Shown: in pieces, positions 1-64,000 of the stretch | Layout: every line of letters begins with the position of its first letter | Numbering within the stretch: position 1 is the stretch's first letter | Origin: Nitrospirota bacterium | GTDB taxonomy: Bacteria; Nitrospirota; Nitrospiria; Nitrospirales; Nitrospiraceae | Direction of reading: 5' to 3' | DNA length: 64,000 nt | Assembly (NCBI GenBank): GCA_963701855.1 | Contig: CAVPBK010000001.1 | Coordinates: 128,001-192,000, forward strand | Position numbers and translations under genes: made by a program | Notes under the pieces: model-generated | What the model saw: only the letters and a program-made list of their open reading frames with translations | Database searches by the model: none | Told to the model about the DNA's origin: nothing

Positions 1-385
1 CGCCGACGATCATCTCTCGTGCATATTCTTCCAACAGAACGGACTTTCCCTCGGAGATTTTTAGAAGTTCGTAATAGGAGGCGGCGGCGGCCTTCTCGTG
101 CTCCAAGCTTTCCTGCAGGATATCTCCCACATCATGCTTCTCGGTTTCCAAGAGTGTCCCGATTTTCAGTGACGGGTGGCCGCCGAGTAAGGTGACCAGT
201 TCCCCTGCTTTATACGCATGGGCAAGGCTTTCGTCAGCATTACTCTTCAGCCAAGACACGATAGGAATGCGGTTATAGCCATAGATCATAAGGGAGTAAT
301 GCGTATAGCGTACGACTCCCGCCAACTCATGCTCCATTATTTTATTGAGAATACTAACTGCGCGTTTCGTGTCTTGATCGTTCAT
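1..385 (-). CDS. Bacterioferritin-like / ferritin-superfamily protein (3' end beyond window)
   Basis: Absent from the ORF track. Manual translation from ATG at 385 (AGGAGG upstream) gives MNDQDTKRAVSILNKIMEHELAGVVRYTHYS...NADESLAHA...LEHEKAAAASY, with di-iron E/ExxH ligands. Confidence 0.88.
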   Translation of the reverse strand, partial: MNDQDTKRAVSILNKIMEHELAGVVRYTHYSLMIYGYNRIPIVSWLKSNADESLAHAYKAGELVTLLGGHPSLKIGTLLETEKHDVGDILQESLEHEKAAAASYYELLKISEGKSVLLEEYAREMIVG

Positions 386-741
386 CTGATGCCTCCTGTT
401 AGCAACACTATCCCGACTGAAGAAGCTGCGAATGGCATAGCGCCTGGCACGTCTGCTACATCTGGCCTTTGCAGCCCGGCACACCACTGTCAGCGATTCG
501 TTGGGAGACAAGTCTACTGGAAAGCCCAATGCGTATCTACCTCGTTCTGTTCTTGGTAGTACCCAAGGCATTGGTTACGACCGAGCGGCTGTCCAGCTCC
601 CATGCAGATCATACGAACGTGTAATGGAATAGCTCTTGTCATTATTTCGTCTCTCCCCTATAGAGAATAGGCAGAGTTGCAAGTTAAACAATCGCCGGCT
701 TCCGTAACGCCCCCTCACGCGGTTGCATAGGAGTGTCTGCT

Positions 742-1046
742 ATGAAAATGCTACTGATCGTCTTCGTCAGTCGATGGTAGAGCACATCCATGCCCTGCTG
801 AAAGAATATGAAGTCAACGCGTTTACTGAACTGCACAAAGTAGCCGGAAGAGGGGAGACCGGACCCACCGTTCAGTTCTTACTGTCACCCGGTGCCAACT
901 GTATGATTCTCACCGCGGTATCGGAACCGCTTGCCTACCGCCTCATCGATGGGTTCACGCGTTTGAAAGCGGAACAGGGAATGTCTCAGCATGACAATAT
1001 CTTCCCACTTCACGTATTCGTCCTCCCCTGTGAGCAAGTAGTCTAG
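742..1046 (+). pseudogene. PII-like (PG0541-type) small protein, apparent 1-bp deletion near 765
   Basis: AGGAG then ATG at 742 (MKMLLIVF). Adding one C (ttc cgt) joins it to RQSMVEHIHALLKEYEVNAFTELHKVAGRGETG...VFVLPCEQVV, a PII-fold pattern. Confidence 0.65.
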
Positions 1047-1234
1047 CCCGCATGATTCATGAGCGTTTTTGCTGCAATCGCCGATCCGCTGCTACGACGA
1101 GCCTGCGGCCTGCGGGCTCGCCCCTCAGATCGTCACTGTACTGCACGAGTACGCATTGGATCCTTGCGGCTCCGCGCGCCGGTCTCGCGACGTGGCTCAA
1201 CGATTTCGCGACGAACCGTCATGAATAATGCGGG
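1047..1234. mobile_element. MITE family A, copy 1
   Basis: Terminal inverted repeats CCCGCATGATTCATGA...TCATGAATAATGCGGG, flanked by CTAG on both sides. Confidence 0.8.
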
Positions 1235-1309
1235 CTAGCCACGGGCAGTCGTGTCCGCCGCCGTTCTGTATTGCCAGCACACAACAAGGTGAACAAGACG
1301 ACCATCCCG

Positions 1310-1449
1310 CGCGCGGATGAGGGCCAGATCTGCTAGATCTCTGCCACCTGCTGATTGGCCATCATGCGCTCCCGGAGAGTCCCATTCACATTGCGCCCGG
1401 CAGAAAAGCTTACGTCTGCAACGCCTAAGACGACATGAAATCTCTTCAT
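1310..1449 (-). pseudogene. Remnant of a glyoxalase/CadI-like gene
   Basis: MKRFHVVLGVADV start typical of VOC/CadI proteins, joined to a short C-terminal-like piece with an in-frame stop (QQVAEI*QIWP). Confidence 0.4.
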
Positions 1450-1617
1450 GGCTCTCCCCCTCAAGCACACGCACGGACAAGGCCGTCAAAAAGCAGCAAG
1501 TCCTTGTTTTTTGCATATTTCCGTCTCTACCTCGGAGCCATCAAGATCCGTACCATCTGCTAAGCTTGTCTTAGTAAAGGTGACAAAACCTTGGCGCAAG
1601 CAAGAAGAGGAATTGCG

Positions 1618-2241
1618 ATGTGGCTTCGCTTTAGTTCCGGGCTCTTGATGATGGCGCTGCTATGGGGATGTGCGATGGTGAATGGCACACCACCGCCTAT
1701 TACTGCGCCAGTATTTCAAGCCGATGCGACCGACACAGCAATCTTGCAAACCATACATAGAGAGCAAGAAGCGTTGCTGAACACCTGCACACAAGACCGA
1801 TCCTGCGATCAGGTGCATTTTACACGTGCAATGATCGCGTTATTCCAGAATGGAGATGCCGCAACGGCGTCTTTTCAACAGGCGATTGCCGTTGCGCCGG
1901 AAGGTCCTTTCGCGGATTCAAGTGCGCGCTGGATTCGGTTTCTTGCCAACCGGGCTTCCCATCCCGACTCCATCGACAAGCCCAACGGGGCGTTAGCGGT
2001 GATGAAAGAGCTGGTACGCGCATGGCTGGAACAACAGCATGTGGCAAATGCGTCTGTCACATTGCGGGCTAGGGAAACAGCCGGAAACGCGGACCTATCA
2101 GTACACAGTCTTCAGCGGCGGATTCGTAGTCGCGATAAGAAGATTGCGGAATTGACGGATCAGCTCAGCGCCCTGAAGCAGATCGATTCGGACACACATA
2201 GGAACAGCAAGCTGAGTTTGTCGAGGACGCTATCCAAATAA
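1618..2241 (+). CDS. Hypothetical lipoprotein with TPR-like helix pair and C-terminal coiled coil
   Basis: GAGG RBS; lipobox LWGC; coiled coil RDKKIAELTDQLSALKQID. Confidence 0.7.
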   Translation: MWLRFSSGLLMMALLWGCAMVNGTPPPITAPVFQADATDTAILQTIHREQEALLNTCTQDRSCDQVHFTRAMIALFQNGDAATASFQQAIAVAPEGPFADSSARWIRFLANRASHPDSIDKPNGALAVMKELVRAWLEQQHVANASVTLRARETAGNADLSVHSLQRRIRSRDKKIAELTDQLSALKQIDSDTHRNSKLSLSRTLSK

Positions 2242-2255
2242 TCACTGTCAGCCCC

Positions 2256-3440
2256 TCACTCCTCGAGGCTTGGACGAAGAAGGAAGGGTGCATAGACCAT
2301 GGCAAACAACAGATAGGCCCCACTCCAGCTACCTGCCGCTGCACCCAATACAAGACTGGTCGGGAGATCCGTCATCGGACCGAATACCCTCACTACAGCA
2401 CCCAGGTTGACCAGCATATAGATGAGGACCGTCAGAAGACCCGCGTGCCGGGGACGCCCCGTATGGCCCAGACTGGCACGGGTCATCACTGCCAGAGTCA
2501 TCGCACCCACCGCGCCGCTGGTAAACGCGTGCACCGCATCCTCTTTCGGCAGACCAATCCCGAGGGTCGAGCCACCTAGTATTAGCAGCGACAATGCAAA
2601 CCAGCCATATCCAACGTGCAGGATCAGTACCAACGGCTCACGCCATGTGAGCCAGCCGTACCAGCGTACCAGACGGCCCAGATTGGCCAACCCGGCCGCC
2701 ACGAACATCCACCCAGTTGCCATAGAGTGCGGTTGAACAATCCAGGATAGGACTGCGAATCCCACGAGCGCGATCGACAGGCCATCGTAACGGGAAAATG
2801 GTGCAGGCCGTTCCGCCCTGCCGGATTCAACCAGTAATTCGTCGGTAAAGTTGGGAGTCAGGCGCCCGCCGATCAGTGTCAGCAGCAGCATGACCATCGC
2901 GAGCGCCATGCGCTCGGGACGATCCGTCTCCACCCCGCTCAGGTTGAGCACATGGAACAGGATGTTGGCGCCGGCCAGCAGACTCACCAGCGCCCCCATC
3001 GGCGTACGATCCCAGCTTTTCGACGCGGCAATTTCTCGCCAGACCAGCCCCGCCACCGCGACAAGAAACCCCACATCGACAACTGCGGACACGAGGGGCG
3101 AGAACCATGGCATGGCAATCAGCAGACGTCCGGCCAGCCACAGGGTAACGAGCAGCATCAACTCATGCCCTCGAATCGGCGGACGATCGGTCCAGTTGGG
3201 AATGGCCGTGAGCATAAACCCTGTGATCACTGCGGGGAGAAAGCCGAAGACCATCTCATGCACATGCCAATTCCGAGCGGGAGAGAGTATGTCCGAGCCG
3301 CCGACCCCAGCAAGGACCAGAATCCAGACAGGGATCGCCACACCGGCAAACAGCGCAGCACCAAGAAAAAATGGTCTGAACCCATACGAAAAGATCGCAG
3401 GCCCCTGATAGCTAGAACTCTCGCTCGCCTGATCAATCAT
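2256..3440 (-). CDS. nnrS: NnrS family membrane protein (NO stress)
   Basis: GFRPFFL, WHVHEMVFGF, GFMLTAIPNWT, LHVGYGW, MTRASLGHTGR motifs; start taken at MIDQ (3440). Confidence 0.93.
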   Translation of the reverse strand: MIDQASESSSYQGPAIFSYGFRPFFLGAALFAGVAIPVWILVLAGVGGSDILSPARNWHVHEMVFGFLPAVITGFMLTAIPNWTDRPPIRGHELMLLVTLWLAGRLLIAMPWFSPLVSAVVDVGFLVAVAGLVWREIAASKSWDRTPMGALVSLLAGANILFHVLNLSGVETDRPERMALAMVMLLLTLIGGRLTPNFTDELLVESGRAERPAPFSRYDGLSIALVGFAVLSWIVQPHSMATGWMFVAAGLANLGRLVRWYGWLTWREPLVLILHVGYGWFALSLLILGGSTLGIGLPKEDAVHAFTSGAVGAMTLAVMTRASLGHTGRPRHAGLLTVLIYMLVNLGAVVRVFGPMTDLPTSLVLGAAAGSWSGAYLLFAMVYAPFLLRPSLEE

Positions 3441-3785
3441 AGATAGATACTCAATACTCAACCTGTGCGAAAGGTGACAATGACCGATGTGTCCTGTCTC
3501 AACAAAGCGGCGCTTAATCTCGGAGGCGATGCCGAACGCGTCAGAGGACTCACCAGAGGAAATTCGAGCCAAGCTACGTGCTGCTAGCGACGCTGTCAAC
3601 AGATGGTTGGTCATACACTGTATGCTGACCGACCGAGCAGCCAATCCGCCTGACCTTCGGTCTCTAAACTCCACCCTCTCTCCATCATCACCCTATTCCT
3701 GTTCATGTATTATAATGGGGTGTCTCTTCCCTCGGCTCTACGCATCTGACATAGCCGCACTATATATTCAGAGAGGAGGAACAGT

Positions 3786-5291
3786 ATGAGCACGGCAACG
3801 GTGGAAACTCCGATTCACCAAAACGTATTAAGCTTTGTCGGCACGCCCCGGAAGATGCTGATCGGCGGCAAGTGGCTCGACGCCGCGTCGGGAAAAACCT
3901 TCCCGACCTATAACCCGGCCACAGGCGAAGTCCTGGCCCAGGTGGCCGAAGGCAACAATATCGACGTTGACAGGGCGGTCACCGCTGCACGGAAAGCCTT
4001 CGAGAGCGGCCCGTGGCGCATGCTCACAGCCTCGGAGCGCGGACAGCTGATTTGGAAGCTCGCCGATCTTCTCGATTCTCACCTGGAAGAATTCGCCCAA
4101 CTGGAGTCGCTCGACAACGGAAAGCCGGTCGGCGTCGCCCGCGCGGCAGATGCGCCGCTAGCTGTAGACCACTTTCGATACATGGCTGGTTGGGCGACTA
4201 AAATCGAAGGCAATACGATCCCCATTTCGGTACCCTACACACCCGGTGCCCAGTATCTCGCCTACACGCTGCGCGAGCCGGTCGGCGTGGTAGCCCAGAT
4301 CATCCCCTGGAACTTTCCGCTGCTCATGGCGGCTTGGAAACTAGGCCCAGCGTTGGCCGCTGGCTGCACCATCGTCCTAAAACCGGCCGAGCAAACACCG
4401 CTGTCCGCCCTGCGACTCGGCGAGCTGATCTGTGAAGCGGGGTTCCCGGACGGAGTGGTCAACATCGTGCCAGGGTACGGGGAGACCGCTGGCGCGGCTC
4501 TGGCAGCGCACCCGGACGTGGATAAGGTGGCCTTCACTGGCTCCACCGAAGTGGGAAAACTCATCCTGAGGGCGGCGGCAGGGAATCTCAAGAAGGTGTC
4601 GCTGGAACTCGGAGGGAAATCCCCCAACATCGTGTGTAGCGACGCCGATGTGGAGGCGAGTGTTCCCGGGGTTGCGAGCGCGATCTTTTTCAACCAAGGC
4701 CAGTGCTGTTGCGCAGGCTCACGGCTCTTCGTCGAGAAGGGTATCTTCGACAAGGTGGTGGCGGGCGTGGTTGAGGACGCAAAGAAGATCAAGGTCGGAC
4801 CGGGCATGGATCTCGCCACCCAAATGGGCCCACTGGTGTCGGACGAGCAGCAACGGCGTGTGCTCGGCTATCTGGAGTCGGGCTTCTCCGAGGGCGCCAA
4901 AGCGGTAGTTGGCGGACGCAAGCTGGGCAACAAGGGCTATTTTGTGGAACCAACCGTGCTGGTCGATACCACGCAGAAGATGAAGATCATGCAGGAGGAA
5001 ATATTCGGGCCGGTTGTATGCGCAATGCCGTTTACGGACTTGAGCGAAGTGCTCCGGGCGGCGAACGATTCCATCTACGGCCTGGCGGCAGCGGTGTGGA
5101 CCCGCGATGTCGGCAAGGCCCATCGCATCGCGGCCGAACTGCGCGCAGGATCAGTGTGGATCAACTGCTACAACATCTTCGACGCTGCGCTGCCCTTCGG
5201 CGGCTACAAGCAATCAGGGTGGGGCCGCGAAATGGGCCACAATGCGCTTGAACTCTATACGGAGGTAAAAGCCGTCACCGTGCGGCTGTGA
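3786..5291 (+). CDS. NAD-dependent aldehyde dehydrogenase
   Basis: [23 protein letters not shown], catalytic Cys in [26 protein letters not shown]. Confidence 0.97.
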
Positions 5292-5461
5292 ACGATCACT
5301 GGGTACGAAAGGGTCGGCGAAAAGAGTACAGGCTAGTGTGCATGCACAGGCTCAGAAATATTGGACGGCAAGACCCGAAGCCCTATCTGCTATATTTACT
5401 GGAAAATCGCTGAGAGCTATAGTTGTGGATTTGCTGGATGAGATGCTGAGACAAGTACTAA

Positions 5462-5544
5462 CCTGCATTATTCATGAAGCTTCTGCTGCAAGCGTGAATA
5501 CGCGGCTGCACACTTTCGCGGCCAACCTTCATGAATAATGCAGG
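5462..5544. mobile_element. MITE family A, short copy
   Basis: Perfect 18-bp TIR CCTGCATTATTCATGAAG; CTAA on both flanks. Confidence 0.75.
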
Positions 5545-5679
5545 CTAAGTTCATTGTGGGTTGCCGAGTTGGCATAACGCGATTTCTGAAGAGTCGCTTC
5601 CCCATTGTAGGGAAAAGCTCCCGCGTTATATGCTGCCGGAGAAGATAGCTGATCCAACGTTATGTCGGCGTGAAAAGCT

Positions 5680-6759
5680 ATGAGCCCCCACCTTCGCACG
5701 GAAGCGGTCTCTCAGGTACCCGCGCTGCGTATTTTAGTCCTTTCAGAGATTGACGACTGGGATCTTGGCCTGCAGTTGAAAGCGAGCGGGCATACTATTG
5801 TCGCCTGGGCTCGCCCTAGGTGGAAGCGAAGCCCAAAGGGTGACGGCCTTGGTTATACGATCAGGACCATCCTCAGAGCTATGTTGTGCCGATCCAAACC
5901 GATACGGACGATTCGACCCCGGTTTGATGCCTGGAGATGGCTCGATAAGGAAAAGATCCCGCGCATTGCCTCCCCCAAGGTAAACTCTCCAAACTTTAAT
6001 GAATATGTGAAGGGCTTGAACATTGACCTTATTGTGGTCTATTTCTTCTCTCAGATTTTAAAGGGGGATATTTTCAAAACTCCCCGGTTGGGAATCTTAA
6101 ATTGTCACCCCTCACTGCTCCCTCGTTACGGAGGACCACATCCGGCATTTTGGATGATCAAGAATGGGGAGTCGGTGGCAGGGGTCACCGTTCATGTGAT
6201 GACGGAAAAAATTGATGCAGGGGATATTGTCGCCCAACAAGAACTGGTTATCGGAGAGAGCGAGAATAATGGGCAATTGACGCAGCGACAACACCATGCA
6301 GCTGCTGCGCTCCTGACGGAATCCGTCAATGCCATGGCTCAAGGAAGAATCGACCCCAAGCCACAAAATATCGCGGAACGCAGCTATTTTGGAAAGTTTA
6401 AGGCGGCCGACACCATTCTTGATTGGAGCGGGTCTGCAAAACAAATTGCCGATCTATGGCGCGCGCTACAACCCTATGAACCTCTCGCAGCCCGTCTCAA
6501 TGGGACAACCATCAAGATTTACGACGCGCAACCTCACGAGGGACCTCCGTCAGGGAGAGCTCCCGGAGAAATCATGTCAAAGCGATCGGGGAGACTCCTC
6601 GTACAAACCGGCAACGGGTATTTCGAGATACGGTCCTATGAAATCGTACCGTTTCACGGTTGGATCAATCGTATTTTACAAGAGTTCCTGCTACCTGTCG
6701 GTGGCCGTTTTGATCTTGCTTCGTCACCAATGGGGCTAAACTCTAAAGCCGTCTCATGA
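5680..6759 (+). CDS. Fmt-like formyltransferase (N- and C-terminal domains)
   Basis: NCHPSLLPRYGGPHP and GVTVHVMTEKIDAGDI motifs. Confidence 0.88.
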   Translation: MSPHLRTEAVSQVPALRILVLSEIDDWDLGLQLKASGHTIVAWARPRWKRSPKGDGLGYTIRTILRAMLCRSKPIRTIRPRFDAWRWLDKEKIPRIASPKVNSPNFNEYVKGLNIDLIVVYFFSQILKGDIFKTPRLGILNCHPSLLPRYGGPHPAFWMIKNGESVAGVTVHVMTEKIDAGDIVAQQELVIGESENNGQLTQRQHHAAAALLTESVNAMAQGRIDPKPQNIAERSYFGKFKAADTILDWSGSAKQIADLWRALQPYEPLAARLNGTTIKIYDAQPHEGPPSGRAPGEIMSKRSGRLLVQTGNGYFEIRSYEIVPFHGWINRILQEFLLPVGGRFDLASSPMGLNSKAVS

Positions 6760-7160
6760 ACAGTGCGTGCAAACCTGACGGACTCATTTATCCCCATCGT
6801 CGCGTCTCTGCGCAAAGTCTCACTTCTGCTCAGCGCATGACACTGACAGTAATTGCTTCATCCGTCTGCTTGGTGTTCAGCTCGTTGCTGGTCAACGCTG
6901 CCGAACCGCTCACGTCCCTCGATAGAAAGTCATTCAAAACAATCCCGTTCGATCCGGCGCCCTCAGAGGCACAACGGCGTGAACTCGATCGTGTGGTTGG
7001 TCTTTGCATGAAGACAGTTGAAACAGAAGTGCCGGGTGGCCATTTCGAAGCCTATGCGGACGGCGGCATCGTCAATAGTGTCGGCATAGATAGAGAGAGA
7101 TTTAAGTTTTGGAAGTGTATGTTGGAGAACGGACACCCGCTTGCTCCCATCAACAAATAA
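6756..7160 (+). CDS. Hypothetical exported protein
   Basis: ATGA overlap with the upstream gene; hydrophobic signal-like segment. Confidence 0.55.
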   Translation: MNSACKPDGLIYPHRRVSAQSLTSAQRMTLTVIASSVCLVFSSLLVNAAEPLTSLDRKSFKTIPFDPAPSEAQRRELDRVVGLCMKTVETEVPGGHFEAYADGGIVNSVGIDRERFKFWKCMLENGHPLAPINK

Positions 7161-7185
7161 GGCAACGAGCGGTTGAGCGCGGCCC

Positions 7186-7608
7186 ATGAACAACGACCGC
7201 TCCAGGCATGAAATTATGACCATCACGGTTCTCTTTGAACGTAGGAAGCAAAAGGTTTTGATTGTCCTTCTTTTGGCAATCACGATGAATATGATACCGG
7301 CGATATCGGTGTTGCGCGCTGAAGATACTTCACGTATCCCGATGCAATTGACGCAGATGAGTCAGCCGCCACGGAAAGGGCCGTTCCTTGAAGGCTCGCA
7401 AATTGTGCGCCCTTCGCTAAAGGAGCGAGAGGCCATCCACCAATTGCTTGCTCTCAAACCGGGCCCAAAGACTCTGAAAGATGCTGATATGAAATACTTG
7501 CAGAATCTGCGGGACAAGGGAACATGGTATGGTTACGAGCAACGAATGGTGCATGAAATATGGGCAGACGTGAACGGCAAGGAGTGGCGTGAGACTGAGG
7601 GGCCCTAG
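7186..7608 (+). CDS. Hypothetical exported protein
   Basis: Co-oriented ORF with signal-like segment; its stop TAG lies in the CTAG flanking a MITE. Confidence 0.55.
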   Translation: MNNDRSRHEIMTITVLFERRKQKVLIVLLLAITMNMIPAISVLRAEDTSRIPMQLTQMSQPPRKGPFLEGSQIVRPSLKEREAIHQLLALKPGPKTLKDADMKYLQNLRDKGTWYGYEQRMVHEIWADVNGKEWRETEGP

Positions 7609-7770
7609 CAGGATGCTCAAAAAGTCCGCCGGCATACGAAGATCGTTATTTGGTCTGTCTCGATTATTTGGCTTATTTTGTTTCTCTGGGTTAAGCAACA
7701 AAACAAACCAGATAGACCAGAGGAACCAGACAAACGGCGGACGAAGAAGACGGCCTTTTTGAGCATCCTG
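7609..7770. mobile_element. MITE family B
   Basis: TIR CAGGATGCTCAAAAAG...CTTTTTGAGCATCCTG after CTAG; internal degenerate 9-bp AAACCAGAN repeats. Confidence 0.75.
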
Positions 7771-7793
7771 CGCAGTTGGCCATGCGAGAAGAA

Positions 7794-7866
7794 AGTTGAG
7801 GTTCAGGCTAAGGTGGAGGCTAAGATGAGAACATCTGATTTTCACTCAACCTTGACCTCAACTTGC
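7794..7866. repeat. Hexamer-tandem palindromic repeat (GGTTGA/GGCTAA units)
   Basis: gttgaggttcaggctaaggtggaggctaag...ctcaaccttgacctcaac; related to 30131-30206. Confidence 0.55.
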
Positions 7867-7919
7867 ATACTCGCTGCGGCCACTAGAAGCCAATATTGGG
7901 ACAAAGTGGAGTCATTCGA

Positions 7920-8186
7920 ATGAAATGGATCGTCTACATCCTGGAGTGTTCGGACAACAGCCTATACACCGGCATCACCAATGATCTGGAGCGGCGACTG
8001 GAAGAGCACAGGACAGGCCGAGGTGCAAAGTACACGAAACACCGAAGTCCATTGAGGGTACGGTATGCCGAATATCGACGCACCAAAAGCGCGGCACTCA
8101 CACGTGAAGCCGCGATCAAATCCCTAGCCCGGCCAGAAAAACTGGCCCTCATCGCCGCACAGCCCACAACCAAACTCCACAGCTAA
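7920..8186 (+). CDS. GIY-YIG nuclease family protein (UPF0213)
   Basis: VYILECSDNSLYTGITNDLERRLEEH...GAKYT...ALTREAAIK. Confidence 0.93.
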   Translation: MKWIVYILECSDNSLYTGITNDLERRLEEHRTGRGAKYTKHRSPLRVRYAEYRRTKSAALTREAAIKSLARPEKLALIAAQPTTKLHS

Positions 8187-8559
8187 CCCTTCCATTTTCT
8201 CTACAGCGTGGGCAGCAAGATGCAAAACCATTGCTCTCGCACCACCAATCAGGTCAGAGCTGAACAACGATGAGTAATGGCGGGACATACATGAAACTTC
8301 CCGCGCAGACGAGCCGATCAGAAAAGTGGAATGTACCGATTTTCCGGCTCCTGCGCTGCAGGAAGATGAGTCGGTCGAGCGCTGAAACCGTACTATTCCC
8401 GCTGTTCACTTTACCATCGCCACCCGATACAATCACTATCGATGTGGTCCCTCGTCTGCTACAACGCCACCCATTTTCATGGTTACATTGCCGGATCGGG
8501 TGATCAGAAACAAGAACCGCTGCGAGTGGGCTTTCTTAACTGCCTGCTAGGAGGATGAC

Positions 8560-8949
8560 ATGTTCGGCCCAATCACGCTCCCCTTCGGAGCCAAAATGCT
8601 GTTCAATACCGTTATGCTCAAGCCCGGAGTCACGTTCGAGGATGTTGAATTGGCCGTGGGTGAACTCTGCAGCGTCGTTAAAGGAGCCTATGGAGGTGAC
8701 AAAGGCGGATTCCTCGCTGGGCAAGTGTTCAAGTTCTCCGGCTTCGTATCAAACGAGGGCTCTCTCTCTGCATCCAGAACCGCCGACGACCATTATGTCA
8801 TTGTTACATATTGGCGCACTTTCGAAGAGCACGAACGATCCCATGCGGATGAAGTCTTCAACGACAAATTTACCGCGTTGGCGGCCATGTGTTCCGACAC
8901 CAAAGAACTAGGGTACGACATGCTTTGGCAAGGCGAAGCAGGAGGCTGA
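8560..8949 (+). CDS. Conserved hypothetical, dimeric alpha/beta-barrel (ABM-like)
   Basis: AGGAGG RBS; IVTYWRTFEEHERSH pattern. Confidence 0.7.
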   Translation: MFGPITLPFGAKMLFNTVMLKPGVTFEDVELAVGELCSVVKGAYGGDKGGFLAGQVFKFSGFVSNEGSLSASRTADDHYVIVTYWRTFEEHERSHADEVFNDKFTALAAMCSDTKELGYDMLWQGEAGG

Positions 8950-9581
8950 TTACGAAGGCGACCACCACCCCGAAGACTATATAAATGGGTGCATCATACG
9001 ATTCCCGCAACCTGGCTTTCTAGGCCAATCGAGGAACGGTTGACCGAGCCCCTCCATCGGCGTAGCATGCTCTCCTGACGTTCCAGTGACGGTGGCTGCT
9101 GAATCTTCCGCACGCTACTACTCGTCATCCCACGCGCCGGATCTCGCACAGCCCCCTTCACTCCTACGCCGGGCTTTTTCTCGTAGCGCATCGCCGCCAG
9201 GGTAGAAATCCTTTTGAACGAGGGTTCTCATGGTGACGGTCAGCCGCCCAATCCTCCATCCCTTCTTGGCACCGATCTTTACGCCAAGTATCTGCTCCGT
9301 GCTTGCACCGATTCCCGTTCAGGCCGCTGAAACCCCATCCTTTCTGCCGGCTACTGCGCCTACCGAACGTCTCACCTCGTCGATCACCTGGCTGGATAAC
9401 CTTGGGCACAGGCTGATGACGAACTTCACGCGGCAGCCTCACTGGCCGTTCTCTGGCAACGAATCATGCCGAACGAGGAGTCCAGTTTTGTATATCCCAG
9501 GTTGGAAACTACGCTATCAACCGAAGGAGCCCGCACCGAAAATTGCAGTGAACGTTCGAACATCAGGAGGAGGATCTGATC

Positions 9582-9821
9582 ATGATTTCTCATACACCCG
9601 TCACTGATCGCATTCTCGGAGCAGTCCAACGCACGCATGGGTGCGATCTGGATACGTTGACAAACAGTCTCTCTGACCTATCATGGGGCCAGGTCTTTCT
9701 TGAAGTCGATCGGCTAAGCCGGGAGGGTGAGGTCCTGGTGACGCTCGACACCGGAGGTCGCTACATGATCCGGATGCCGGAGCACAAGAAAGGGCGCGCG
9801 ACCCACTACGTCCGGTCCTGA
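9582..9821 (+). CDS. Small winged-helix-like protein (paralogue of 28993-29235)
   Basis: Strong RBS; CDLDTL...LSWGQVFLEVDRLSR shared with the paralogue. Confidence 0.7.
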   Translation: MISHTPVTDRILGAVQRTHGCDLDTLTNSLSDLSWGQVFLEVDRLSREGEVLVTLDTGGRYMIRMPEHKKGRATHYVRS

Positions 9822-9929
9822 TCAACGAAGGGGTCGGAGGGGATCGCGAGCGAGGAGGGACATCCTCACTGATCCTCAACTGGGCGATTATCCCTAACTT
9901 GACTTAAGGATACTGAGCAAGGCTTGACC

Positions 9930-10340
9930 TGGCGTTTCACTGCGCGCATCCAACGAAATCTTTTGATTCCACCTCTCTCTCCAGGGGAGTGGCCGAGGCT
10001 GCCCTTTACTGCGCGCATCGAGCGATATACATGTTCCCTCCAAGCTTGCTCGTTCTCTCTCTAGGGATGGGGGCTGATGGATCTTCCACTGCGCGCGTTC
10101 AACGAGGGCCTTCCGAGGCCGCGCGTTGCGCGAGCACAGAAGATCACCAGGCTCCATCCTCTCCTCTGTTCTGCGAGCAAGAAGGGCACCTGGCCGCGCC
10201 CTATCCTCTCCTCCCGGCTCTCCCCTTTCTCTCATCGGAGGGCGGCCTGTTTGGTCTCCCACTGCGCGCGTCCAACGAGGGCCTTCTCAGGCCGCGCGTT
10301 GCGCGAGCACAGGAGACCAACAGGCTGCCCTCCTTCCCCT
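9930..10340. repeat. Composite intergenic repeat family C
   Basis: Repeated CCACTGCGCGCG(T/C)CAACGAGGGCCTTC..AGGCCGCGCGTTGCGCGAGCACAG units; also near 12600-12990, 13870-14050 and 25489-25620. Confidence 0.8.
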
Positions 10341-10976
10341 CTATTCGAAGAACTTCCTCACCCCCGCCTTAATCTGGTCCAGCCCCTGGCGCAAGTCGGT
10401 TTCAAGCACATCGGCCTTGGCCTGCACCCCCACGCGCTTGGCCTTGAGCTCGTCCTTGAACGACACCAGCTTAGTGAGTAGCTCCTGCTTCTTTGACTCC
10501 AGCGTAACTTGCTGTTTGGCTTTCTCGCTCTCAAAGCGGCCCTTGAGTGCCTCAAACTCGGCTTCGAGGGTGCTCGTCCGGCCCACGAGATCCTCCCAAA
10601 CCTTGCCTGATTCGAACGAAGCCCCTTTCACTTTCTGCTCCGCAACAGATTCGAACTCATTCAGAGCCTTGAGAATCTTTGTCCTCTGCTCCTCGAACGT
10701 GTCGCGGGCGTCCGCCTTGCCGAGGGCCAACTGGACTTGCAAGTGTTCGAGCTTGGCCTGCACGTCAGTCTTTGCCTGCTCTGCCATCTCCTTCGACTTC
10801 TGCACGTCGGACTGGACCTGCTTGAGCAGATCTCGTAGCTGTTGCTTGCGCTGTTCCAGCCGCTGCTGCGCTTGATCTTTCGTCTGGGTCAGTTGCGCTT
10901 CAAACGCCAGCGCCTGATGCTCCAACGCATCCAACTTCTTGTCGAACGATGCTCTGAGTTCCTTGATTCGCGACAT
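10341..10976 (-). CDS. Hypothetical coiled-coil protein
   Basis: GAGGAGG RBS before MSRIKEL; K/E/Q-rich heptads. Confidence 0.75.
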   Translation of the reverse strand: MSRIKELRASFDKKLDALEHQALAFEAQLTQTKDQAQQRLEQRKQQLRDLLKQVQSDVQKSKEMAEQAKTDVQAKLEHLQVQLALGKADARDTFEEQRTKILKALNEFESVAEQKVKGASFESGKVWEDLVGRTSTLEAEFEALKGRFESEKAKQQVTLESKKQELLTKLVSFKDELKAKRVGVQAKADVLETDLRQGLDQIKAGVRKFFE

Positions 10977-11193
10977 GGGGACCTCCTCTGGGTGAAATGG
11001 AACATATAAACCAGCTGCCTTCTTCTGCCGAGCGTGGCATGATATCGTCGCCAAAAGCAGGGAAGAGAGAGTCATCGCTTGACCTTGCACTGGACTGCCA
11101 GCACGCCATGACAATCCACCTATTCCATCCCTGCATAGCGCAGTATCGCGTCAAGCAATGGTCCCTTTTGCGGCATGAACCCAAGAGCCAGGG

Positions 11194-12477
11194 CTAGGGA
11201 GTCTTTGCACAACGAAACCCATAGCCGAAGTGCCGATTCGTCGGCTGGGCAGCGAACCGGTGCGCGGAACGCAGGAACTCAGGGACATAGAGCCAGGACC
11301 CACCCCGCACCACTTTAGCCTCACCAGTTGTCGGCCCTATTGGGTTCCGCCGCGGGCTGTTCTTATAATAGTCATAGTCATACCAGTCGCTGACCCATTC
11401 CCAGGCATTTCCGGCCATGTCATAGATGCCATAGGGACTCCGGCCTTCTTCGAAAGATCCTACCGGGACCAAGGCCAAATGGTTGTTCCATTCCTTTCTT
11501 CCGTAATTCGCGTGAAGCCGCGTAGGTGCTTCATTACCCCAGGGATAGATGCGTCCATCCGTCCCCCGCGCCGCCTTCTCCCACTCGGCCTCCGTCGGCA
11601 GCCTCTTGCCGGCCCATTTGCAGTACATGACAGCATCCTCCCAATCCACGTTTACAACCGGGCGTTTCTGATGTTGGGATTGATTCATAATATACCAGTC
11701 CGGCGGCTCCTCCATGTCAGTCGCCTCCAGATATTTGGCGTACTGTCCTACCGTCACCTCGTACTTGTCCATATAGAAGGCATTGAGGTAGACGTGATGT
11801 GCGGGACTTTCGTCATCTGCCAGATTACTCCCCATCGTGAATTCCCCTGCCGGCACCAGCGCCATCGGCACCCCTTGCATACCGACCTGCCCTTCCCCTC
11901 CCGTCAATCCGTCTAGTCTCAGCATGCTCGGCGAGGCAGTCGATCGCCGCTGTGAGAGTTTCGCTAGCAATTGTTGGTAGACAACCTGTTGCTCTTCGTT
12001 GAGACCCATCTCGTCGGCAGCGTCCAGAGTGTCCTTCGCCTGCTTCATCCTGTCGGGCGACGCCTTTCCGCCTGTGATCAGATCCTTCGCTTCGTCCAGC
12101 AATCGCCATACCTTCACTTCGTCCAGTAACTGCCACACCTTCGCTTTGCGTAATCGTGGTTTAGCCGATCCGACCACTGCAGATTTGGCATCCAGTTCCA
12201 GCGCGGTCTCGTAATGTTCTTCCGCGCATGCCCAGGCTTTCAAGCCCCGACAGGCCTCAGCCAAGTAGAAATGCGCCTGTGAATTCGACGGATCTTTCTT
12301 CACGCCGGCTTCCAGCTCCATGCGCGCCTCTGTATACTGTTTTTTCTTCAGTAGTTCCACCCATTTGGCAAATTCCTTATCGCCGGTATGGGCGGCCTGA
12401 GCGGTCACAGAGTTAGCGATCATCCCCGACCACATGAAGAGACACAACACGGTAAGTATTCTCACCATCTGCCTCAT
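11194..12477 (-). CDS. Exported TPR + formylglycine-generating-enzyme (SUMF1) domain protein
   Basis: Signal peptide, TPR, FTMGS, RLPTEAEWEKAARG, YDMAGNAWEW, RGGSW, GFRCA. Confidence 0.9.
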   Translation of the reverse strand: MRQMVRILTVLCLFMWSGMIANSVTAQAAHTGDKEFAKWVELLKKKQYTEARMELEAGVKKDPSNSQAHFYLAEACRGLKAWACAEEHYETALELDAKSAVVGSAKPRLRKAKVWQLLDEVKVWRLLDEAKDLITGGKASPDRMKQAKDTLDAADEMGLNEEQQVVYQQLLAKLSQRRSTASPSMLRLDGLTGGEGQVGMQGVPMALVPAGEFTMGSNLADDESPAHHVYLNAFYMDKYEVTVGQYAKYLEATDMEEPPDWYIMNQSQHQKRPVVNVDWEDAVMYCKWAGKRLPTEAEWEKAARGTDGRIYPWGNEAPTRLHANYGRKEWNNHLALVPVGSFEEGRSPYGIYDMAGNAWEWVSDWYDYDYYKNSPRRNPIGPTTGEAKVVRGGSWLYVPEFLRSAHRFAAQPTNRHFGYGFRCAKTP

Positions 12478-12589
12478 GGAAGCTCCTCTCCCAATTGTGA
12501 TTCCTTCGTGGATTCGACCTCGCCTGCTGGCACAGATCACGAGTCACGACAAGCCCGGCGAGCTTACCAGAAAACGAAAACGGTGGTCA

Positions 12590-13000
12590 TGAGCTCAACG
12601 GTTCCCCCTCTTGCGCCCGTCGAGCTACCACTACGATGCTCCCCTCAAGCTTGCTCGTTATCTCTCTCGGGATGGGGGCTGATTGATCTTCCACTGCGCA
12701 CAGCTTTCTCACCCGCCCACCCACTGGCACGCCGAGACGTGCCATTAGCCCGGGCGAGGGCCCTCCAATCCTCTTTACCTCTCTTGAAGGGAGTGGCAAA
12801 GGCTGCCCTTTACAGCGTGCATCGAACGAGCACCGTTTCACTGTGCGCGTTCTGCGAGCAAGAAGGGCACCTGGCCGCTCCATCCCCATCCTTCCGAGGC
12901 CGCGCGTTGCGCGAGCACAAAAGATCATCAGGCTCCATCCCGTATTCTGCTCCGCAAGCAAGGGATCAGCACAGATGTCATTCCACCCATTTTTTTCTCC
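12590..13000. repeat. Repeat family C copy
   Basis: Shares TTCTGCGAGCAAGAAGGGCACCTGGCCGC and GAGGCCGCGCGTTGCGCGAGCAC blocks with 9930-10340. Confidence 0.75.
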
Positions 13001-13037
13001 AGCTAGCCCTGCCGACATCGAGGCCGATCGCATCGCT

Positions 13038-13400
13038 TCACTTGGCGAGGGTCCGCACATAGGTCAGCACGTCTCTGCTCTCTTTCTCCGAGAGGCGGAC
13101 ATCCCAAGGCGGCATGTTCGGTTTGCCGTCATGGATAGTCTTGATCAGGTCGGCATCGGATTTCTTTCTGGTCGATGGTGATGTGAGGTTAGCCGGATCC
13201 GGTCCACGAAGAAACTTGTACCCATCCCCTCCACCCTCCGGCCCGTGGCAACCGGTGCAGTATCTGACAAACAGGATCTTTCCACGCGCCACATCGCCGC
13301 TCCGAGCCCTGGGCTCAGCTTGTCCTAACGCCACAGTCCCGAATAAAAGGCCGCTCACAAGCCCGACTGTTGCCATCTTAAGCATCCAGCTCCGCTTCAT
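13038..13400 (-). CDS. Monohaem cytochrome c
   Basis: Signal peptide, CTGCH, distal Met in NMPPW. Confidence 0.92.
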   Translation of the reverse strand: MKRSWMLKMATVGLVSGLLFGTVALGQAEPRARSGDVARGKILFVRYCTGCHGPEGGGDGYKFLRGPDPANLTSPSTRKKSDADLIKTIHDGKPNMPPWDVRLSEKESRDVLTYVRTLAK

Positions 13401-13485
13401 AACATTTCCTTCCGTTCGGTGTGCCCTACCGGCTGCATGCAATCGAAGCCCTGCCTTCGATGTAGCAGATCGAGCCTCCAGACCA

Positions 13486-13746
13486 CTAGTCCGGTTGTCG
13501 ATCGATCCCCGCTTTGATGGTCACGAATCGCCAAACCCCGACCCCCAGGAACAACATGCCCGTGACCAGCGAGACCACACCCAGCGCTTGAAATCCGCCC
13601 CCCTCCAGCCACCACACGGCCGGAATTCCAACGGCAAAAAACCCCAGCGCAGTTCTGATGTACGACAGCAACGTGCGCTCGTTGGCCAACTCGGTCCGTT
13701 GCCGGGCCAGCCGATCCCGCACAAGGGTATCCGATTGCTCAGGCAT
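13486..13746 (-). CDS. DUF202/YidH family membrane protein
   Basis: RDRLARQRTELANERTLLSYIRT. Confidence 0.9.
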   Translation of the reverse strand: MPEQSDTLVRDRLARQRTELANERTLLSYIRTALGFFAVGIPAVWWLEGGGFQALGVVSLVTGMLFLGVGVWRFVTIKAGIDRQPD

Positions 13747-13869
13747 AGGAGACTCCGATTTCTCGCCGAAACGATACTCCATCGAATCGTGAAGCTCAAC
13801 AGATGTGCAGCAAAATCAGACGTCCGCCGTTTCAGCCTCTCCAAGATTACTTATACTTTCCTCACGGGA

Positions 13870-14050
13870 GGGTGATCTGTTTGATCTCCCACTGCGCGCG
13901 TCGAACAACCGCTATGATGGTCCATCCAAGCTTGCTCGCTTTCCCATTGTGGAATGGCACTCGTGGTGGTCCTACTGCGGCCGTCGAGCGAGCACATTCT
14001 GATCGTGCGCGCTCCGGGAGCACAGGACCATCACGGGTGTCATTCCACTC
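13870..14050. repeat. Repeat family C copy
   Basis: CCACTGCGCGCGTCGAAC and CCAAGCTTGCTCG blocks. Confidence 0.6.
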
Positions 14051-17000
14051 CTACACCCACTCCGGCGCATACTCCTTCCCTGCTTCTTTTTCTGCGAACC
14101 ATCGATACAGGGCCGGCAAGACCACCAACGTGAGTGCCGTCGAGGTAAAGAGGCCGCCGATGACGACGGTTGCGAGCGGCCGCTGGACTTCGGCACCGAT
14201 CCCCTGCGCGAGCGCCAATGGCAGCAGACCCAGCAGCGTCGTCATCATCGTCATGACGACGGGGCGAAGCCGGAGGACGCAACCGCTGACGATAGCCTGG
14301 TCCATCTGCGCGCCTTCGCTGCGCAACTGATTGATATAGGAGACCAGCACGATCCCGTTCCCCACCGCAAGGCCGAATAGTTCGATAAAGCCGATGGAAG
14401 CCGGCAGACTCAGATATTGTCCGCTCAGCCACAGAGACACAACGCCCCCGATCAAGGCGAAGGGGAGATTGATCATGATCAACGTCGCGTAACGGAGCGA
14501 GTGAAACGCCCAGAAGAGCAGAAAAAACACGAGCCCCAGCGTAATAGGCACCACGATTACCAGCCGCTCGTTGGCCCGCTCCATGTTCTCGAACGCTCCG
14601 CCCCACGTCATCTGGTACCCTTCAGGCAGGTGTACCAATGATTCCAGTTTCTGCCGCCCTTCATCCACGACGCTGCCGATGTCGCGCCCGACGACATTGA
14701 AGCCGATGTAGATGCGGCGCTTCACTTGCTCCCGGCTGATGCTGAACGGCCCTTCGCGCATCTCGATCGTGGCGAGTTCGCTCATCGGGATCAGCGCGCC
14801 GGACGCCGACTTCACCCGAATCTCTCCGATGGTGCCGATGCTGTTGCGTTGCAGTTCCGGGAACCGAAGCGTCAATTGAAACCGCCGCTCGCCTTCGTAG
14901 ACATGGGTCACCGCCTTGCCGCCGATCGCGGTGGTCACGATCTCCTGCACGTCGGCCACGTTAATGCCAAAACGGGCGATCTTCTGCCGGTCAATGTCGA
15001 GCGTCAGATAGGGCTGGCCGGCAATCTGCTCGACTTTGATGTCTTTGACGCCGTTGATCAGCTGCATCAAGGCGGCAATCTTCTCCGCCTTGTCGTGCAG
15101 CACATCAAGATCCTCCCCGTACAGCTTAATCGCGCATTCCGCCCTGACGCCGGAGATGAGCTCGTCCACCCGGTGTTGAATCGGCTGGCTCATGAGCACG
15201 GAGATGCCTGGAATCTCCGCCAGTTTTTTCCGGATGGCGTCGGTCAATTGCGGCTGAGTGGTCGCCGTCTTCCATGTGCTCCGATCACTCAGAGACACGA
15301 TTGGCTCGCTCTCGTTCAGTTCCTCCGGCCCTACAGCAATCTCCGGCCTGCCGATCTTGCTCACGGCCATCCGGACTTCTGGAAACTCCAGCATGACCTT
15401 ATGGGCTTGTTTCTCCATCTCTATGGACTCCGGCAGCGAGACGCTCGGCAGCCGAACAATCTTGGGCGTCAGAGTGCCTTCTTCTAGTAGTGGGATGAAC
15501 TCCCGTCCCACAAATGGAACAAGGGCAAGGCTGCAAAGCACGATCGCTGTCGAGCTGCCGAGCACGAGACTGCGATGCCGGAAGGTCCAGGTTAGCACCG
15601 GCACATAGCGCTGTTTCATCCAACCAGCGAGGCGCGTTTCTTCCGGATGGTCTCCACGCAAGATCAATGATGCGAGCACCGGCGACAGGGTCAACGTGAC
15701 TACGACCGAAGCCAAGAGAGCGATCACCAACGTGTAGGCCAGCGGTGCGAACATCTTCCCTTCCATGCCGTGGAGCGTCATCAGCGGCAAAAACACGACA
15801 CTGATGATCAGAATGCTAAACAGGATCGGCCGGCCCACTTCTTTCGTGGCCTGAAGAATCACCTCCGACGTACTCTTCTTCGTTGCGCCATGGTTCTGCG
15901 CCAGGTGCCGATAGACGTTTTCCACCACGACCAGCGATCCGTCCGCAATCTCGCCGATGGCGATGGCGAGTCCGCCGAGCGTCATCAAGTTGGCCGAGAG
16001 CCCCAGCCGCTGCATCACGATGAATGTGATCAGGGGAGTGACGATGAGCGAGACCGTCACCACGACGGCGCTGCGGACGTGGCCCAGAAAGAAAAAGAAG
16101 ACGAAGATCACCAGCACGATCCCTTCAATCAAAGCATCCCGCACCGTATTGATCGCCGCCGTGACCAACTCGGTGCGATCGTAAAAAGGCAGGAGCTTCG
16201 TGCCCGAAGGAAGGATATTGTTCTGCTGGAGATCTTCCACCTTGGTCTTCACCGCTTCGACTACCTGACGAGCATTGCCCCCGCGAATCATGAGCACGGT
16301 GCCAGCCACGACCTCCCGCTCGCCGTTGAGCACCACTGACCCAAGGCGGACGGCGTGGCCGATGCGGACTTCCGCGACATCACGAACGAAGACCGGGGTG
16401 CCGCCGGCCTCTTTCACGATGATGGACTCGATATCGCTCATTGTCTTGATGAGGCCCAGGCTGCGGACGATCGCCCGTTCTGCATGGCGCTCCAGCACAT
16501 TGCCACCGGCATTGGCATTGTTCTTTGCCACCGCGCTGTAAATGTCGTGGAGCGTCAGGTCGAACTTGCGGAGCTTGGCCGGATCGACCAGGACTTGATA
16601 CTGTTTGACGAACCCGCCCATGCCGTTCACATCGATCACGCCGGGCACGCTCTTGAGCAAGGGGCGCAAAACCCAGTCCTGGAGCGTGCGCTGATCCATC
16701 AACTCCGTCTCGATGATCTTGGGGTCGGTCTCCGCCGCATTCGGCCCTTCCACATAATATTGATAGACCTCGCCCAGCCCGGTACTCACAGGGGCCATGA
16801 CAGGCTCCAGCCCATCGGGCAATCGCTCCTTCGCCGCCATGATCCGTTCGAGAACCAACTGGCGGGCGAAGTAGATATCGACGTCGTCGTTGAACACGAC
16901 CGTGATCTGGGAGAGGGCGAATTTTGAAAGGGATCGGATCTCCGCTAAACCTGGCAGGCCGGTCATCTGGAGTTCGAGCGGATAGGTGATGAATCGTTCG

Positions 17001-17182
17001 ACTTCGACCGGTGAGAGACCGGGCGCGTCGGTCAGCACCTGCACCTGGATGTTCGTTACGTCGGGATACGCATCGATCGGGATAGACTGAAAGGCGAAGA
17101 CACCGGCGACGGACAACAGGCAGGCCAGGCCCAGAACCAGTATCCGCTGTCGCAGCGAAAATTCCAGAAGAGAGGCGATCAT
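14051..17182 (-). CDS. czcA: CusA/CzcA family heavy-metal RND permease
   Basis: IDAYPDVTNIQVQV, GLGEVYQY, DGSLVVVEN, GKMFAPLA, RLRPVVMT, GAEVQRPLATVVIGGL. Confidence 0.95.
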   Translation of the reverse strand: MIASLLEFSLRQRILVLGLACLLSVAGVFAFQSIPIDAYPDVTNIQVQVLTDAPGLSPVEVERFITYPLELQMTGLPGLAEIRSLSKFALSQITVVFNDDVDIYFARQLVLERIMAAKERLPDGLEPVMAPVSTGLGEVYQYYVEGPNAAETDPKIIETELMDQRTLQDWVLRPLLKSVPGVIDVNGMGGFVKQYQVLVDPAKLRKFDLTLHDIYSAVAKNNANAGGNVLERHAERAIVRSLGLIKTMSDIESIIVKEAGGTPVFVRDVAEVRIGHAVRLGSVVLNGEREVVAGTVLMIRGGNARQVVEAVKTKVEDLQQNNILPSGTKLLPFYDRTELVTAAINTVRDALIEGIVLVIFVFFFFLGHVRSAVVVTVSLIVTPLITFIVMQRLGLSANLMTLGGLAIAIGEIADGSLVVVENVYRHLAQNHGATKKSTSEVILQATKEVGRPILFSILIISVVFLPLMTLHGMEGKMFAPLAYTLVIALLASVVVTLTLSPVLASLILRGDHPEETRLAGWMKQRYVPVLTWTFRHRSLVLGSSTAIVLCSLALVPFVGREFIPLLEEGTLTPKIVRLPSVSLPESIEMEKQAHKVMLEFPEVRMAVSKIGRPEIAVGPEELNESEPIVSLSDRSTWKTATTQPQLTDAIRKKLAEIPGISVLMSQPIQHRVDELISGVRAECAIKLYGEDLDVLHDKAEKIAALMQLINGVKDIKVEQIAGQPYLTLDIDRQKIARFGINVADVQEIVTTAIGGKAVTHVYEGERRFQLTLRFPELQRNSIGTIGEIRVKSASGALIPMSELATIEMREGPFSISREQVKRRIYIGFNVVGRDIGSVVDEGRQKLESLVHLPEGYQMTWGGAFENMERANERLVIVVPITLGLVFFLLFWAFHSLRYATLIMINLPFALIGGVVSLWLSGQYLSLPASIGFIELFGLAVGNGIVLVSYINQLRSEGAQMDQAIVSGCVLRLRPVVMTMMTTLLGLLPLALAQGIGAEVQRPLATVVIGGLFTSTALTLVVLPALYRWFAEKEAGKEYAPEWV

Positions 17183-18375
17183 AGCGTCGGCTCGATCTTG
17201 TGGCGTTCCATCTCAGACTTGAGGACGAACGATCCCTTGGTCACAACCTGCTCGCCGGCGCTCACCCCCTCCAACACCGTTACTACCTCTCCCTGCTCGC
17301 TTCCCACCTTGACCATTCGCGCTTCGAAGTCATTCGTTCCCCGTTGAACAAATACCATCGTACCGGTTGGCCCGCTTTGGACTGCCTCGAGCGGCACAGT
17401 CAGGGCGTCCGGAGTCGGCGACGCATAGACGAGGACGGTGGCAAACATTTCCGGTTTCAGCAGCCGATCGGGATTCAGCACCGTCACCCGCAGGCGCATC
17501 GTACGGGTGGCCGGATCGAGCACATCCCCGATGTAGGTGATCGTTCCCGGAACGATGGCATGGGGATAGGCGAACACAATCACATTGACCTTCAGGTCCT
17601 TCCGGATGAACTCCACGTCCTTCTCCGGCACGTTGCCGACGACCCACACATCCGAAAGATCCGCGACGGTGAAGAGCTTCTGCTGCGTCTCGACCACCTC
17701 GCCCCTCGTGATTTTGCGCGTGATGACCCGGCCGTCGAAAGGCGCCCGTAGGGACACATCCGCCTTGATCGTATCCTCGCGATCCAGCCGTTCGACTTCC
17801 TGCCGGGGGACGCCGAGCAGTTCCAGACGGTTCCGCGCCTCGCGGGCTTCGGCTTGTGCCGTTTTCATCGTGGCCTCGCGGCGTTGCAACTCGGCCAGAC
17901 TCACAACCTTTTGTTCATACAGGTCCCTGGCACGCTCGTACGCCAGTTTCGCTTCGTGCAATTTTGCAGCAGATTTCAGATATGCCCCCTCCGCCACACC
18001 GAGGTCCGTACTGTGGAGCAACGCCAGCAAGGCGTCTTTCTTTACGTCTTGGCCGACATCCACATAGACCTTCACCACTCGGCCCCTGATGAGCGTGGTC
18101 ACCTCAGCCAGTTCATTTTCGTTGGCTTGAACTGTGGCGGGAAATTCCCGAGGTACCAGCAACTGGCCTCGGACAACCGGCGCGACCTCGATCACCGTCC
18201 GCGCGAGTTCTTCGGCTGTGAGATGGACAACTCCTGGCTTGTCGGCCACAACAGTCTTCTTAGCCTCACGCGCTTGATCGGGAGTTCTCTCGCAGGCAAT
18301 AAGCCCGGCGAACGCTAAGGCAACGAGGATAACGACTCTACGTCGATCGTGAAACGTGAAACGCTTCATGGTCAT
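17179..18375 (-). CDS. czcB: RND periplasmic adaptor (CzcB/CusB family)
   Basis: Lipoyl/hairpin MFP motifs (LRAPFDGRV, LFTVADLSDVWV, LKPEMFA); overlaps the czcA start. Confidence 0.92.
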   Translation of the reverse strand: MTMKRFTFHDRRRVVILVALAFAGLIACERTPDQAREAKKTVVADKPGVVHLTAEELARTVIEVAPVVRGQLLVPREFPATVQANENELAEVTTLIRGRVVKVYVDVGQDVKKDALLALLHSTDLGVAEGAYLKSAAKLHEAKLAYERARDLYEQKVVSLAELQRREATMKTAQAEAREARNRLELLGVPRQEVERLDREDTIKADVSLRAPFDGRVITRKITRGEVVETQQKLFTVADLSDVWVVGNVPEKDVEFIRKDLKVNVIVFAYPHAIVPGTITYIGDVLDPATRTMRLRVTVLNPDRLLKPEMFATVLVYASPTPDALTVPLEAVQSGPTGTMVFVQRGTNDFEARMVKVGSEQGEVVTVLEGVSAGEQVVTKGSFVLKSEMERHKIEPTL

Positions 18376-18395
18376 ACCTTTCCGTTTTTGGAATC

Positions 18396-18411
18396 AGCAT
18401 GAGGTGTGCCA
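18396..18411 (-). promoter_or_regulatory. Putative sigma-54 promoter of czcBA
   Basis: TGGCACACCTCATGCT (GG-N10-GC) about 20 bp upstream of the start. Confidence 0.6.
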
Positions 18412-18736
18412 CGAAAAGCTCTCGATTTTACGGAAGAAATGGTCGGTCTAGATGCCTTTTGCCACGTTTCCGATGGAGGACCGTGGTGAAATGCGACAGT
18501 AGGGATTGCGGAGGCGAAGAACCGACAGGAGCGGTTACCACGTGAATGGAATGACCTTCGTGCTAGTTGTGATTTTTCACGAATGATCCCGACAAGGGAA
18601 CCGGGACAACGTGAATAAGACACCATCGTCCTTTAAGGGGACTGCCCGGCGTTGTTGTTCGTAGCGAGGCGAAGGAAGTGCGGCCAAACATGACCCCACT
18701 GGCATTCCAACCCTATTGTCTTCTGGAGATCTCTAA

Positions 18737-19075
18737 TCAAAACCCGTCGAGGGGCACTTTCTTCTTCGCTGCGTATTCGTCGTCGGTGATCAACCCGTCA
18801 TTGTGAATCTGCTTGAGTCGTTTCAGTTTTCCTTCGAGAGAAGAATCTGGATAAGCGGAAGGAGGCGATCCTTTTTCCTGTCCACCGTCTATCCGAGGAG
18901 CGTTCGATAAGAGCTGTTGATAGGCAAGGGCTAACTGTGGCGCCTCAGGGATCAGGAAAGTCCCAAGCCCGTTGTCCTCGTGAGGCAGGCGCTGATATGG
19001 CTCATAGAGAGCTCCGGCGATCATGCGCGGCGGATCCTGCCACATCAGCTCGCGGATGCTCGACATCGCATTGTG
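18737..19075 (-). pseudogene. 5'-truncated paralogue of the SHOCT lipoprotein at 19593-20534
   Basis: SSIRELMWQDP...LYE...LAYQQLL...LKRLKQIHNDGLITDDEY aligns with PNIRELVWENP...LYE...ISYQPLL...LKRLRDQGLITEEEY. Confidence 0.7.
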
Positions 19076-19079
19076 AGTG

Positions 19080-19430
19080 TTACTTGCCAAGACTCCGTAT
19101 GTAGGCGAGCACGTTCTGTATATCCTGCCCGTTGAGCCGGCTTTTCCACGCAGGCATTGTGCCGTGACCTTCACGAATCACTGTCCGCAGATCCGTATCC
19201 GATTTGCCCCTCACTTGTGGACCAGTCAAATCTGCCGGTGGCGGCCTGAGTGCTTCGCCCATGACTCCGTCTCCCTTTCCACCCTCTCCATGACACACCA
19301 CACAATTGATCGCATACAGTATTTTTCCTTTTGTGGAATCTCCGCTCTCGGCCGATGTCACTTGGGCGCCCACTCCTCCCGTAAATAAGCAGGATGCGGA
19401 AAACAGAACGAGAAGTTTCAAGCCATTCAC
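19080..19430 (-). CDS. Monohaem cytochrome c
   Basis: Signal peptide, CVVCH, GTMPAW. Confidence 0.92.
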   Translation of the reverse strand: MNGLKLLVLFSASCLFTGGVGAQVTSAESGDSTKGKILYAINCVVCHGEGGKGDGVMGEALRPPPADLTGPQVRGKSDTDLRTVIREGHGTMPAWKSRLNGQDIQNVLAYIRSLGK

Positions 19431-19502
19431 CTAGTCACCTCTTTCTTTGTTTAAACCGTGGCCGAAATCGTGATCATCAGTTATTTTAAAGGGCCGTGGT
19501 GA

Positions 19503-19518
19503 CGCAAGCCGCGTTCCA
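19503..19518 (-). promoter_or_regulatory. Putative sigma-54 promoter
   Basis: TGGAACGCGGCTTGCG (GG-N10-GC) upstream of the cytochrome c at 19430. Confidence 0.5.
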
Positions 19519-19592
19519 TTCGCTTCCGTTGCGTCAGTATGAGTGACAGAGGGGAGCTTCATTTGGATGCGCCGGATTTGTCCAGTGGGCAT

Positions 19593-20534
19593 TTAGAGGC
19601 GCTCCAACAGCTGGTTTCTTTTATTGCGATACTCTTCCTCTGTGATCAAGCCCTGATCACGGAGTCGTTTCAAGACTTTCAACCGTTCTTCCATTGAGGG
19701 CTGATTGGTTTGCGCTTGAGGAAGACGTGAAGCACTGAAGCCATCTGGTAGTGCGGCCTTGGAGAGGGGCTCAGCCAGTAGAAGCGGTTGATAGGAGATC
19801 GAGATTTCATTGACTGGGGCACTCAGCACCCCGACTTCCTTATGTTGGATCACCGTCTGATGGTCACCGGGGACCAACTCATACAAATTGACCTGGCTCG
19901 AGAGCGGATTCTCCCAAACCAGCTCACGGATGTTCGGCGCAGTCACGGCATATCGATAGTTGGCCAGGAGCAGATGGAGGTGCGACCCTTCCATAAACCA
20001 CCCGCCGGAGGTGATCTCGGAGACGTCCGGTGCGCCAGGCCGGCTCAGTCCAAAGACCACCCACTCTGTTGGTTGTGCCTGGGCGAAGGCGAGGCTTAAG
20101 GTCCGGCTCAGGTAGTCGACTTCATCCTGCGTTAATGCATCATTGATTAGCCCCTTGGGCAATGAAAACAAGACGACCGGCTCACCCTGTCTTTGAACAC
20201 GAAGACTGCTCAGGATGATTTTCCATTCCTCGGGACTGAGCGTGAACGGATGAGAAAAGTTCGGTACGCGGTCTCGGCGTAATCCCGGGGACGGTCCTTG
20301 TAGCCGGACGAACCGATCCTCTCCCTCACACTCTCCGCAGACCATGCGACAATTTTCACAGGCCAAGCGAGGCGGGTGTGCCGGCCCAGCACAACCCTGA
20401 AGCAGGCCGGCGATTAGACCTCCGGTGAGCATTGCCACGACCACGCAGGCGCTTGTCGCACGTCGAACTCGCGCATAGCCGTGCGACGCGCTGACCTGAT
20501 GATCTTCCTGGAATTCTCGTTTGTGGGCTGTCAC
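19593..20534 (-). CDS. Lipoprotein with Cys-rich N-terminus and C-terminal SHOCT domain
   Basis: Lipobox LQGC, CENCRMVCGEC, SHOCT motif; start uncertain. Confidence 0.8.
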   Translation of the reverse strand: MTAHKREFQEDHQVSASHGYARVRRATSACVVVAMLTGGLIAGLLQGCAGPAHPPRLACENCRMVCGECEGEDRFVRLQGPSPGLRRDRVPNFSHPFTLSPEEWKIILSSLRVQRQGEPVVLFSLPKGLINDALTQDEVDYLSRTLSLAFAQAQPTEWVVFGLSRPGAPDVSEITSGGWFMEGSHLHLLLANYRYAVTAPNIRELVWENPLSSQVNLYELVPGDHQTVIQHKEVGVLSAPVNEISISYQPLLLAEPLSKAALPDGFSASRLPQAQTNQPSMEERLKVLKRLRDQGLITEEEYRNKRNQLLERL

Positions 20535-20667
20535 GTGATTCGTTCAGACTCCTGATTTACGCGATGATGTCTTGCCGCTCTTGCTCTGTCAACCGGTGCC
20601 TGACAGAGGGACGGTGGTGAGAGGAAGAGAGGAGGTAACACCCACACCGGTGAGTCGGCTGAGCCGT

Positions 20668-21183
20668 CTAGTCACGAAGCGGCTCATCGAGATCTCCGAC
20701 CGTCAGACGATCTGGAGGCCATCGGTAGGCGCCCCTTACAGCGGAGGCAACCATCGCATAGCCAGGTGGTTCTTTTCTGACAAATTGACCGAGGAGGTCT
20801 GGTGTCGGGTTTCCATCGATCAGATAGACCACGCCCTTTTCATAACCCGTGGTCGGTGACGGGGCTGGAATGCCGACCGTGGCCAGCGCATGACTGGCCC
20901 GGGCCTTCTTCAACGCAGACAGGTAGGTGCGCACCTGCTCGGGAGTCCATCCTCCGTGATTGGTGACCACGACTGAGGCGTCTCCGATGACCATCACATC
21001 AATCATTGGCATGGGGGCATGCGTCGCCGCGCTGAACGCAGGCGGTGGTGCAGGCTCCGGCCTTCCCCACTCCATGAAGACTCGGATCATGGCGAAGACA
21101 ATGAGCACGACGGCACCTCCGAGCAGTACCTGCCGACCGGACAGACGGTGGACCGGAACGGACTGCTCGGGTCGGGATGGCAT
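20668..21183 (-). CDS. Hypothetical membrane-anchored protein
   Basis: One N-terminal TM helix then a Pro-rich linker; co-oriented with neighbours. Confidence 0.6.
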   Translation of the reverse strand: MPSRPEQSVPVHRLSGRQVLLGGAVVLIVFAMIRVFMEWGRPEPAPPPAFSAATHAPMPMIDVMVIGDASVVVTNHGGWTPEQVRTYLSALKKARASHALATVGIPAPSPTTGYEKGVVYLIDGNPTPDLLGQFVRKEPPGYAMVASAVRGAYRWPPDRLTVGDLDEPLRD

Positions 21184-21307
21184 GGGACCCTTTCCTGGCA
21201 CAGATGAGCGCGCGAATCTTAGCACAGAGCTCAGCGAATTTCCTCGCTGGGCTCCCCTCCCTCAAGATATATCGACACCGGAGGAGGGAGCTGTGTGCCT
21301 GTCGAAA

Positions 21308-22771
21308 CTAGTACGCGAAGTCCAAGCCAACCAACATGGTCTGACCGAGCAGATCCCCGCCTCCTGTGCCGACCCCTTTGGTCCTGTAGGTGTTGTACTC
21401 AGCGTGTAGGGCCAGATCCGTCCGCGTGGATTGGTGAAGGAAGTACCGAACCAGAAACGTTTGGGAGTCAACATTGTTATAGTTGTGGTTAAAGGTGGGA
21501 TCCCCCTGCCGATCGTTGCGGATGATGTCGTACCGATAGGCGAAGAACCAATCGGGCACGTTCAGGAACGGAAGGAGCGTGGGATAGTAATCCAGCTCGA
21601 CAAAGCCGCCGTTCCACGAAGCGTTCTGGGCACCGGCGATGCCTTGAGAGACGAAGAGGTTCTTGCTGCTGTTGCCATGCACGAAGGCACCAAAGAGATT
21701 CCATTCTCCATTAAACGTGGTACTCAGATCCACGCCAATGTTGCTAAAGGGCTGGCCGCTTCCGCCCACAGCTTGACACGTGGGGCAAGTCGCGTTCACC
21801 GTGGTCGGGGCGTCCCCATAGACCCCGAAGAGGCCAATTCGATGGCCGGTCACGATGCCATATCCCCCGAAGGATTGCGTGACATGGCCGTAGAAATTGA
21901 CCCCACGTCCACCCGTACACGACTGGCCGGCCGGACAACCGCTCAACGGACCAGAAAACGTATTGGTTGACATTGCCGTGAAGCTGTAGCGGAAAAATCC
22001 ACTGGTGGGCGCGGTTTTCATCAGGCCCGCGAGTTCCGCTCCCGGTTGATTATCCCCGAGCCCAAACGAGTTGGGATTGGCGTAGGTGCTGGTGGATGTC
22101 CCGCTGATCGTGGCTGTATACGGTGTCCCCGGCGTGTAGTGGTACATGACAAATGGGGTGTTGAGCGTCGGACTGCGTTTTTCGCTGAACGGCAAATCCA
22201 ATTCGAATTTGCCTATACGGAAGTTCATGAGATAGTCGCCGGGCTTGCTCGTGATGCCCAGATATTTTTCCAGCCTCATGAGCCGAACGAAGGAGCTTTC
22301 CAAATCGCTGTCGCTGGCGCCGGTCCCAAATCCCGCGCTACCCAAGCCTGGCGTATACACGATGCCGAACGCCACATCGCGAGTCAATGTGCCGAAACTT
22401 AAAATATCGAGGCCGGTGAAGCCGAACCCACCCGTGCTGATCCCGCTGCCATCGGTACGGACACTAGCCGCCTGATAGCCGATGGTGGTCCGGAACGACA
22501 CGGGCCAAAAGCCCATGGTGATCCCTTCGTACGTGGGCATGTCCGCATCGGAGCCCATTTGATAGCCCCGATCCCGGAAGAGGTTGCCGAAGTCGTTCAA
22601 CTTTGGAAATCCAGGGACGTGGCAGACGTTGCACTTCATGTCGTATTTCCTCGCGAAGGCCGGAATGGCTTCCGCCTCAGGCGCACGATAGGTGAATTCA
22701 TGCAAGACGAGGACAATCAATACCAGCACGAGAAACGGAGCCCCTACGACGAATATCTCCCTATAGCGCAT
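21308..22771 (-). CDS. cyc2: Cyc2/Cyt572-like fused monohaem cytochrome c and outer-membrane beta-barrel
   Basis: GGAGG RBS; signal peptide, then AIPAFARKYDMKCNVCHVPGFPKLNDFGNLFRDRGY; amphipathic beta strands; C-terminal aromatic beta-signal (VGLDFAY). Confidence 0.8.
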   Translation of the reverse strand: MRYREIFVVGAPFLVLVLIVLVLHEFTYRAPEAEAIPAFARKYDMKCNVCHVPGFPKLNDFGNLFRDRGYQMGSDADMPTYEGITMGFWPVSFRTTIGYQAASVRTDGSGISTGGFGFTGLDILSFGTLTRDVAFGIVYTPGLGSAGFGTGASDSDLESSFVRLMRLEKYLGITSKPGDYLMNFRIGKFELDLPFSEKRSPTLNTPFVMYHYTPGTPYTATISGTSTSTYANPNSFGLGDNQPGAELAGLMKTAPTSGFFRYSFTAMSTNTFSGPLSGCPAGQSCTGGRGVNFYGHVTQSFGGYGIVTGHRIGLFGVYGDAPTTVNATCPTCQAVGGSGQPFSNIGVDLSTTFNGEWNLFGAFVHGNSSKNLFVSQGIAGAQNASWNGGFVELDYYPTLLPFLNVPDWFFAYRYDIIRNDRQGDPTFNHNYNNVDSQTFLVRYFLHQSTRTDLALHAEYNTYRTKGVGTGGGDLLGQTMLVGLDFAY

Positions 22772-22942
22772 AATCAACCTCCACGGTCGGATTGAAAGGT
22801 GCGATACGGTGACAACGTGACGTGGCACCAGGGGGCGAGCCTCGACCTCCAGCCTCCCCAATGCGGGATCGGTTCACCTCATCCTTCTCTTGTCCGGCTC
22901 GCCGTTGATGCGTGGTATCCATGTATCTCCTCAGGACAGGCC

Positions 22943-23785
22943 CTACTCCATCGTGACAGGACGGACGGGAAATTCAAATCGTGTGTCCACCGTTTCTTTC
23001 GGTTTGACGTCCACTTTCTGTCGAACAATATGCGGGTCGTCGTAGACCGCTCGGGAGGAGTCTATTTTCTTGATCTTGTATCCCTCATGCCAGGCCACGA
23101 GGGTATAGGTGCCTGGCGGTACGCCATGAATCTCAAACTTTCCAGCGGCATCGGTGATCGCAAAATATGGATGATCAAATCCGGCGATATAGCCAGACAT
23201 GTGGGTATGGACGTCGCACTGATAAGGCAACCCGACCCCAAGACCTCGAAGGAGAGTGTGATCAACCTCCCGGTTCGGAGTGGGCATAGCCACATTAAAA
23301 ATGCTGCCGCGGTTGGCAGTGAAGAAATGCGGATTGTGGAGAATTGGGTCGAAATTAATTATTGCGACGAGCTGTGTCCGGACAAACGCAAGGATATGTT
23401 CCTTGAATTGGCATAGCTGCGTGTCTGGTTCTTTGCCGGTCTGGTCCTGTCCCATATGGAGCCAATATTTCTCTTCAAGCGCTTTCCCCTTTTCGACCTG
23501 CTCCAGATACACCAGAACGTGCTGGAGCCCTTTGCTCTTTGGATCCACCTTCAACACCGGGGATGGTGCCGTTTCACCGCATGTATCCAGATCCGCCTTG
23601 ACCGGGAGCGGGGGAATCGTCGGAATCTCGCCTTCCCAGGTCGCCACGCCTTTGATCGTCCCGCCGTTCGAGACGTTAATAACCTCATACTCGGCAAAGG
23701 CGGCCTCCGAACCACCTGCCAACACGAGCAGACTGATCGCTAGTATACATGACCAATCCGTAATTCGAGTTTTGATCCGTGTCAT
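22943..23785 (-). CDS. Exported cupredoxin-like / carboxypeptidase-regulatory-like domain protein
   Basis: Signal peptide; PILHNPH and CDVHTHM (possible type-1 Cu ligands); TDAAGKFEIHGVPPGTYTLVAWHE. Confidence 0.8.
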   Translation of the reverse strand: MTRIKTRITDWSCILAISLLVLAGGSEAAFAEYEVINVSNGGTIKGVATWEGEIPTIPPLPVKADLDTCGETAPSPVLKVDPKSKGLQHVLVYLEQVEKGKALEEKYWLHMGQDQTGKEPDTQLCQFKEHILAFVRTQLVAIINFDPILHNPHFFTANRGSIFNVAMPTPNREVDHTLLRGLGVGLPYQCDVHTHMSGYIAGFDHPYFAITDAAGKFEIHGVPPGTYTLVAWHEGYKIKKIDSSRAVYDDPHIVRQKVDVKPKETVDTRFEFPVRPVTME

Positions 23786-24003
23786 CGCGCCTCCTTTTGC
23801 GTGAGGTTGTAACCACACTCGATTCGTCCACGAATCTCTTCCGCCAGAGACCCTTCTGGTGTCGGGCTCTCTTCATCTCTTCAGTTTGGAGTGTGAGCAC
23901 CATACTCAAATCTGCTCATCATGTTGGAGCGCAGAGACCCTAGCGGCAGTAAAGAAGTTCTGCAACTAGGGAATCCTCTAGTCTTAATCGTAGAAATTAC
24001 TAG

Positions 24004-24032
24004 TGAACCTCTCCGCATTTCATAGACACCTT
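24004..24032. mobile_element. Orphan IS3-family terminal inverted repeat
   Basis: TGAACCTCTCCGCATTTCATAGACACCT resembles the IS3 end TGACCCTCCCCTGATTTCATAGACACCT at 62536. Confidence 0.6.
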
Positions 24033-24927
24033 CTCCCGGGCTTGAACGCTGCCCACTTGTTTTTCAAATACTCCAACTAAAGAAGTTCGTCAATTCAAAC
24101 CTAAGTAGCAGTACGTGCATTTTACATTCCTGATAATCGCCAGATTTCATGGGAGACGACCTCTCAGGCAGCCCACGTAATTCTTGGATTAGGAAAGTAC
24201 ACTTCGCCTTCGGTAATCCCTCAGAGATGGAGCTTTTGCCACAAATGCAATTTTCATTTTTCCCAAAGAAGCGACAGCTATATTCTGAACTACTCAGGCA
24301 GATAGGCTGAAGGCTTTTAGGGTCGGGCTTCTTGCCCAACAAGGACTCATCTCTGCTTGAACCAAAGGTCGTAGGAAACCGAGAAGGTTTTGAATGGCTT
24401 GGTTCGCTGCCTTGGGAGATTATGTATAGCCTTCCGCCTGAATACCTGAGCAGGTACGCCTGCTTGTCGATTTCCCTAATGCCTGTTAAACGTTGTATCT
24501 TCTCGCATGCCTACAGTGTGAGAGTCTTGCGATCATACACAATGCTTACGATGACTCTCTCTTATCTGACAGACCCCACGCAGAAATCTCCTCCCTCCTG
24601 GCGCGGCAAGTTCCCAATCAAACCCGCATTGTTCATGACAGTCCCTGGCGAAAGCGACTAAGAGTGCGTTCCTCATTATTATTTATTATTCGCGCGTGAC
24701 TTGCGCGAAAAGCGCGGCGGGGGAGGTGGTCTGAAGGCTGAAGTGTTCGGAACTCCGACCTTCAGCCTTTGCACCACACCTGTCTCGTGGCATAACGGGG
24801 CATCGGGTGCGGAGACATTGCCCCATAATGCCACGAGGAATGATCCGGGCTTTACGATTCTCTACCACGCTGCGCGCTAACCCCTCTGTTCCTCACAGGT
24901 TTGCATGATCACCCCAAAAGGCATTCA

Positions 24928-24943
24928 TGGCATTTCCCTTGCT
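24928..24943 (+). promoter_or_regulatory. Putative sigma-54 promoter
   Basis: TGGCATTTCCCTTGCT, 60 bp upstream of the YbaK gene. Confidence 0.7.
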
Positions 24944-25002
24944 AACTTACTCTTCATAAGAATTATGCATATTTTCTTCTCCATTCAGTAAGGGAGGTTG
25001 CC

Positions 25003-25488
25003 ATGCCGGTGTTGAAACGACTCCAGAGTTATCTCGACGCGAACAAGATTCCCCATGAAGTGGTAAACCACCCAAAGGCCTATACCGCCCACGACGTGGC
25101 CCATACACTTGATGTGCCGGGAAAACTTGTCGCTAAAGTCGTCGTGGTGAAGGCCGATCAGTACTTCGTGATGACGGTGCTCCCCTCAACCTGGCGCGTA
25201 GATTTGAAACGATTGCGGGATGTACTGGAGGCCCGTGACATCCGATTAGCAACAGAAGCCGAGTGCGCGAATCTGTTCCCCGATTGCCAAGTGGGAACAA
25301 TGCCACCGTTCGGAAATCTCTACGGCGTGGAGGTGTACGTCGATCAACTGCTGACAGAAGACGAGTCCATCGTGTTTGAAGCAGGGACCTATGTCGGCGC
25401 GATCAAGCTACGGTACAAGGACTTTGCCGATCTCGTTCGCCCGAAAGTCGCCGCGTTTCATCACGAGCCGTCGAAGATCGAGAGCTAG
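25003..25488 (+). CDS. YbaK/ProX aminoacyl-tRNA deacylase family protein
   Basis: VAKVVVVK, GTMPPFGNLYG, IVFEAGT. Confidence 0.9.
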   Translation: MPVLKRLQSYLDANKIPHEVVNHPKAYTAHDVAHTLDVPGKLVAKVVVVKADQYFVMTVLPSTWRVDLKRLRDVLEARDIRLATEAECANLFPDCQVGTMPPFGNLYGVEVYVDQLLTEDESIVFEAGTYVGAIKLRYKDFADLVRPKVAAFHHEPSKIES

Positions 25489-25672
25489 CAGGGAGAGGGA
25501 TGGCTTGATGAGTCCCCTGTGCTCGCAAAACGCGCACGATACAACAGTGCTCGTTCGATGCGCGCAGTGAGGGACTCATCCAGCCATCCTGGATAAAATC
25601 AACGAGCAAGCTTGGAAGACCTATTTTGATTGCTCGATGCGGCCATGCTGAACGGCTATTTTGAGCATCCTG
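25489..25672. mobile_element. Composite MITE: family B end carrying family C sequence
   Basis: CTAG on both flanks (each is the stop of a convergent gene); right end TTTTGAGCATCCTG. Confidence 0.65.
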
Positions 25673-26224
25673 CTAGAAAAGAGGATGATGGGGAGCGCTT
25701 GCTGGTGGAGTTGAATGGAATGTTCCTCCTGCATTGCCGAGGAATCGCCAGGCCCCTTCTTCTTTGACGAGGTAGTGCACCTCGCGCGCCCAGCTGTCAA
25801 TGGTGATGGACTTCCCCGTCTGTTTCTCCGTCCCATAGAGCCCTCCGGTGCAGGTCACATAGGCTTTTCTGATGCCGTCGGCCTGGACTAATTTCAGCTC
25901 GGTGAAGACATGGGATGAACTGATGTCCCGGTAGTGCAGGAAGACCTCCTCCCATACTCGACGCACATCCGATCTTTTTAACCCGTGATAGTTATAGGTC
26001 GTGGCGTAGAACTTCATGAGCGCATAGAGATCAACCTTCTTGACCGCTGCTTCGGCCTCATTGAACGCTGTCACCAGCTCCCTGATGACCGGCTGATCGG
26101 CATCCGCTCCCACGTCCGGTGCAAATTCCACAGCTGCGGCGACGGGAGTCGACGGCCGGCATTGGGTCAGGATCAAGGTTCCTGCCAGGATCAGTATGAT
26201 CTTGAGTACGCCTCGTCGCTTCAT
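25673..26224 (-). CDS. Exported NTF2/SnoaL-like protein
   Basis: YNYHGLK...VTCTGGLYG...IDSWAREVHYL...APHHPLF; paralogue of 31521-32057. Confidence 0.75.
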   Translation of the reverse strand: MKRRGVLKIILILAGTLILTQCRPSTPVAAAVEFAPDVGADADQPVIRELVTAFNEAEAAVKKVDLYALMKFYATTYNYHGLKRSDVRRVWEEVFLHYRDISSSHVFTELKLVQADGIRKAYVTCTGGLYGTEKQTGKSITIDSWAREVHYLVKEEGAWRFLGNAGGTFHSTPPASAPHHPLF

Positions 26225-26543
26225 GATTGTAGCGTGACGCAATGCTGATGCCATCGCTGTAAGAATGGCAAGCCCTCGATAATTCAAGCCGCAACTCTCT
26301 TCCTCTATTTTCCACTGGGACCAGGGTCAACAGGATGACGCCTAACTCCCCACGTGACACTGCTTCCCTGCTGCAAAACGCTACGCTTCATAGCGCCATC
26401 TGACCCAAGATCAACAAGGAAGCACAGGCACATCTGATGCATTCCGAACTATTCGTGCTCAAGGAACAACTGGAAACCTGTAAGCCATCGAGCGATCAAC
26501 TTGTCAGCAACCGCGCTCACGCGCCCAACAAAGGAGGAGTCCC

Positions 26544-26744
26544 ATGTCCGTCGCCAAGATTATCGAGATTAGTGCCGAATCACCGAAGAGTTTCGAAGAT
26601 GCCATTCAAAACGGGATCACCCGGGCATCCAAAACCATACACAGCATCAAATCGGCTTGGGTGAAGGAGCAACACGTGGTGGTCGACAACAGCAAGGTCG
26701 CCCTGTATCGCGTGGACCTGAAAGTAACATTCGTGCTGGATTGA
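26544..26744 (+). CDS. Dodecin family flavin-binding protein
   Basis: MSVAKIIEISAESPKSFEDAIQNGITRASKT...YRVDLKVTF. Confidence 0.93.
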   Translation: MSVAKIIEISAESPKSFEDAIQNGITRASKTIHSIKSAWVKEQHVVVDNSKVALYRVDLKVTFVLD

Positions 26745-26750
26745 CGAGAT

Positions 26751-27413
26751 ATGAGGATGGGCGAGCGAAACTGGTGGGAGAGGGTTGCCAAGAGCACGGC
26801 CTACGCCCTTTCTCTGTTTCTTATCGCCCTTACTTACTCCCTCGCGTTCGGCTCATCGGGCCAGATCTTGGAGCCCCCCACTGACGTGGTTCGCTCGACG
26901 CTCACTGAAGTCTTCCGCATCCTTGAAGACGAGACACTCAAAGATCCGGCCAAGCTCATCCCGCGCCGGCATATGCTGGAAGATGTCATCGCTTCCCACT
27001 TCGACTATACGGAAATGTCGAAGCGATCGCTCGCAGCTCACTAGGCTCCACTTACGGCCGGCGAGCGGGCCGAATTCGTCGAACTCTTCAAGAACTTTCT
27101 CTCCGACCGCTATGCTGAAAAAATCGAAAGCTATTCAGGCGAACAGGTAGCCTATCTCTCCGAACGGATCGAGGGGAACTATGCGGAGGTGCGGACCGAG
27201 CTGCGGTCGAGCAAAGTCGCAATCCCGATGGACTACCGGCTACAAGGGAAAGACGGAACATGGCACGCTTACGACCTCATTGTGGACGGGGTCAGTTTGG
27301 TGAAGAATTACCGCAGTCAATTCGAGAAGATCATCCGCTCATCGTCCTACCAGGAGTTAGTCCGGCAGTTGCGCGAACGCACCGTCGGCGAGGACAAGAA
27401 AAAGAAGGCTTAG
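26751..27413 (+). pseudogene. mlaC: MlaC/Ttg2D phospholipid-binding protein with in-frame TAG at 27042-27044
   Basis: FDYTEMSKRSLAAH*APLTAGERAEFVELF...YDLIVDGVSLVKNYRSQF in a single frame; TAG replaces the usual Trp. Confidence 0.85.
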
Positions 27414-27756
27414 CTCACGAGAATGCCCTGCAGCCTCACCGCCTGAGATCCGCCCCTGCCCTATTACGCCGCTACGCCACAGTAACTCGATGACAGATCC
27501 TGGACCGACGAAGCATCTCTAACGATTGATAGCGCGTCCCTCGAACCGTCACCCCGCCACTGAAGCAGTAGCGGCACCCTTTGCACGCTGACTGCACAAG
27601 GGCGAGTCAAACTAGCACCAGGCTGCTGCCCTTTCTAAGCTCTCTCCACCTCCTTCGGTTATAAGTTAATCTTGATTCTGTCAGAATCAACGAGGGCAAG
27701 ATGCCTCACCGAACTGCAGACTGTGGCATTACAGGATCTGACGAGATTGTAGGGGC

Positions 27757-27981
27757 CTAATTGAGGCGGGCTTTGCCTTTACCAGCAAAGAGTCTCTCGG
27801 CTTCGACTCGCGCGAGGTCTTTCTGGCGATGGGCGAGAATGACCGGATCAATCCGCTCACCGCAGCTCACGCAACGCCAGTTGATCGATCCGATTTCGAA
27901 AACCCGTTCTTCCAGCATCAGTCCGCCGCAGCGATGGCACTGGTCGGTCTGAGTGTTTTTAGCGGCAACAACCTTGGGCAT
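27757..27981 (-). CDS. Small zinc-ribbon protein
   Basis: CHRCGGLM...WRCVSCGERIDPVI; GGAGG RBS. Confidence 0.75.
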   Translation of the reverse strand: MPKVVAAKNTQTDQCHRCGGLMLEERVFEIGSINWRCVSCGERIDPVILAHRQKDLARVEAERLFAGKGKARLN

Positions 27982-28556
27982 GAACAGATTCCTCCCTCTT
28001 GTTGAATGTACTGGATAGCTGTGTGAGCCAAAAGGACAGAAAAGGATTCATCCACGAAATAAGAAAACCAGCCTCCCTACGGATATCGAGCCGTAGGCAA
28101 GCGTGGCTATCCGAACAACCCGGCAGGCAATCCACTGTTGCTTGTTCCTCGCCCCTAGTCTTCGGGCTCTCTTGAGTGCCGTACCTCCTACTGGCACCGA
28201 GATGGAAGCCTGTCCCTTCGGATCTGATCCCACCACTGAAATAGGGACGATACCCTCAGGCGCGCTGCACAGAGGAGGGCACCTGCTTGCCCCGGCACAT
28301 TGCCCCTTCTCGATTGGAGTGGTGCCGAACATCTGGCCACGGCCATTGACTCGCACAGCATAACATCATGTAATCACTTCAATTGGCCTCACGTTCAGTA
28401 TCAGCAGGTGGGCCGCCCACCTTGGCATATTCTGTATCTTGTATTTTTGCTATCAGAGGACTACGCTACGACACATCCGCTAGCAATACTTACTTGCGCC
28501 TCGAAGGTACACCGTGGGATTCAAAGAATCAGAACAAGCCCCACAGCCACTCCTAA

Positions 28557-28702
28557 TGAGCCAGCCCTGCACCTGTACCCACAGTCGCCTGATCTCCGAT
28601 TGCGTCTCGGAGGAGGAACACGAGGCCGGCAAGGTACGCTGTGTTGAATGTGGAGCCATCGTGCCGGATCCCTACCTCAAACGGGACGGCAAGGAGACGT
28701 AG
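28557..28702 (+). CDS. Small Cys/His zinc-binding-like protein
   Basis: CTCTHSRLI...VRCVECGAIVPDP; start uncertain. Confidence 0.45.
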
Positions 28703-28932
28703 CGCCGGTCTCGCTCTCCCTTTCAGGCTAGCCACTCTTAAAGTTTAGGTCTGCATCGTCTGCCCGCTCACACGATCCCTCTTCGCTGAGGTATTTGGCA
28801 ACAGCTTCCTGTCTGTCACTGGCCCAAAACTCCTCAACCTGCCGATTGGCGCAGCTCTCTCTCTCATACTCTAAGCCTGTAAGTCCCTGTGCTACCGAAC
28901 TTCTCCTTCTACATTCACACGAGATTATCCAC

Positions 28933-28948
28933 TGGCACCGACAATGCA
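28933..28948 (+). promoter_or_regulatory. Putative sigma-54 promoter
   Basis: TGGCACCGACAATGCA upstream of the wHTH-hsp20 genes. Confidence 0.6.
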
Positions 28949-28992
28949 ATGCTCTCCTCCCAGCAACTCATTCCGTTCTTCGAGGATGGCGC

Positions 28993-29235
28993 ATGGCACA
29001 ATCTACAACCGTGGAAGTTCAAGTAATCGACATCGTGCGCGGAGCCGATGCCTGTGACCTTGAAGAGATCACGCGTCGATGCACCAATCTTACGTGGAAC
29101 CAGGTATTTCTCGCTGTCGACCGCTTGAGCCGAAGTGGCAAGATCATGCTCGTGCCCAAGGGCCGGGGCCTTTATTCCGTAACTTTCCCGCATCGGCAGG
29201 AAGGACGGACTGATCAACGCTTTCTCCCATCTTAA
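28993..29235 (+). CDS. Small winged-helix-like protein
   Basis: CDLEEI...[17 protein letters not shown]; paralogue of 9582-9821. Confidence 0.7.
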
Positions 29236-29252
29236 TCACAAGGAGGTTTCTC

Positions 29253-29726
29253 ATGTCTGATCTAACCCGTTGGCAACCGACGATGACGCGCTGGAATCCA
29301 TTCAAAGATCTGGAGGATATGGAGAAGCGCCTCTCGACCTATTTGGGCCGTCCCGCTGTTCGGACCGAGGCCGGGAAGGAAGCCATGACCGTCGCCGAAT
29401 GGTCGCCACTCGTTGACATTACAGAGGACGAGAAGGAATATCTCATCAAGGCGGATCTGCCGGAAGTGAAGAAAGAAGACGTCAAACTGACAGTCCAGGA
29501 CGACGTGATGAGCATATCCGGCGAGCGAAAGTATGAGAAAGAGGAAAAAGGGAAGAAGTACCATCGTGTCGAGAGGGCCTACGGAAGCTTTATGCGGAGT
29601 TTCACCTTGCCGGAAGATGCCGATGGCAGCAAGATCAGTGCGGAGTACAAAGACGGTGTCTTGAAAGTACACCTGCCCAAGTCAGAAAAGGCGAAACCGA
29701 AATCGATCGAGGTGAAGGTCTCCTGA
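29253..29726 (+). CDS. Hsp20/alpha-crystallin small heat-shock protein
   Basis: [35 protein letters not shown]. Confidence 0.96.
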
Positions 29727-29814
29727 GGACGACCGAAGAAACGAAGGAAAAACTATGTTGTCCCGTGAGAATTTCCATGATTCACACGCGTGGCACAACA
29801 GCAAAATGCTCTTG

Positions 29815-29958
29815 CAGGATACTCAAACAGGCCGTCCTCTTCGTCCGCCGTTTGTCTGGTTCATCTGGTCTATCTGGTTTGTTTAGTTGCTTAACCCAGA
29901 GAAACCAAACAAACCAAATAACGATCTTCGTATGCTGGCGGACTGTTTCAGCATCCTG
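29815..29958. mobile_element. MITE family B (inverse orientation to 7609-7770)
   Basis: CAGGATACTCAAACAG...TTTCAGCATCCTG; internal sequence matches the reverse complement of the 7609 copy. Confidence 0.75.
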
Positions 29959-29974
29959 CAAAAGGAGGGATATA

Positions 29975-30130
29975 ATGTTCCGCCATCCTCACTATCTGGA
30001 ATTTCCGTGGGGCATTCATGGGCAGCGCGCGACCACAGAACCCCATCGTCATCTGTGGTGGTTGATCGCGCTGCTGGTCCTGCTGGCCATGTTTCTGATC
30101 GGCGTGGGCGTCACGCACGGAATCTTGTAG
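29975..30130 (+). CDS. Small single-TM protein
   Basis: AGGAGG RBS; hydrophobic C-terminal helix. Confidence 0.5.
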   Translation: MFRHPHYLEFPWGIHGQRATTEPHRHLWWLIALLVLLAMFLIGVGVTHGIL

Positions 30131-30236
30131 AAGGCTAAGGTCGAGGTCAAGGCTAAGCGAAGATAAAACTTTCCTTACCTCAGCCTTAGCCTAAACCTCA
30201 ACCTTCCGCGTACTGGCGGACTTTTTGAGCATCCTG
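30131..30236. repeat. Hexamer palindromic repeat ending in a family B terminal repeat
   Basis: aaggctaaggtcgagg...cctcagccttagcc...CTTTTTGAGCATCCTG then TTAA. Confidence 0.6.
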
Positions 30237-30283
30237 TTAAGGACACGGGATCAGCGCTCCAGATTTAAGGAGTCAGACGAATC

Positions 30284-30955
30284 ATGTTCCGCAATCGCGA
30301 AGAAGCGGGCCGGATGCTGGCCGATAAGCTGAGTCAATACCGCAACGATTCGACGGCGTTGATTCTGGCCCTTCCCCGAGGCGGAGTGGCAGTGGGCTAT
30401 CAACTCAGCCTCGCCCTCCATCTCCCGCTCGACGTGTTTATTACGCGCAAGATCGGTGCGCCGGGAAATCTCGAATATGCGATCGGGGCCGTGGCCGAGA
30501 CGGGATCGCGCTATCTGAATCAAGAGGCGGTCAGCGCCTTTGGCTTATCCCAGCATGAGCTGGACCGGTTGATTCATGTCCAAGAGAAAGAGATTGCCAG
30601 GCGCAAGAACCTGTACAGGCAGGGACGACCGCTCCCGCGGCTCACAGGCCACACTGTGCTCTTGGTTGACGACGGCATCGCCACAGGCTCGACATTCCTG
30701 GCCTCGGCACTTGCCATTCGCAGTTTACAACCTCACCGTTTGGTGGGCGTGATTCCAGTCGGACCCCCGTCGACAATCCGTGAAGTCCGAGCACATGTGG
30801 ACGAGTTGGTGGTGCTCATGACACCGGACCCGTTCGAGGCCGTGGGAAATTTCTTCGTGGACTTCACGCAAGTCGAAGATCGCGACGTAGTGGAATACTT
30901 AAATCTGGCCGAGGAGGCGATGCTCGAACGCACGCCCCCTTCACCAGCCTCGTAA
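30284..30955 (+). CDS. Type I phosphoribosyltransferase-like protein
   Basis: MFRNREEAGRMLA, LALPRGGV, VLLVDDGIATGST. Confidence 0.93.
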   Translation: MFRNREEAGRMLADKLSQYRNDSTALILALPRGGVAVGYQLSLALHLPLDVFITRKIGAPGNLEYAIGAVAETGSRYLNQEAVSAFGLSQHELDRLIHVQEKEIARRKNLYRQGRPLPRLTGHTVLLVDDGIATGSTFLASALAIRSLQPHRLVGVIPVGPPSTIREVRAHVDELVVLMTPDPFEAVGNFFVDFTQVEDRDVVEYLNLAEEAMLERTPPSPAS

Positions 30956-30988
30956 AACGTTTTGTTAGCCACGGAGGTACACCGTAAC

Positions 30989-31489
30989 ATGTCCACACAT
31001 TCCAAGATCCCGTCAGGGTTGGGATCTCGCAGAGACCAAACATATCAAGAATACGAACACGACACCTATAAACTTCAGGGAAAACTCAAGGAGCCCACTG
31101 CCTGTCCAACATGCGGGGCAGTCTTTCTCAAAGGGCGGTGGACCTGGGAAGCGAAACCGGCAGGCGCGCACGAGACTCTCTGTCCGGCTTGTCACCGGAT
31201 CCACGATACATACCCCAAGGGCCTCGTCACGATCAAAGGGCCGTTCAAAGATACCCAGCACGAACAGCTGATCGGTGTCGTCAAGAACACGGAGGAGAAG
31301 GAGAAAAAGGAACACCCGCTCTCCCGGATCATGGCGATTGAATCACGGCCTGAGGGCCTGGTCATTTCGACGACCGATACCCATCTGCCCCGGCGAATCG
31401 GCGAGGCGCTGGAACATGCCTACCACGGGCAGCTGGAGTTGCATTACGACCAGGACGAAGACTTCGTACGGGTCACATGGACCCGCTGA
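30989..31489 (+). CDS. BCAM0308 family protein
   Basis: EHDTYK...EPTACPTCGAVF..GRW...CPACHRIHD.YP.G...HPLSRIM...TTDTHLPRRIG. Confidence 0.85.
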   Translation: MSTHSKIPSGLGSRRDQTYQEYEHDTYKLQGKLKEPTACPTCGAVFLKGRWTWEAKPAGAHETLCPACHRIHDTYPKGLVTIKGPFKDTQHEQLIGVVKNTEEKEKKEHPLSRIMAIESRPEGLVISTTDTHLPRRIGEALEHAYHGQLELHYDQDEDFVRVTWTR

Positions 31490-31520
31490 ACCCTGGTTTC
31501 AACTTTTGAGGAGAAAAATA

Positions 31521-32057
31521 ATGTGGTCCTGCCCCAACCGATGGATACTTGTCGCAGTAGCAACATTCAGCCTGGTGACCGGAACGACGGGACAGGCGGC
31601 GACGTCCATTCCACAAGGCTCGATCGTGGAGGTGGATCAGGCTACCGTCAATCAGATATTAGATGTGTTTCACAAGGCTGAAGCAGCCATCGCGGCAGGA
31701 AATCTTGACGGCGTCATGGCACTCTATGCAACCCAGTACAACTATCATGGGTTGAAACAGGCGGATGTTCGTAAGATCTGGTCCAATCTGTTCGAGGAAT
31801 ACCGTGATATCAGCGAGGTTCATTTCTTTTCGAAGATCGCCAAGGTGGGATCGGGCTCCACCGCCATCATCGAAGTGACCTGCACGGGGAGCTTGTCGGG
31901 CCTTTCGAAGACCAGCGGCCTCCGAGTTCCCATTGACAGCTGGTATGAAGAAGTGCATTTTCTGATGCTCGAGGGCGGCGTCTGGCGCATTCGCGGAAAT
32001 GCCGGCGACCAGTCACGGGTTCTGCCGTTCGGCACGGCGCCGCACCCGCTATTCTGA
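31521..32057 (+). CDS. Exported NTF2/SnoaL-like protein
   Basis: Signal peptide; paralogue of 25673-26224, ends APHPLF. Confidence 0.75.
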   Translation: MWSCPNRWILVAVATFSLVTGTTGQAATSIPQGSIVEVDQATVNQILDVFHKAEAAIAAGNLDGVMALYATQYNYHGLKQADVRKIWSNLFEEYRDISEVHFFSKIAKVGSGSTAIIEVTCTGSLSGLSKTSGLRVPIDSWYEEVHFLMLEGGVWRIRGNAGDQSRVLPFGTAPHPLF

Positions 32058-32070
32058 ATGGGAGGCAGCA

Positions 32071-32928
32071 ATGAGAATCGTGGTCGGTGTGGATTGGTCG
32101 GAAGAGTCTTTTGCTGCCGTGGAACAGGTCGGGTTACTCTACCGGCCGGACGATGTCGTGCTCGTACATGGCGTGGATCTTGGCATGCTCCAGTCTCCCA
32201 TCGTGGCCGGGGCAGTCAATCTGCAAGGGTATGACGAATTCCGCCAGGCCTTGATCGATGCCGGTCGCCAGGCCGTTGAGCGCTGCCGCAGCCTGCTGCC
32301 GGCTGAGACTCCCTCCATCCGAACGATGTGCGAAGTCCAGCACCCAACCGCCTTCATTCTCGACAGCGCCGCCGCAGTAAAGGCCGACCTCATCGCAATG
32401 GGCACGCACGATCACAGCCGGTTGTCAGAAATGTTTGCCGGCAGCATTTCGCACCGCGTCCTGCTCCATGCCACGGTGCCGACCTTAATCGTAAAAGGAA
32501 AGGCTCGACCCGTCGCGCGCGTCCTCATGGCGGTGGAAAGCCGAGAAGACACGATCCGCCTGCACAGGTGGCTGACATCGCACCCCTTCAAGAACCCGGT
32601 CGCGGTCACCATCCTCTCGGTCGTTCCCTCGCTCGAGATGGTCAATGAGCAATTGATGGTGAAACTCAAAAACTGGTCCGAGCAAAATACGCAGCATGCT
32701 GAGCAGGTCGTACACGACACGTCCCAGACGTTGGCCGGCCCACACTTCACAGTGTCCACCATGGTTCGTACGGGCGATCCCGCGACTGTTGTGTGCGAAG
32801 TGGGAAATAGCCACGATCTCATCGTGATCGGCTCCCATGGGCGGAAGGGGTTCGATCGTTTCCTGCTGGGCAGCGTGTCGCACGGAATCGTGCATCGGGC
32901 CAATACTTCCGTCCTTGTTGTCCGTTGA
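32071..32928 (+). CDS. Tandem-domain universal stress protein
   Basis: MRIVVGVDWS; DLIAMGTH; DLIVIGSHGRKGFDRFLLGSVS. Confidence 0.94.
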   Translation: MRIVVGVDWSEESFAAVEQVGLLYRPDDVVLVHGVDLGMLQSPIVAGAVNLQGYDEFRQALIDAGRQAVERCRSLLPAETPSIRTMCEVQHPTAFILDSAAAVKADLIAMGTHDHSRLSEMFAGSISHRVLLHATVPTLIVKGKARPVARVLMAVESREDTIRLHRWLTSHPFKNPVAVTILSVVPSLEMVNEQLMVKLKNWSEQNTQHAEQVVHDTSQTLAGPHFTVSTMVRTGDPATVVCEVGNSHDLIVIGSHGRKGFDRFLLGSVSHGIVHRANTSVLVVR

Positions 32929-32977
32929 GAACAGATGACTGGATGCCCACACCACCAACCAAGGAGAAGTTGACAGC

Positions 32978-33340
32978 ATGAAAATCCTTAGCGTGATCAT
33001 TGCGGTGTACTTGGTCCTGCTGGGAAGTACCTGGGCCGCCGGACAGACTGCCCGCGGGAATCCCAAGGAAGGGCAAGCGGTGTATGAAAAGAACTGCCTC
33101 CGTTGCCATGGGAACAAATTGGATGGGAAAGGCCCGGATAGCCAGGATTTGATCGTACGACCGGCCAGTCTTCGGTCTCTCATCACTCAATCCAAGAGCG
33201 ATTGGGAATTACTCGTGGCGATCTCGAATGGCGTGTTGTTCAGCCCGATGCACAGCTTTCGCGGCAAGCTGACGGATCAGCAAATGTTGGATGTGCTGTC
33301 GTACATCAGGGCTGTGTCACCCCCGGACGTTGTCAGTTAA
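32978..33340 (+). CDS. Monohaem cytochrome c
   Basis: Signal peptide, CLRCH, SPMHSF. Confidence 0.9.
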   Translation: MKILSVIIAVYLVLLGSTWAAGQTARGNPKEGQAVYEKNCLRCHGNKLDGKGPDSQDLIVRPASLRSLITQSKSDWELLVAISNGVLFSPMHSFRGKLTDQQMLDVLSYIRAVSPPDVVS

Positions 33341-33527
33341 CCCGCATTATTCATGACGGCTCGTCGCGAAATCGCACTGTCGCATTGCGAGACGGGCGCG
33401 CGGAGCCGCGAGGCTCCGAGGCGTACTTGAACAGCACATTGAGGGAGCTTCGACGAGCCTGCCCGCCGAAGGCTCGTCATAGCCGCGAATCCGCGATTGC
33501 AGGAGAAACGCTCATGAATTATGTGGG
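33341..33527. mobile_element. MITE family A, copy 3 (inverse of 1047-1234)
   Basis: CCCGCATTATTCATGA...TCATGAATTATGTGGG; flanks TTAA/TCAA. Confidence 0.75.
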
Positions 33528-33529
33528 TC

Positions 33530-33720
33530 AATACGAGGTTGGTGTTCTTCCAACGCACAGGCCTGCAGAGGTATACTCAACAACTCGGCCTGTCTGTTTT
33601 TCTTCTCCTGTTCTTCTGCGAGACACCTGTCCGGGCTGGAGAACCGACTCCAGAGATAGCGGTATTCGTTAGCGCCGGCTGCCCCCATTGCGAGGCTGCG
33701 AGAGCCTTCCTACTGATAAA
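33530..33720 (+). pseudogene. Truncated exported glutaredoxin-like fragment
   Basis: Signal-like segment then IAVFVSAGCPHCEAARAFL; similarity is lost afterwards. Confidence 0.5.
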
Positions 33721-33922
33721 ACCGTTCCGTCTCTGCAAAGAGAAGGAGTGCTCCATGCTGGACGATCCAACACGATTACAGCTCGCCAGACTTGCCTCAA
33801 CAGGAAGCCAAGAGTATTCTCCTGGATCCTTGGGATGTTGCGGATCTGGCAAAAGACGAAGTGAACGGAATGAGCGATGGCCCCACGACATTGATTGCAG
33901 CAAGTCGAGTGGGTGACCGAGC

Positions 33923-36654
33923 ATGAAGCAGATCCGTCCATTGTTTCAACCGCCTCCGGCATCCGAGAGTCTGGAAACTGGACTGGTAATCCTGCGCGAT
34001 GGCACAACCGCATCCCTCCGCCCGACCCGTTGGGAGGATCAGGCGATGATGCAAGAGTTCATCGATCGGTTGTCACCGGCATCCAGGCGTCATCGGTTTT
34101 TTTCTGAAACCGCGCCCCCTGCCGACATCACCGCGTCGCTCTGTGATTCCATCAACCCCTCCAAGCAACTCACCGTCGTGGTCTTGAGAACCATCGCTGG
34201 AGATCCCCGGATCATCGCCGCCGGCTCATATTGGGCGCGTACCTCCGATCAGGCCGAGGTGGCCATGGCAGTCGACGACGACTTTCATGGGAAAGGTCTG
34301 GGAACGATCCTGCTTGAACGGTTGGCAATGCTGGCCATACATCGAGGCTTCACCAGACTATGGGCGGTCACACACACTGACAATCCTGCCATGCGCGAAG
34401 TCTTCCGGGAATCCGGGTACCCGACCCATGAAACCTATGAAGGCGGCGACATGCAAGTCGAGCTCTCGCTGCACCCGACCGAGAGCACGACGACCCGCTT
34501 AGAGTTGCGCGAGCGTATTGCCACGACCGCCTCGCTTCGCCCATTCTTCTATCCTCGTTCCGTAGCCGTGATCGGAGCATCCCGCGATCCCAAGAGCATC
34601 GGCTACCGGATCGTCGAAGCCCTCGCCGGCAACCGGTTTCTCGGCAGCATCTACCCTGTGAACCTCAAGGCGGCGACTATTGCCGGTTTCACCGCCTTCT
34701 CGTCCGTGACTGCAATCCCCGGCGCCGTCGATCTGGCGGTGATTGTCGTACCGCGTGATGCGGTGCTGCCGGTCCTCACCGATTGTGCCGGCAAAGGCAT
34801 CAGCTCCGTGATCGTGATCTCCTCAGGCTTTGCGGAATCAGGCCCTGAAGGAAAGCAGGCCCAGGACCGTCTCGTGGAGACTATCCGTCAACAGGGCATG
34901 CGCATGATCGGACCGAACTGCTTTGGGCTCCTGAATACCGATCCTGCCATCCATCTCAACGCCACGTTCACATCGGCCTTTCCCCCCTCCGGCCGCATGG
35001 CCATGGCCACGCAGAGCGGCGCACTGGGGCTCGCAATCCTCGCCGCTGCCCACCGATTACAGCTGGGCGTGTCCTCATTCGTCAGCGTGGGAAATAAAGC
35101 CGACATCTCCACGAACGATCTTCTGCAATATTGGGAAGACGACCCTTCCACCGACATCATTCTCCTCTACCTGGAGTCCTTCGGGAATCCTCGACGCTTT
35201 GCGAGAATTGCGCGTCGCGTCGCCCGCCGCAAACCGATCGTGGCGATCAAATCCGGCCGGAGCTTTGCCGGACGGCGCGCGGCCAGCTCGCACACCGCCG
35301 CCCTCGCGTCGAGCGAGGTAGCCGTGGACACACTCTTTCAACAGTCCGGAGTAATCCGCGCAGATACCTTGGATGAGCTCTTCGCCCTGGCTCGAGGGCT
35401 TTCCGATCAGCCTTTGCCGAAAGGAAAGCGCGTCGGCATCATCACCAATGCCGGCGGTCCCGCCATCCTCTGCACCGATGCCTGCGAAGTGGGAGGATTG
35501 TCTGTCCCCGAGTTGTCCAAGGCGGCCACCACCGCCTTGTCGGCCTTCTTACCTCCCGCCGCCTCGTTGAAGAACCCGGTCGATCTCATCGCATCCGCCG
35601 CTCCGGACCACTATACCAACGCGATCACCACCCTCCTCGCCTCCAAAGAAGTCGATGCCCTGATTGTCCTCTACATGTCCGTAACTGTCGGCGACGCAGC
35701 CGGCATTGCGAACGGGATCTTGCGCGGGATCTCCACTGGCAGACAAGCCGGTGACGCCGACATTCCGATCTACATCTGTTGGATGGCGGAAGGGGATCTC
35801 GAACGGACCTTTCAGACAGCAAGCGAGAAAATCCCCACATTTCCATTACCCGAACATCCAGCAGTCGTGCTCAGCAAAGCTTGCCGGTATGAGGAATGGC
35901 GCACCAAGCCCCTCGGTATGATTCCGGAATTCACCGATATGGACTTCGGTACTGCTCGAGCCATCTGTGCCAGAACCCTGTCTCAAGAAGGGCCTGGATG
36001 GCTGACCGTCGAGGACACCAGATCCCTCCTCGCCTCCGCGAAACTCCCTGTGGCGAAGGGCGGAATCGCAAAGACTGCGGACCAGGCGATGACTCTGGCC
36101 TGTGATGTGGGATTTCCCGTCGCCGTCAAGCTCGCATCACACCAGATCTTGCACAAAACCGAGATGGGAGGCGTCCATCTGAATCTGGCTGATGAGCACG
36201 CCGTTTGCGACGCGTTCGAGGCAATCGGTCTCGTCTCGCGCAGGATCACAAGTTGGATGCGATGGAAGGCGTGCTCGTCCAGCCGATGCTGTCAGGCGGC
36301 ACGGAAGTGATGGTCGGCGTCACCCACGACCCGCTCTTCGGCCCCTTAATCGCGTTCGGCTTAGGAGGCATTCACGTGGAAATCCTCGGCGACGTACAGT
36401 TCAGGATTACTCCCCTCACCGACCGCGATGCAGCTGAGATGGTGCGTGATATCAAGGGCTATCGATTGCTACAAGGCTACCGAGGCCACCCTGCAGCTGA
36501 TGTGGAGGCGATCGAAGACGTGCTGCTGCGTCTCTCCCGCCTCGTCGAAGAAATTCCGGAGATCAGAGAGCTGGATTTGAATCCGATCTTTGCGCTGCCA
36601 CCAGGGCAAGGCTGCCGGATTGTGGACGCCAGAATCCGTGTCGAACTGAGATAG
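33923..36654 (+). CDS. GNAT + acyl-CoA synthetase (ADP-forming)-like fusion (Pat/PatZ-related), 1-bp frameshift near 36226
   Basis: N-terminal GNAT (FHGKGLGT), CoA-binding VAVIGAS, GPNCFG, SHTAAL, ATP-grasp HKTEMGGV...LDLNP. Adding one C (atc cgg) joins the two ORFs. Confidence 0.88.
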
Positions 36655-36727
36655 CCTCGCCGTGTGCCATTCTGTAACCTGAATAGACAACAGCCTCCGA
36701 ATGCAGATTACTTCGATCTGTTTCACG

Positions 36728-37129
36728 CTATTTGCATTCAGGGAATGCCCACTCCCTCCAGGCCTTGGTGAAAATACTTTGAGGGCCATGGCAGCGAATC
36801 ATTCTTCGACCACCATAGATTTTTGTCTGTCCGAACTCGACACCGCGAAAGTGTCGATTTCCATCCCAACAGAGTTTCCCTGACTCCCCCATCGATAGTC
36901 CAACCTCCCAAATCCCCCCACCACTAATCCCATAAAAGTTGGATGGAACGTCAGGGAGATCCATCTTTGCACTGAGATCAAGAAAGTCATACCCATTCCG
37001 ATGATAACTCTCTTGCACCATAGAAAAGAACGCTCTCCCGTGCACAGAAGCCTTTACGGAGTAGTTCTTGAGCTGACTGCAAACTTCATCCAATACGTCT
37101 TGCGGAATATCTTTGATTGGGAAGTCCAC
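36728..37129 (-). CDS. Hypothetical, possibly internally deleted trypsin-like peptidase remnant
   Basis: Lower GC; GISGGGIW resembles the GxSGG nucleophile motif; no His/Asp half present. Confidence 0.4.
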   Translation of the reverse strand: MDFPIKDIPQDVLDEVCSQLKNYSVKASVHGRAFFSMVQESYHRNGYDFLDLSAKMDLPDVPSNFYGISGGGIWEVGLSMGESGKLCWDGNRHFRGVEFGQTKIYGGRRMIRCHGPQSIFTKAWREWAFPECK

Positions 37130-37347
37130 TTCAGATGACCCTCTACATCCGCCAATGAGAATATCCGCTACGGTATCCCAGTGAGATTCGAATGGTTGAC
37201 AGTGCTATCACGTAGAGGGCGAGTCCATTCTGAATCCAATACTTATTCAAATGCTCTGGCTAAGGGAGGCCTGCGTGATTCCCCAACTCCGCAAGGCAGA
37301 ACTTAAGGGGTCAGCCCCCTTTCCCATTCCATACAGCTCGCCAAGAA

Positions 37348-37776
37348 TCAAGGCAATGTCTTCAACCAGGCCTGGATATCGGCAATCTGTTGCTCCGTCA
37401 AGGCGTCTTTTAACGGCGGCATCACGTGCCGCCCTTCTAACACAATCTTCCAGAACGCCTGCTCGTTCGACAGCACGGGATTGCCCGCCAATCGAGGGCC
37501 GATGCCTCCTGTCGCTCGGGGACCATGACAGACGACGCAACTGGCGTTGTAGAGTCCCTCGCCGCGTGTGGTGTCCCCCGCGGGATGCATTAAAGCCATG
37601 CCGCTCGAACTATTTCTATCGACGCCCTGTGGCCCACCATCGCTCGCCCGAGCGAGATGGTCGTCCACGTTGATGGTGGCTCCTAGGAGGAACACAGAGA
37701 GCGCAAAGCGGATCAACAACTTTTGCATGGGCGTGGCTCTATTTCTCTTCCCTTCATCACGGAAGCACTGCGTCAT
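37348..37776 (-). CDS. Monohaem cytochrome c
   Basis: CVVCH, GIGPRL, VMPP; start at 37776 (ATGA overlap) or 37728. Confidence 0.88.
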   Translation of the reverse strand: MTQCFRDEGKRNRATPMQKLLIRFALSVFLLGATINVDDHLARASDGGPQGVDRNSSSGMALMHPAGDTTRGEGLYNASCVVCHGPRATGGIGPRLAGNPVLSNEQAFWKIVLEGRHVMPPLKDALTEQQIADIQAWLKTLP

Positions 37777-38228
37777 TTGCGTTTTTCGGAGTCTTCACTC
37801 CTGAGGAGAGCCAGATAAGCCAGCGTGTCGGTAAGCTCCTGATCCGTCATTCTCGTGTCCGGAAACATGCCTGTGCCTGGGTGTCCTTGCCGGATTGCAC
37901 GCGCGCGCTGCTTGTCGGTTTTCAGATATAGCGCCTTCGGATTTTTCAGATCGACCGGTGGCGGATTGAGCTGCACGATGAGCGCAGTTGTATCGGCTGC
38001 GAGTTTTGGCCGTTGGTCCTTGTTCCCATCAACGCCATGGCAGTAGTAGCACACGCCCTTCCCGTTGAAGACCGCTCTGCCCCGCTCGGCATCGCCTGCC
38101 ACCTTTGTGCCCTTGGGTGACGGAGGAGAATTGGCCCAGGCATTCATCTCAGCCATATAGGTAAACTGGATCGCCAGTACGCCCACTAGCAGGAGGCTGA
38201 AACCGTTTAACCAGCCTGTCTTGTTCAT
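37773..38228 (-). CDS. Monohaem cytochrome c
   Basis: CYYCH, GHPGTGM. Confidence 0.9.
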   Translation of the reverse strand: MNKTGWLNGFSLLLVGVLAIQFTYMAEMNAWANSPPSPKGTKVAGDAERGRAVFNGKGVCYYCHGVDGNKDQRPKLAADTTALIVQLNPPPVDLKNPKALYLKTDKQRARAIRQGHPGTGMFPDTRMTDQELTDTLAYLALLRSEDSEKRK

Positions 38229-38345
38229 TTGGCCTACTATCTGGTCTGTCTCGTTTGTTTGGTTTGTCTTGTTTATTTGGTTGAACGAAACTAGCCGGAT
38301 GAACCAAATTCAACCAGAGAAACAAAACAAACCAGATCAACCAGC
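38229..38345. repeat. Degenerate 9-bp tandem palindromic repeat (TTTATCTGG / AAACCAGAT units)
   Basis: Same unit as inside family B; also near 51045-51185, 53515-53570, 54310-54400 and 63830-63860. Confidence 0.65.
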
Positions 38346-38348
38346 TAA

Positions 38349-38828
38349 TCAGTGTTGTCCGCAACAGAGCTTGTATCGCTCCTCCGGAATATTCTTCATA
38401 TTTTGAAAGACGGCTTCACGCACCTTCGCACTGGTCACCCGGTCAATGCCGGGGTAGAGCACCCGTTCTTCTTTCATATTGTGAGAACCGAGCAGATTCA
38501 ACAACGCCTGTTCTTCTTGATCGCTGTCTGGATTCTGATCGGCCACCTTCTGGTGAATGGCTTCAAGTTGCTGCCCAATCTGGCGATGCTCCGTCCGCAT
38601 CACGGAAGTCGCCCCGCCTTCGGATATGCCGGTTTCCTTTTCCCACAACGGAAACAGAACGTCTTCTTCCCACACGATGTGGCGTTGCAAGCCGAACTTG
38701 AATTCCTTGAATGCCTCCTTGGCCTTGGCGAAGTCGGACTGTTTCAACCTTTGAAAGGTCTTGAACAATTCATCCAATCGGTCATGGTCCTGCTCATAAA
38801 ACTCGGTGATGGTACTCTGCCCACTCAT
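38349..38828 (-). CDS. Hemerythrin HHE-domain protein
   Basis: DHDRLD, RHIVWEEDVLFP, MRTEHRQI, HNMKEERVLYP. Confidence 0.92.
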   Translation of the reverse strand: MSGQSTITEFYEQDHDRLDELFKTFQRLKQSDFAKAKEAFKEFKFGLQRHIVWEEDVLFPLWEKETGISEGGATSVMRTEHRQIGQQLEAIHQKVADQNPDSDQEEQALLNLLGSHNMKEERVLYPGIDRVTSAKVREAVFQNMKNIPEERYKLCCGQH

Positions 38829-38847
38829 GATGCCTGCCTCCAATACA

Positions 38848-39351
38848 TTATGAATGCCCTCCGACTTTGAACTCCAAATGGCAGGCCACGCAGGCCTTCA
38901 GCACGTTGTTGAACTGCGGCAAGATCTGCTTCAAGTCTTTCGTGGGGATGATGCGCGCCAACTCTTCCGCCGCCGCATGATGCGCCATAGCCAAGTCGTG
39001 ATAGGCAGGTGGAAAATTGTCAGGCTGCTGCTGCGCCATGGCCTGCCGATGCATAAAGAATCCCAGATGCGATTCAGTCAGGCCTTTTGCCAACTCGTAG
39101 TCCTCCTCGACCAGCGCGTTCACGATCACCTGGATCGTTTCCAGGTGCTGTAACATTACCGCGCGATGTTCTTTCCCTGCCGATGACGACAGTGGAATCG
39201 GATGCCTAGTATCGGGCGTCATATAAGGAATGGACTGCGGCTCATTGTGGCGGCGATCGACCTCAGTGCAACCAGCTGACAATACAACACAAAGAACACC
39301 CAGAGTGATCCTTCCAAGGAGGATCTGCCGCCCTCTATATAATGGTGGCAT
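38848..39351 (-). CDS. Class II (cytochrome c'-like) lipoprotein cytochrome
   Basis: Lipobox SAGC; helical body with C-terminal CVACH. Confidence 0.8.
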   Translation of the reverse strand: MPPLYRGRQILLGRITLGVLCVVLSAGCTEVDRRHNEPQSIPYMTPDTRHPIPLSSSAGKEHRAVMLQHLETIQVIVNALVEEDYELAKGLTESHLGFFMHRQAMAQQQPDNFPPAYHDLAMAHHAAAEELARIIPTKDLKQILPQFNNVLKACVACHLEFKVGGHS

Positions 39352-39431
39352 GTAAGTTGGCCTTTAAGGGCTTGGACAAGAATCGCACTTCTGAGCGTAA
39401 CCCCTGCACGAAGACGACCAGATCATTCAGT

Positions 39432-39905
39432 TCAATGGTGCTGATGCTGAAGGTCATGATCATGACCTTCAGCCGATTTCTTTCCCGCCTTGATAGTCTT
39501 TGGCTTCAGCGGGGTAAATCGGGCACCATAGGCATCCTGTTCCGGCAACTTGACGAATACCACAATCACTGTCTCCGGTGTGATGTGAAATTCACCGTTC
39601 CCCGTAAATATATTCTGTTGTGATGGCCCCAGCTTGACCGCTGTTTTGCCTCCGGCCTTACCCTGTTGGATAGTGGCCTTCCCCTCTCCCCCATCGGTAT
39701 GAATCTCTTGCCATGCATGATCGGTCACATGCAGTACCAGCTCTCCGTCCTTGGCAACGAGCTCCAGGTGATAGGGACCTGCCGCACGGACTTGCCCGCC
39801 ATGTGGGGACGCCATCGCATCCAGCGATTCATCGGTATGTGCCCAAACGGGTTGTAATATCATCAGGGAAACAGCGAGCACGACAGTAACCATCGATACA
39901 TTCAT
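39432..39905 (-). CDS. Periplasmic His-rich putative metal-binding protein
   Basis: Signal AH start, PHGGQV...YHLELV, His-rich tail. Confidence 0.75.
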   Translation of the reverse strand: MNVSMVTVVLAVSLMILQPVWAHTDESLDAMASPHGGQVRAAGPYHLELVAKDGELVLHVTDHAWQEIHTDGGEGKATIQQGKAGGKTAVKLGPSQQNIFTGNGEFHITPETVIVVFVKLPEQDAYGARFTPLKPKTIKAGKKSAEGHDHDLQHQHH

Positions 39906-40048
39906 TTTTTCTCCTCAGGATACAAATGGGAACGGCAAGAGAATCCTCCAAGACACCTTGGCATCCCTCCATCAGATCACGAGGTTAACACCAGCGCCTC
40001 AAATTTTCACCCGTTCTTATGCCCATCACTGACTGATACGGCATACCC

Positions 40049-40360
40049 TCAGCTGCAACATTTTTCGATATTTTCCTTCATGGCCTCTCGTCCGGTCTTG
40101 ACCGCCGCCTCGGCATCAGCCGTTTTCTCTGCGATGAAATGTTTGCCGCGCTCTATGACCTCATCAAGAGCGGCTCGCGCCTCCTTCGCCTTCTCCAGGA
40201 CTTCTTCCTCGGCCTTCCTGGCATACCCCCTCACAGCCCGGCGCGTTTCTTCCCCGGACTTCGGGGCGAGAAGAAGACCTGCCACCACCCCAGCCATGGC
40301 CCCCCCTAAGAATGCGAGTACAACAGCCGGCCCGGAACATTGTGTCTCTCGATTGTCCAT
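40049..40360 (-). CDS. YtxH domain protein
   Basis: FLGGAMAGVVAGLLLAPKSGEETR. Confidence 0.9.
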   Translation of the reverse strand: MDNRETQCSGPAVVLAFLGGAMAGVVAGLLLAPKSGEETRRAVRGYARKAEEEVLEKAKEARAALDEVIERGKHFIAEKTADAEAAVKTGREAMKENIEKCCS

Positions 40361-40402
40361 AATAATTCCTCCTTAGATATAAAGGGTTCACTTAAGTTGA
40401 AA

Positions 40403-40418
40403 AGCGAAGGCCGTGCCA
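40403..40418 (-). promoter_or_regulatory. Putative sigma-54 promoter
   Basis: TGGCACGGCCTTCGCT upstream of the YtxH gene. Confidence 0.55.
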
Positions 40419-40576
40419 GAAAAGCAGAGCCAGGAAACCACTCGTTACCGCGATTTGACGAGGCCTTAAGGGAACGCACGAAGAGGAACGATAGATTCCT
40501 GGGGCATTTCAGGTCTTAGGGGAAAAGCGGACTGTCGCAAAAAGCAACAATCCTCCGGGCGAGTGAGTCAGGCATA

Positions 40577-41044
40577 TCACTTATTTTCTTTCGCGAATGA
40601 CCGCACATATCGCAGCACCTGCCAGGCTTCTTCTTCCGTCAGTACGAGCGGAATAAAAGAGGCCATCGCCGTGCCCTTGCTGCCGTTCTTCAAGATCCAG
40701 AACAGTTCCCCATCGGTTCGAGCGGCTTGCCACTTCTTGTCGGTAAAATTTCTCGGTAAGGGGCCTTTCAGCGTCCCCGGCGCAATATCTGCCCCAAGCC
40801 CTTTCCCATCCGGCCCATGACAGACCTTGCAAAAGGCTTTCCCTTCATACAACGCTTTGCCTTTCGCAATCATTTCCTCGCCCTCAGGGAGCGGATTCGT
40901 CACAGCACGGGCTGCTTCGATCTGATCGCCTGGTACCCGTGGGCGCATGACAGACTTGTCAGCCGCCCACGTCAGGCCCTCGACAATCAGGAGAGTTCCA
41001 ACCACCAATAACATAATTGACGTAATCCTGACTCGATTGGTCAT
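40577..41044 (-). CDS. Monohaem cytochrome c
   Basis: CKVCH, PRNFT, TDGELFWILKNGSKGTAM. Confidence 0.92.
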   Translation of the reverse strand: MTNRVRITSIMLLVVGTLLIVEGLTWAADKSVMRPRVPGDQIEAARAVTNPLPEGEEMIAKGKALYEGKAFCKVCHGPDGKGLGADIAPGTLKGPLPRNFTDKKWQAARTDGELFWILKNGSKGTAMASFIPLVLTEEEAWQVLRYVRSFAKENK

Positions 41045-41129
41045 GGCACACGATCCTTCTTCAGGTGAGGTGAAGACAGGCGGGGAGACCGCGTGACCAC
41101 GCTCTCCCCGCCACATCTATACCTTTGAG

Positions 41130-41669
41130 CTACTTGGTTCGATGCTTGTGGCCGACCGATTGTGGGTGGCCAACCACTCCTGTGGGCGCCTTAGCTCCAT
41201 CCGGCCAGAGATGGAAGATGATCCCGTCTGTCTGGGCTGCAACTGCGGCAACTTCCTTGGCTTGCGCCTCCGGCATATCGAGAATCTGGACACGACCGGT
41301 GGCAATCTCTACCTCGTGGTCATGGTAGTACTTGTTCCAGGCTTTCAGCGGTACATCCTTCCGCGAAACGGACTTGGCAACGAAATACTCGACATCCGTG
41401 AGCCTCGCATTGGGATCGGTCGATTCAAACAGCAGACATTGCAGGATTTCTGGAGAAATTCCCTTGCAGTAATGGTGATAGGGGCCGTGCACGGTACCGT
41501 CTTCAAATTTGTGCGGGGCCATGACATGAAGGGTAAAGCCATCGGCCGGACCCGGCTTCTTCTCCGCCGCCGGAGCGGCTGGAACAGGGGCATGTTCCTG
41601 GGCCACCGCCGCTCCCATAGAGAACACAGCAAAACTCAGTACCGACGCGAGACTCAATGCTCGAATCAT
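41130..41669 (-). CDS. Exported DUF1264/OBAP family protein
   Basis: HHYCK...QCLLFES...VEYFV...HDHEVEI. Confidence 0.8.
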   Translation of the reverse strand: MIRALSLASVLSFAVFSMGAAVAQEHAPVPAAPAAEKKPGPADGFTLHVMAPHKFEDGTVHGPYHHYCKGISPEILQCLLFESTDPNARLTDVEYFVAKSVSRKDVPLKAWNKYYHDHEVEIATGRVQILDMPEAQAKEVAAVAAQTDGIIFHLWPDGAKAPTGVVGHPQSVGHKHRTK

Positions 41670-41873
41670 AATGACCTCCTAGGGGTTTGATGGGTCTTCG
41701 CCCAGTTCATCTAGGCCGAGAAAGACTCTGCACATTCGACTGACTGTGTGAGACAAGTAGCCTCAAATGGATTCAACATATTTGCGGAAAGCTAGAAATC
41801 TGAATTGAACATTCAACATAAAAGTTGAGCCTTACTGTTACCGGCCGCAGGCATCGCCCTCACAACCGCCCGT

Positions 41874-42426
41874 CTACTGGCCGCCCATGCCTTCCATCCC
41901 ACCTCTCCGTCCGCCGTGTCCCATGCCGCCCATGCCGCCACCCGGCCCCATCATTGGTCCCATGCCTTCTCCACGCCCCATCATACCAGGCTCATGCTCA
42001 CCACCGAAGTTACGTATGTACTGGATGAGAGTCCATATCTCTTCGTCCGTCAGTTGCCCCCCAAATCCAACCATGGCAGTACCGGACGATCCGTGCTTGA
42101 TCACCCAGAAGACTTCGCCTTCCGTACGATGGCGCCAGAATCCGTGGTGCCGGAAATTGCGAGGCGATGGATTCAGTTGGGCAGCCAATGGCCCATTGCC
42201 GTCCCCGTCTTTCCCATGGCAGTTGAAGCAGGCGCCCTTGCCATCGTAGATTGCCTTGCCCTGCGCAACAGTCTCAGGGGATTTCGGCAAAGGGCTCGTG
42301 AGTGCGCGCGCTTCAGCCAACTTGTCGGCCGGCACCAGCTGACTGCATCATGTGCCGTTCGGCGGCCCCAGCGGGAATGGCAAGAGAAGCCACGAAGACC
42401 AGCAACAAAAACACCCTCGACTTCAT
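41874..42426 (-). CDS. Monohaem cytochrome c with Met/Gly-rich tail, frameshift near 42342
   Basis: AGGAGG RBS and signal MKSRVFLLLVFVASLAIPAGAAERHMMQ are out of frame with VPADKLAEARA...CFNCH. Confidence 0.8.
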
Positions 42427-42486
42427 CACCTTCCTCCTTTGGCTGGCTGATGTGGAGCGTCGACCACCACCGCGCACAGACATACC

Positions 42487-42933
42487 TTATTGGGCAACAT
42501 TCGATTCGATGTCGACGCCAAGGCCGATCCAGGCCCGCAACAGATCGTGGCGCGTGATCGTGTAGACCACCTTGCCGTTTCTCTCAATCGGCAGATTGAT
42601 GAGCCGTTTGTCCTCCATCAGCTTCACGGCATCCTCGATGTTGGTGTCATCGGTCACGGAAATGCGGTCTTTCACCATAATGTCCTCTGCGGCCAGCCGG
42701 TTCAGATCCTTCCCCGCTTCCAACGCCCGAAGAATGTCGAACTCGCTGATGAATCCGGCGAACCTCCCCTCTCCGTCGACCACTGGCGCTCCCGGCGTAT
42801 GGGTCGCAAGCAACTCAACGGCGATCCCCATTGCATTCTGTTTTCGAGTAAACACAAGATCGTTCGTGGCACGCACTTGTCCAATCGTCTTGAACCCTCC
42901 GGCAGGAACACCCGGTCTACCTAACGTTGTCAT
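42487..42933 (-). CDS. CBS-pair protein
   Basis: GAPVVDGEGRFAGFISEFDIL; AEDIM; ITRHDLL. Confidence 0.9.
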   Translation of the reverse strand: MTTLGRPGVPAGGFKTIGQVRATNDLVFTRKQNAMGIAVELLATHTPGAPVVDGEGRFAGFISEFDILRALEAGKDLNRLAAEDIMVKDRISVTDDTNIEDAVKLMEDKRLINLPIERNGKVVYTITRHDLLRAWIGLGVDIESNVAQ

Positions 42934-43224
42934 GACAACCTCCTCTTCGTGTGATTCTGATCATTGTGACCGATGACCCCGCACCGGCCCTCTTCGCTCC
43001 GCATCTGTTTATGTCCATCCTCTGCCACGATGCAACAAATGCGTCGTGCGCCAAGCTTTTCTTAGACATCCCGTACACTCTTCGTTTCACTCGTCCCTCT
43101 TGATGTGAGTCACGTGCATGAAATTGGATTCAAGGATTTCATGCCAACTCTCACGTACGCACGCAATGGAGGCAGGACTCAACTTTAGGATGGTGCAAGG
43201 CATCTCATCTGCCGGACTGATGCC

Positions 43225-43851
43225 CTAATGTTGATGCGCAGCTGCCCCCTCTTTCCCAGGTCCTCCACTTGTCCCATGCCCTCCGCCTTGCATCTCGCTC
43301 ATTCCACTCATCCCACCGGTATGCTGGCCCTCTCCCCCCATCATCATCTCCATCATCTTGTCCCGCATTGCGTGAGATTTCTCACGCTGTTCGGGAGTCA
43401 ATAACGCCATCGCGTCGCGCCTCGACTTGATCGCCATGAACAAAAGACCGCCTTCCGCCTTCTTGAGTTGGTCCACCTTGGCCTGGATCGATGCCGAGTC
43501 GGCCTTCTCGTCCTCGACCAACGCATGCAACTCGAGTGTTGCCACCTTGATGTCGGCTTCCGCTCTGGCCTGCGCGCGACCCAGGTCAAGCTGCATGGTT
43601 GTCAGCTTGCTGATTTGCTCCGATGTGAGGCCGATCTCCTTCCCATGCTTGAGAAAATGCTTCAGGCCATAGCTGCTGTGTTCGTCCTGTTTACTTTGAT
43701 CGTAGCCTTCACACATGTGGCCACACATCATTCCTCCATGGCCTCCATCCGCTCGAACAGTTTGGACATTAGGACCGAGGAGTACCACTGATCCCCATAC
43801 CAGGATAGCTGCATATCGAAAGGCATTCATCATGACTGATTCCTCCTTCAT
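43225..43851 (-). CDS. Spy/CpxP/ZraP-like periplasmic protein
   Basis: Signal peptide; IGLTSEQ and LLTPEQ motifs; Met/His/Gly-rich ends. Confidence 0.82.
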   Translation of the reverse strand: MKEESVMMNAFRYAAILVWGSVVLLGPNVQTVRADGGHGGMMCGHMCEGYDQSKQDEHSSYGLKHFLKHGKEIGLTSEQISKLTTMQLDLGRAQARAEADIKVATLELHALVEDEKADSASIQAKVDQLKKAEGGLLFMAIKSRRDAMALLTPEQREKSHAMRDKMMEMMMGGEGQHTGGMSGMSEMQGGGHGTSGGPGKEGAAAHQH

Positions 43852-43952
43852 TCGTTAGGAACACTGGAGCGTTGGGGCGAAACGCTACTGCGGCAAAACG
43901 CGTAAAAAGGGAGCCAGGCTGGCCATTTGAGCATGTCGCGTTCGTCCATTCG

Positions 43953-45011
43953 TTACAAATCTAACTCCACCATCTTGCGGTGGAATCGGGCGATCACGTT
44001 GGGGTCCGGTGTCAGGCGGATCGGGGATTCCTCTTTGCCTTTGTACGGCAGCACGTTCAGCACGTACCGGAGACTTTCCAATCGCGCCGCCTGCTTGTCG
44101 TTGGCCTTGACGATAATCCAGGGGCTGAACGTCGCGTGTGTCTTGCTGAACATCTCCTCTTTGTAGCGGGTGTAGGAGTCCCACAACTCTTGCGCCTTCT
44201 CATCGACCGGGCTCAGCTTCCATTGCTTGAGCGGATCCTGCCGGCGCTCTTCGAATCGCTGCGCCTGCTCGTTCTTGGAGATGGAGAACCAAAACTTGAT
44301 GATGGTCACGCCATCCTCATAGAGCATGTGCTCGAATTCCGGAACCTGCTGCAGAAACCGCTGGTGTTCCTTCTTGTTGCAGAATCCCATCACTGGTTCG
44401 ACCACCGCCCGGTTGTACCAACTGCGGTCGAAGAACACGATCTCGCCCTTGTTGGGCAGCTGGCGGATATAGCGTTGAAAGTACCACTGCCCCCGTTCTT
44501 CATCCGACGGTTTGGGCAGCGCGACCACCCTCATGGCGCGAGGATTCAAGTGTTCGGTGAACCGGCGGATCGTGCCGCCCTTCCCGGCCGCATCCCGCCC
44601 TTCAATCAGGATCGCAATCCGCTCTCCGTTGCCCTGCACCCACCGCTGGAGCTTGACCAGTTCGACCTGTAACTGACGCAGCTCTTGCTCGTATAGCAAC
44701 GTCTTGCGCACCTCCTCGATATCGACGGCCTTGTACTCGAGCAGCTGAATGAAACCCTTTCTCGTATTGATCCGCCGAAGATCATCCTCGGTCAAGTCGC
44801 AGCCCGGTTCGCCGATACGCCCTAACCCCTGCCCGACAGATCCACGGCGCAGCATTCGATAGCCGTCCCCTTGCCGTGGCACCATCGTTGGAATGGTCTC
44901 CAGCTCATTGACATCGAGACGCCCCTGTTCCACGCGCTCATCGATGTCCACCTCATCCCGCCGACCCGCTCGGCTCTTTGACTTTCCAGTCGATTCGCCA
45001 TCAGCTGCCAT
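43953..45011 (-). CDS. ppk2: Polyphosphate kinase 2
   Basis: EGRDAAGKGG, GQWYFQRY, FDRSWYNR, KQWKLSPVD. Confidence 0.96.
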   Translation of the reverse strand: MAADGESTGKSKSRAGRRDEVDIDERVEQGRLDVNELETIPTMVPRQGDGYRMLRRGSVGQGLGRIGEPGCDLTEDDLRRINTRKGFIQLLEYKAVDIEEVRKTLLYEQELRQLQVELVKLQRWVQGNGERIAILIEGRDAAGKGGTIRRFTEHLNPRAMRVVALPKPSDEERGQWYFQRYIRQLPNKGEIVFFDRSWYNRAVVEPVMGFCNKKEHQRFLQQVPEFEHMLYEDGVTIIKFWFSISKNEQAQRFEERRQDPLKQWKLSPVDEKAQELWDSYTRYKEEMFSKTHATFSPWIIVKANDKQAARLESLRYVLNVLPYKGKEESPIRLTPDPNVIARFHRKMVELDL

Positions 45012-45038
45012 ATTGAGATTCCCTTCTTCGTCGCAAAA

Positions 45039-45398
45039 TCAGAATGCCACGTTCCGATCTCGTTCGGCGACGGCCTTGATATAGTCTGCCATGCCCTTGA
45101 TCGTTGCGCCCGCGACCAGATCCCCGGCACCGATCTGCCGCGCCACGGCGCAGGCCCCGCAGACCCAGATGGGAATATTCGCCACTTGCACGGCTGCCAG
45201 CAAATCTTTGAGCGGCGTCAGATTCACCCCTGTCACATGATCCGCAGTTCCTTTGCGCCCGATTGTCACGGCTTCATTCCAGAGCCAGAGCACGACCTCA
45301 TGCCCCTGCTCCTTCGCGACCTTCGCTGCCATGAACGGCAACGTCGCCATCGTGGGATCGTCCGTGCCCCGGCTACCTGAAATAATAAATGTCGCCAT
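45039..45398 (-). CDS. DsrE family protein
   Basis: DDPTMATLPF...LWNEAV...IWVCGACAVARQI. Confidence 0.88.
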   Translation of the reverse strand: MATFIISGSRGTDDPTMATLPFMAAKVAKEQGHEVVLWLWNEAVTIGRKGTADHVTGVNLTPLKDLLAAVQVANIPIWVCGACAVARQIGAGDLVAGATIKGMADYIKAVAERDRNVAF

Positions 45399-45539
45399 GT
45401 TTTCCTCCTTCGTCGCTCGTCGATCACGGACGCGAAATGCGAGACGTGCGGGACGGACACAACTCTAAGGCTGAAGGTCGGGGTTCTACCTTCCGATCGC
45501 TTCAGCCTTCAGCCTTCTGACCACCTCACCCCTTACGCC

Positions 45540-46947
45540 CTATTTGGCTAGCGATCGGACGTAGTGAATCAGCTGCCACACCTGCTCATCAGGCAACCCG
45601 GGAAACGGCATCATCCCTGTTCCAGGCGAACCGTTCTTGATGATCCAGAACAGTTGACCATCGGGAATGTCCTTCATCATCGCGCCACAAGTAAAATTTC
45701 GCGGCGGCGGGACCAAGGCTGCCCCCATAATTCCCTTCCCGTCACCCTGTTCTCCATGGCACATCGCACAGGCCACTGGTTGGGCTGTCTTCAAGTAGAG
45801 CGTCTTCCCTGCCTGAATTGCTCCGGCAGATGCAGGAAGCATATTCGTCTTGGCCAAGAACTCGTCCGGCGCCATTGCCGTCTTGCGCAGCTGCACACAG
45901 GCTCCACTCTGCCCTCCGCTCGGAGCGGCCGCCATGTCCGGCACCCCCTTAAACGTCACTTTCAAGTAGGCCATCACATCGGCCACGCCCTGTTGCCCTA
46001 TGGTCAAATTCCAATAGGGCATATTCGGGGATTTGCCTATCGCCACCCCGCCATGATTGATGACGTTGTAGAGATACTCCATCGGAAGTTTCTCAAATGG
46101 AATGTTGGCATGAATCGCCGGCTTGGGCTCCAGACCGGAAGCCGCCGGGCCATCCCCCTTGCCTGTCGCGCCGTGACACTGCGAGCAATATTCTTTATAA
46201 ATCACCTTCCCGCGATCCACGCTGGCCATTCCAAACTCCGGGCTCGTCCAGGGCTCGTAATATTTAAAGTCCTTCACTCCCTGCACCATGAGAAAGCCGA
46301 TCACCGCGCGGAGCTGTGGCTCCGTCGCATCAGCGAGGAACTCGCCACTGTGCGGCACGAAGTCTTGTGGATTCAGCCCGAAACGAAAGAGCCAATCCTG
46401 GTCGTACCTCTGTCCGGCCGCCACGAGTGATGCGCTCTGCGGGCCGCCGATGAACTTGCCGTTCTCTTCGATCACGTGACAGCCAAGGCAGGCATGCGCC
46501 TTGTAGGCCATCCCGCCGAACGCGGCCTCGAACTTCGTCACCTTCGAGAGATCGAACGCGCCGACTTTGACTCGCGAATCCTTGTTGTGCTCAGCAAAGT
46601 AGTCGGCAATGGCATTGGCCTCCAACTCAGTAACCATTGGATGCTTCGACGGAGCCTCGCTCAGATCCCATCGATAGCCCTTGGCATACAATGGCGCTTC
46701 TTTGCCCGTCAGCCACCGGATCAACCAGGACCGTTGATACTTGCTGCCGGCCCAGATGAGGTCGGGCGCCTTGAGATTGAAACGAGAGTCGGCCTGGCCT
46801 TCCAGCCGGTGGCATTGCACGCAAGTCTGCTGGATAATTTCTTTCGCTCGCGGACTGATCGCTCGCGAACGACAGATGAGGGGATGACATCAGCCCCACG
46901 AACGCGAGTAGCGCACCTCCGATAACAACCCCTCTTCTCAACTTCAT
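45540..46947 (-). CDS. Tetrahaem multidomain cytochrome c, frameshift near 46851
   Basis: Signal MKLRRGVVIGG...; after the shift RAKEIIQQTCVQCH, then CLGCH, CSQCH, CAMCH. Confidence 0.85.
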
Positions 46948-46987
46948 ATCGCGCCCCCTTTTATCTTGAGTGCCCTCGTCTGATCCC

Positions 46988-47605
46988 TTACCTCGTCACT
47001 AGCCACGCATGAATATCGGCAATGTCCTGAGGACTCAGCACTGAACCCCACGCAGGCATCGCCCCTCGTCCATGCAGGACCGTCTCCGTAAACAGATCCT
47101 CATGTTTAAGAATTGGAATCTTCACCAGCTTCGGGCCCATACCGCCTATCGCCATGGCGCCATGACAGGCCTGGCAATTGTGTTCAAAAATACCGGCTCC
47201 TCTGGCCGGGTCCCCCTTGAGCTGATCTTCAGCCACCATCTCCTGCGTGAGCGGCTCCGCCTTCCTCAATTCACTGTCGAGCGGCGGCAGTCGATCCGGC
47301 GCGCCCGGGTGATACCGCGCCGACAGATACCGCACGAGCAGGTCTGTCTCGTCCTTGGAAATCTCCGCACCCCAATGTTCCATTTTCCCGACCGTGGCCT
47401 CCCATCGCGCGCGAGGCAACCGCTGTTGTACGATGAGATCAGCGCTGTGACAGACGGAACAGCGCGCGATAATCAGTCCCTCTGCACGTAGCGCCAACGA
47501 GGCGCTGACCGTTGCCATATCTTCCTCTTGCGCTGCCGTCACAACGGCCAGGCCCGCAAGTCCGATCACCAATGAGAACATAATGCTTCCGCTAACCTTC
47601 GTCAT
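46988..47605 (-). CDS. Dihaem cytochrome c, SorB/SorU-like partner of sulfite oxidase
   Basis: CSVCH...QQRLPRARWEATVGKMEHWGA, then CQACH; overlaps the sorA stop. Confidence 0.82.
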   Translation of the reverse strand: MTKVSGSIMFSLVIGLAGLAVVTAAQEEDMATVSASLALRAEGLIIARCSVCHSADLIVQQRLPRARWEATVGKMEHWGAEISKDETDLLVRYLSARYHPGAPDRLPPLDSELRKAEPLTQEMVAEDQLKGDPARGAGIFEHNCQACHGAMAIGGMGPKLVKIPILKHEDLFTETVLHGRGAMPAWGSVLSPQDIADIHAWLVTR

Positions 47606-48801
47606 AGAGCCACCGTCACCGAGACGTGATCCCACCCATTCCACAAAAACCCGCTTGGGTTCCAAGGAGTCGTTGCCGGTTGCGTCGCTCCCCGCACATC
47701 GGTCGCGCGGCAGAGAATGGTGAACGTGCCGGCGGTCTCGGCCTTCCAGACGAATTGCCATCGTCGCCATGCGTAGGGATGATCTTCCCCCACCAGCCGC
47801 GCTGTGTCCCACGTTTTCCCTTCATCGAACGACACTTCGACTTTCGCAACCTTGACTTCTCCGCCCCACGCCACGCCTTGAATAATAACGAGACCGGACT
47901 TCACGGTCTCGCCCTCTTGCGGCGCCGCGACGAGTGACTTCACCACCATCGCTTCCACCGGGATCGACTGTCCGCTCGCTGCTGCGCCCTGTTCCACAGG
48001 CGTCGTCGGCATACGATAGGCCGTCTGCATGTAAAACCCCTTCGCCTCCTCGGCCTGCACTGTGATATCCGTCAGCCACTTGGTGCACGAATCCGCCATC
48101 CAGCCCGGCGTAATCACTCGTAATGGCGCTCCATGCAACAAAGGGAGCGGACGCCCGTTCATCTCATAGGCGAGAATCGTGTCCGGATGAAGGGCTTTCT
48201 TCAGTGGAATACTTCTGGTAAACAGCGGCACAGAGGCCACGACCGGTCGATCCGCTCCTTTGAACTGCACATGATGCGCTCCGGCTTGAACCCCGGCCTT
48301 GGCTAACACGTCCCTCAGCCGCACCCCCGTCCATTGCGCATTTCCGACCGCCCCACGCTCCCATTGAACGCCAGGGACCTTGGGCCGATGAAATGCGCGA
48401 CCATTGCCGCTGCATTGCACGACAGCCGTGACGGCGATTTCTTCGCTCTGCTTCAACTCTTTGAGCGTGAAGGTCCGTGGTCGGTCCACCATACCGCTCA
48501 CGCTCAGTCTCCAGTTCGGATCGGAAATCAGTTCTGCAGGAGGCGGGCCGAAGTGGCTGCGGACAAAGAAGCGGGAATTCGGCGTGAGGTAGGAAGCGAA
48601 CTCTTGCACCGGGGTTTCGGCATCCAACGGTCGCGCCACGCGCACAGTAAGGCGGTCGGTCTCATTCTTCAAGACATCGCGCTCCTCAGCCTGCGCGCGT
48701 GGGATCACGTGGCCCAGCGCGAGTGTAACGCCCAGCCCCTGGACGGCCCTTTTCAGCAAGGTCCGCCGCGACAGAGACCGGGAGGCCGATTCTTCTTTCA
48801 T
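47602..48801 (-). CDS. sorA: Tat-exported sulfite oxidase family molybdoenzyme
   Basis: SRRTLLK Tat motif, FFVRSH, Moco Cys in QCSGNGR, HGAPLR, dimerisation domain, WNPSGFLWN. Confidence 0.9.
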   Translation of the reverse strand: MKEESASRSLSRRTLLKRAVQGLGVTLALGHVIPRAQAEERDVLKNETDRLTVRVARPLDAETPVQEFASYLTPNSRFFVRSHFGPPPAELISDPNWRLSVSGMVDRPRTFTLKELKQSEEIAVTAVVQCSGNGRAFHRPKVPGVQWERGAVGNAQWTGVRLRDVLAKAGVQAGAHHVQFKGADRPVVASVPLFTRSIPLKKALHPDTILAYEMNGRPLPLLHGAPLRVITPGWMADSCTKWLTDITVQAEEAKGFYMQTAYRMPTTPVEQGAAASGQSIPVEAMVVKSLVAAPQEGETVKSGLVIIQGVAWGGEVKVAKVEVSFDEGKTWDTARLVGEDHPYAWRRWQFVWKAETAGTFTILCRATDVRGATQPATTPWNPSGFLWNGWDHVSVTVAL

Positions 48802-49214
48802 GACGGTTTGTCTCCACGGTGATGGGGATTGAGTTCGATCGCCACGCCGGCAGGCACCGCGATGGATTGATGCACGGTGCAGCCATGCGCCACCTTGAGG
48901 AGCCGCTCGCTGTGTTCGGCCGTGACGCGGTGCGGCAAGTGAATCGCCAGTGTGACCTGGCCCACCCGATGCGGCTGTTCCGCCATGGTCCATTCCGCCT
49001 CGACGCTTAACCCTTTGGTCGAGATCTGATGGCGGTCACAGTAGCGACCCACGAAATAACCGACACAACCGGCGAGTGAACCGACAAAGAGTTCGACAGG
49101 ACTCATGCCGGCATCCTGCCCGCCATCTTCGACCGGCTGATCGGTCACGACCCGGTGCTTGCCGCTCGTGATGTCATGGCGAGTCCCGCCATGGTAGGCC
49201 ACGGTAAGTTTCAT
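48798..49214 (-). CDS. OsmC family protein
   Basis: TDQPVEDGGQDAGMSPVELFVGSLAGC...CTVHQSI. Confidence 0.9.
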   Translation of the reverse strand: MKLTVAYHGGTRHDITSGKHRVVTDQPVEDGGQDAGMSPVELFVGSLAGCVGYFVGRYCDRHQISTKGLSVEAEWTMAEQPHRVGQVTLAIHLPHRVTAEHSERLLKVAHGCTVHQSIAVPAGVAIELNPHHRGDKPS

Positions 49215-49261
49215 TGTGACCGCTCCTGACGCTTCACGTTTAACCTTTTATGCCTCACTCA

Positions 49262-50101
49262 CTAATACGGTGCATCCGCTGGCTTGCCGCCCTTCGGCCA
49301 ATCGTTCGATTTGCCTGGAAAATCCGGCCGCGGTTGAGCGTTGATATAGGCGGCGACATCGTATGCATCGTCATCCGACAGGCTCCAGCCCCAGCTACGC
49401 GGCATGTTCGATTTGATAAAAGCGGCAGCAACGCTCACCTGCACCATGCCTGAGCCAATCGTGTAGGACTGCGGCCCCCACACCGGCGGCGCCGTCATCG
49501 TTCCCAGGCCGTCGGAGCCATGACAGAAGACACATTTGCTCGCAAACACTTTCTTACCGTTGTCTGAATCGAGTGGTCGCTGTGAGGCAATGCGCTGGAG
49601 GCCCCGCCAAGGCAACGTCGCACCGCTCGGCACTCCGCGTGAGAGCCAGGTGATATAGGCCACGACGGCCTGGAGCTTGGAACTGTCCGGCGGAAGCGCT
49701 CGCCCATTCAGGTTCCGTTCGAAACACTCGTTGACACGATCAGCGAGCGTATTCACCCGCCCGCTGCGGGGACGGTACTCGGGATAGACCGCGGCAAGAC
49801 CGACGAATGAGGCGGCGTTCGGGTTGAGCCCGCCGTCGAGATGACAGTTGGTGCAGTTGAGGCGATTGCCGGCATAAGGCTGGCCATACTCCTGTGTATT
49901 GACAACAATCAGATAACCAAGCCGAATCTGTTCACCAAGTTGACTCCCTGGAATAGTTTCCGGAGAGGGCGGAGAAAATTCTATCGGCGTACTGCCGGTT
50001 TGACCGGCCCCACGAGGCTCCTCGGTCATGACCCGAGCACTCTCGCCTGAACAGCTCAAGAGCACAGCCACCCCAAGAATAGCTGACAACAGCCGTATCA
50101 T
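49262..50101 (-). CDS. tsdA: TsdA-type dihaem thiosulfate dehydrogenase (lipoprotein)
   Basis: LNCTNCHLDGG, YPEYRPR, catalytic Cys in RVNECFER, CVFCHG, PPVWGPQSY..G.GM, NMP, DVAAYINAQPRP. Confidence 0.85.
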   Translation of the reverse strand: MIRLLSAILGVAVLLSCSGESARVMTEEPRGAGQTGSTPIEFSPPSPETIPGSQLGEQIRLGYLIVVNTQEYGQPYAGNRLNCTNCHLDGGLNPNAASFVGLAAVYPEYRPRSGRVNTLADRVNECFERNLNGRALPPDSSKLQAVVAYITWLSRGVPSGATLPWRGLQRIASQRPLDSDNGKKVFASKCVFCHGSDGLGTMTAPPVWGPQSYTIGSGMVQVSVAAAFIKSNMPRSWGWSLSDDDAYDVAAYINAQPRPDFPGKSNDWPKGGKPADAPY

Positions 50102-50274
50102 GCTTCTCTCTTGTGCCAAGACTGTGCCACTAACAGAGGTAACTAGCCTATTATTTATCCCGTCAAATCAGCCGATTAGCCGTCAACGTCCGATCGCCCT
50201 GGAGCTAAAAGCCACAGTGCTGACCCAGTGATTGTTGCGGGATGCCACAGGAGACTAGCGAGGGGCTCACCGAC

Positions 50275-50307
50275 CGGCCATCGTAGCCGAAATGGCTACG
50301 ATGGCCG
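50275..50307. terminator. Perfect 14-bp hairpin downstream of sodC
   Basis: CGGCCATCGTAGCC-GAAAT-GGCTACGATGGCCG; no clear U-tract. Confidence 0.5.
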
Positions 50308-50368
50308 TGAACGACAGACTATCCGGCAAAGGAGAATAATGAAGATTTGATCAAGCGTAGGCGAGCGT

Positions 50369-50950
50369 TCACTCCTTCACAATCACACCGCACGCGATGC
50401 GAGGCCCGCCTGGCGCATCCTTTGTCACAGGATCAGGCAGATACTTATCGTCAAACTCATGGATAATGAAGGCGCTCCCATCCTTATCGAAGAGGGTGTT
50501 CAACCCCTCGGACAAAGTCACCCTGCTCGTGATTGTATACAGCGACCCGTTCCGATCATCGTTCACGGAGAGGTTCTGGAGATCGCCGAGATGGTAGGGA
50601 TGGTTCCCTAATCCTGGTGTGACGTTCGCCTCCGGATTTATTGCCGCATCCACATTCCCATCATAATGCCCCTTAGCCGCTGCGAAGGGTTCACAGTTGC
50701 CGACCTCGTGAATGTGGATCGCATGGCGTCCTGGCTTCAACTTGCTTTCCGGCGTGCCGGTGAGCTTCAGCTTGATCGTGACGCGCCCTTCATACTTCTC
50801 ATAGAGATGCGCCTCGCCCGTAATACCGGGACCGGCGATGACGGCCTTCGCATGCAAGGGGGTCTCGAGCTTGCCCTTATAATACGAGCAGCCGGCAAAC
50901 GGCACGAGTGCCGACACCACAATCGCAGTTCCCACAAGTATCCGATTCAT
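50369..50950 (-). CDS. sodC: Cu/Zn superoxide dismutase (lipoprotein)
   Basis: HAIHIHE, GHY, HLGDLQNL, IIHE, GGPRIACG. Confidence 0.93.
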   Translation of the reverse strand: MNRILVGTAIVVSALVPFAGCSYYKGKLETPLHAKAVIAGPGITGEAHLYEKYEGRVTIKLKLTGTPESKLKPGRHAIHIHEVGNCEPFAAAKGHYDGNVDAAINPEANVTPGLGNHPYHLGDLQNLSVNDDRNGSLYTITSRVTLSEGLNTLFDKDGSAFIIHEFDDKYLPDPVTKDAPGGPRIACGVIVKE

Positions 50951-51019
50951 GCATCCTCCTTGGTTATTCGATTCTCAGACGACACGACCGGCCTTAATTC
51001 GGTCGATCGGGTATCCTAG

Positions 51020-51185
51020 CAGAATGTTGAAAAAGTTCGCCAACAGCTTTTGTTCATTTGGTCTGTTCGGTCTATTTGGTTTATCTGATTGATCTGGTTT
51101 GTTTTGTTTATCTGGTTGATTTCGTTCATCCGGTTAGTTTCGTTCAACCAACAACCAAACAAACCAAATGAACCAGATTAACTAG
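51020..51185. repeat. Family B end plus 9-bp tandem palindromic repeat
   Basis: CTAG then CAGAATGTTGAAAAAGTTCGCC, followed by T-rich and then A-rich 9-mers. Confidence 0.65.
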
Positions 51186-51216
51186 TTTCGCCTCACGCCA
51201 TGTATAGAGGCTCAGT

Positions 51217-52326
51217 TCATCCCAGTTGGTTCTCCGAGGCGCAGGCTTTGCTGTACAATTCAACTCGGTTCCGCCCTCTGTGCTTGGCGTAATACATGGC
51301 CTGATCCGCGCGAGTCACGAGTGTCTCGACCTGATCGATTTCCGGAGATAACATCACGACCCCGATACTGACCGTTACCACGGTGGAATGATGCTCCCAC
51401 GTAAACTGCTCCTGTGCGATTTTTAACCTAATGCGCTCGGCAATCTGCAGGGCGCCGGATTGATAGCACTCCACCAATCCAATCACAAACTCCTCACCCC
51501 CGTAGCGGCCCATGATATCGGGCGGACGGATGATTCCCCTGGCCAACTGCACTATATGGAGCAACACGTGATCGCCGAACAGATGCCCATGCCGGTCATT
51601 GATCTCTTTGAAGTGATCCACATCGAGAAACAACAGCGCGAACGGGCGCTCATAACGGCGGCTCCTGTGAAACTCCATGGCCAGCGCCTCCATCAGTGCG
51701 CGCCGGTTGTCCACCGGCGTAAGAGCGTCCCGTCGGGAGAAGTCTTCAAGCTGCCGATGGGCGTCCTTCAGTCGATGCAGGCTGTCTTCCAAACGCTGCA
51801 TCGTCGCATAGTAATAGGTCTCCACGACAAAGATCTCATCGAGGGTGAGGATCTTGTTCAGCGTGAGGACCAATGAGGACAGCCTGCTCGCGTCTCCCGA
51901 ATAACGAACCGCGAGCCGTTGCAGGATGAACCCGAAGAGCTTGTGGTACGCGCCCAAATACCACTTCTGCTTGAGTCCGACTCGTTCGTGAGTGAGTCCA
52001 ATCTGAAGCCGTGCCTCCGCATACGCGACGCCATCGCCGAGTTCCCCAAGGCTGAGTAAATACTGGCGCTGTGTCCCCTTGAGTCGCTCCACGAGTTTCG
52101 CATCGGACAAGATCCCGCGTAATTCCTCGAATTGCAGCAAGTGATCGTAGAAGTCCCGGATGATCTCGTCCACATGTGACACGATCACATCGCGGATCTC
52201 GACAAGGTTCCGCCCGTCTTGTTCACCAAAGGAAAGAAATGCCAGCCTGGTCTGCAGCTCCTCCCCTGTGATCTGCAGTTGATCGCACAGACTGCTCGCC
52301 GCCTGCTCGCCCTGTTGTTCAGCCAT
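51217..52326 (-). CDS. Globin-coupled diguanylate cyclase (DosC-like)
   Basis: Protoglobin sensor (FYDHL, IGLTHERVGL, WYLGAY) plus GGEEF domain with RPPD I-site. Confidence 0.92.
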   Translation of the reverse strand: MAEQQGEQAASSLCDQLQITGEELQTRLAFLSFGEQDGRNLVEIRDVIVSHVDEIIRDFYDHLLQFEELRGILSDAKLVERLKGTQRQYLLSLGELGDGVAYAEARLQIGLTHERVGLKQKWYLGAYHKLFGFILQRLAVRYSGDASRLSSLVLTLNKILTLDEIFVVETYYYATMQRLEDSLHRLKDAHRQLEDFSRRDALTPVDNRRALMEALAMEFHRSRRYERPFALLFLDVDHFKEINDRHGHLFGDHVLLHIVQLARGIIRPPDIMGRYGGEEFVIGLVECYQSGALQIAERIRLKIAQEQFTWEHHSTVVTVSIGVVMLSPEIDQVETLVTRADQAMYYAKHRGRNRVELYSKACASENQLG

Positions 52327-52384
52327 ATGGACTTTCACTCGCACGACGCGCAAGCCCTAATTCCATGTGTCTCGTGTTTCCCGT

Positions 52385-52858
52385 TTAACGCTCCGCCGAG
52401 AATCGATATAAATCATGGCATCCTGTGCAGCGGGCCGTCATGCTGGAGAGGCGCTGGAGAATCTGTTGGGGGGTCTCTTTCTGGACAATCGCATCTGCGA
52501 GGGCATCCATGTCCTTGTGGATCGACATACCCATTTGCTTGAACGGCAGCGGCAGCTTCGCCATGAGCGCCGGGTTTACGTCAGCAGCCATGTGCATTCC
52601 AGCCGAACGGGCCGCCTGTTCAATCTGCGCTCGATTTGCCTCCTGATCCTGGCCGGCCAAGCCTGTGACCACGCCATGAACCGCCTTCAGGAGCATCCGC
52701 ATCTCGCCCAAGATCAAGTCTCGCTCTGCCGGCGCCAATACGACTTGCATCCGTCCATCTGTGCCTTCCGTCGTCCACCCTTGCACGAAGAACCAGCCGG
52801 CTAGCGCAATCGTCACGATCCACAGCCCCAACACGACTCGGCAGAGCGTCGATCTCAT
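52385..52858 (-). CDS. Class II (c'-like) membrane-anchored cytochrome c
   Basis: N-terminal TM; C-terminal CTGCH. Confidence 0.82.
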   Translation of the reverse strand: MRSTLCRVVLGLWIVTIALAGWFFVQGWTTEGTDGRMQVVLAPAERDLILGEMRMLLKAVHGVVTGLAGQDQEANRAQIEQAARSAGMHMAADVNPALMAKLPLPFKQMGMSIHKDMDALADAIVQKETPQQILQRLSSMTARCTGCHDLYRFSAER

Positions 52859-53235
52859 CGAAGCCCGCTGCCCATGCCGCCGGTTTGTTCAGGAGCCAGA
52901 GTTCTCACATAGGCGAGCACATCCCAAATCTCATCGTCTGTGAGTGCTTCCCTCCAGGCTCCCATCGCAGTATTCTGCCTGCCGTCATGCACGCTCTTAA
53001 ATAGCCTCGCGTCCAGCTTTTCTTGAACCGCCAGGGAGGTGAGGTCAGCGACTGGAGGTGTGAATTTCATCTGCCCATCTCCCTTCCCGTCGACCCCATG
53101 ACAACGGATACAGATCGTCGAATAGATGACTCTGCCGCTGAGCACATCACGCTCCGGCTGAGACACATTCAATTCTTTCATGCTTGCGCCTCCGGCTAAC
53201 GCCAAAAGCGCAACTCCGACAAGTACAGCTTTCAT
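52855..53235 (-). CDS. Monohaem cytochrome c
   Basis: GGAGG RBS; CIRCH; TAMGAW. Confidence 0.9.
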   Translation of the reverse strand: MKAVLVGVALLALAGGASMKELNVSQPERDVLSGRVIYSTICIRCHGVDGKGDGQMKFTPPVADLTSLAVQEKLDARLFKSVHDGRQNTAMGAWREALTDDEIWDVLAYVRTLAPEQTGGMGSGLR

Positions 53236-53651
53236 CGTGTCGCCTCCCACCCTTCTTATCCGATGACTATCCTTGCGAGTGAGATGCCAGCCAGGCGTGG
53301 AAATGGGCGAGGCTAAACCTCCGCACAAACAATGCGTTAGAAGCGGGAACTCGGAGGCGACACCGACAGATCCGTCGCAAGTGGCGAGAAAGACCCCGAT
53401 CGAGTATCTGGTCACTGTCGCAAGACGCCACAGAAGAAAGGCACTGCCACGCTGCGGAAAACCAATTTAGACAGGGCAGAACATCGATGGCTTGCACGTC
53501 TGGGACAAGCCCGGTCTGTCTGGTTCAACCAAATAAACGAGACAAACCAGAGAAACCAGATGAACCGGGTTAAGCTTTCAGTGACAACTCAAAAGGGGTT
53601 GGCTATACTGCTAAAGCGATTGCAGCCCCCGAACTGAGAGGTGACAGATCC

Positions 53652-53876
53652 ATGGCGAACAACAGCTATACGGCAATTGTTGAAAAAGAAGGCGACCTAT
53701 ATGTGGCGCTCTGCCCAGAATTAGACGTGGCCAGCCAGGGAGCGACAATTGAAGGGGCAACATCCAATCTCAAGGAAGCGGTCGAATTGTTCCTTGAAAC
53801 CGCTGACGCGGCGGAAATAAAACATCGGCTTCATACCGAAGTGTTCATCACACGCTTCGAAGCGGCGCATGGGTAA
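53652..53876 (+). CDS. hicB: HicB-family antitoxin
   Basis: YTAIVEKEGDLYVALCPELDVASQGATIE...NLKEAVELFLE. Confidence 0.9.
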   Translation: MANNSYTAIVEKEGDLYVALCPELDVASQGATIEGATSNLKEAVELFLETADAAEIKHRLHTEVFITRFEAAHG

Positions 53877-54090
53877 ACTGCGCGTTCTTTCCGGTCGAGA
53901 TGCCTGCCGGATTCTTGAAAAACACGGCTTTCGCGAGGTCAGGCGACGCGGTAGTCATGTGGTGATGCAGCAGAGAACCGACGCGGGGACCGTCACAGTC
54001 CCGATTCCTGATCACCCGGAACTCGCCATCGGCACACTCCTTTCGATCATCCGGCAGAGCGGCATCACCCGCACAGAATTCGAGCTCTGA
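53869..54090 (+). CDS. hicA: HicA-family toxin
   Basis: LEKHGF...RRRGSHVVM...VPIPDHPELAIGTLLSIIRQSG. Confidence 0.92.
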   Translation: MGKLRVLSGRDACRILEKHGFREVRRRGSHVVMQQRTDAGTVTVPIPDHPELAIGTLLSIIRQSGITRTEFEL

Positions 54091-54194
54091 CACCCGACCG
54101 ATCCCCTCCCCGCCATATCGGCTTCCGCACGTAAACGAGATCTGGCCCCGATTCCGAGCGGTGCCTGTCCCCCTTCTTGTTCCACGGCTGTTAA

Positions 54195-54286
54195 GCCAGC
54201 TTCGGAAGATGGCCGCTAAGCAAGGGAAGCCCTATCAGTCACTGATTCATGAACTCTCAGAAAAGGCCGCCTCCAAAGCCGCGTGA
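54195..54286 (+). pseudogene. C-terminal remnant of a CopG/BrnA-type antitoxin
   Basis: Manual translation QLRKMAAKQGKPYQSLIHELSEKAASKAA*; no start visible. Confidence 0.55.
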
Positions 54287-54690
54287 GAGCATCTTGCCCG
54301 CAGTCATTCATTGTTCTCGTTCATCTGGTTCATTTGGTTTCTTTGGTTCGCCTAGTGGGCTTGCCGGTCCGGCCAACAAGATAGACCAGAACCCACCAAC
54401 CACGTCTCGCATCGAAGCCCTGGTCGCTCTCGCGTGAACGTAAAGATGCGAGGTCAAGCAAAGACCCCAGTGCTTGCCTTCGATGGGAAGGATAAGCCGT
54501 ATATCAATCCGTGCAAATACTTGGATTTCACCATTCTGCTGAGTTGACACCCGCAAGTAGCAGGTCGTAGCCTGCTTTTGTTTCACTCCTCATTTATTAC
54601 TTCTTGCAGATTCAGTCAAAGATGCGAAAGTTATGCTAATTAGAAAAATGCATAAGCGATGTTGGTTAGCAGGGGGACGGGGACAATGAT

Positions 54691-57600
54691 ATGTGGGACG
54701 TAGGCTGGGTCAGACTGTTTCAACCTCTTATCTCTGTGGTGCGGGCAGCCGCGCAATACAAAACACGCCTGTCTAGGGAGCGACAAGCGGGACGTAGGTT
54801 GTTTGAATCGCATGAAGACAAGCTGATTGACGCTGAGTTCGATAAGACGATCGCTCGTCTGAGAGGAGAGGAAGTAGAAGATCGTTGGCTGAGTCAGATT
54901 CGGACATTCATTGAGCACCCACTCGTTACCCCTCAATTCCTTCGTGAACAAGATATAAGAGATTGGCTCGCTGAAGATCGTGTTCGTTGCGATTTGAAGG
55001 CATTGGCGTCTGCTCGCCTCTTAGGTGTTGTTGAAGATGATAACAATGTGAAACAGCGGCTTATCCAAGCCCATTCAAGTATTTCAGGTAAGCCCAAGGC
55101 ATTCGCCGTTGAAGCAATCGACAGCGTAGTGGCGATCCTTGTCGCTGGCTACAGGGCTAGCCTCAAGGGACCGTTGGCTCCCGTAGCAGGGCTGATCCAG
55201 GCAGGTGTCACAGAGCAGAGAGAGGGATTCGGAAGAGTGAGTCAGGAAATCTCTGGTGTTGGCGAGAGGCTCGATAAGCTTGGCCCAGACAACATAGTAG
55301 TAACAGCCCATACGAATCAAGCCACAAGAGAGCTAGACCGTATTATCAAGAGGCGTGGGCTTTTCGGTGATCGCGCACGTGAAGAAATTCGCGTGCTAGT
55401 TCAGCAAATCGTGAAGGACGACCTCCGTTACGCGGATCAAGGATCAAACAAAACCTCTCCTGGGCGGCACGGCTTCACACTGCTGATGTTCAACATATCC
55501 CATCTGCAAGAAGCTACCTCGGTCAACTCCGCAAGCTTGATCCTGGATATGACACTCGAATTGTCAACGCATACATCATGGAAAGGGAAGGCGATATTAA
55601 TGGGGCGCTGCATCTGTTGCGAGATATCAATGATCCTGATGGGCATTCTGCTCTTTGGTCAGTCCTAAGTCGGACACGCGGTAAAGAGGCTGCGCTGCTT
55701 TCGTTTGAGGAGCAACCAGGGCATGAAGATGCTGGATTCCTAACTGGCTTAGGATGGTCAAACTTGGCATTTTCACTGGCCGAGATGGATGAGTGGGAGA
55801 AAGCATGTGATTTACTCGCAGGTGTTCAGGGGCATTTAGTTGAATGGCCAGACCTCGCATTTGTCGAAGGGGTTATCAACGCGGCCATGCTACTTCCGCT
55901 CGAGGTGCGGGATATGGCTCTTCGAATGAATATCTTTCACCCACAAATACATACGATCAAAGGGCCTGACGTAGACCAGCGACGGGTTCGTGCCCATAGT
56001 TGTTTTGAGCAAGCCGAAAAACTCATGACCGAGATCGGCGAGGATAAACGGGCAGAGGTAGCGAAAGTCTGGTTGTTGTGGCTCAGACTCACGGACGAGA
56101 AAGAAGAGATTGCAGAGGCAGCGCGGGGGGAGTGCGAGAGGCCATGAAAGATCCTGCACGGGCTGTTGATTTTCTGCCTTTCGCCCTTGCATTCGGAGTT
56201 GATTTTGATAGGGGCCCACTCCAGCGTTACCTTATACAGCGGACGAAGATGGGTGGTTTGGAGGGACAGGAGGTTGTTGCCGAATTCCTTTTGGCCGAAA
56301 CCACTATGACTGCCCGCGAGCACGCGAATTTTCTAGAGCGAGAAGAGGGTCGCCTGGCCATGGAAGTTCCAATAGCGACTCTTGCGGGGAAAAGAATTGA
56401 GGCGCTGCTAGCAGATGGGCAGATTGCCCGATCAAAGCATGTGTTGGAAGAGCACAAGAGTGACTTCGCTGAAAATGACTACGATCGTCTTCGTGCCATG
56501 ATCCATAAGAAAGAGGGGGGAGATCTCAGAACCACATTTGAAGAGATTTATTCACGGACTGGACTATTGTTCGACTTGCAGAATCTCATTCAAGAAATTG
56601 GACAGGGTCGGGATTGGGTAACATTATGTCCGTTGTTAGAAAAGCTGTTCCAGCTTGAACGAACCAGGGACAACGCGAGTCGGCTTGTCGATTGCATGCA
56701 GCGTGATCCAAAGTCCGGATATGCTTCTATCGTTACATTCTTCCAAGAAAACCCGGGTGTGTCCGATTGGGGTGACGATCTCAAGTCCGCCAACGCATGG
56801 GCACTTTTCTATATGGGTCGGTCAATAGAAGCTCGGGTAATAAATGACCAGCTTCTCAATACCCGAAACAATCCAGCTGATCTTCAGCTCGATATGAATC
56901 TTGCCATTCAGTCGGGAGACTGGGAGCGATTCCCAGCGATCGTCGATCGTGAATGGGACAAGCGAGATACATATGATGCCAATCTACTACTTCGCCTAGC
57001 GTTGTTAGCTGCTGAAGCTGATCCAATCACTAGTAGCCAGCAATCGAGCTTGCCAAGCTCGCGGCAAGCAAGGCACCGAATGATCCAAGCGTGCTCATGA
57101 ATGCCTATTCGCTCACTGTTTCAATGGGGCGAGACCATGACGCAGATCCATCATGGATGGCTCGAGCGGTAGAGTTGTCCTCGGACAGTGGTCCGGTCCA
57201 TCGAGTGGACATGCGTACTCTTGTTCAGGAGATGATGCCTGCCCACCGTGAGCGTGAACGATTAATCGAGCGCAACTTACTCCAAGGGGAGGTGCCTCTG
57301 CATATGGCGGCAGCCGTGCTCCATATGCCACTGTCGCGGATACTCATTGACCTACCACGGCGGAATGCGGAACAGGGTGATGGCCGCCGCCGTGTGATTA
57401 TTCCGATAGTTTCAGGGGCGCGACAGATCATCGGACTTCAACCGTCCTGGGTAGTGGGGCTAGATGTCACCTCCCTAATGGTGCTGGGATTTTTGGGCCT
57501 CCTCCGAAACATCCTGAAAGCTTTCAACTGTATTATTCTTGCCCCTGAGACCATGGTTGTTCTTCTCAACGAACGGCGACGTGTGCGCTTTCATCAACCA

Positions 57601-58997
57601 TCGCGCATCAACAGCGCTGAAGAGATTCGTGATCTCATTGAAAAAGGTCAGCTAAGGCCTGTGACGTCATCTATGGAACCACCACCGTGGCTTGTCGAGG
57701 AGGTGGGGCCGCACCTTGCTGAAATGCTTGAAGCTCGCCCATATCAATAATGGCCGCGTAGTTCGTCCTCGTCCTATATACCAATTGCGCACATTTCTTG
57801 AGAAAGAAGCTGACCTGAAGGATTATGACAAACTAATTTTGTCGACCACGGACTGTAGGACGCCTTCTTGTTGAGGACAGGGAAAATTAGTCGTGAGATA
57901 TATGTGAAGGCTGAGGAAGTATCTGGTTGCACACGAGCAAAGGCCAGGAAGTCAACACGCTTCACAGCTTGCTTCCATTTTCGGCGCTCCTCCTAATATC
58001 TCGATGACCTCGCCGCTACATACCTACAGCAAGCTGGGCTCCTCGCAGTCGGTGTGTCGTTGCGGTGTTAGATCTTTGGGTCCATCCATCCATGAGAGAA
58101 GAGCAGTCTGCTCTTGTGGTCGCGAACAGAGAGGGTGAGCGTCTTAATGAAAAAATAGACGACATTCGGTCTGTACTACGAGAAGCCCTAGACAATAGTA
58201 AGGCCGTTTTTCTGCCGCGACATGATGTCGATGATGAGATGATCGGATCTCTGTCAGGATTTCTTGCCGACACTGGACCGTGCGATATTGTCTGCATCGA
58301 TGACCGATACCTGAATCGCCATGGTCTCCTCACAGACAAAAAGGGACGCAATGTGCCGATCACATGCACTCTGGATCTAATTAGTTACCTGGAAGCTCAG
58401 GGATTAATAGATGTCGAGAAGAAACGTGCGACCTTGCATCGACTCCGGGAGGCGGGCTTCGCTCTGGTACCGGTAGACCCTGATGAGCTTGAGCAATTGT
58501 TGCGGGCAGCACTATTTGATCAGGACAACCAATTGATCGAAAGTTCCGAGCTAAGGGCTATCCGACAGCTCCTTATGCGCATTCGCAGCTCGGATATGGT
58601 CCAGTGCCCACTTGAGACACCCTATCTCACCAGGCTACATCTTGCTTGTATCCTCACAATTCGCTCCCTATGGCAAGACGATAATATGCCTGTAGATCGG
58701 ACAGTGGCTCTTACCAACTGGGTTTGGGTAAACGTGGTACCTTCACCAATTGACTGGGAGCGAACAGTTCACGACGGCATTCCAGTTCGAGAACAATATG
58801 TCAGGCACCTGACCCCCCTGTTCAGTCCCATGGGACGCCTAAAACCAACGCGCTATAAGGCATTCTTAAAATGGATTGAGCAAGCTGTGTTGGAGCCATT
58901 GTTGCCAGCCAATGATAGCTTGATTGACGATCTGGCCAAGCAACTAAAGATTGAAATCGGCCAGTTAGTCGAGAGGTTGAGTGATGGGAGTAGATAG
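54691..58997 (+). pseudogene. Large (~1400 aa) helical/TPR-like protein with C-terminal PIN-like regions, broken by at least 6 frameshifts
   Basis: Consecutive overlapping + strand ORFs. PIN-like segments VGLDVTSLMVL..LGLL, YLDDLAATYLQQAGLL (out of track near 57998) and VCIDDRYL. Confidence 0.7.
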
Positions 58998-60900
58998 AGC
59001 CCTGATCGCTAGACATTTGTGTGATCTTTTGCCGTCGCAACTCCAAGCGCGAGTATTAGGAGATCATGCTTTCATATCTCAGTATGGTCCGCTCTCGCGG
59101 ACGATTGTGACCATCGGCGCTGGTATTTCCATTGATCAACTTGAGCTACTTGCTGCTGTGCGTCGTGTGCTTGCTGGCAAGGGCAATCAAAGTGTGAACG
59201 ATGTCTCTGCTCGTCAGCTCCTCGTTACGGCTGATCGTCACACTGTCACTCTAAAGGGGGTGGAGCAGAAAGAGCTGAACCAGATAGCTGATCTTCCCGA
59301 CCTTATGGTTCTTTCGCCCAACCGTGATCACCGGATGTTCGCACTAAATCGTGTGATCGACAATCTTGGCCCAACAACTCCTGACTTTTCCGCATTGCAG
59401 ATGGCAGCTGAGGAGCGTGAACTCACTGACGCGGAAATTGCAGATCTATTAGAAGAGATCAGTACTGGACTCGAAGCTCACCGAGCAAGAATCGCGTTGG
59501 CGCACACCTCAGACCAAATCCAGCTCGACGATATCGTGCCAGATTCCCTTGCTTATTTTGAACGTTTCTGTGGACCGAACCCACGTAACGCTATACCAGA
59601 GGAGTACCTGACTGGGATATTGCCTGCATACAGGCGACAATTGCTAGGCAGAAATATTGCGCGAGGGCTGGAGATCTGCCTGCTTGGTGCTCTGCGGGAC
59701 GATCTTATGCCAGCTGCTTGGACTGGCGAGATAAATGATGACGACATATGGAAGGCACTAGAGACAATCGATACGCGGGCTAACCCATTTATGCTTCTTG
59801 GTGTACTAGATATCGCGATCACTCGTCAGCATGACGAGCGATACAAGACATTGGCAGCCGAGACGATGAGAAAACTTGTGCAGGAGCAATTGCCCCGTCC
59901 AGATGGTGTTGACTGCTATGAGATCCTCCCTCTGTTTGCACAGCTTGTCTTGGACCGCATTAACGTACTTGAAGACGGAGCCTTGTGTGAACCATTTTGG
60001 AAACGGATGTGTGCATGGATGCATGCTGGCTTACTAATGCAGTCAACTCTGCATATACAGATCAAATTGGAAGCGTTGCGCGGATGGGTTCACTCTAATC
60101 GAGATATGGCTGGAACCTATGCTCAGATGATTGATCTGCATCGTGAGCCGATGTATCGAGCAGGGGAAATCTCACATTCCCTACTTCGAGAAGAAATCAT
60201 AGGTAGGCTCGTGATACTCAGGGTTAGACACCAGGCCGCTGGTCGCTCGGTACCACACTCTGAGGATGTTGACGCGGCTATGACACGCCTTGCCAGCAAG
60301 GGCTCCCCGCTAGGCTGGGCAATGCCAGGACCTCTAGATGGGCATCGTAGGCCAGCTGATCAGAAGGGGCGTGCCCTGTCAGAAACCGATGTTAGCCATG
60401 TTATGAAAGAGCTTTCAAAGGATCCTTATGGTGCAATCTGGTCCAAGTTGGCATACTTTTCTCAATGTTTTGACCTCGGTGAGAAGATCCTGGAACGGGC
60501 ATGTGAGGCAAGTGCAAGTACAGCCTTGGATGTTGAGCAGTCGGAGAGAGAGAACAAACTCGGTCGGCTTTTCGATATCTGTCTTATAGCTGCAGCCCAC
60601 CGGAATAAAGATTTGGCGCGCTCAATCTCCGCCGCGGCCCTAGCGAGAGCACCGCGGGCAGTAGATGGAAGTTCGGCAATGTCGATCCTTCATATCCTTT
60701 TACTCGCCAGCGCAGCATTTGAGCATGAGGACGAGTGGTCCTCATGGATTGGAGAACAACTCGTAGGTCTTGCTTACAATCTACCGTCAGGTGAAGCAAC
60801 TAGAGTCCTTCGGGAACATTTGAACGAAATCAAGAGAGTCCTACCGATTAGCTCACCAGTCTGTTCACGCGCAGACGCAGTGGCATCAGCAGCAAATTGA
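58981..60900 (+). CDS. Hypothetical 639-aa protein coupled to the TPR/PIN gene
   Basis: Intact long ORF overlapping the upstream stop; no recognised motif. Confidence 0.8.
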   Translation: MMGVDRALIARHLCDLLPSQLQARVLGDHAFISQYGPLSRTIVTIGAGISIDQLELLAAVRRVLAGKGNQSVNDVSARQLLVTADRHTVTLKGVEQKELNQIADLPDLMVLSPNRDHRMFALNRVIDNLGPTTPDFSALQMAAEERELTDAEIADLLEEISTGLEAHRARIALAHTSDQIQLDDIVPDSLAYFERFCGPNPRNAIPEEYLTGILPAYRRQLLGRNIARGLEICLLGALRDDLMPAAWTGEINDDDIWKALETIDTRANPFMLLGVLDIAITRQHDERYKTLAAETMRKLVQEQLPRPDGVDCYEILPLFAQLVLDRINVLEDGALCEPFWKRMCAWMHAGLLMQSTLHIQIKLEALRGWVHSNRDMAGTYAQMIDLHREPMYRAGEISHSLLREEIIGRLVILRVRHQAAGRSVPHSEDVDAAMTRLASKGSPLGWAMPGPLDGHRRPADQKGRALSETDVSHVMKELSKDPYGAIWSKLAYFSQCFDLGEKILERACEASASTALDVEQSERENKLGRLFDICLIAAAHRNKDLARSISAAALARAPRAVDGSSAMSILHILLLASAAFEHEDEWSSWIGEQLVGLAYNLPSGEATRVLREHLNEIKRVLPISSPVCSRADAVASAAN

Positions 60901-61403
60901 GAGAAAGAAGCGCTGTCAGGAAATGTTTTCGACTCATTCAAACGGCGTCCACCAAATATATGAAGAAGATCTCACGAAATTTCCCTATTCTTAATGGTCC
61001 TTCAAAAACTGTATTAGTGGACATTGCACAGCAAGGATCAGACGGGGCAGGTGTAAATGCTACCTACTACCGTGCTCAGCATGATGAATACTTAGATCTC
61101 TTGGATAAACTTGAAAGGGTGGGGTTCTTACGGAAAGAGCTGGATAGATATTGGGTGACTTTTCAGGGGCTAATCCTACTCAAGGATGAGAAGTCCTATG
61201 CTCTCATTAGGAACTGCGAAAACATATTTGCGGTGCTCCAACAGCACTACAAATCTAAGCCAAAAACTAAGATACTGGTTGCGGACCTCGCGGGCATAGC
61301 CAAGCTATCTTTTGGTCAAACTGCTGAATGTTTGGGGTATATGTGTGAATTCCATTTTACGGGTAGCCATACTACTTTTTTTGACGATCCCGCCACCTCG
61401 TTT

Positions 61404-61947
61404 AATGAAGCTCCCCGCAGCAAGCTGCGGGGTATCACAGAACTAAAACATCCGGAGCTGACGAAGATCTTCCTGCGGCTGCCCTTGCCGCTGCACGTAC
61501 CGTTCGACAGTCTGCCAGTTTGCCCGTTCCCCTACCGTGGCCACGTAGTACCCATCGGTCCCAAACTCCCCGCCCCACAGTACCCGCTTCACCGCGGGCT
61601 TTCGGCGAAAGATCTCCCGCGCCGTGATGCTCTTGAATATCTGCACAATCCGGCCTGGAGCCACTTTCGGATGTGCACTGCAGAGCAGATGGATATGATT
61701 CTTGTCCGTCCCGATCGCCTCCATCTCGATCGGAAACCGTTCCGCGATCTCGGCCGCCGTCTCCTGGATAATCGTCGTCACCACCTCATCCAACAGCGAT
61801 TTCCGGTATTTCACGGGAAAAACAATATGGTAGTGGATTTGCCACGCACAGTGCGCTCCCTTTCTGACTGCCTCGCTCCTCTGGTCCGCCATACTCCAGA
61901 GGGTACCAGAAAAGATTGTCCCCGTAGCAAGCTACGGGGAATCACAA
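61404..61947 (-). mobile_element. IS200/IS605-family element (tnpA only)
   Basis: Subterminal hairpins CCCCGCAGCAAGCTGCGGGG and CCCCGTAGCAAGCTACGGGG; no TSD; removal restores the host reading frame. Confidence 0.9.
61443..61892 (-). CDS. tnpA: IS200 Y1 HUH transposase
   Basis: YHIVFPVKYR, HUH motif NHIHLL, catalytic Tyr in RYVQRQ. Confidence 0.94.
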   Translation of the reverse strand: MADQRSEAVRKGAHCAWQIHYHIVFPVKYRKSLLDEVVTTIIQETAAEIAERFPIEMEAIGTDKNHIHLLCSAHPKVAPGRIVQIFKSITAREIFRRKPAVKRVLWGGEFGTDGYYVATVGERANWQTVERYVQRQGQPQEDLRQLRMF

Positions 61948-62598
61948 GTTGAACCAGCTGAAACAATTCTAAGGTACAGCAGCTTCAAAGAGATTGTTGA
62001 CGAAAGGATCTTGCTGAAGCAGAAACAAGAGCAAAAGACTTCGAGTCGCAACTATAAATTCTTGCCGAGTCCGCTTCATAGTGAGGGGCAGGAAGATTTG
62101 CTTCAAGCGGCTGGTCTTGTTGGCTCCTTTAATGCTAATGACGCATGGAAGGCGATAAAGAGTGCTTACGATACAGACAAGAAAGCATTTGGGAGAAGAA
62201 TTCGGTTTGTTTCGGATGCATTCAAAAGAGAAATCATCTTCCGTGACGTTGCACAAGCATTTCTCTTGGCAGAAGCCGGATTCTCTAAGCCTGCGGTCAT
62301 ACTTGCTGGCAGTGTACTTGAGGAACTTCTGAGACTCTTCTTGGAATTCAAGAAGGTCACGCCAATAAAGGAGACATTCGATGGCTACATTAGGACATGT
62401 GTAGATAAGAGACTCCTCAAGTCCCCTGTCCATCAGTTGACTGATTCTGTCCGTCAATTTCGAAATCTAGTGCATTTGGAGGTGGAGAGCTCTTCAAAGC
62501 ACACAATTTCGAAAGCAACTGCCAAAGGCGCTGTTTGACCCTCCCCTGATTTCATAGACACCTCCATAAGTGGGAGAATGATGAAATCGGAGGTCAGC

Positions 62599-62895
62599 AT
62601 GCCAAAAATAACGCGACGTCAGTTTACTGACGCATTCAAGTCCGAGGCAGTCCGGCTCACGCGGGAATCGGGCCGGCCGGTGGCCCAGGTGGCTCGGGAA
62701 CTTGGGATTTCTGACAATGTGCTGTATCGCTGGAGGAGCGAACAGCAACAGGTCGAATCCCAGGGCCGCACGCGCCAGGCGGTGCGGGTCGAGCAGGACG
62801 AGCTGACACGGCTCAAACGAGAAAACGAGACGCTGCGGAAGGAACGGGATTTTTTAAAACGTGCGGCGGCGTTCTTCGCGAGGGAATCCCAATGA
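62599..62895 (+). CDS. IS3 OrfA
   Basis: RRQFTDAFKSEAV...VARELGIS HTH and leucine zipper. Confidence 0.93.
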   Translation: MPKITRRQFTDAFKSEAVRLTRESGRPVAQVARELGISDNVLYRWRSEQQQVESQGRTRQAVRVEQDELTRLKRENETLRKERDFLKRAAAFFARESQ

Positions 62896-63755
62896 GATAC
62901 CGCGCGATCCAGGAGCATGACCGTCGCTATCCGATCCGGTTGATGTGCCGCGCCCTCGCTGTATCGGCTGCGGGCTATTACGCGTGGCGCATACGGCCCG
63001 AGAGTACCCGTTCGGTGTCCGCCCGGACCGTGCTCTCGGCCATCCGGGTGATCCATCGAGAGTCCCGCGAGACCTACGGCAGTCCCAGCATCTGGGACGC
63101 CTTGATCAAGCAGGGACACCGCATCGGTGAACATCGCGTGGCCCGGTTGATGCGCCAGGACGGCATCCGTGCCAAGACCGTGAAGAAGTGGCGAGCCACG
63201 ACGCAGTCCCATCATCGGTTCCCCGTGGCGGCGAACACCCTCAATCGCCAGTTCACGGTCGAGGCTCCAAATCGGGTATGGGCCGGGGACCTCACCTACG
63301 TGTGGACTACCGAGGGCTGGCTCTACCTCGCCGTCATCCTCGACCTCTACTCGCGCACCGTGATTGGCTGGGCCATGGGCACCAGGCTCATCGGAGATCT
63401 GGCCGAACGTGCCCTCATCATGGCGCTGGCGAACCGGATACCCGCGACTGGGCTCCTGCACCATTCGGATCGCGGCAGTCAGTACGCCGCCACGAGCTAC
63501 CAGCGTCTGCTCGGCGAGTATGGCATCATCACCAGCATGAGCCGCACCGGCAACTGCTGGGACAACGCCTGTGTCGAGAGCTTCTTCGGGACACTCAAGC
63601 GCGAGCTCGTCTACCATCGGCATTACGCAACCCGTGAAGACGCGAAGCAAGACATCTTCGAGTACATTGAGGTGTTCTATAATCGGAAGCGCCGTCACTC
63701 GACCCTTGGCTATGTCTCCCCGGCCGAGTACGAAGCGAGGACGGCTGTGGCTTAA
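62892..63755 (+). CDS. IS3 OrfB DDE transposase
   Basis: WAGDLTY, HHSDRGSQY, DNACVESFF, FYNRKRRHS. Confidence 0.95.
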   Translation: MRYRAIQEHDRRYPIRLMCRALAVSAAGYYAWRIRPESTRSVSARTVLSAIRVIHRESRETYGSPSIWDALIKQGHRIGEHRVARLMRQDGIRAKTVKKWRATTQSHHRFPVAANTLNRQFTVEAPNRVWAGDLTYVWTTEGWLYLAVILDLYSRTVIGWAMGTRLIGDLAERALIMALANRIPATGLLHHSDRGSQYAATSYQRLLGEYGIITSMSRTGNCWDNACVESFFGTLKRELVYHRHYATREDAKQDIFEYIEVFYNRKRRHSTLGYVSPAEYEARTAVA

Positions 63756-64000
63756 CCCGGTGTCCACGGAATCGGGGGAAGGTCAGTTTCTGCTATCTTT
63801 ACGATCGTGAATGACTTTGATCAGGACTGATGGTTGGTCTGGTCTATCTTGTTTGTCAATCTTCCCCCTAGTCAAAAAAAGAAAAGGCACCGGGAGTCTT
63901 TTTTCGCTACACAGCCCACCGTTTCTCTATCTTCTCCTTTGGGAGCGGGCTAGAGCGTTTTTGGTTTATGTCTTTACATAGCCTGAGGATGCAAAGTAGC

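Follow-up and report, generated by a model that had tools for sequence, protein, structure and literature searches.

The window, i.e. the complete stretch of 64,000 nucleotides that was analyzed, contains five co-oriented open reading frames on the minus strand between positions 19080 and 23785. According to the ORF list and the sequence they are separated by intergenic gaps of 124–171 bp, and all five genes claimed by the initial annotation were found. The genes and the neighboring features are:

22943..23785, minus strand: gene 1, predicted exported cupredoxin, 280 aa (fold model, invariant ligands)
21308..22771, minus strand: gene 2, Cyc2/Cyt572-like monoheme cytochrome fused to a predicted 16-strand porin, 487 aa (motif and fold model)
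20668..21183 (alternative GTG start at 21225), minus strand: gene 3, small single-helix membrane or exported protein, accessory (one hydrophobic segment)
19593..20534, minus strand: gene 4, SHOCT protein, exported and here lipidated, with a conserved CxxC and an unnamed Nitrospirota domain, 313 aa (SHOCT over cut-off)
19080..19430, minus strand: gene 5, small class I monoheme cytochrome c, accessory, 116 aa (PF13442, PF00034)
18712..19068, minus strand: remnant, 3' end of a SHOCT-protein gene, left by the cytochrome-type cassette that occupied this site before (protein and DNA identity)
14051..18375, minus strand: CusA/CzcA-family heavy-metal RND pump with adaptor, context outside the cassette (TIGR00914 over cut-off)

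A promoter and terminator scan of the locus yielded signals at or below chance, and neither the ORF list nor profile searches revealed oxidase genes within the cassette or next to it. The host carries amoA and two NxrA-like genes and is thus a comammox Nitrospira, which oxidizes ammonia and nitrite; the earlier impression of a nitrifier was correct.

In the available part of Keffer et al. (10.1101/228056) a Cyc2 is defined by a signal peptide, a single CxxCH that is preceded by AxPxFAR[QK][TY] and followed four residues later by PxL, a length of at least 365 aa and a 16-strand OprO/OprP-like barrel, and the 487-aa protein displays all of these sequence and fold features. The N-terminal motif quoted in the initial annotation occurs exactly, at A35–G69, behind a predicted signal peptide with a hydrophobic segment at 3–19 and an AEA site at the published Cyt572 cleavage position; the C-terminus is aromatic (DFAY), as had also been noted. 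Among the 17,249 ORFs of the genome only this gene contains the strict published motif. The structure model (pLDDT 95.8) has 16 strand elements, and Foldseek placed the phosphate porins OprP and OprO on top (E 1e-10), the best structural matches also published for Cyc2; VIA against 2o4v gave Z 22.8 and rmsd 3.6 over 325 aligned residues. These porins differ in having no heme domain and are only 12–16% identical to the window protein. The proposed Cyc2 family membership, with a barrel and a heme domain, is thus supported by motif and model. Searches of Pfam, NCBIfam and PDB sequences with the 487-aa protein gave no match; the silence of NCBIfam is uninformative because true Cyt572 has no NCBIfam match either. 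Candidates for the sixth heme ligand are H456, which is conserved in 98% of close rows and 77% of all rows, or the free N-terminal amine, which cytochrome f uses as heme ligand. Strand alternation assigns 9 acidic and 9 basic residues to the pore lining, a mixture that is not clearly cation-selective.

The protein could be aligned over its full length with Cyt572 of Leptospirillum (25–27% identity; E 2e-27 to a Cyt572 orthologue, itself aligned full length with an N-terminus that fits the published AANA/YPGFARKYNF). Both share a leader cleaved one residue ahead of PxFARKY, one CxxCH, the PxL motif and a 16-strand barrel, predicted here. In contrast, the window protein, 27% identical, is about 80 residues shorter, belongs to a neutral-pH nitrifier, is accompanied by a SHOCT protein and contains H456, which is absent from Cyt572. 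Trees were computed with Cyt572, of cluster 3, as the sole reference for the Cyc2 clusters. The window clade, composed of nitrifiers and uncultured Nitrospirota, fell on the Cyt572 side with SH-aLRT 98 in two quick trees and 88/97 in a careful tree, so that the closeness to Cyt572 proposed in the initial annotation was borne out by alignment and tree. A grouping with the Cyc2s of family f3 was rejected (p-AU 0.001). These are 30–33% identical to the window protein, lie outside its clade and have none of its partners; f3, in which NxrA was not found with the query used, belongs to the class of the host and possibly represents the Manganitrophaceae. By its grouping with the Cyt572 reference, a proxy, the 487-aa protein would be a cluster-3-type Cyc2. 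The Cyt572 branch is long and compositionally odd, and Cyt572 may be unrepresentative of cluster 3 according to the accessible text of Keffer et al. (10.1101/228056). In the portion of a sand-filter preprint at hand (10.1101/2024.12.25.630300) the Nitrospira Cyc2s group apart from both Cyt572 and the Manganitrophus protein, and cluster 3 is called the most uncertain Cyc2 group in the sections of the literature consulted.

Comparison of 79 named loci demonstrated that the five genes do not form a conserved module as initially proposed. Genes 3 and 5 are so arranged only in the two nearest relatives, and the cupredoxin is merely one of two alternative occupants of the slot upstream of cyc2; the conserved core consists of carrier, cyc2 and SHOCT protein. 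Gene 3 matches no Pfam or NCBIfam family, and orthologues were detected in L091 and L092 (86%), plus a weak tblastn match in L125. The orthologues of gene 5 lie at the same position in L091 (93%) and L092 (68%). Gene 5 scored over the cut-offs of PF13442 (54 bits) and PF00034 (41 bits), in agreement with its first description as a cytochrome c, here of class I; it is c6-like and not Cyt579-like (NF033864 only E 0.001, 19 bits). Cultured N. defluvii, which had been flagged by FeGenie, contains a 76–78% identical Cyc2 orthologue in the same order of cupredoxin, cyc2 and SHOCT protein.

The initial annotation had also pointed out a cupredoxin-like protein with H...CDVHTHM, and the fold model (pLDDT 90) and ligand set agree with this. 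A cupredoxin domain at about 104–203, with His150, Cys190, His193 and Met196, is inserted into a transthyretin-like/carboxypeptidase-regulatory beta-sandwich. All 70 aligned homologues retain the ligands H150 and C190-x2-H193-x2-M196; 46 of the 48 family ORFs of the loci show the complete pattern and the other two still C-x2-H-x2-M. The best Foldseek matches were cupredoxins, plastocyanin, amicyanin and pseudoazurin, and VIA gave Z 11.0 (rmsd 2.0, 84 aligned) for residues 104–203 against 4hcf and Z 11.1 (rmsd 2.6, 92 aligned) for residues 33–277 against 8fia. We predict from the model that the protein is a type-1 copper electron carrier. Its paralogues in this genome adjoin an alginate-export barrel, an MnxG-like oxidase and hydrogenase-4-like genes.

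The 313-aa protein contains a C-terminal SHOCT domain over the cut-off, which had not been named before; an atlas search retrieved unnamed Nitrospirota clusters only. It was described as a Cys-rich lipoprotein. The first part of this was overstated, as conservation extends to just one CxxC, present in 44 of 46 orthologue rows; the lipoprotein part holds for the protein here, and a loose lipobox pattern occurs in 16 of the 46 rows. This protein is the commonest non-redox neighbor of cyc2, adjoining 58 of 79 distinct genes compared with 6 of 959 background ORFs. Its paralogues in this genome are located in phosphate, molybdate and sulfate uptake regions, near porin-like genes in the phosphate and sulfate regions, a context shared with OprP/OprO. 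The protein probably assists OprP-like barrels and has no redox role of its own.

The slot directly upstream of cyc2 is occupied by the type-1 copper cupredoxin in 33 of 79 genes and by a Cyt579-like cytochrome in 24, and both types are present in L050 and L147. These two unrelated one-electron carrier folds alternate with at least five changes on the tree. One of them adjoins 65 of 79 distinct full-length cyc2 genes, but only 5 of 959 background ORFs; all neighborhood counts include related loci, which are not independent of one another. The same partner families recur near distant Nitrospira Cyc2 clades. With NF033864, the best family in 7 of 7 cases, the upstream cytochromes of the relatives reached 72–113 bits, below the cut-off of 280 bits; by these scores they are relatives of Cyt579, not members. 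Both carrier families are generic in Nitrospira, and Cyt579-like matches were found in 39 of 39 family genomes with up to 13 per genome.

Evidence for an exchange at this very site comes from the remnant directly behind gene 5, which was absent from the initial annotation. Its protein identity is 78–81% to the SHOCT proteins of the clade with the Cyt579-like gene and 28% to the window's own copy, and its DNA is 79–84% identical to six loci of the cytochrome-type clade. It records an in-place replacement, in which a copper-type cassette took the site of a cytochrome-type cassette. Together, carrier alternation and remnant support a real periplasmic electron hand-off.

The two carrier classes match those of known systems, since in the accessible part of PMC13741234 rusticyanin is the partner of Cyc2 in Acidithiobacillus and Cyt579 that of Cyt572 in Leptospirillum. 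In relatives of the window gene, too, cyc2 has a Cyt579-like gene next to it, whereas Leptospirillum carries cyt572 and cyt579 at unlinked sites (PMC10654088) and the adjacent carrier gene in the window encodes a cupredoxin. At four places in three genomes of family f13, the cyt572 loci had none of the three partner families. The rus operon of Acidithiobacillus ferrooxidans (cluster 2) resembles the cassette in gene content: in both, genes for a blue-copper protein and a c-type cytochrome accompany that of the cytochrome-porin. However, the set of cyc2 with cyc1, cup, coxBACD and rus is not found, as oxidase genes are missing from the cassette, and the fold of the window cupredoxin, which is inserted in a second domain, resembles plastocyanin and amicyanin more than rusticyanin (Foldseek rank 30 and below).

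Cluster-3 cyc2 in Nitrospira is already published, and the apparently new observation is the carrier exchange in the cyc2 slot. The available part of the preprint (10.1101/2024.12.25.630300) reports that 6 of 7 Nitrospira MAGs carry cluster-3 cyc2, which falls into three clades, proposes Fe or Mn oxidation through it and states that Nitrospira in groundwater sand filters often exceed what the nitrite supply explains. Gene neighborhood, carrier swap and kinase-linked paralogue are undescribed in the consulted parts of the Cyc2 literature on Nitrospira and Ca. Manganitrophus, and literature searches found neither the alternation of cupredoxin and Cyt579-like carrier beside cyc2 nor activity or expression data on any Nitrospira Cyc2.

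We consider it slightly better than an even bet that the cassette draws electrons inward through the putative Cyc2 route, likely from Fe(II) or Mn(II) outside the cell. A dissolved metal ion would enter the pore of the barrel and reduce the single heme plugging its periplasmic side; the cupredoxin, or in relatives the Cyt579-like cytochrome, would take the electron to the periplasmic pool, possibly helped by the small cytochrome c. From this pool the electrons would reach the terminal oxidase and reverse electron transport and so supplement nitrification. The low identity to Cyt572 and its long branch, the separate clustering in the preprint, the generic nature of both carrier families, the partner-free cyt572 loci of f13 and the mixed pore charge are points against inward metal oxidation. 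Electron flow in the opposite direction, with the module reducing soluble Fe(III), humics or Mn(III) under oxygen shortage, is very improbable: carriers of the co-encoded classes usually have high potentials, which favors inward flow, and no quinol dehydrogenase or multiheme gene is a conserved neighbor. In its favor, Cyc2 potentials vary widely, as the -130 mV measured for a cluster-1 Cyc2 shows (available text of PMC13692758).

The cassette lies directly upstream of the CusA/CzcA pump, and Fe(II), Mn(II) or Cu(I) might be oxidized at the envelope for detoxification or uptake, with the electrons dumped and no energy gained. Among the fold matches, two cupredoxins of iron uptake, FtrB (Z 10.4) and EfeO (Z 10.1), are level with plastocyanin, the uptake regions that harbor the SHOCT paralogues fit such a role, and the distribution is patchy, 34 of 151 family genomes giving strong matches. 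Nevertheless we regard this as unlikely. The pump is common to the same-site loci L052, L091 and L092 and missing in other contexts, a permease or TonB gene is never a conserved neighbor, the full His/Cys/His/Met set is typical of electron carriers, and a cytochrome replaces the cupredoxin in relatives. A functional link between cassette and pump was dropped, because the adjacency is specific to this site.

The porin-cytochrome and its carriers could also serve as a sensor that informs a two-component or chemotaxis system about the redox state or Fe(II) level outside the cell. In 11 of the 16 loci of a paralogous Nitrospira clade, among them that of N. defluvii, genes for cyc2, dihaem cytochrome, cupredoxin and hybrid histidine kinase follow one another in this order and in one orientation (background 19 of 960 ORFs), which makes sensing a live rival for the Cyc2 family, and a subclade near the window gene has chemotaxis receptors in its flanks (L136, L165). 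For the window locus the case is weak and sensing quite unlikely: no sensor is present there, and of the 58 genes of its own clade whose flanks were long enough (20 short-flank genes left out), 3 are followed by a co-oriented sensor, near background. Moreover, the 11 kinase-linked loci may share one origin, and the periplasmic part of the kinase has no heme motif.

Inward metal oxidation remains our preferred reading of the cassette. A more far-reaching version is doubtful, although not implausible: nitrifying Nitrospira would possess a plug-in metal-lithotrophy cassette with the nearest neutral-pH kin of Cyt572, an undescribed blue-copper family and a Cyt579-like cytochrome taking turns as its carrier, and a sister paralogue rewired as histidine-kinase input, the first Cyc2-based extracellular redox sensor. 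The likely electron acceptors of the 487-aa protein are now named and shown to be exchangeable, and a cultured species with the same core is identified, so that an assumption based on a marker gene becomes a defined reconstitution problem. Metagenomic counts of cyc2 may lump catabolic paralogues together with kinase-linked ones. N. defluvii carries both the carrier-type cassette and the kinase-linked paralogue, so the metal-lithotrophy and sensor claims can be addressed in one strain.

The five genes under study lie on the minus strand with intergenic gaps of 124-171 bp, and a gene remnant is located behind the last of them.

22943-23785, minus strand: gene 1, 280-aa cupredoxin protein
21308-22771, minus strand: gene 2, cyc2, 487-aa porin-cytochrome
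20668-21183, minus strand: gene 3, small membrane or exported protein
19593-20534, minus strand: gene 4, 313-aa SHOCT protein
19080-19430, minus strand: gene 5, 116-aa class I cytochrome c
18712-19068: SHOCT-gene remnant behind gene 5, recognized by protein identity to SHOCT proteins of the cytochrome-type clade

The N-terminal motif noted in the initial annotation is present behind a hydrophobic leader of the 487-aa protein, and the C-terminal residue is aromatic. The strict published Cyc2 pattern occurs in 1 of 17,249 ORFs of the genome. The host amoA scores above the TIGR03080 cut-off, two open frames of 1,146 aa have a product start resembling that of NxrA, and the homologues bearing names are Nitrospira; the presumed nitrifier is therefore a comammox Nitrospira.

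An AlphaFold2 model of the mature 487-aa protein, based on an alignment of 111 sequences (pLDDT 95.8), predicts both the short helical haem domain and the expected barrel, with 16 strand elements. The best Foldseek matches were OprP and OprO (E 1e-10 to 5e-10), and VIA-align matched general and anion porins (Z 22-24); Keffer et al. (10.1101/228056) give the same architecture and the same template for Cyc2. For comparison with Cyt572 we searched five genomes above the cytochrome 579 cut-off, which is exceeded in 28 of 251 phylum genomes, all of family f13, and obtained a match in four. One of these proteins (locus L067) starts with AANA/YPGFARKYNF, the Cyt572 N-terminus given in PMC13741234. 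Residues 37 to 487 of the window protein align to this orthologue (25%, E 2e-27; 27% identity in the multiple alignment). The suggested closeness to Leptospirillum Cyt572 agrees with trees of 74 and 40 rows, in which a branch with SH-aLRT 98 sets this Nitrospira clade apart together with Cyt572 and four unnamed proteins, and with a careful 25-row tree (joining branch 88/97, unstarred). All rows were taken from the top 150 of 2,215 matches to a Nitrospira profile, with fragments removed; cluster-1 and cluster-2 references were not among them, and the branch of Cyt572 is long and its composition unusual. Grouping of the window's clade with the Cyc2s of family f3 was rejected in the 25-row tree (p-AU 0.001). 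A sequence network in PMC10654088 links Cyc572 to homologues of Nitrospira and Acidobacteria; the main text of a sand-filter preprint (10.1101/2024.12.25.630300) describes three Nitrospira Cyc2 clades and reports no clustering of them with Cyt572.

Since cyc2 matches occur in 59 of 151 family genomes, 34 at E below 1e-100, the gene is an accessory trait of the family. Neighbours were counted for 79 distinct full-length genes of the window's clade, window included, with fragments and duplicates dropped. Directly upstream of cyc2 we found a cupredoxin of the gene 1 family in 33 and a Cyt579-like cytochrome in 24; the remainder were signalling genes (5), SHOCT proteins (3), others (12) and contig edges (2). 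The cytochromes match NF033864 best, below its cut-off (72-113 bits versus 280). With both sides counted, one of these carriers adjoins cyc2 in 65/79 and a SHOCT protein in 58/79, versus 5/959 and 6/959 ORFs in the window's own genome, a background that includes spurious frames. The proposal that all five genes form one module failed, as genes 3 and 5 are so arranged only in L091 and L092 of the 79 named loci. In N. defluvii (L144) the order is cupredoxin, cyc2, SHOCT.

The upstream state requires at least five changes on the tree. Two unrelated one-electron carriers were thus repeatedly exchanged beside a haem-plugged porin, which is best explained by periplasmic electron hand-off. The same two carrier classes belong to the two acidophile pathways (PMC13741234). 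As the likeliest use we predict an inward flow of electrons from Fe(II) or Mn(II), with a probability just above even; surface metal handling is rather unlikely, and electron transfer in the outward direction improbable. Earlier publications already report cluster-3 cyc2 in Nitrospira and put forward the metal-oxidation hypothesis (10.1101/2024.12.25.630300, 10.1101/2021.11.15.468770 and PMC7005843). In the literature searched, which included few subscription papers and no supplements, neither the carrier swap nor the cupredoxin partner was described, nor was the kinase-linked clade presented below; preprint supplements may bear on their novelty.

One such exchange can be followed at the site. 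At 13.0-18.6 kb and 24.1-32 kb the window has both flanks in common with the same-genus locus L052 (79-88% DNA identity); between them L052 has Cyt579-like cytochrome, cyc2 (only ~70% identical) and SHOCT genes. The remnant shows 78-81% protein identity to SHOCT proteins of this cytochrome-type clade and 28% to the window's own copy. Because of this match and the different cassette between common flanks, a resident cytochrome-type cassette was most likely replaced in place by the copper-type one. The remnant is retained in L092 and largely lost in L091. The cyc2 of L052 (8647-10324) carries an internal duplication (residues 35-197 followed by 63-463) that seems to break the gene, reflecting either an assembly error or decay.

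The model of gene 1 (pLDDT 90) places a cupredoxin domain (~104-203) inside a transthyretin-like sandwich, and His150, Cys190, His193 and Met196 are invariant in 70/70 homologues, which bears out the assignment as cupredoxin-like; source annotations read 'hypothetical', 'carboxypeptidase regulatory-like' and, twice, 'plastocyanin'. The family is not specific to Cyc2: own-genome paralogues are found ahead of an alginate-export barrel and of hydrogenase-4-like genes as well as behind an MnxG-like multicopper oxidase, and C-x2-H-x2-M is kept in four of four paralogues compared. At L170:5797-8341 (C9:221796-224340) the closest paralogue (53%) precedes the alginate-export-family barrel, which is haem-less; a broken copy is located at C6:1525710-1526528. 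At L171:3535-11365 and L172:879-7174 (contigs C4 and C13), MnxG-like genes, one of 1,579 aa and a second split over two ORFs, precede cupredoxins of this family and a small metal-binding-like protein.

The SHOCT protein matched no known family beyond its SHOCT domain. Of its description as a Cys-rich lipoprotein, one CxxC stands (44/46 orthologue rows); lipidation is not universal. Own-genome paralogues lack the CxxC and belong to regions for the uptake of phosphate, molybdate and sulphate, where two of them follow porin-like genes without Pfam match; the protein may act as an accessory to OprP-like barrels.

The three partner families recur among 29 hand-picked loci from distant Nitrospira Cyc2 clades. 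One clade (16 loci) has the order cyc2, dihaem cytochrome (Cyt579-like), cupredoxin, hybrid histidine kinase; in 11 loci these genes share one orientation, in two the kinase is reversed and in one it lies upstream, and two end at a contig edge. This clade is a candidate extracellular redox sensor. A sensor lies behind cyc2 in 3 of 58 genes of the window's clade with enough flank, versus 19/960 in the background; judged from these arrangements, sensing would be a serious reading for the kinase-linked paralogue and a weak, quite improbable one for the window's clade. N. defluvii possesses both the copper-type cassette and the kinase-linked module (L221:1038-6970, G366:C1), which was also seen in L192, L196, L198-L200, L204-L206, L209 (cytochrome and cupredoxin in a single ORF), L210 and L214.

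Several further arrangements were observed. PepSY-cytochrome c fusions, a third carrier type, adjoin cyc2 at L108:8459-9130 and L155:3672-4292. At L136:2785-11210, L165:2806-10743 and L166, cyc2 and one or two Cyt579-like genes lie between two chemotaxis receptor genes, one receptor with PAS domains. Close homologues (54-58%), each with an adjacent carrier gene, also occur in MAGs that bear the labels Elusimicrobiota and Nitrospinota (L164, L169), through either transfer or mis-binning. In family f3 (L184, L186, L187) cyc2 is flanked by large surface proteins with Ig, PKD and InlB repeats and by none of the Nitrospira partner families; L187 has two cyc2-like genes. Proteins of ~120 aa with a signal peptide and a Cyc2-type haem domain, and no barrel, are encoded downstream of full cyc2 (L194:10202-10567, L195:9284-9655, L215, L218). 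At 11194-13442 in the window, genes behind the RND pump encode a protein with TPR and FGE-sulfatase domains and another small cytochrome c (43% identity to gene 5); contig C1 of the same genome carries many small c-type cytochromes.
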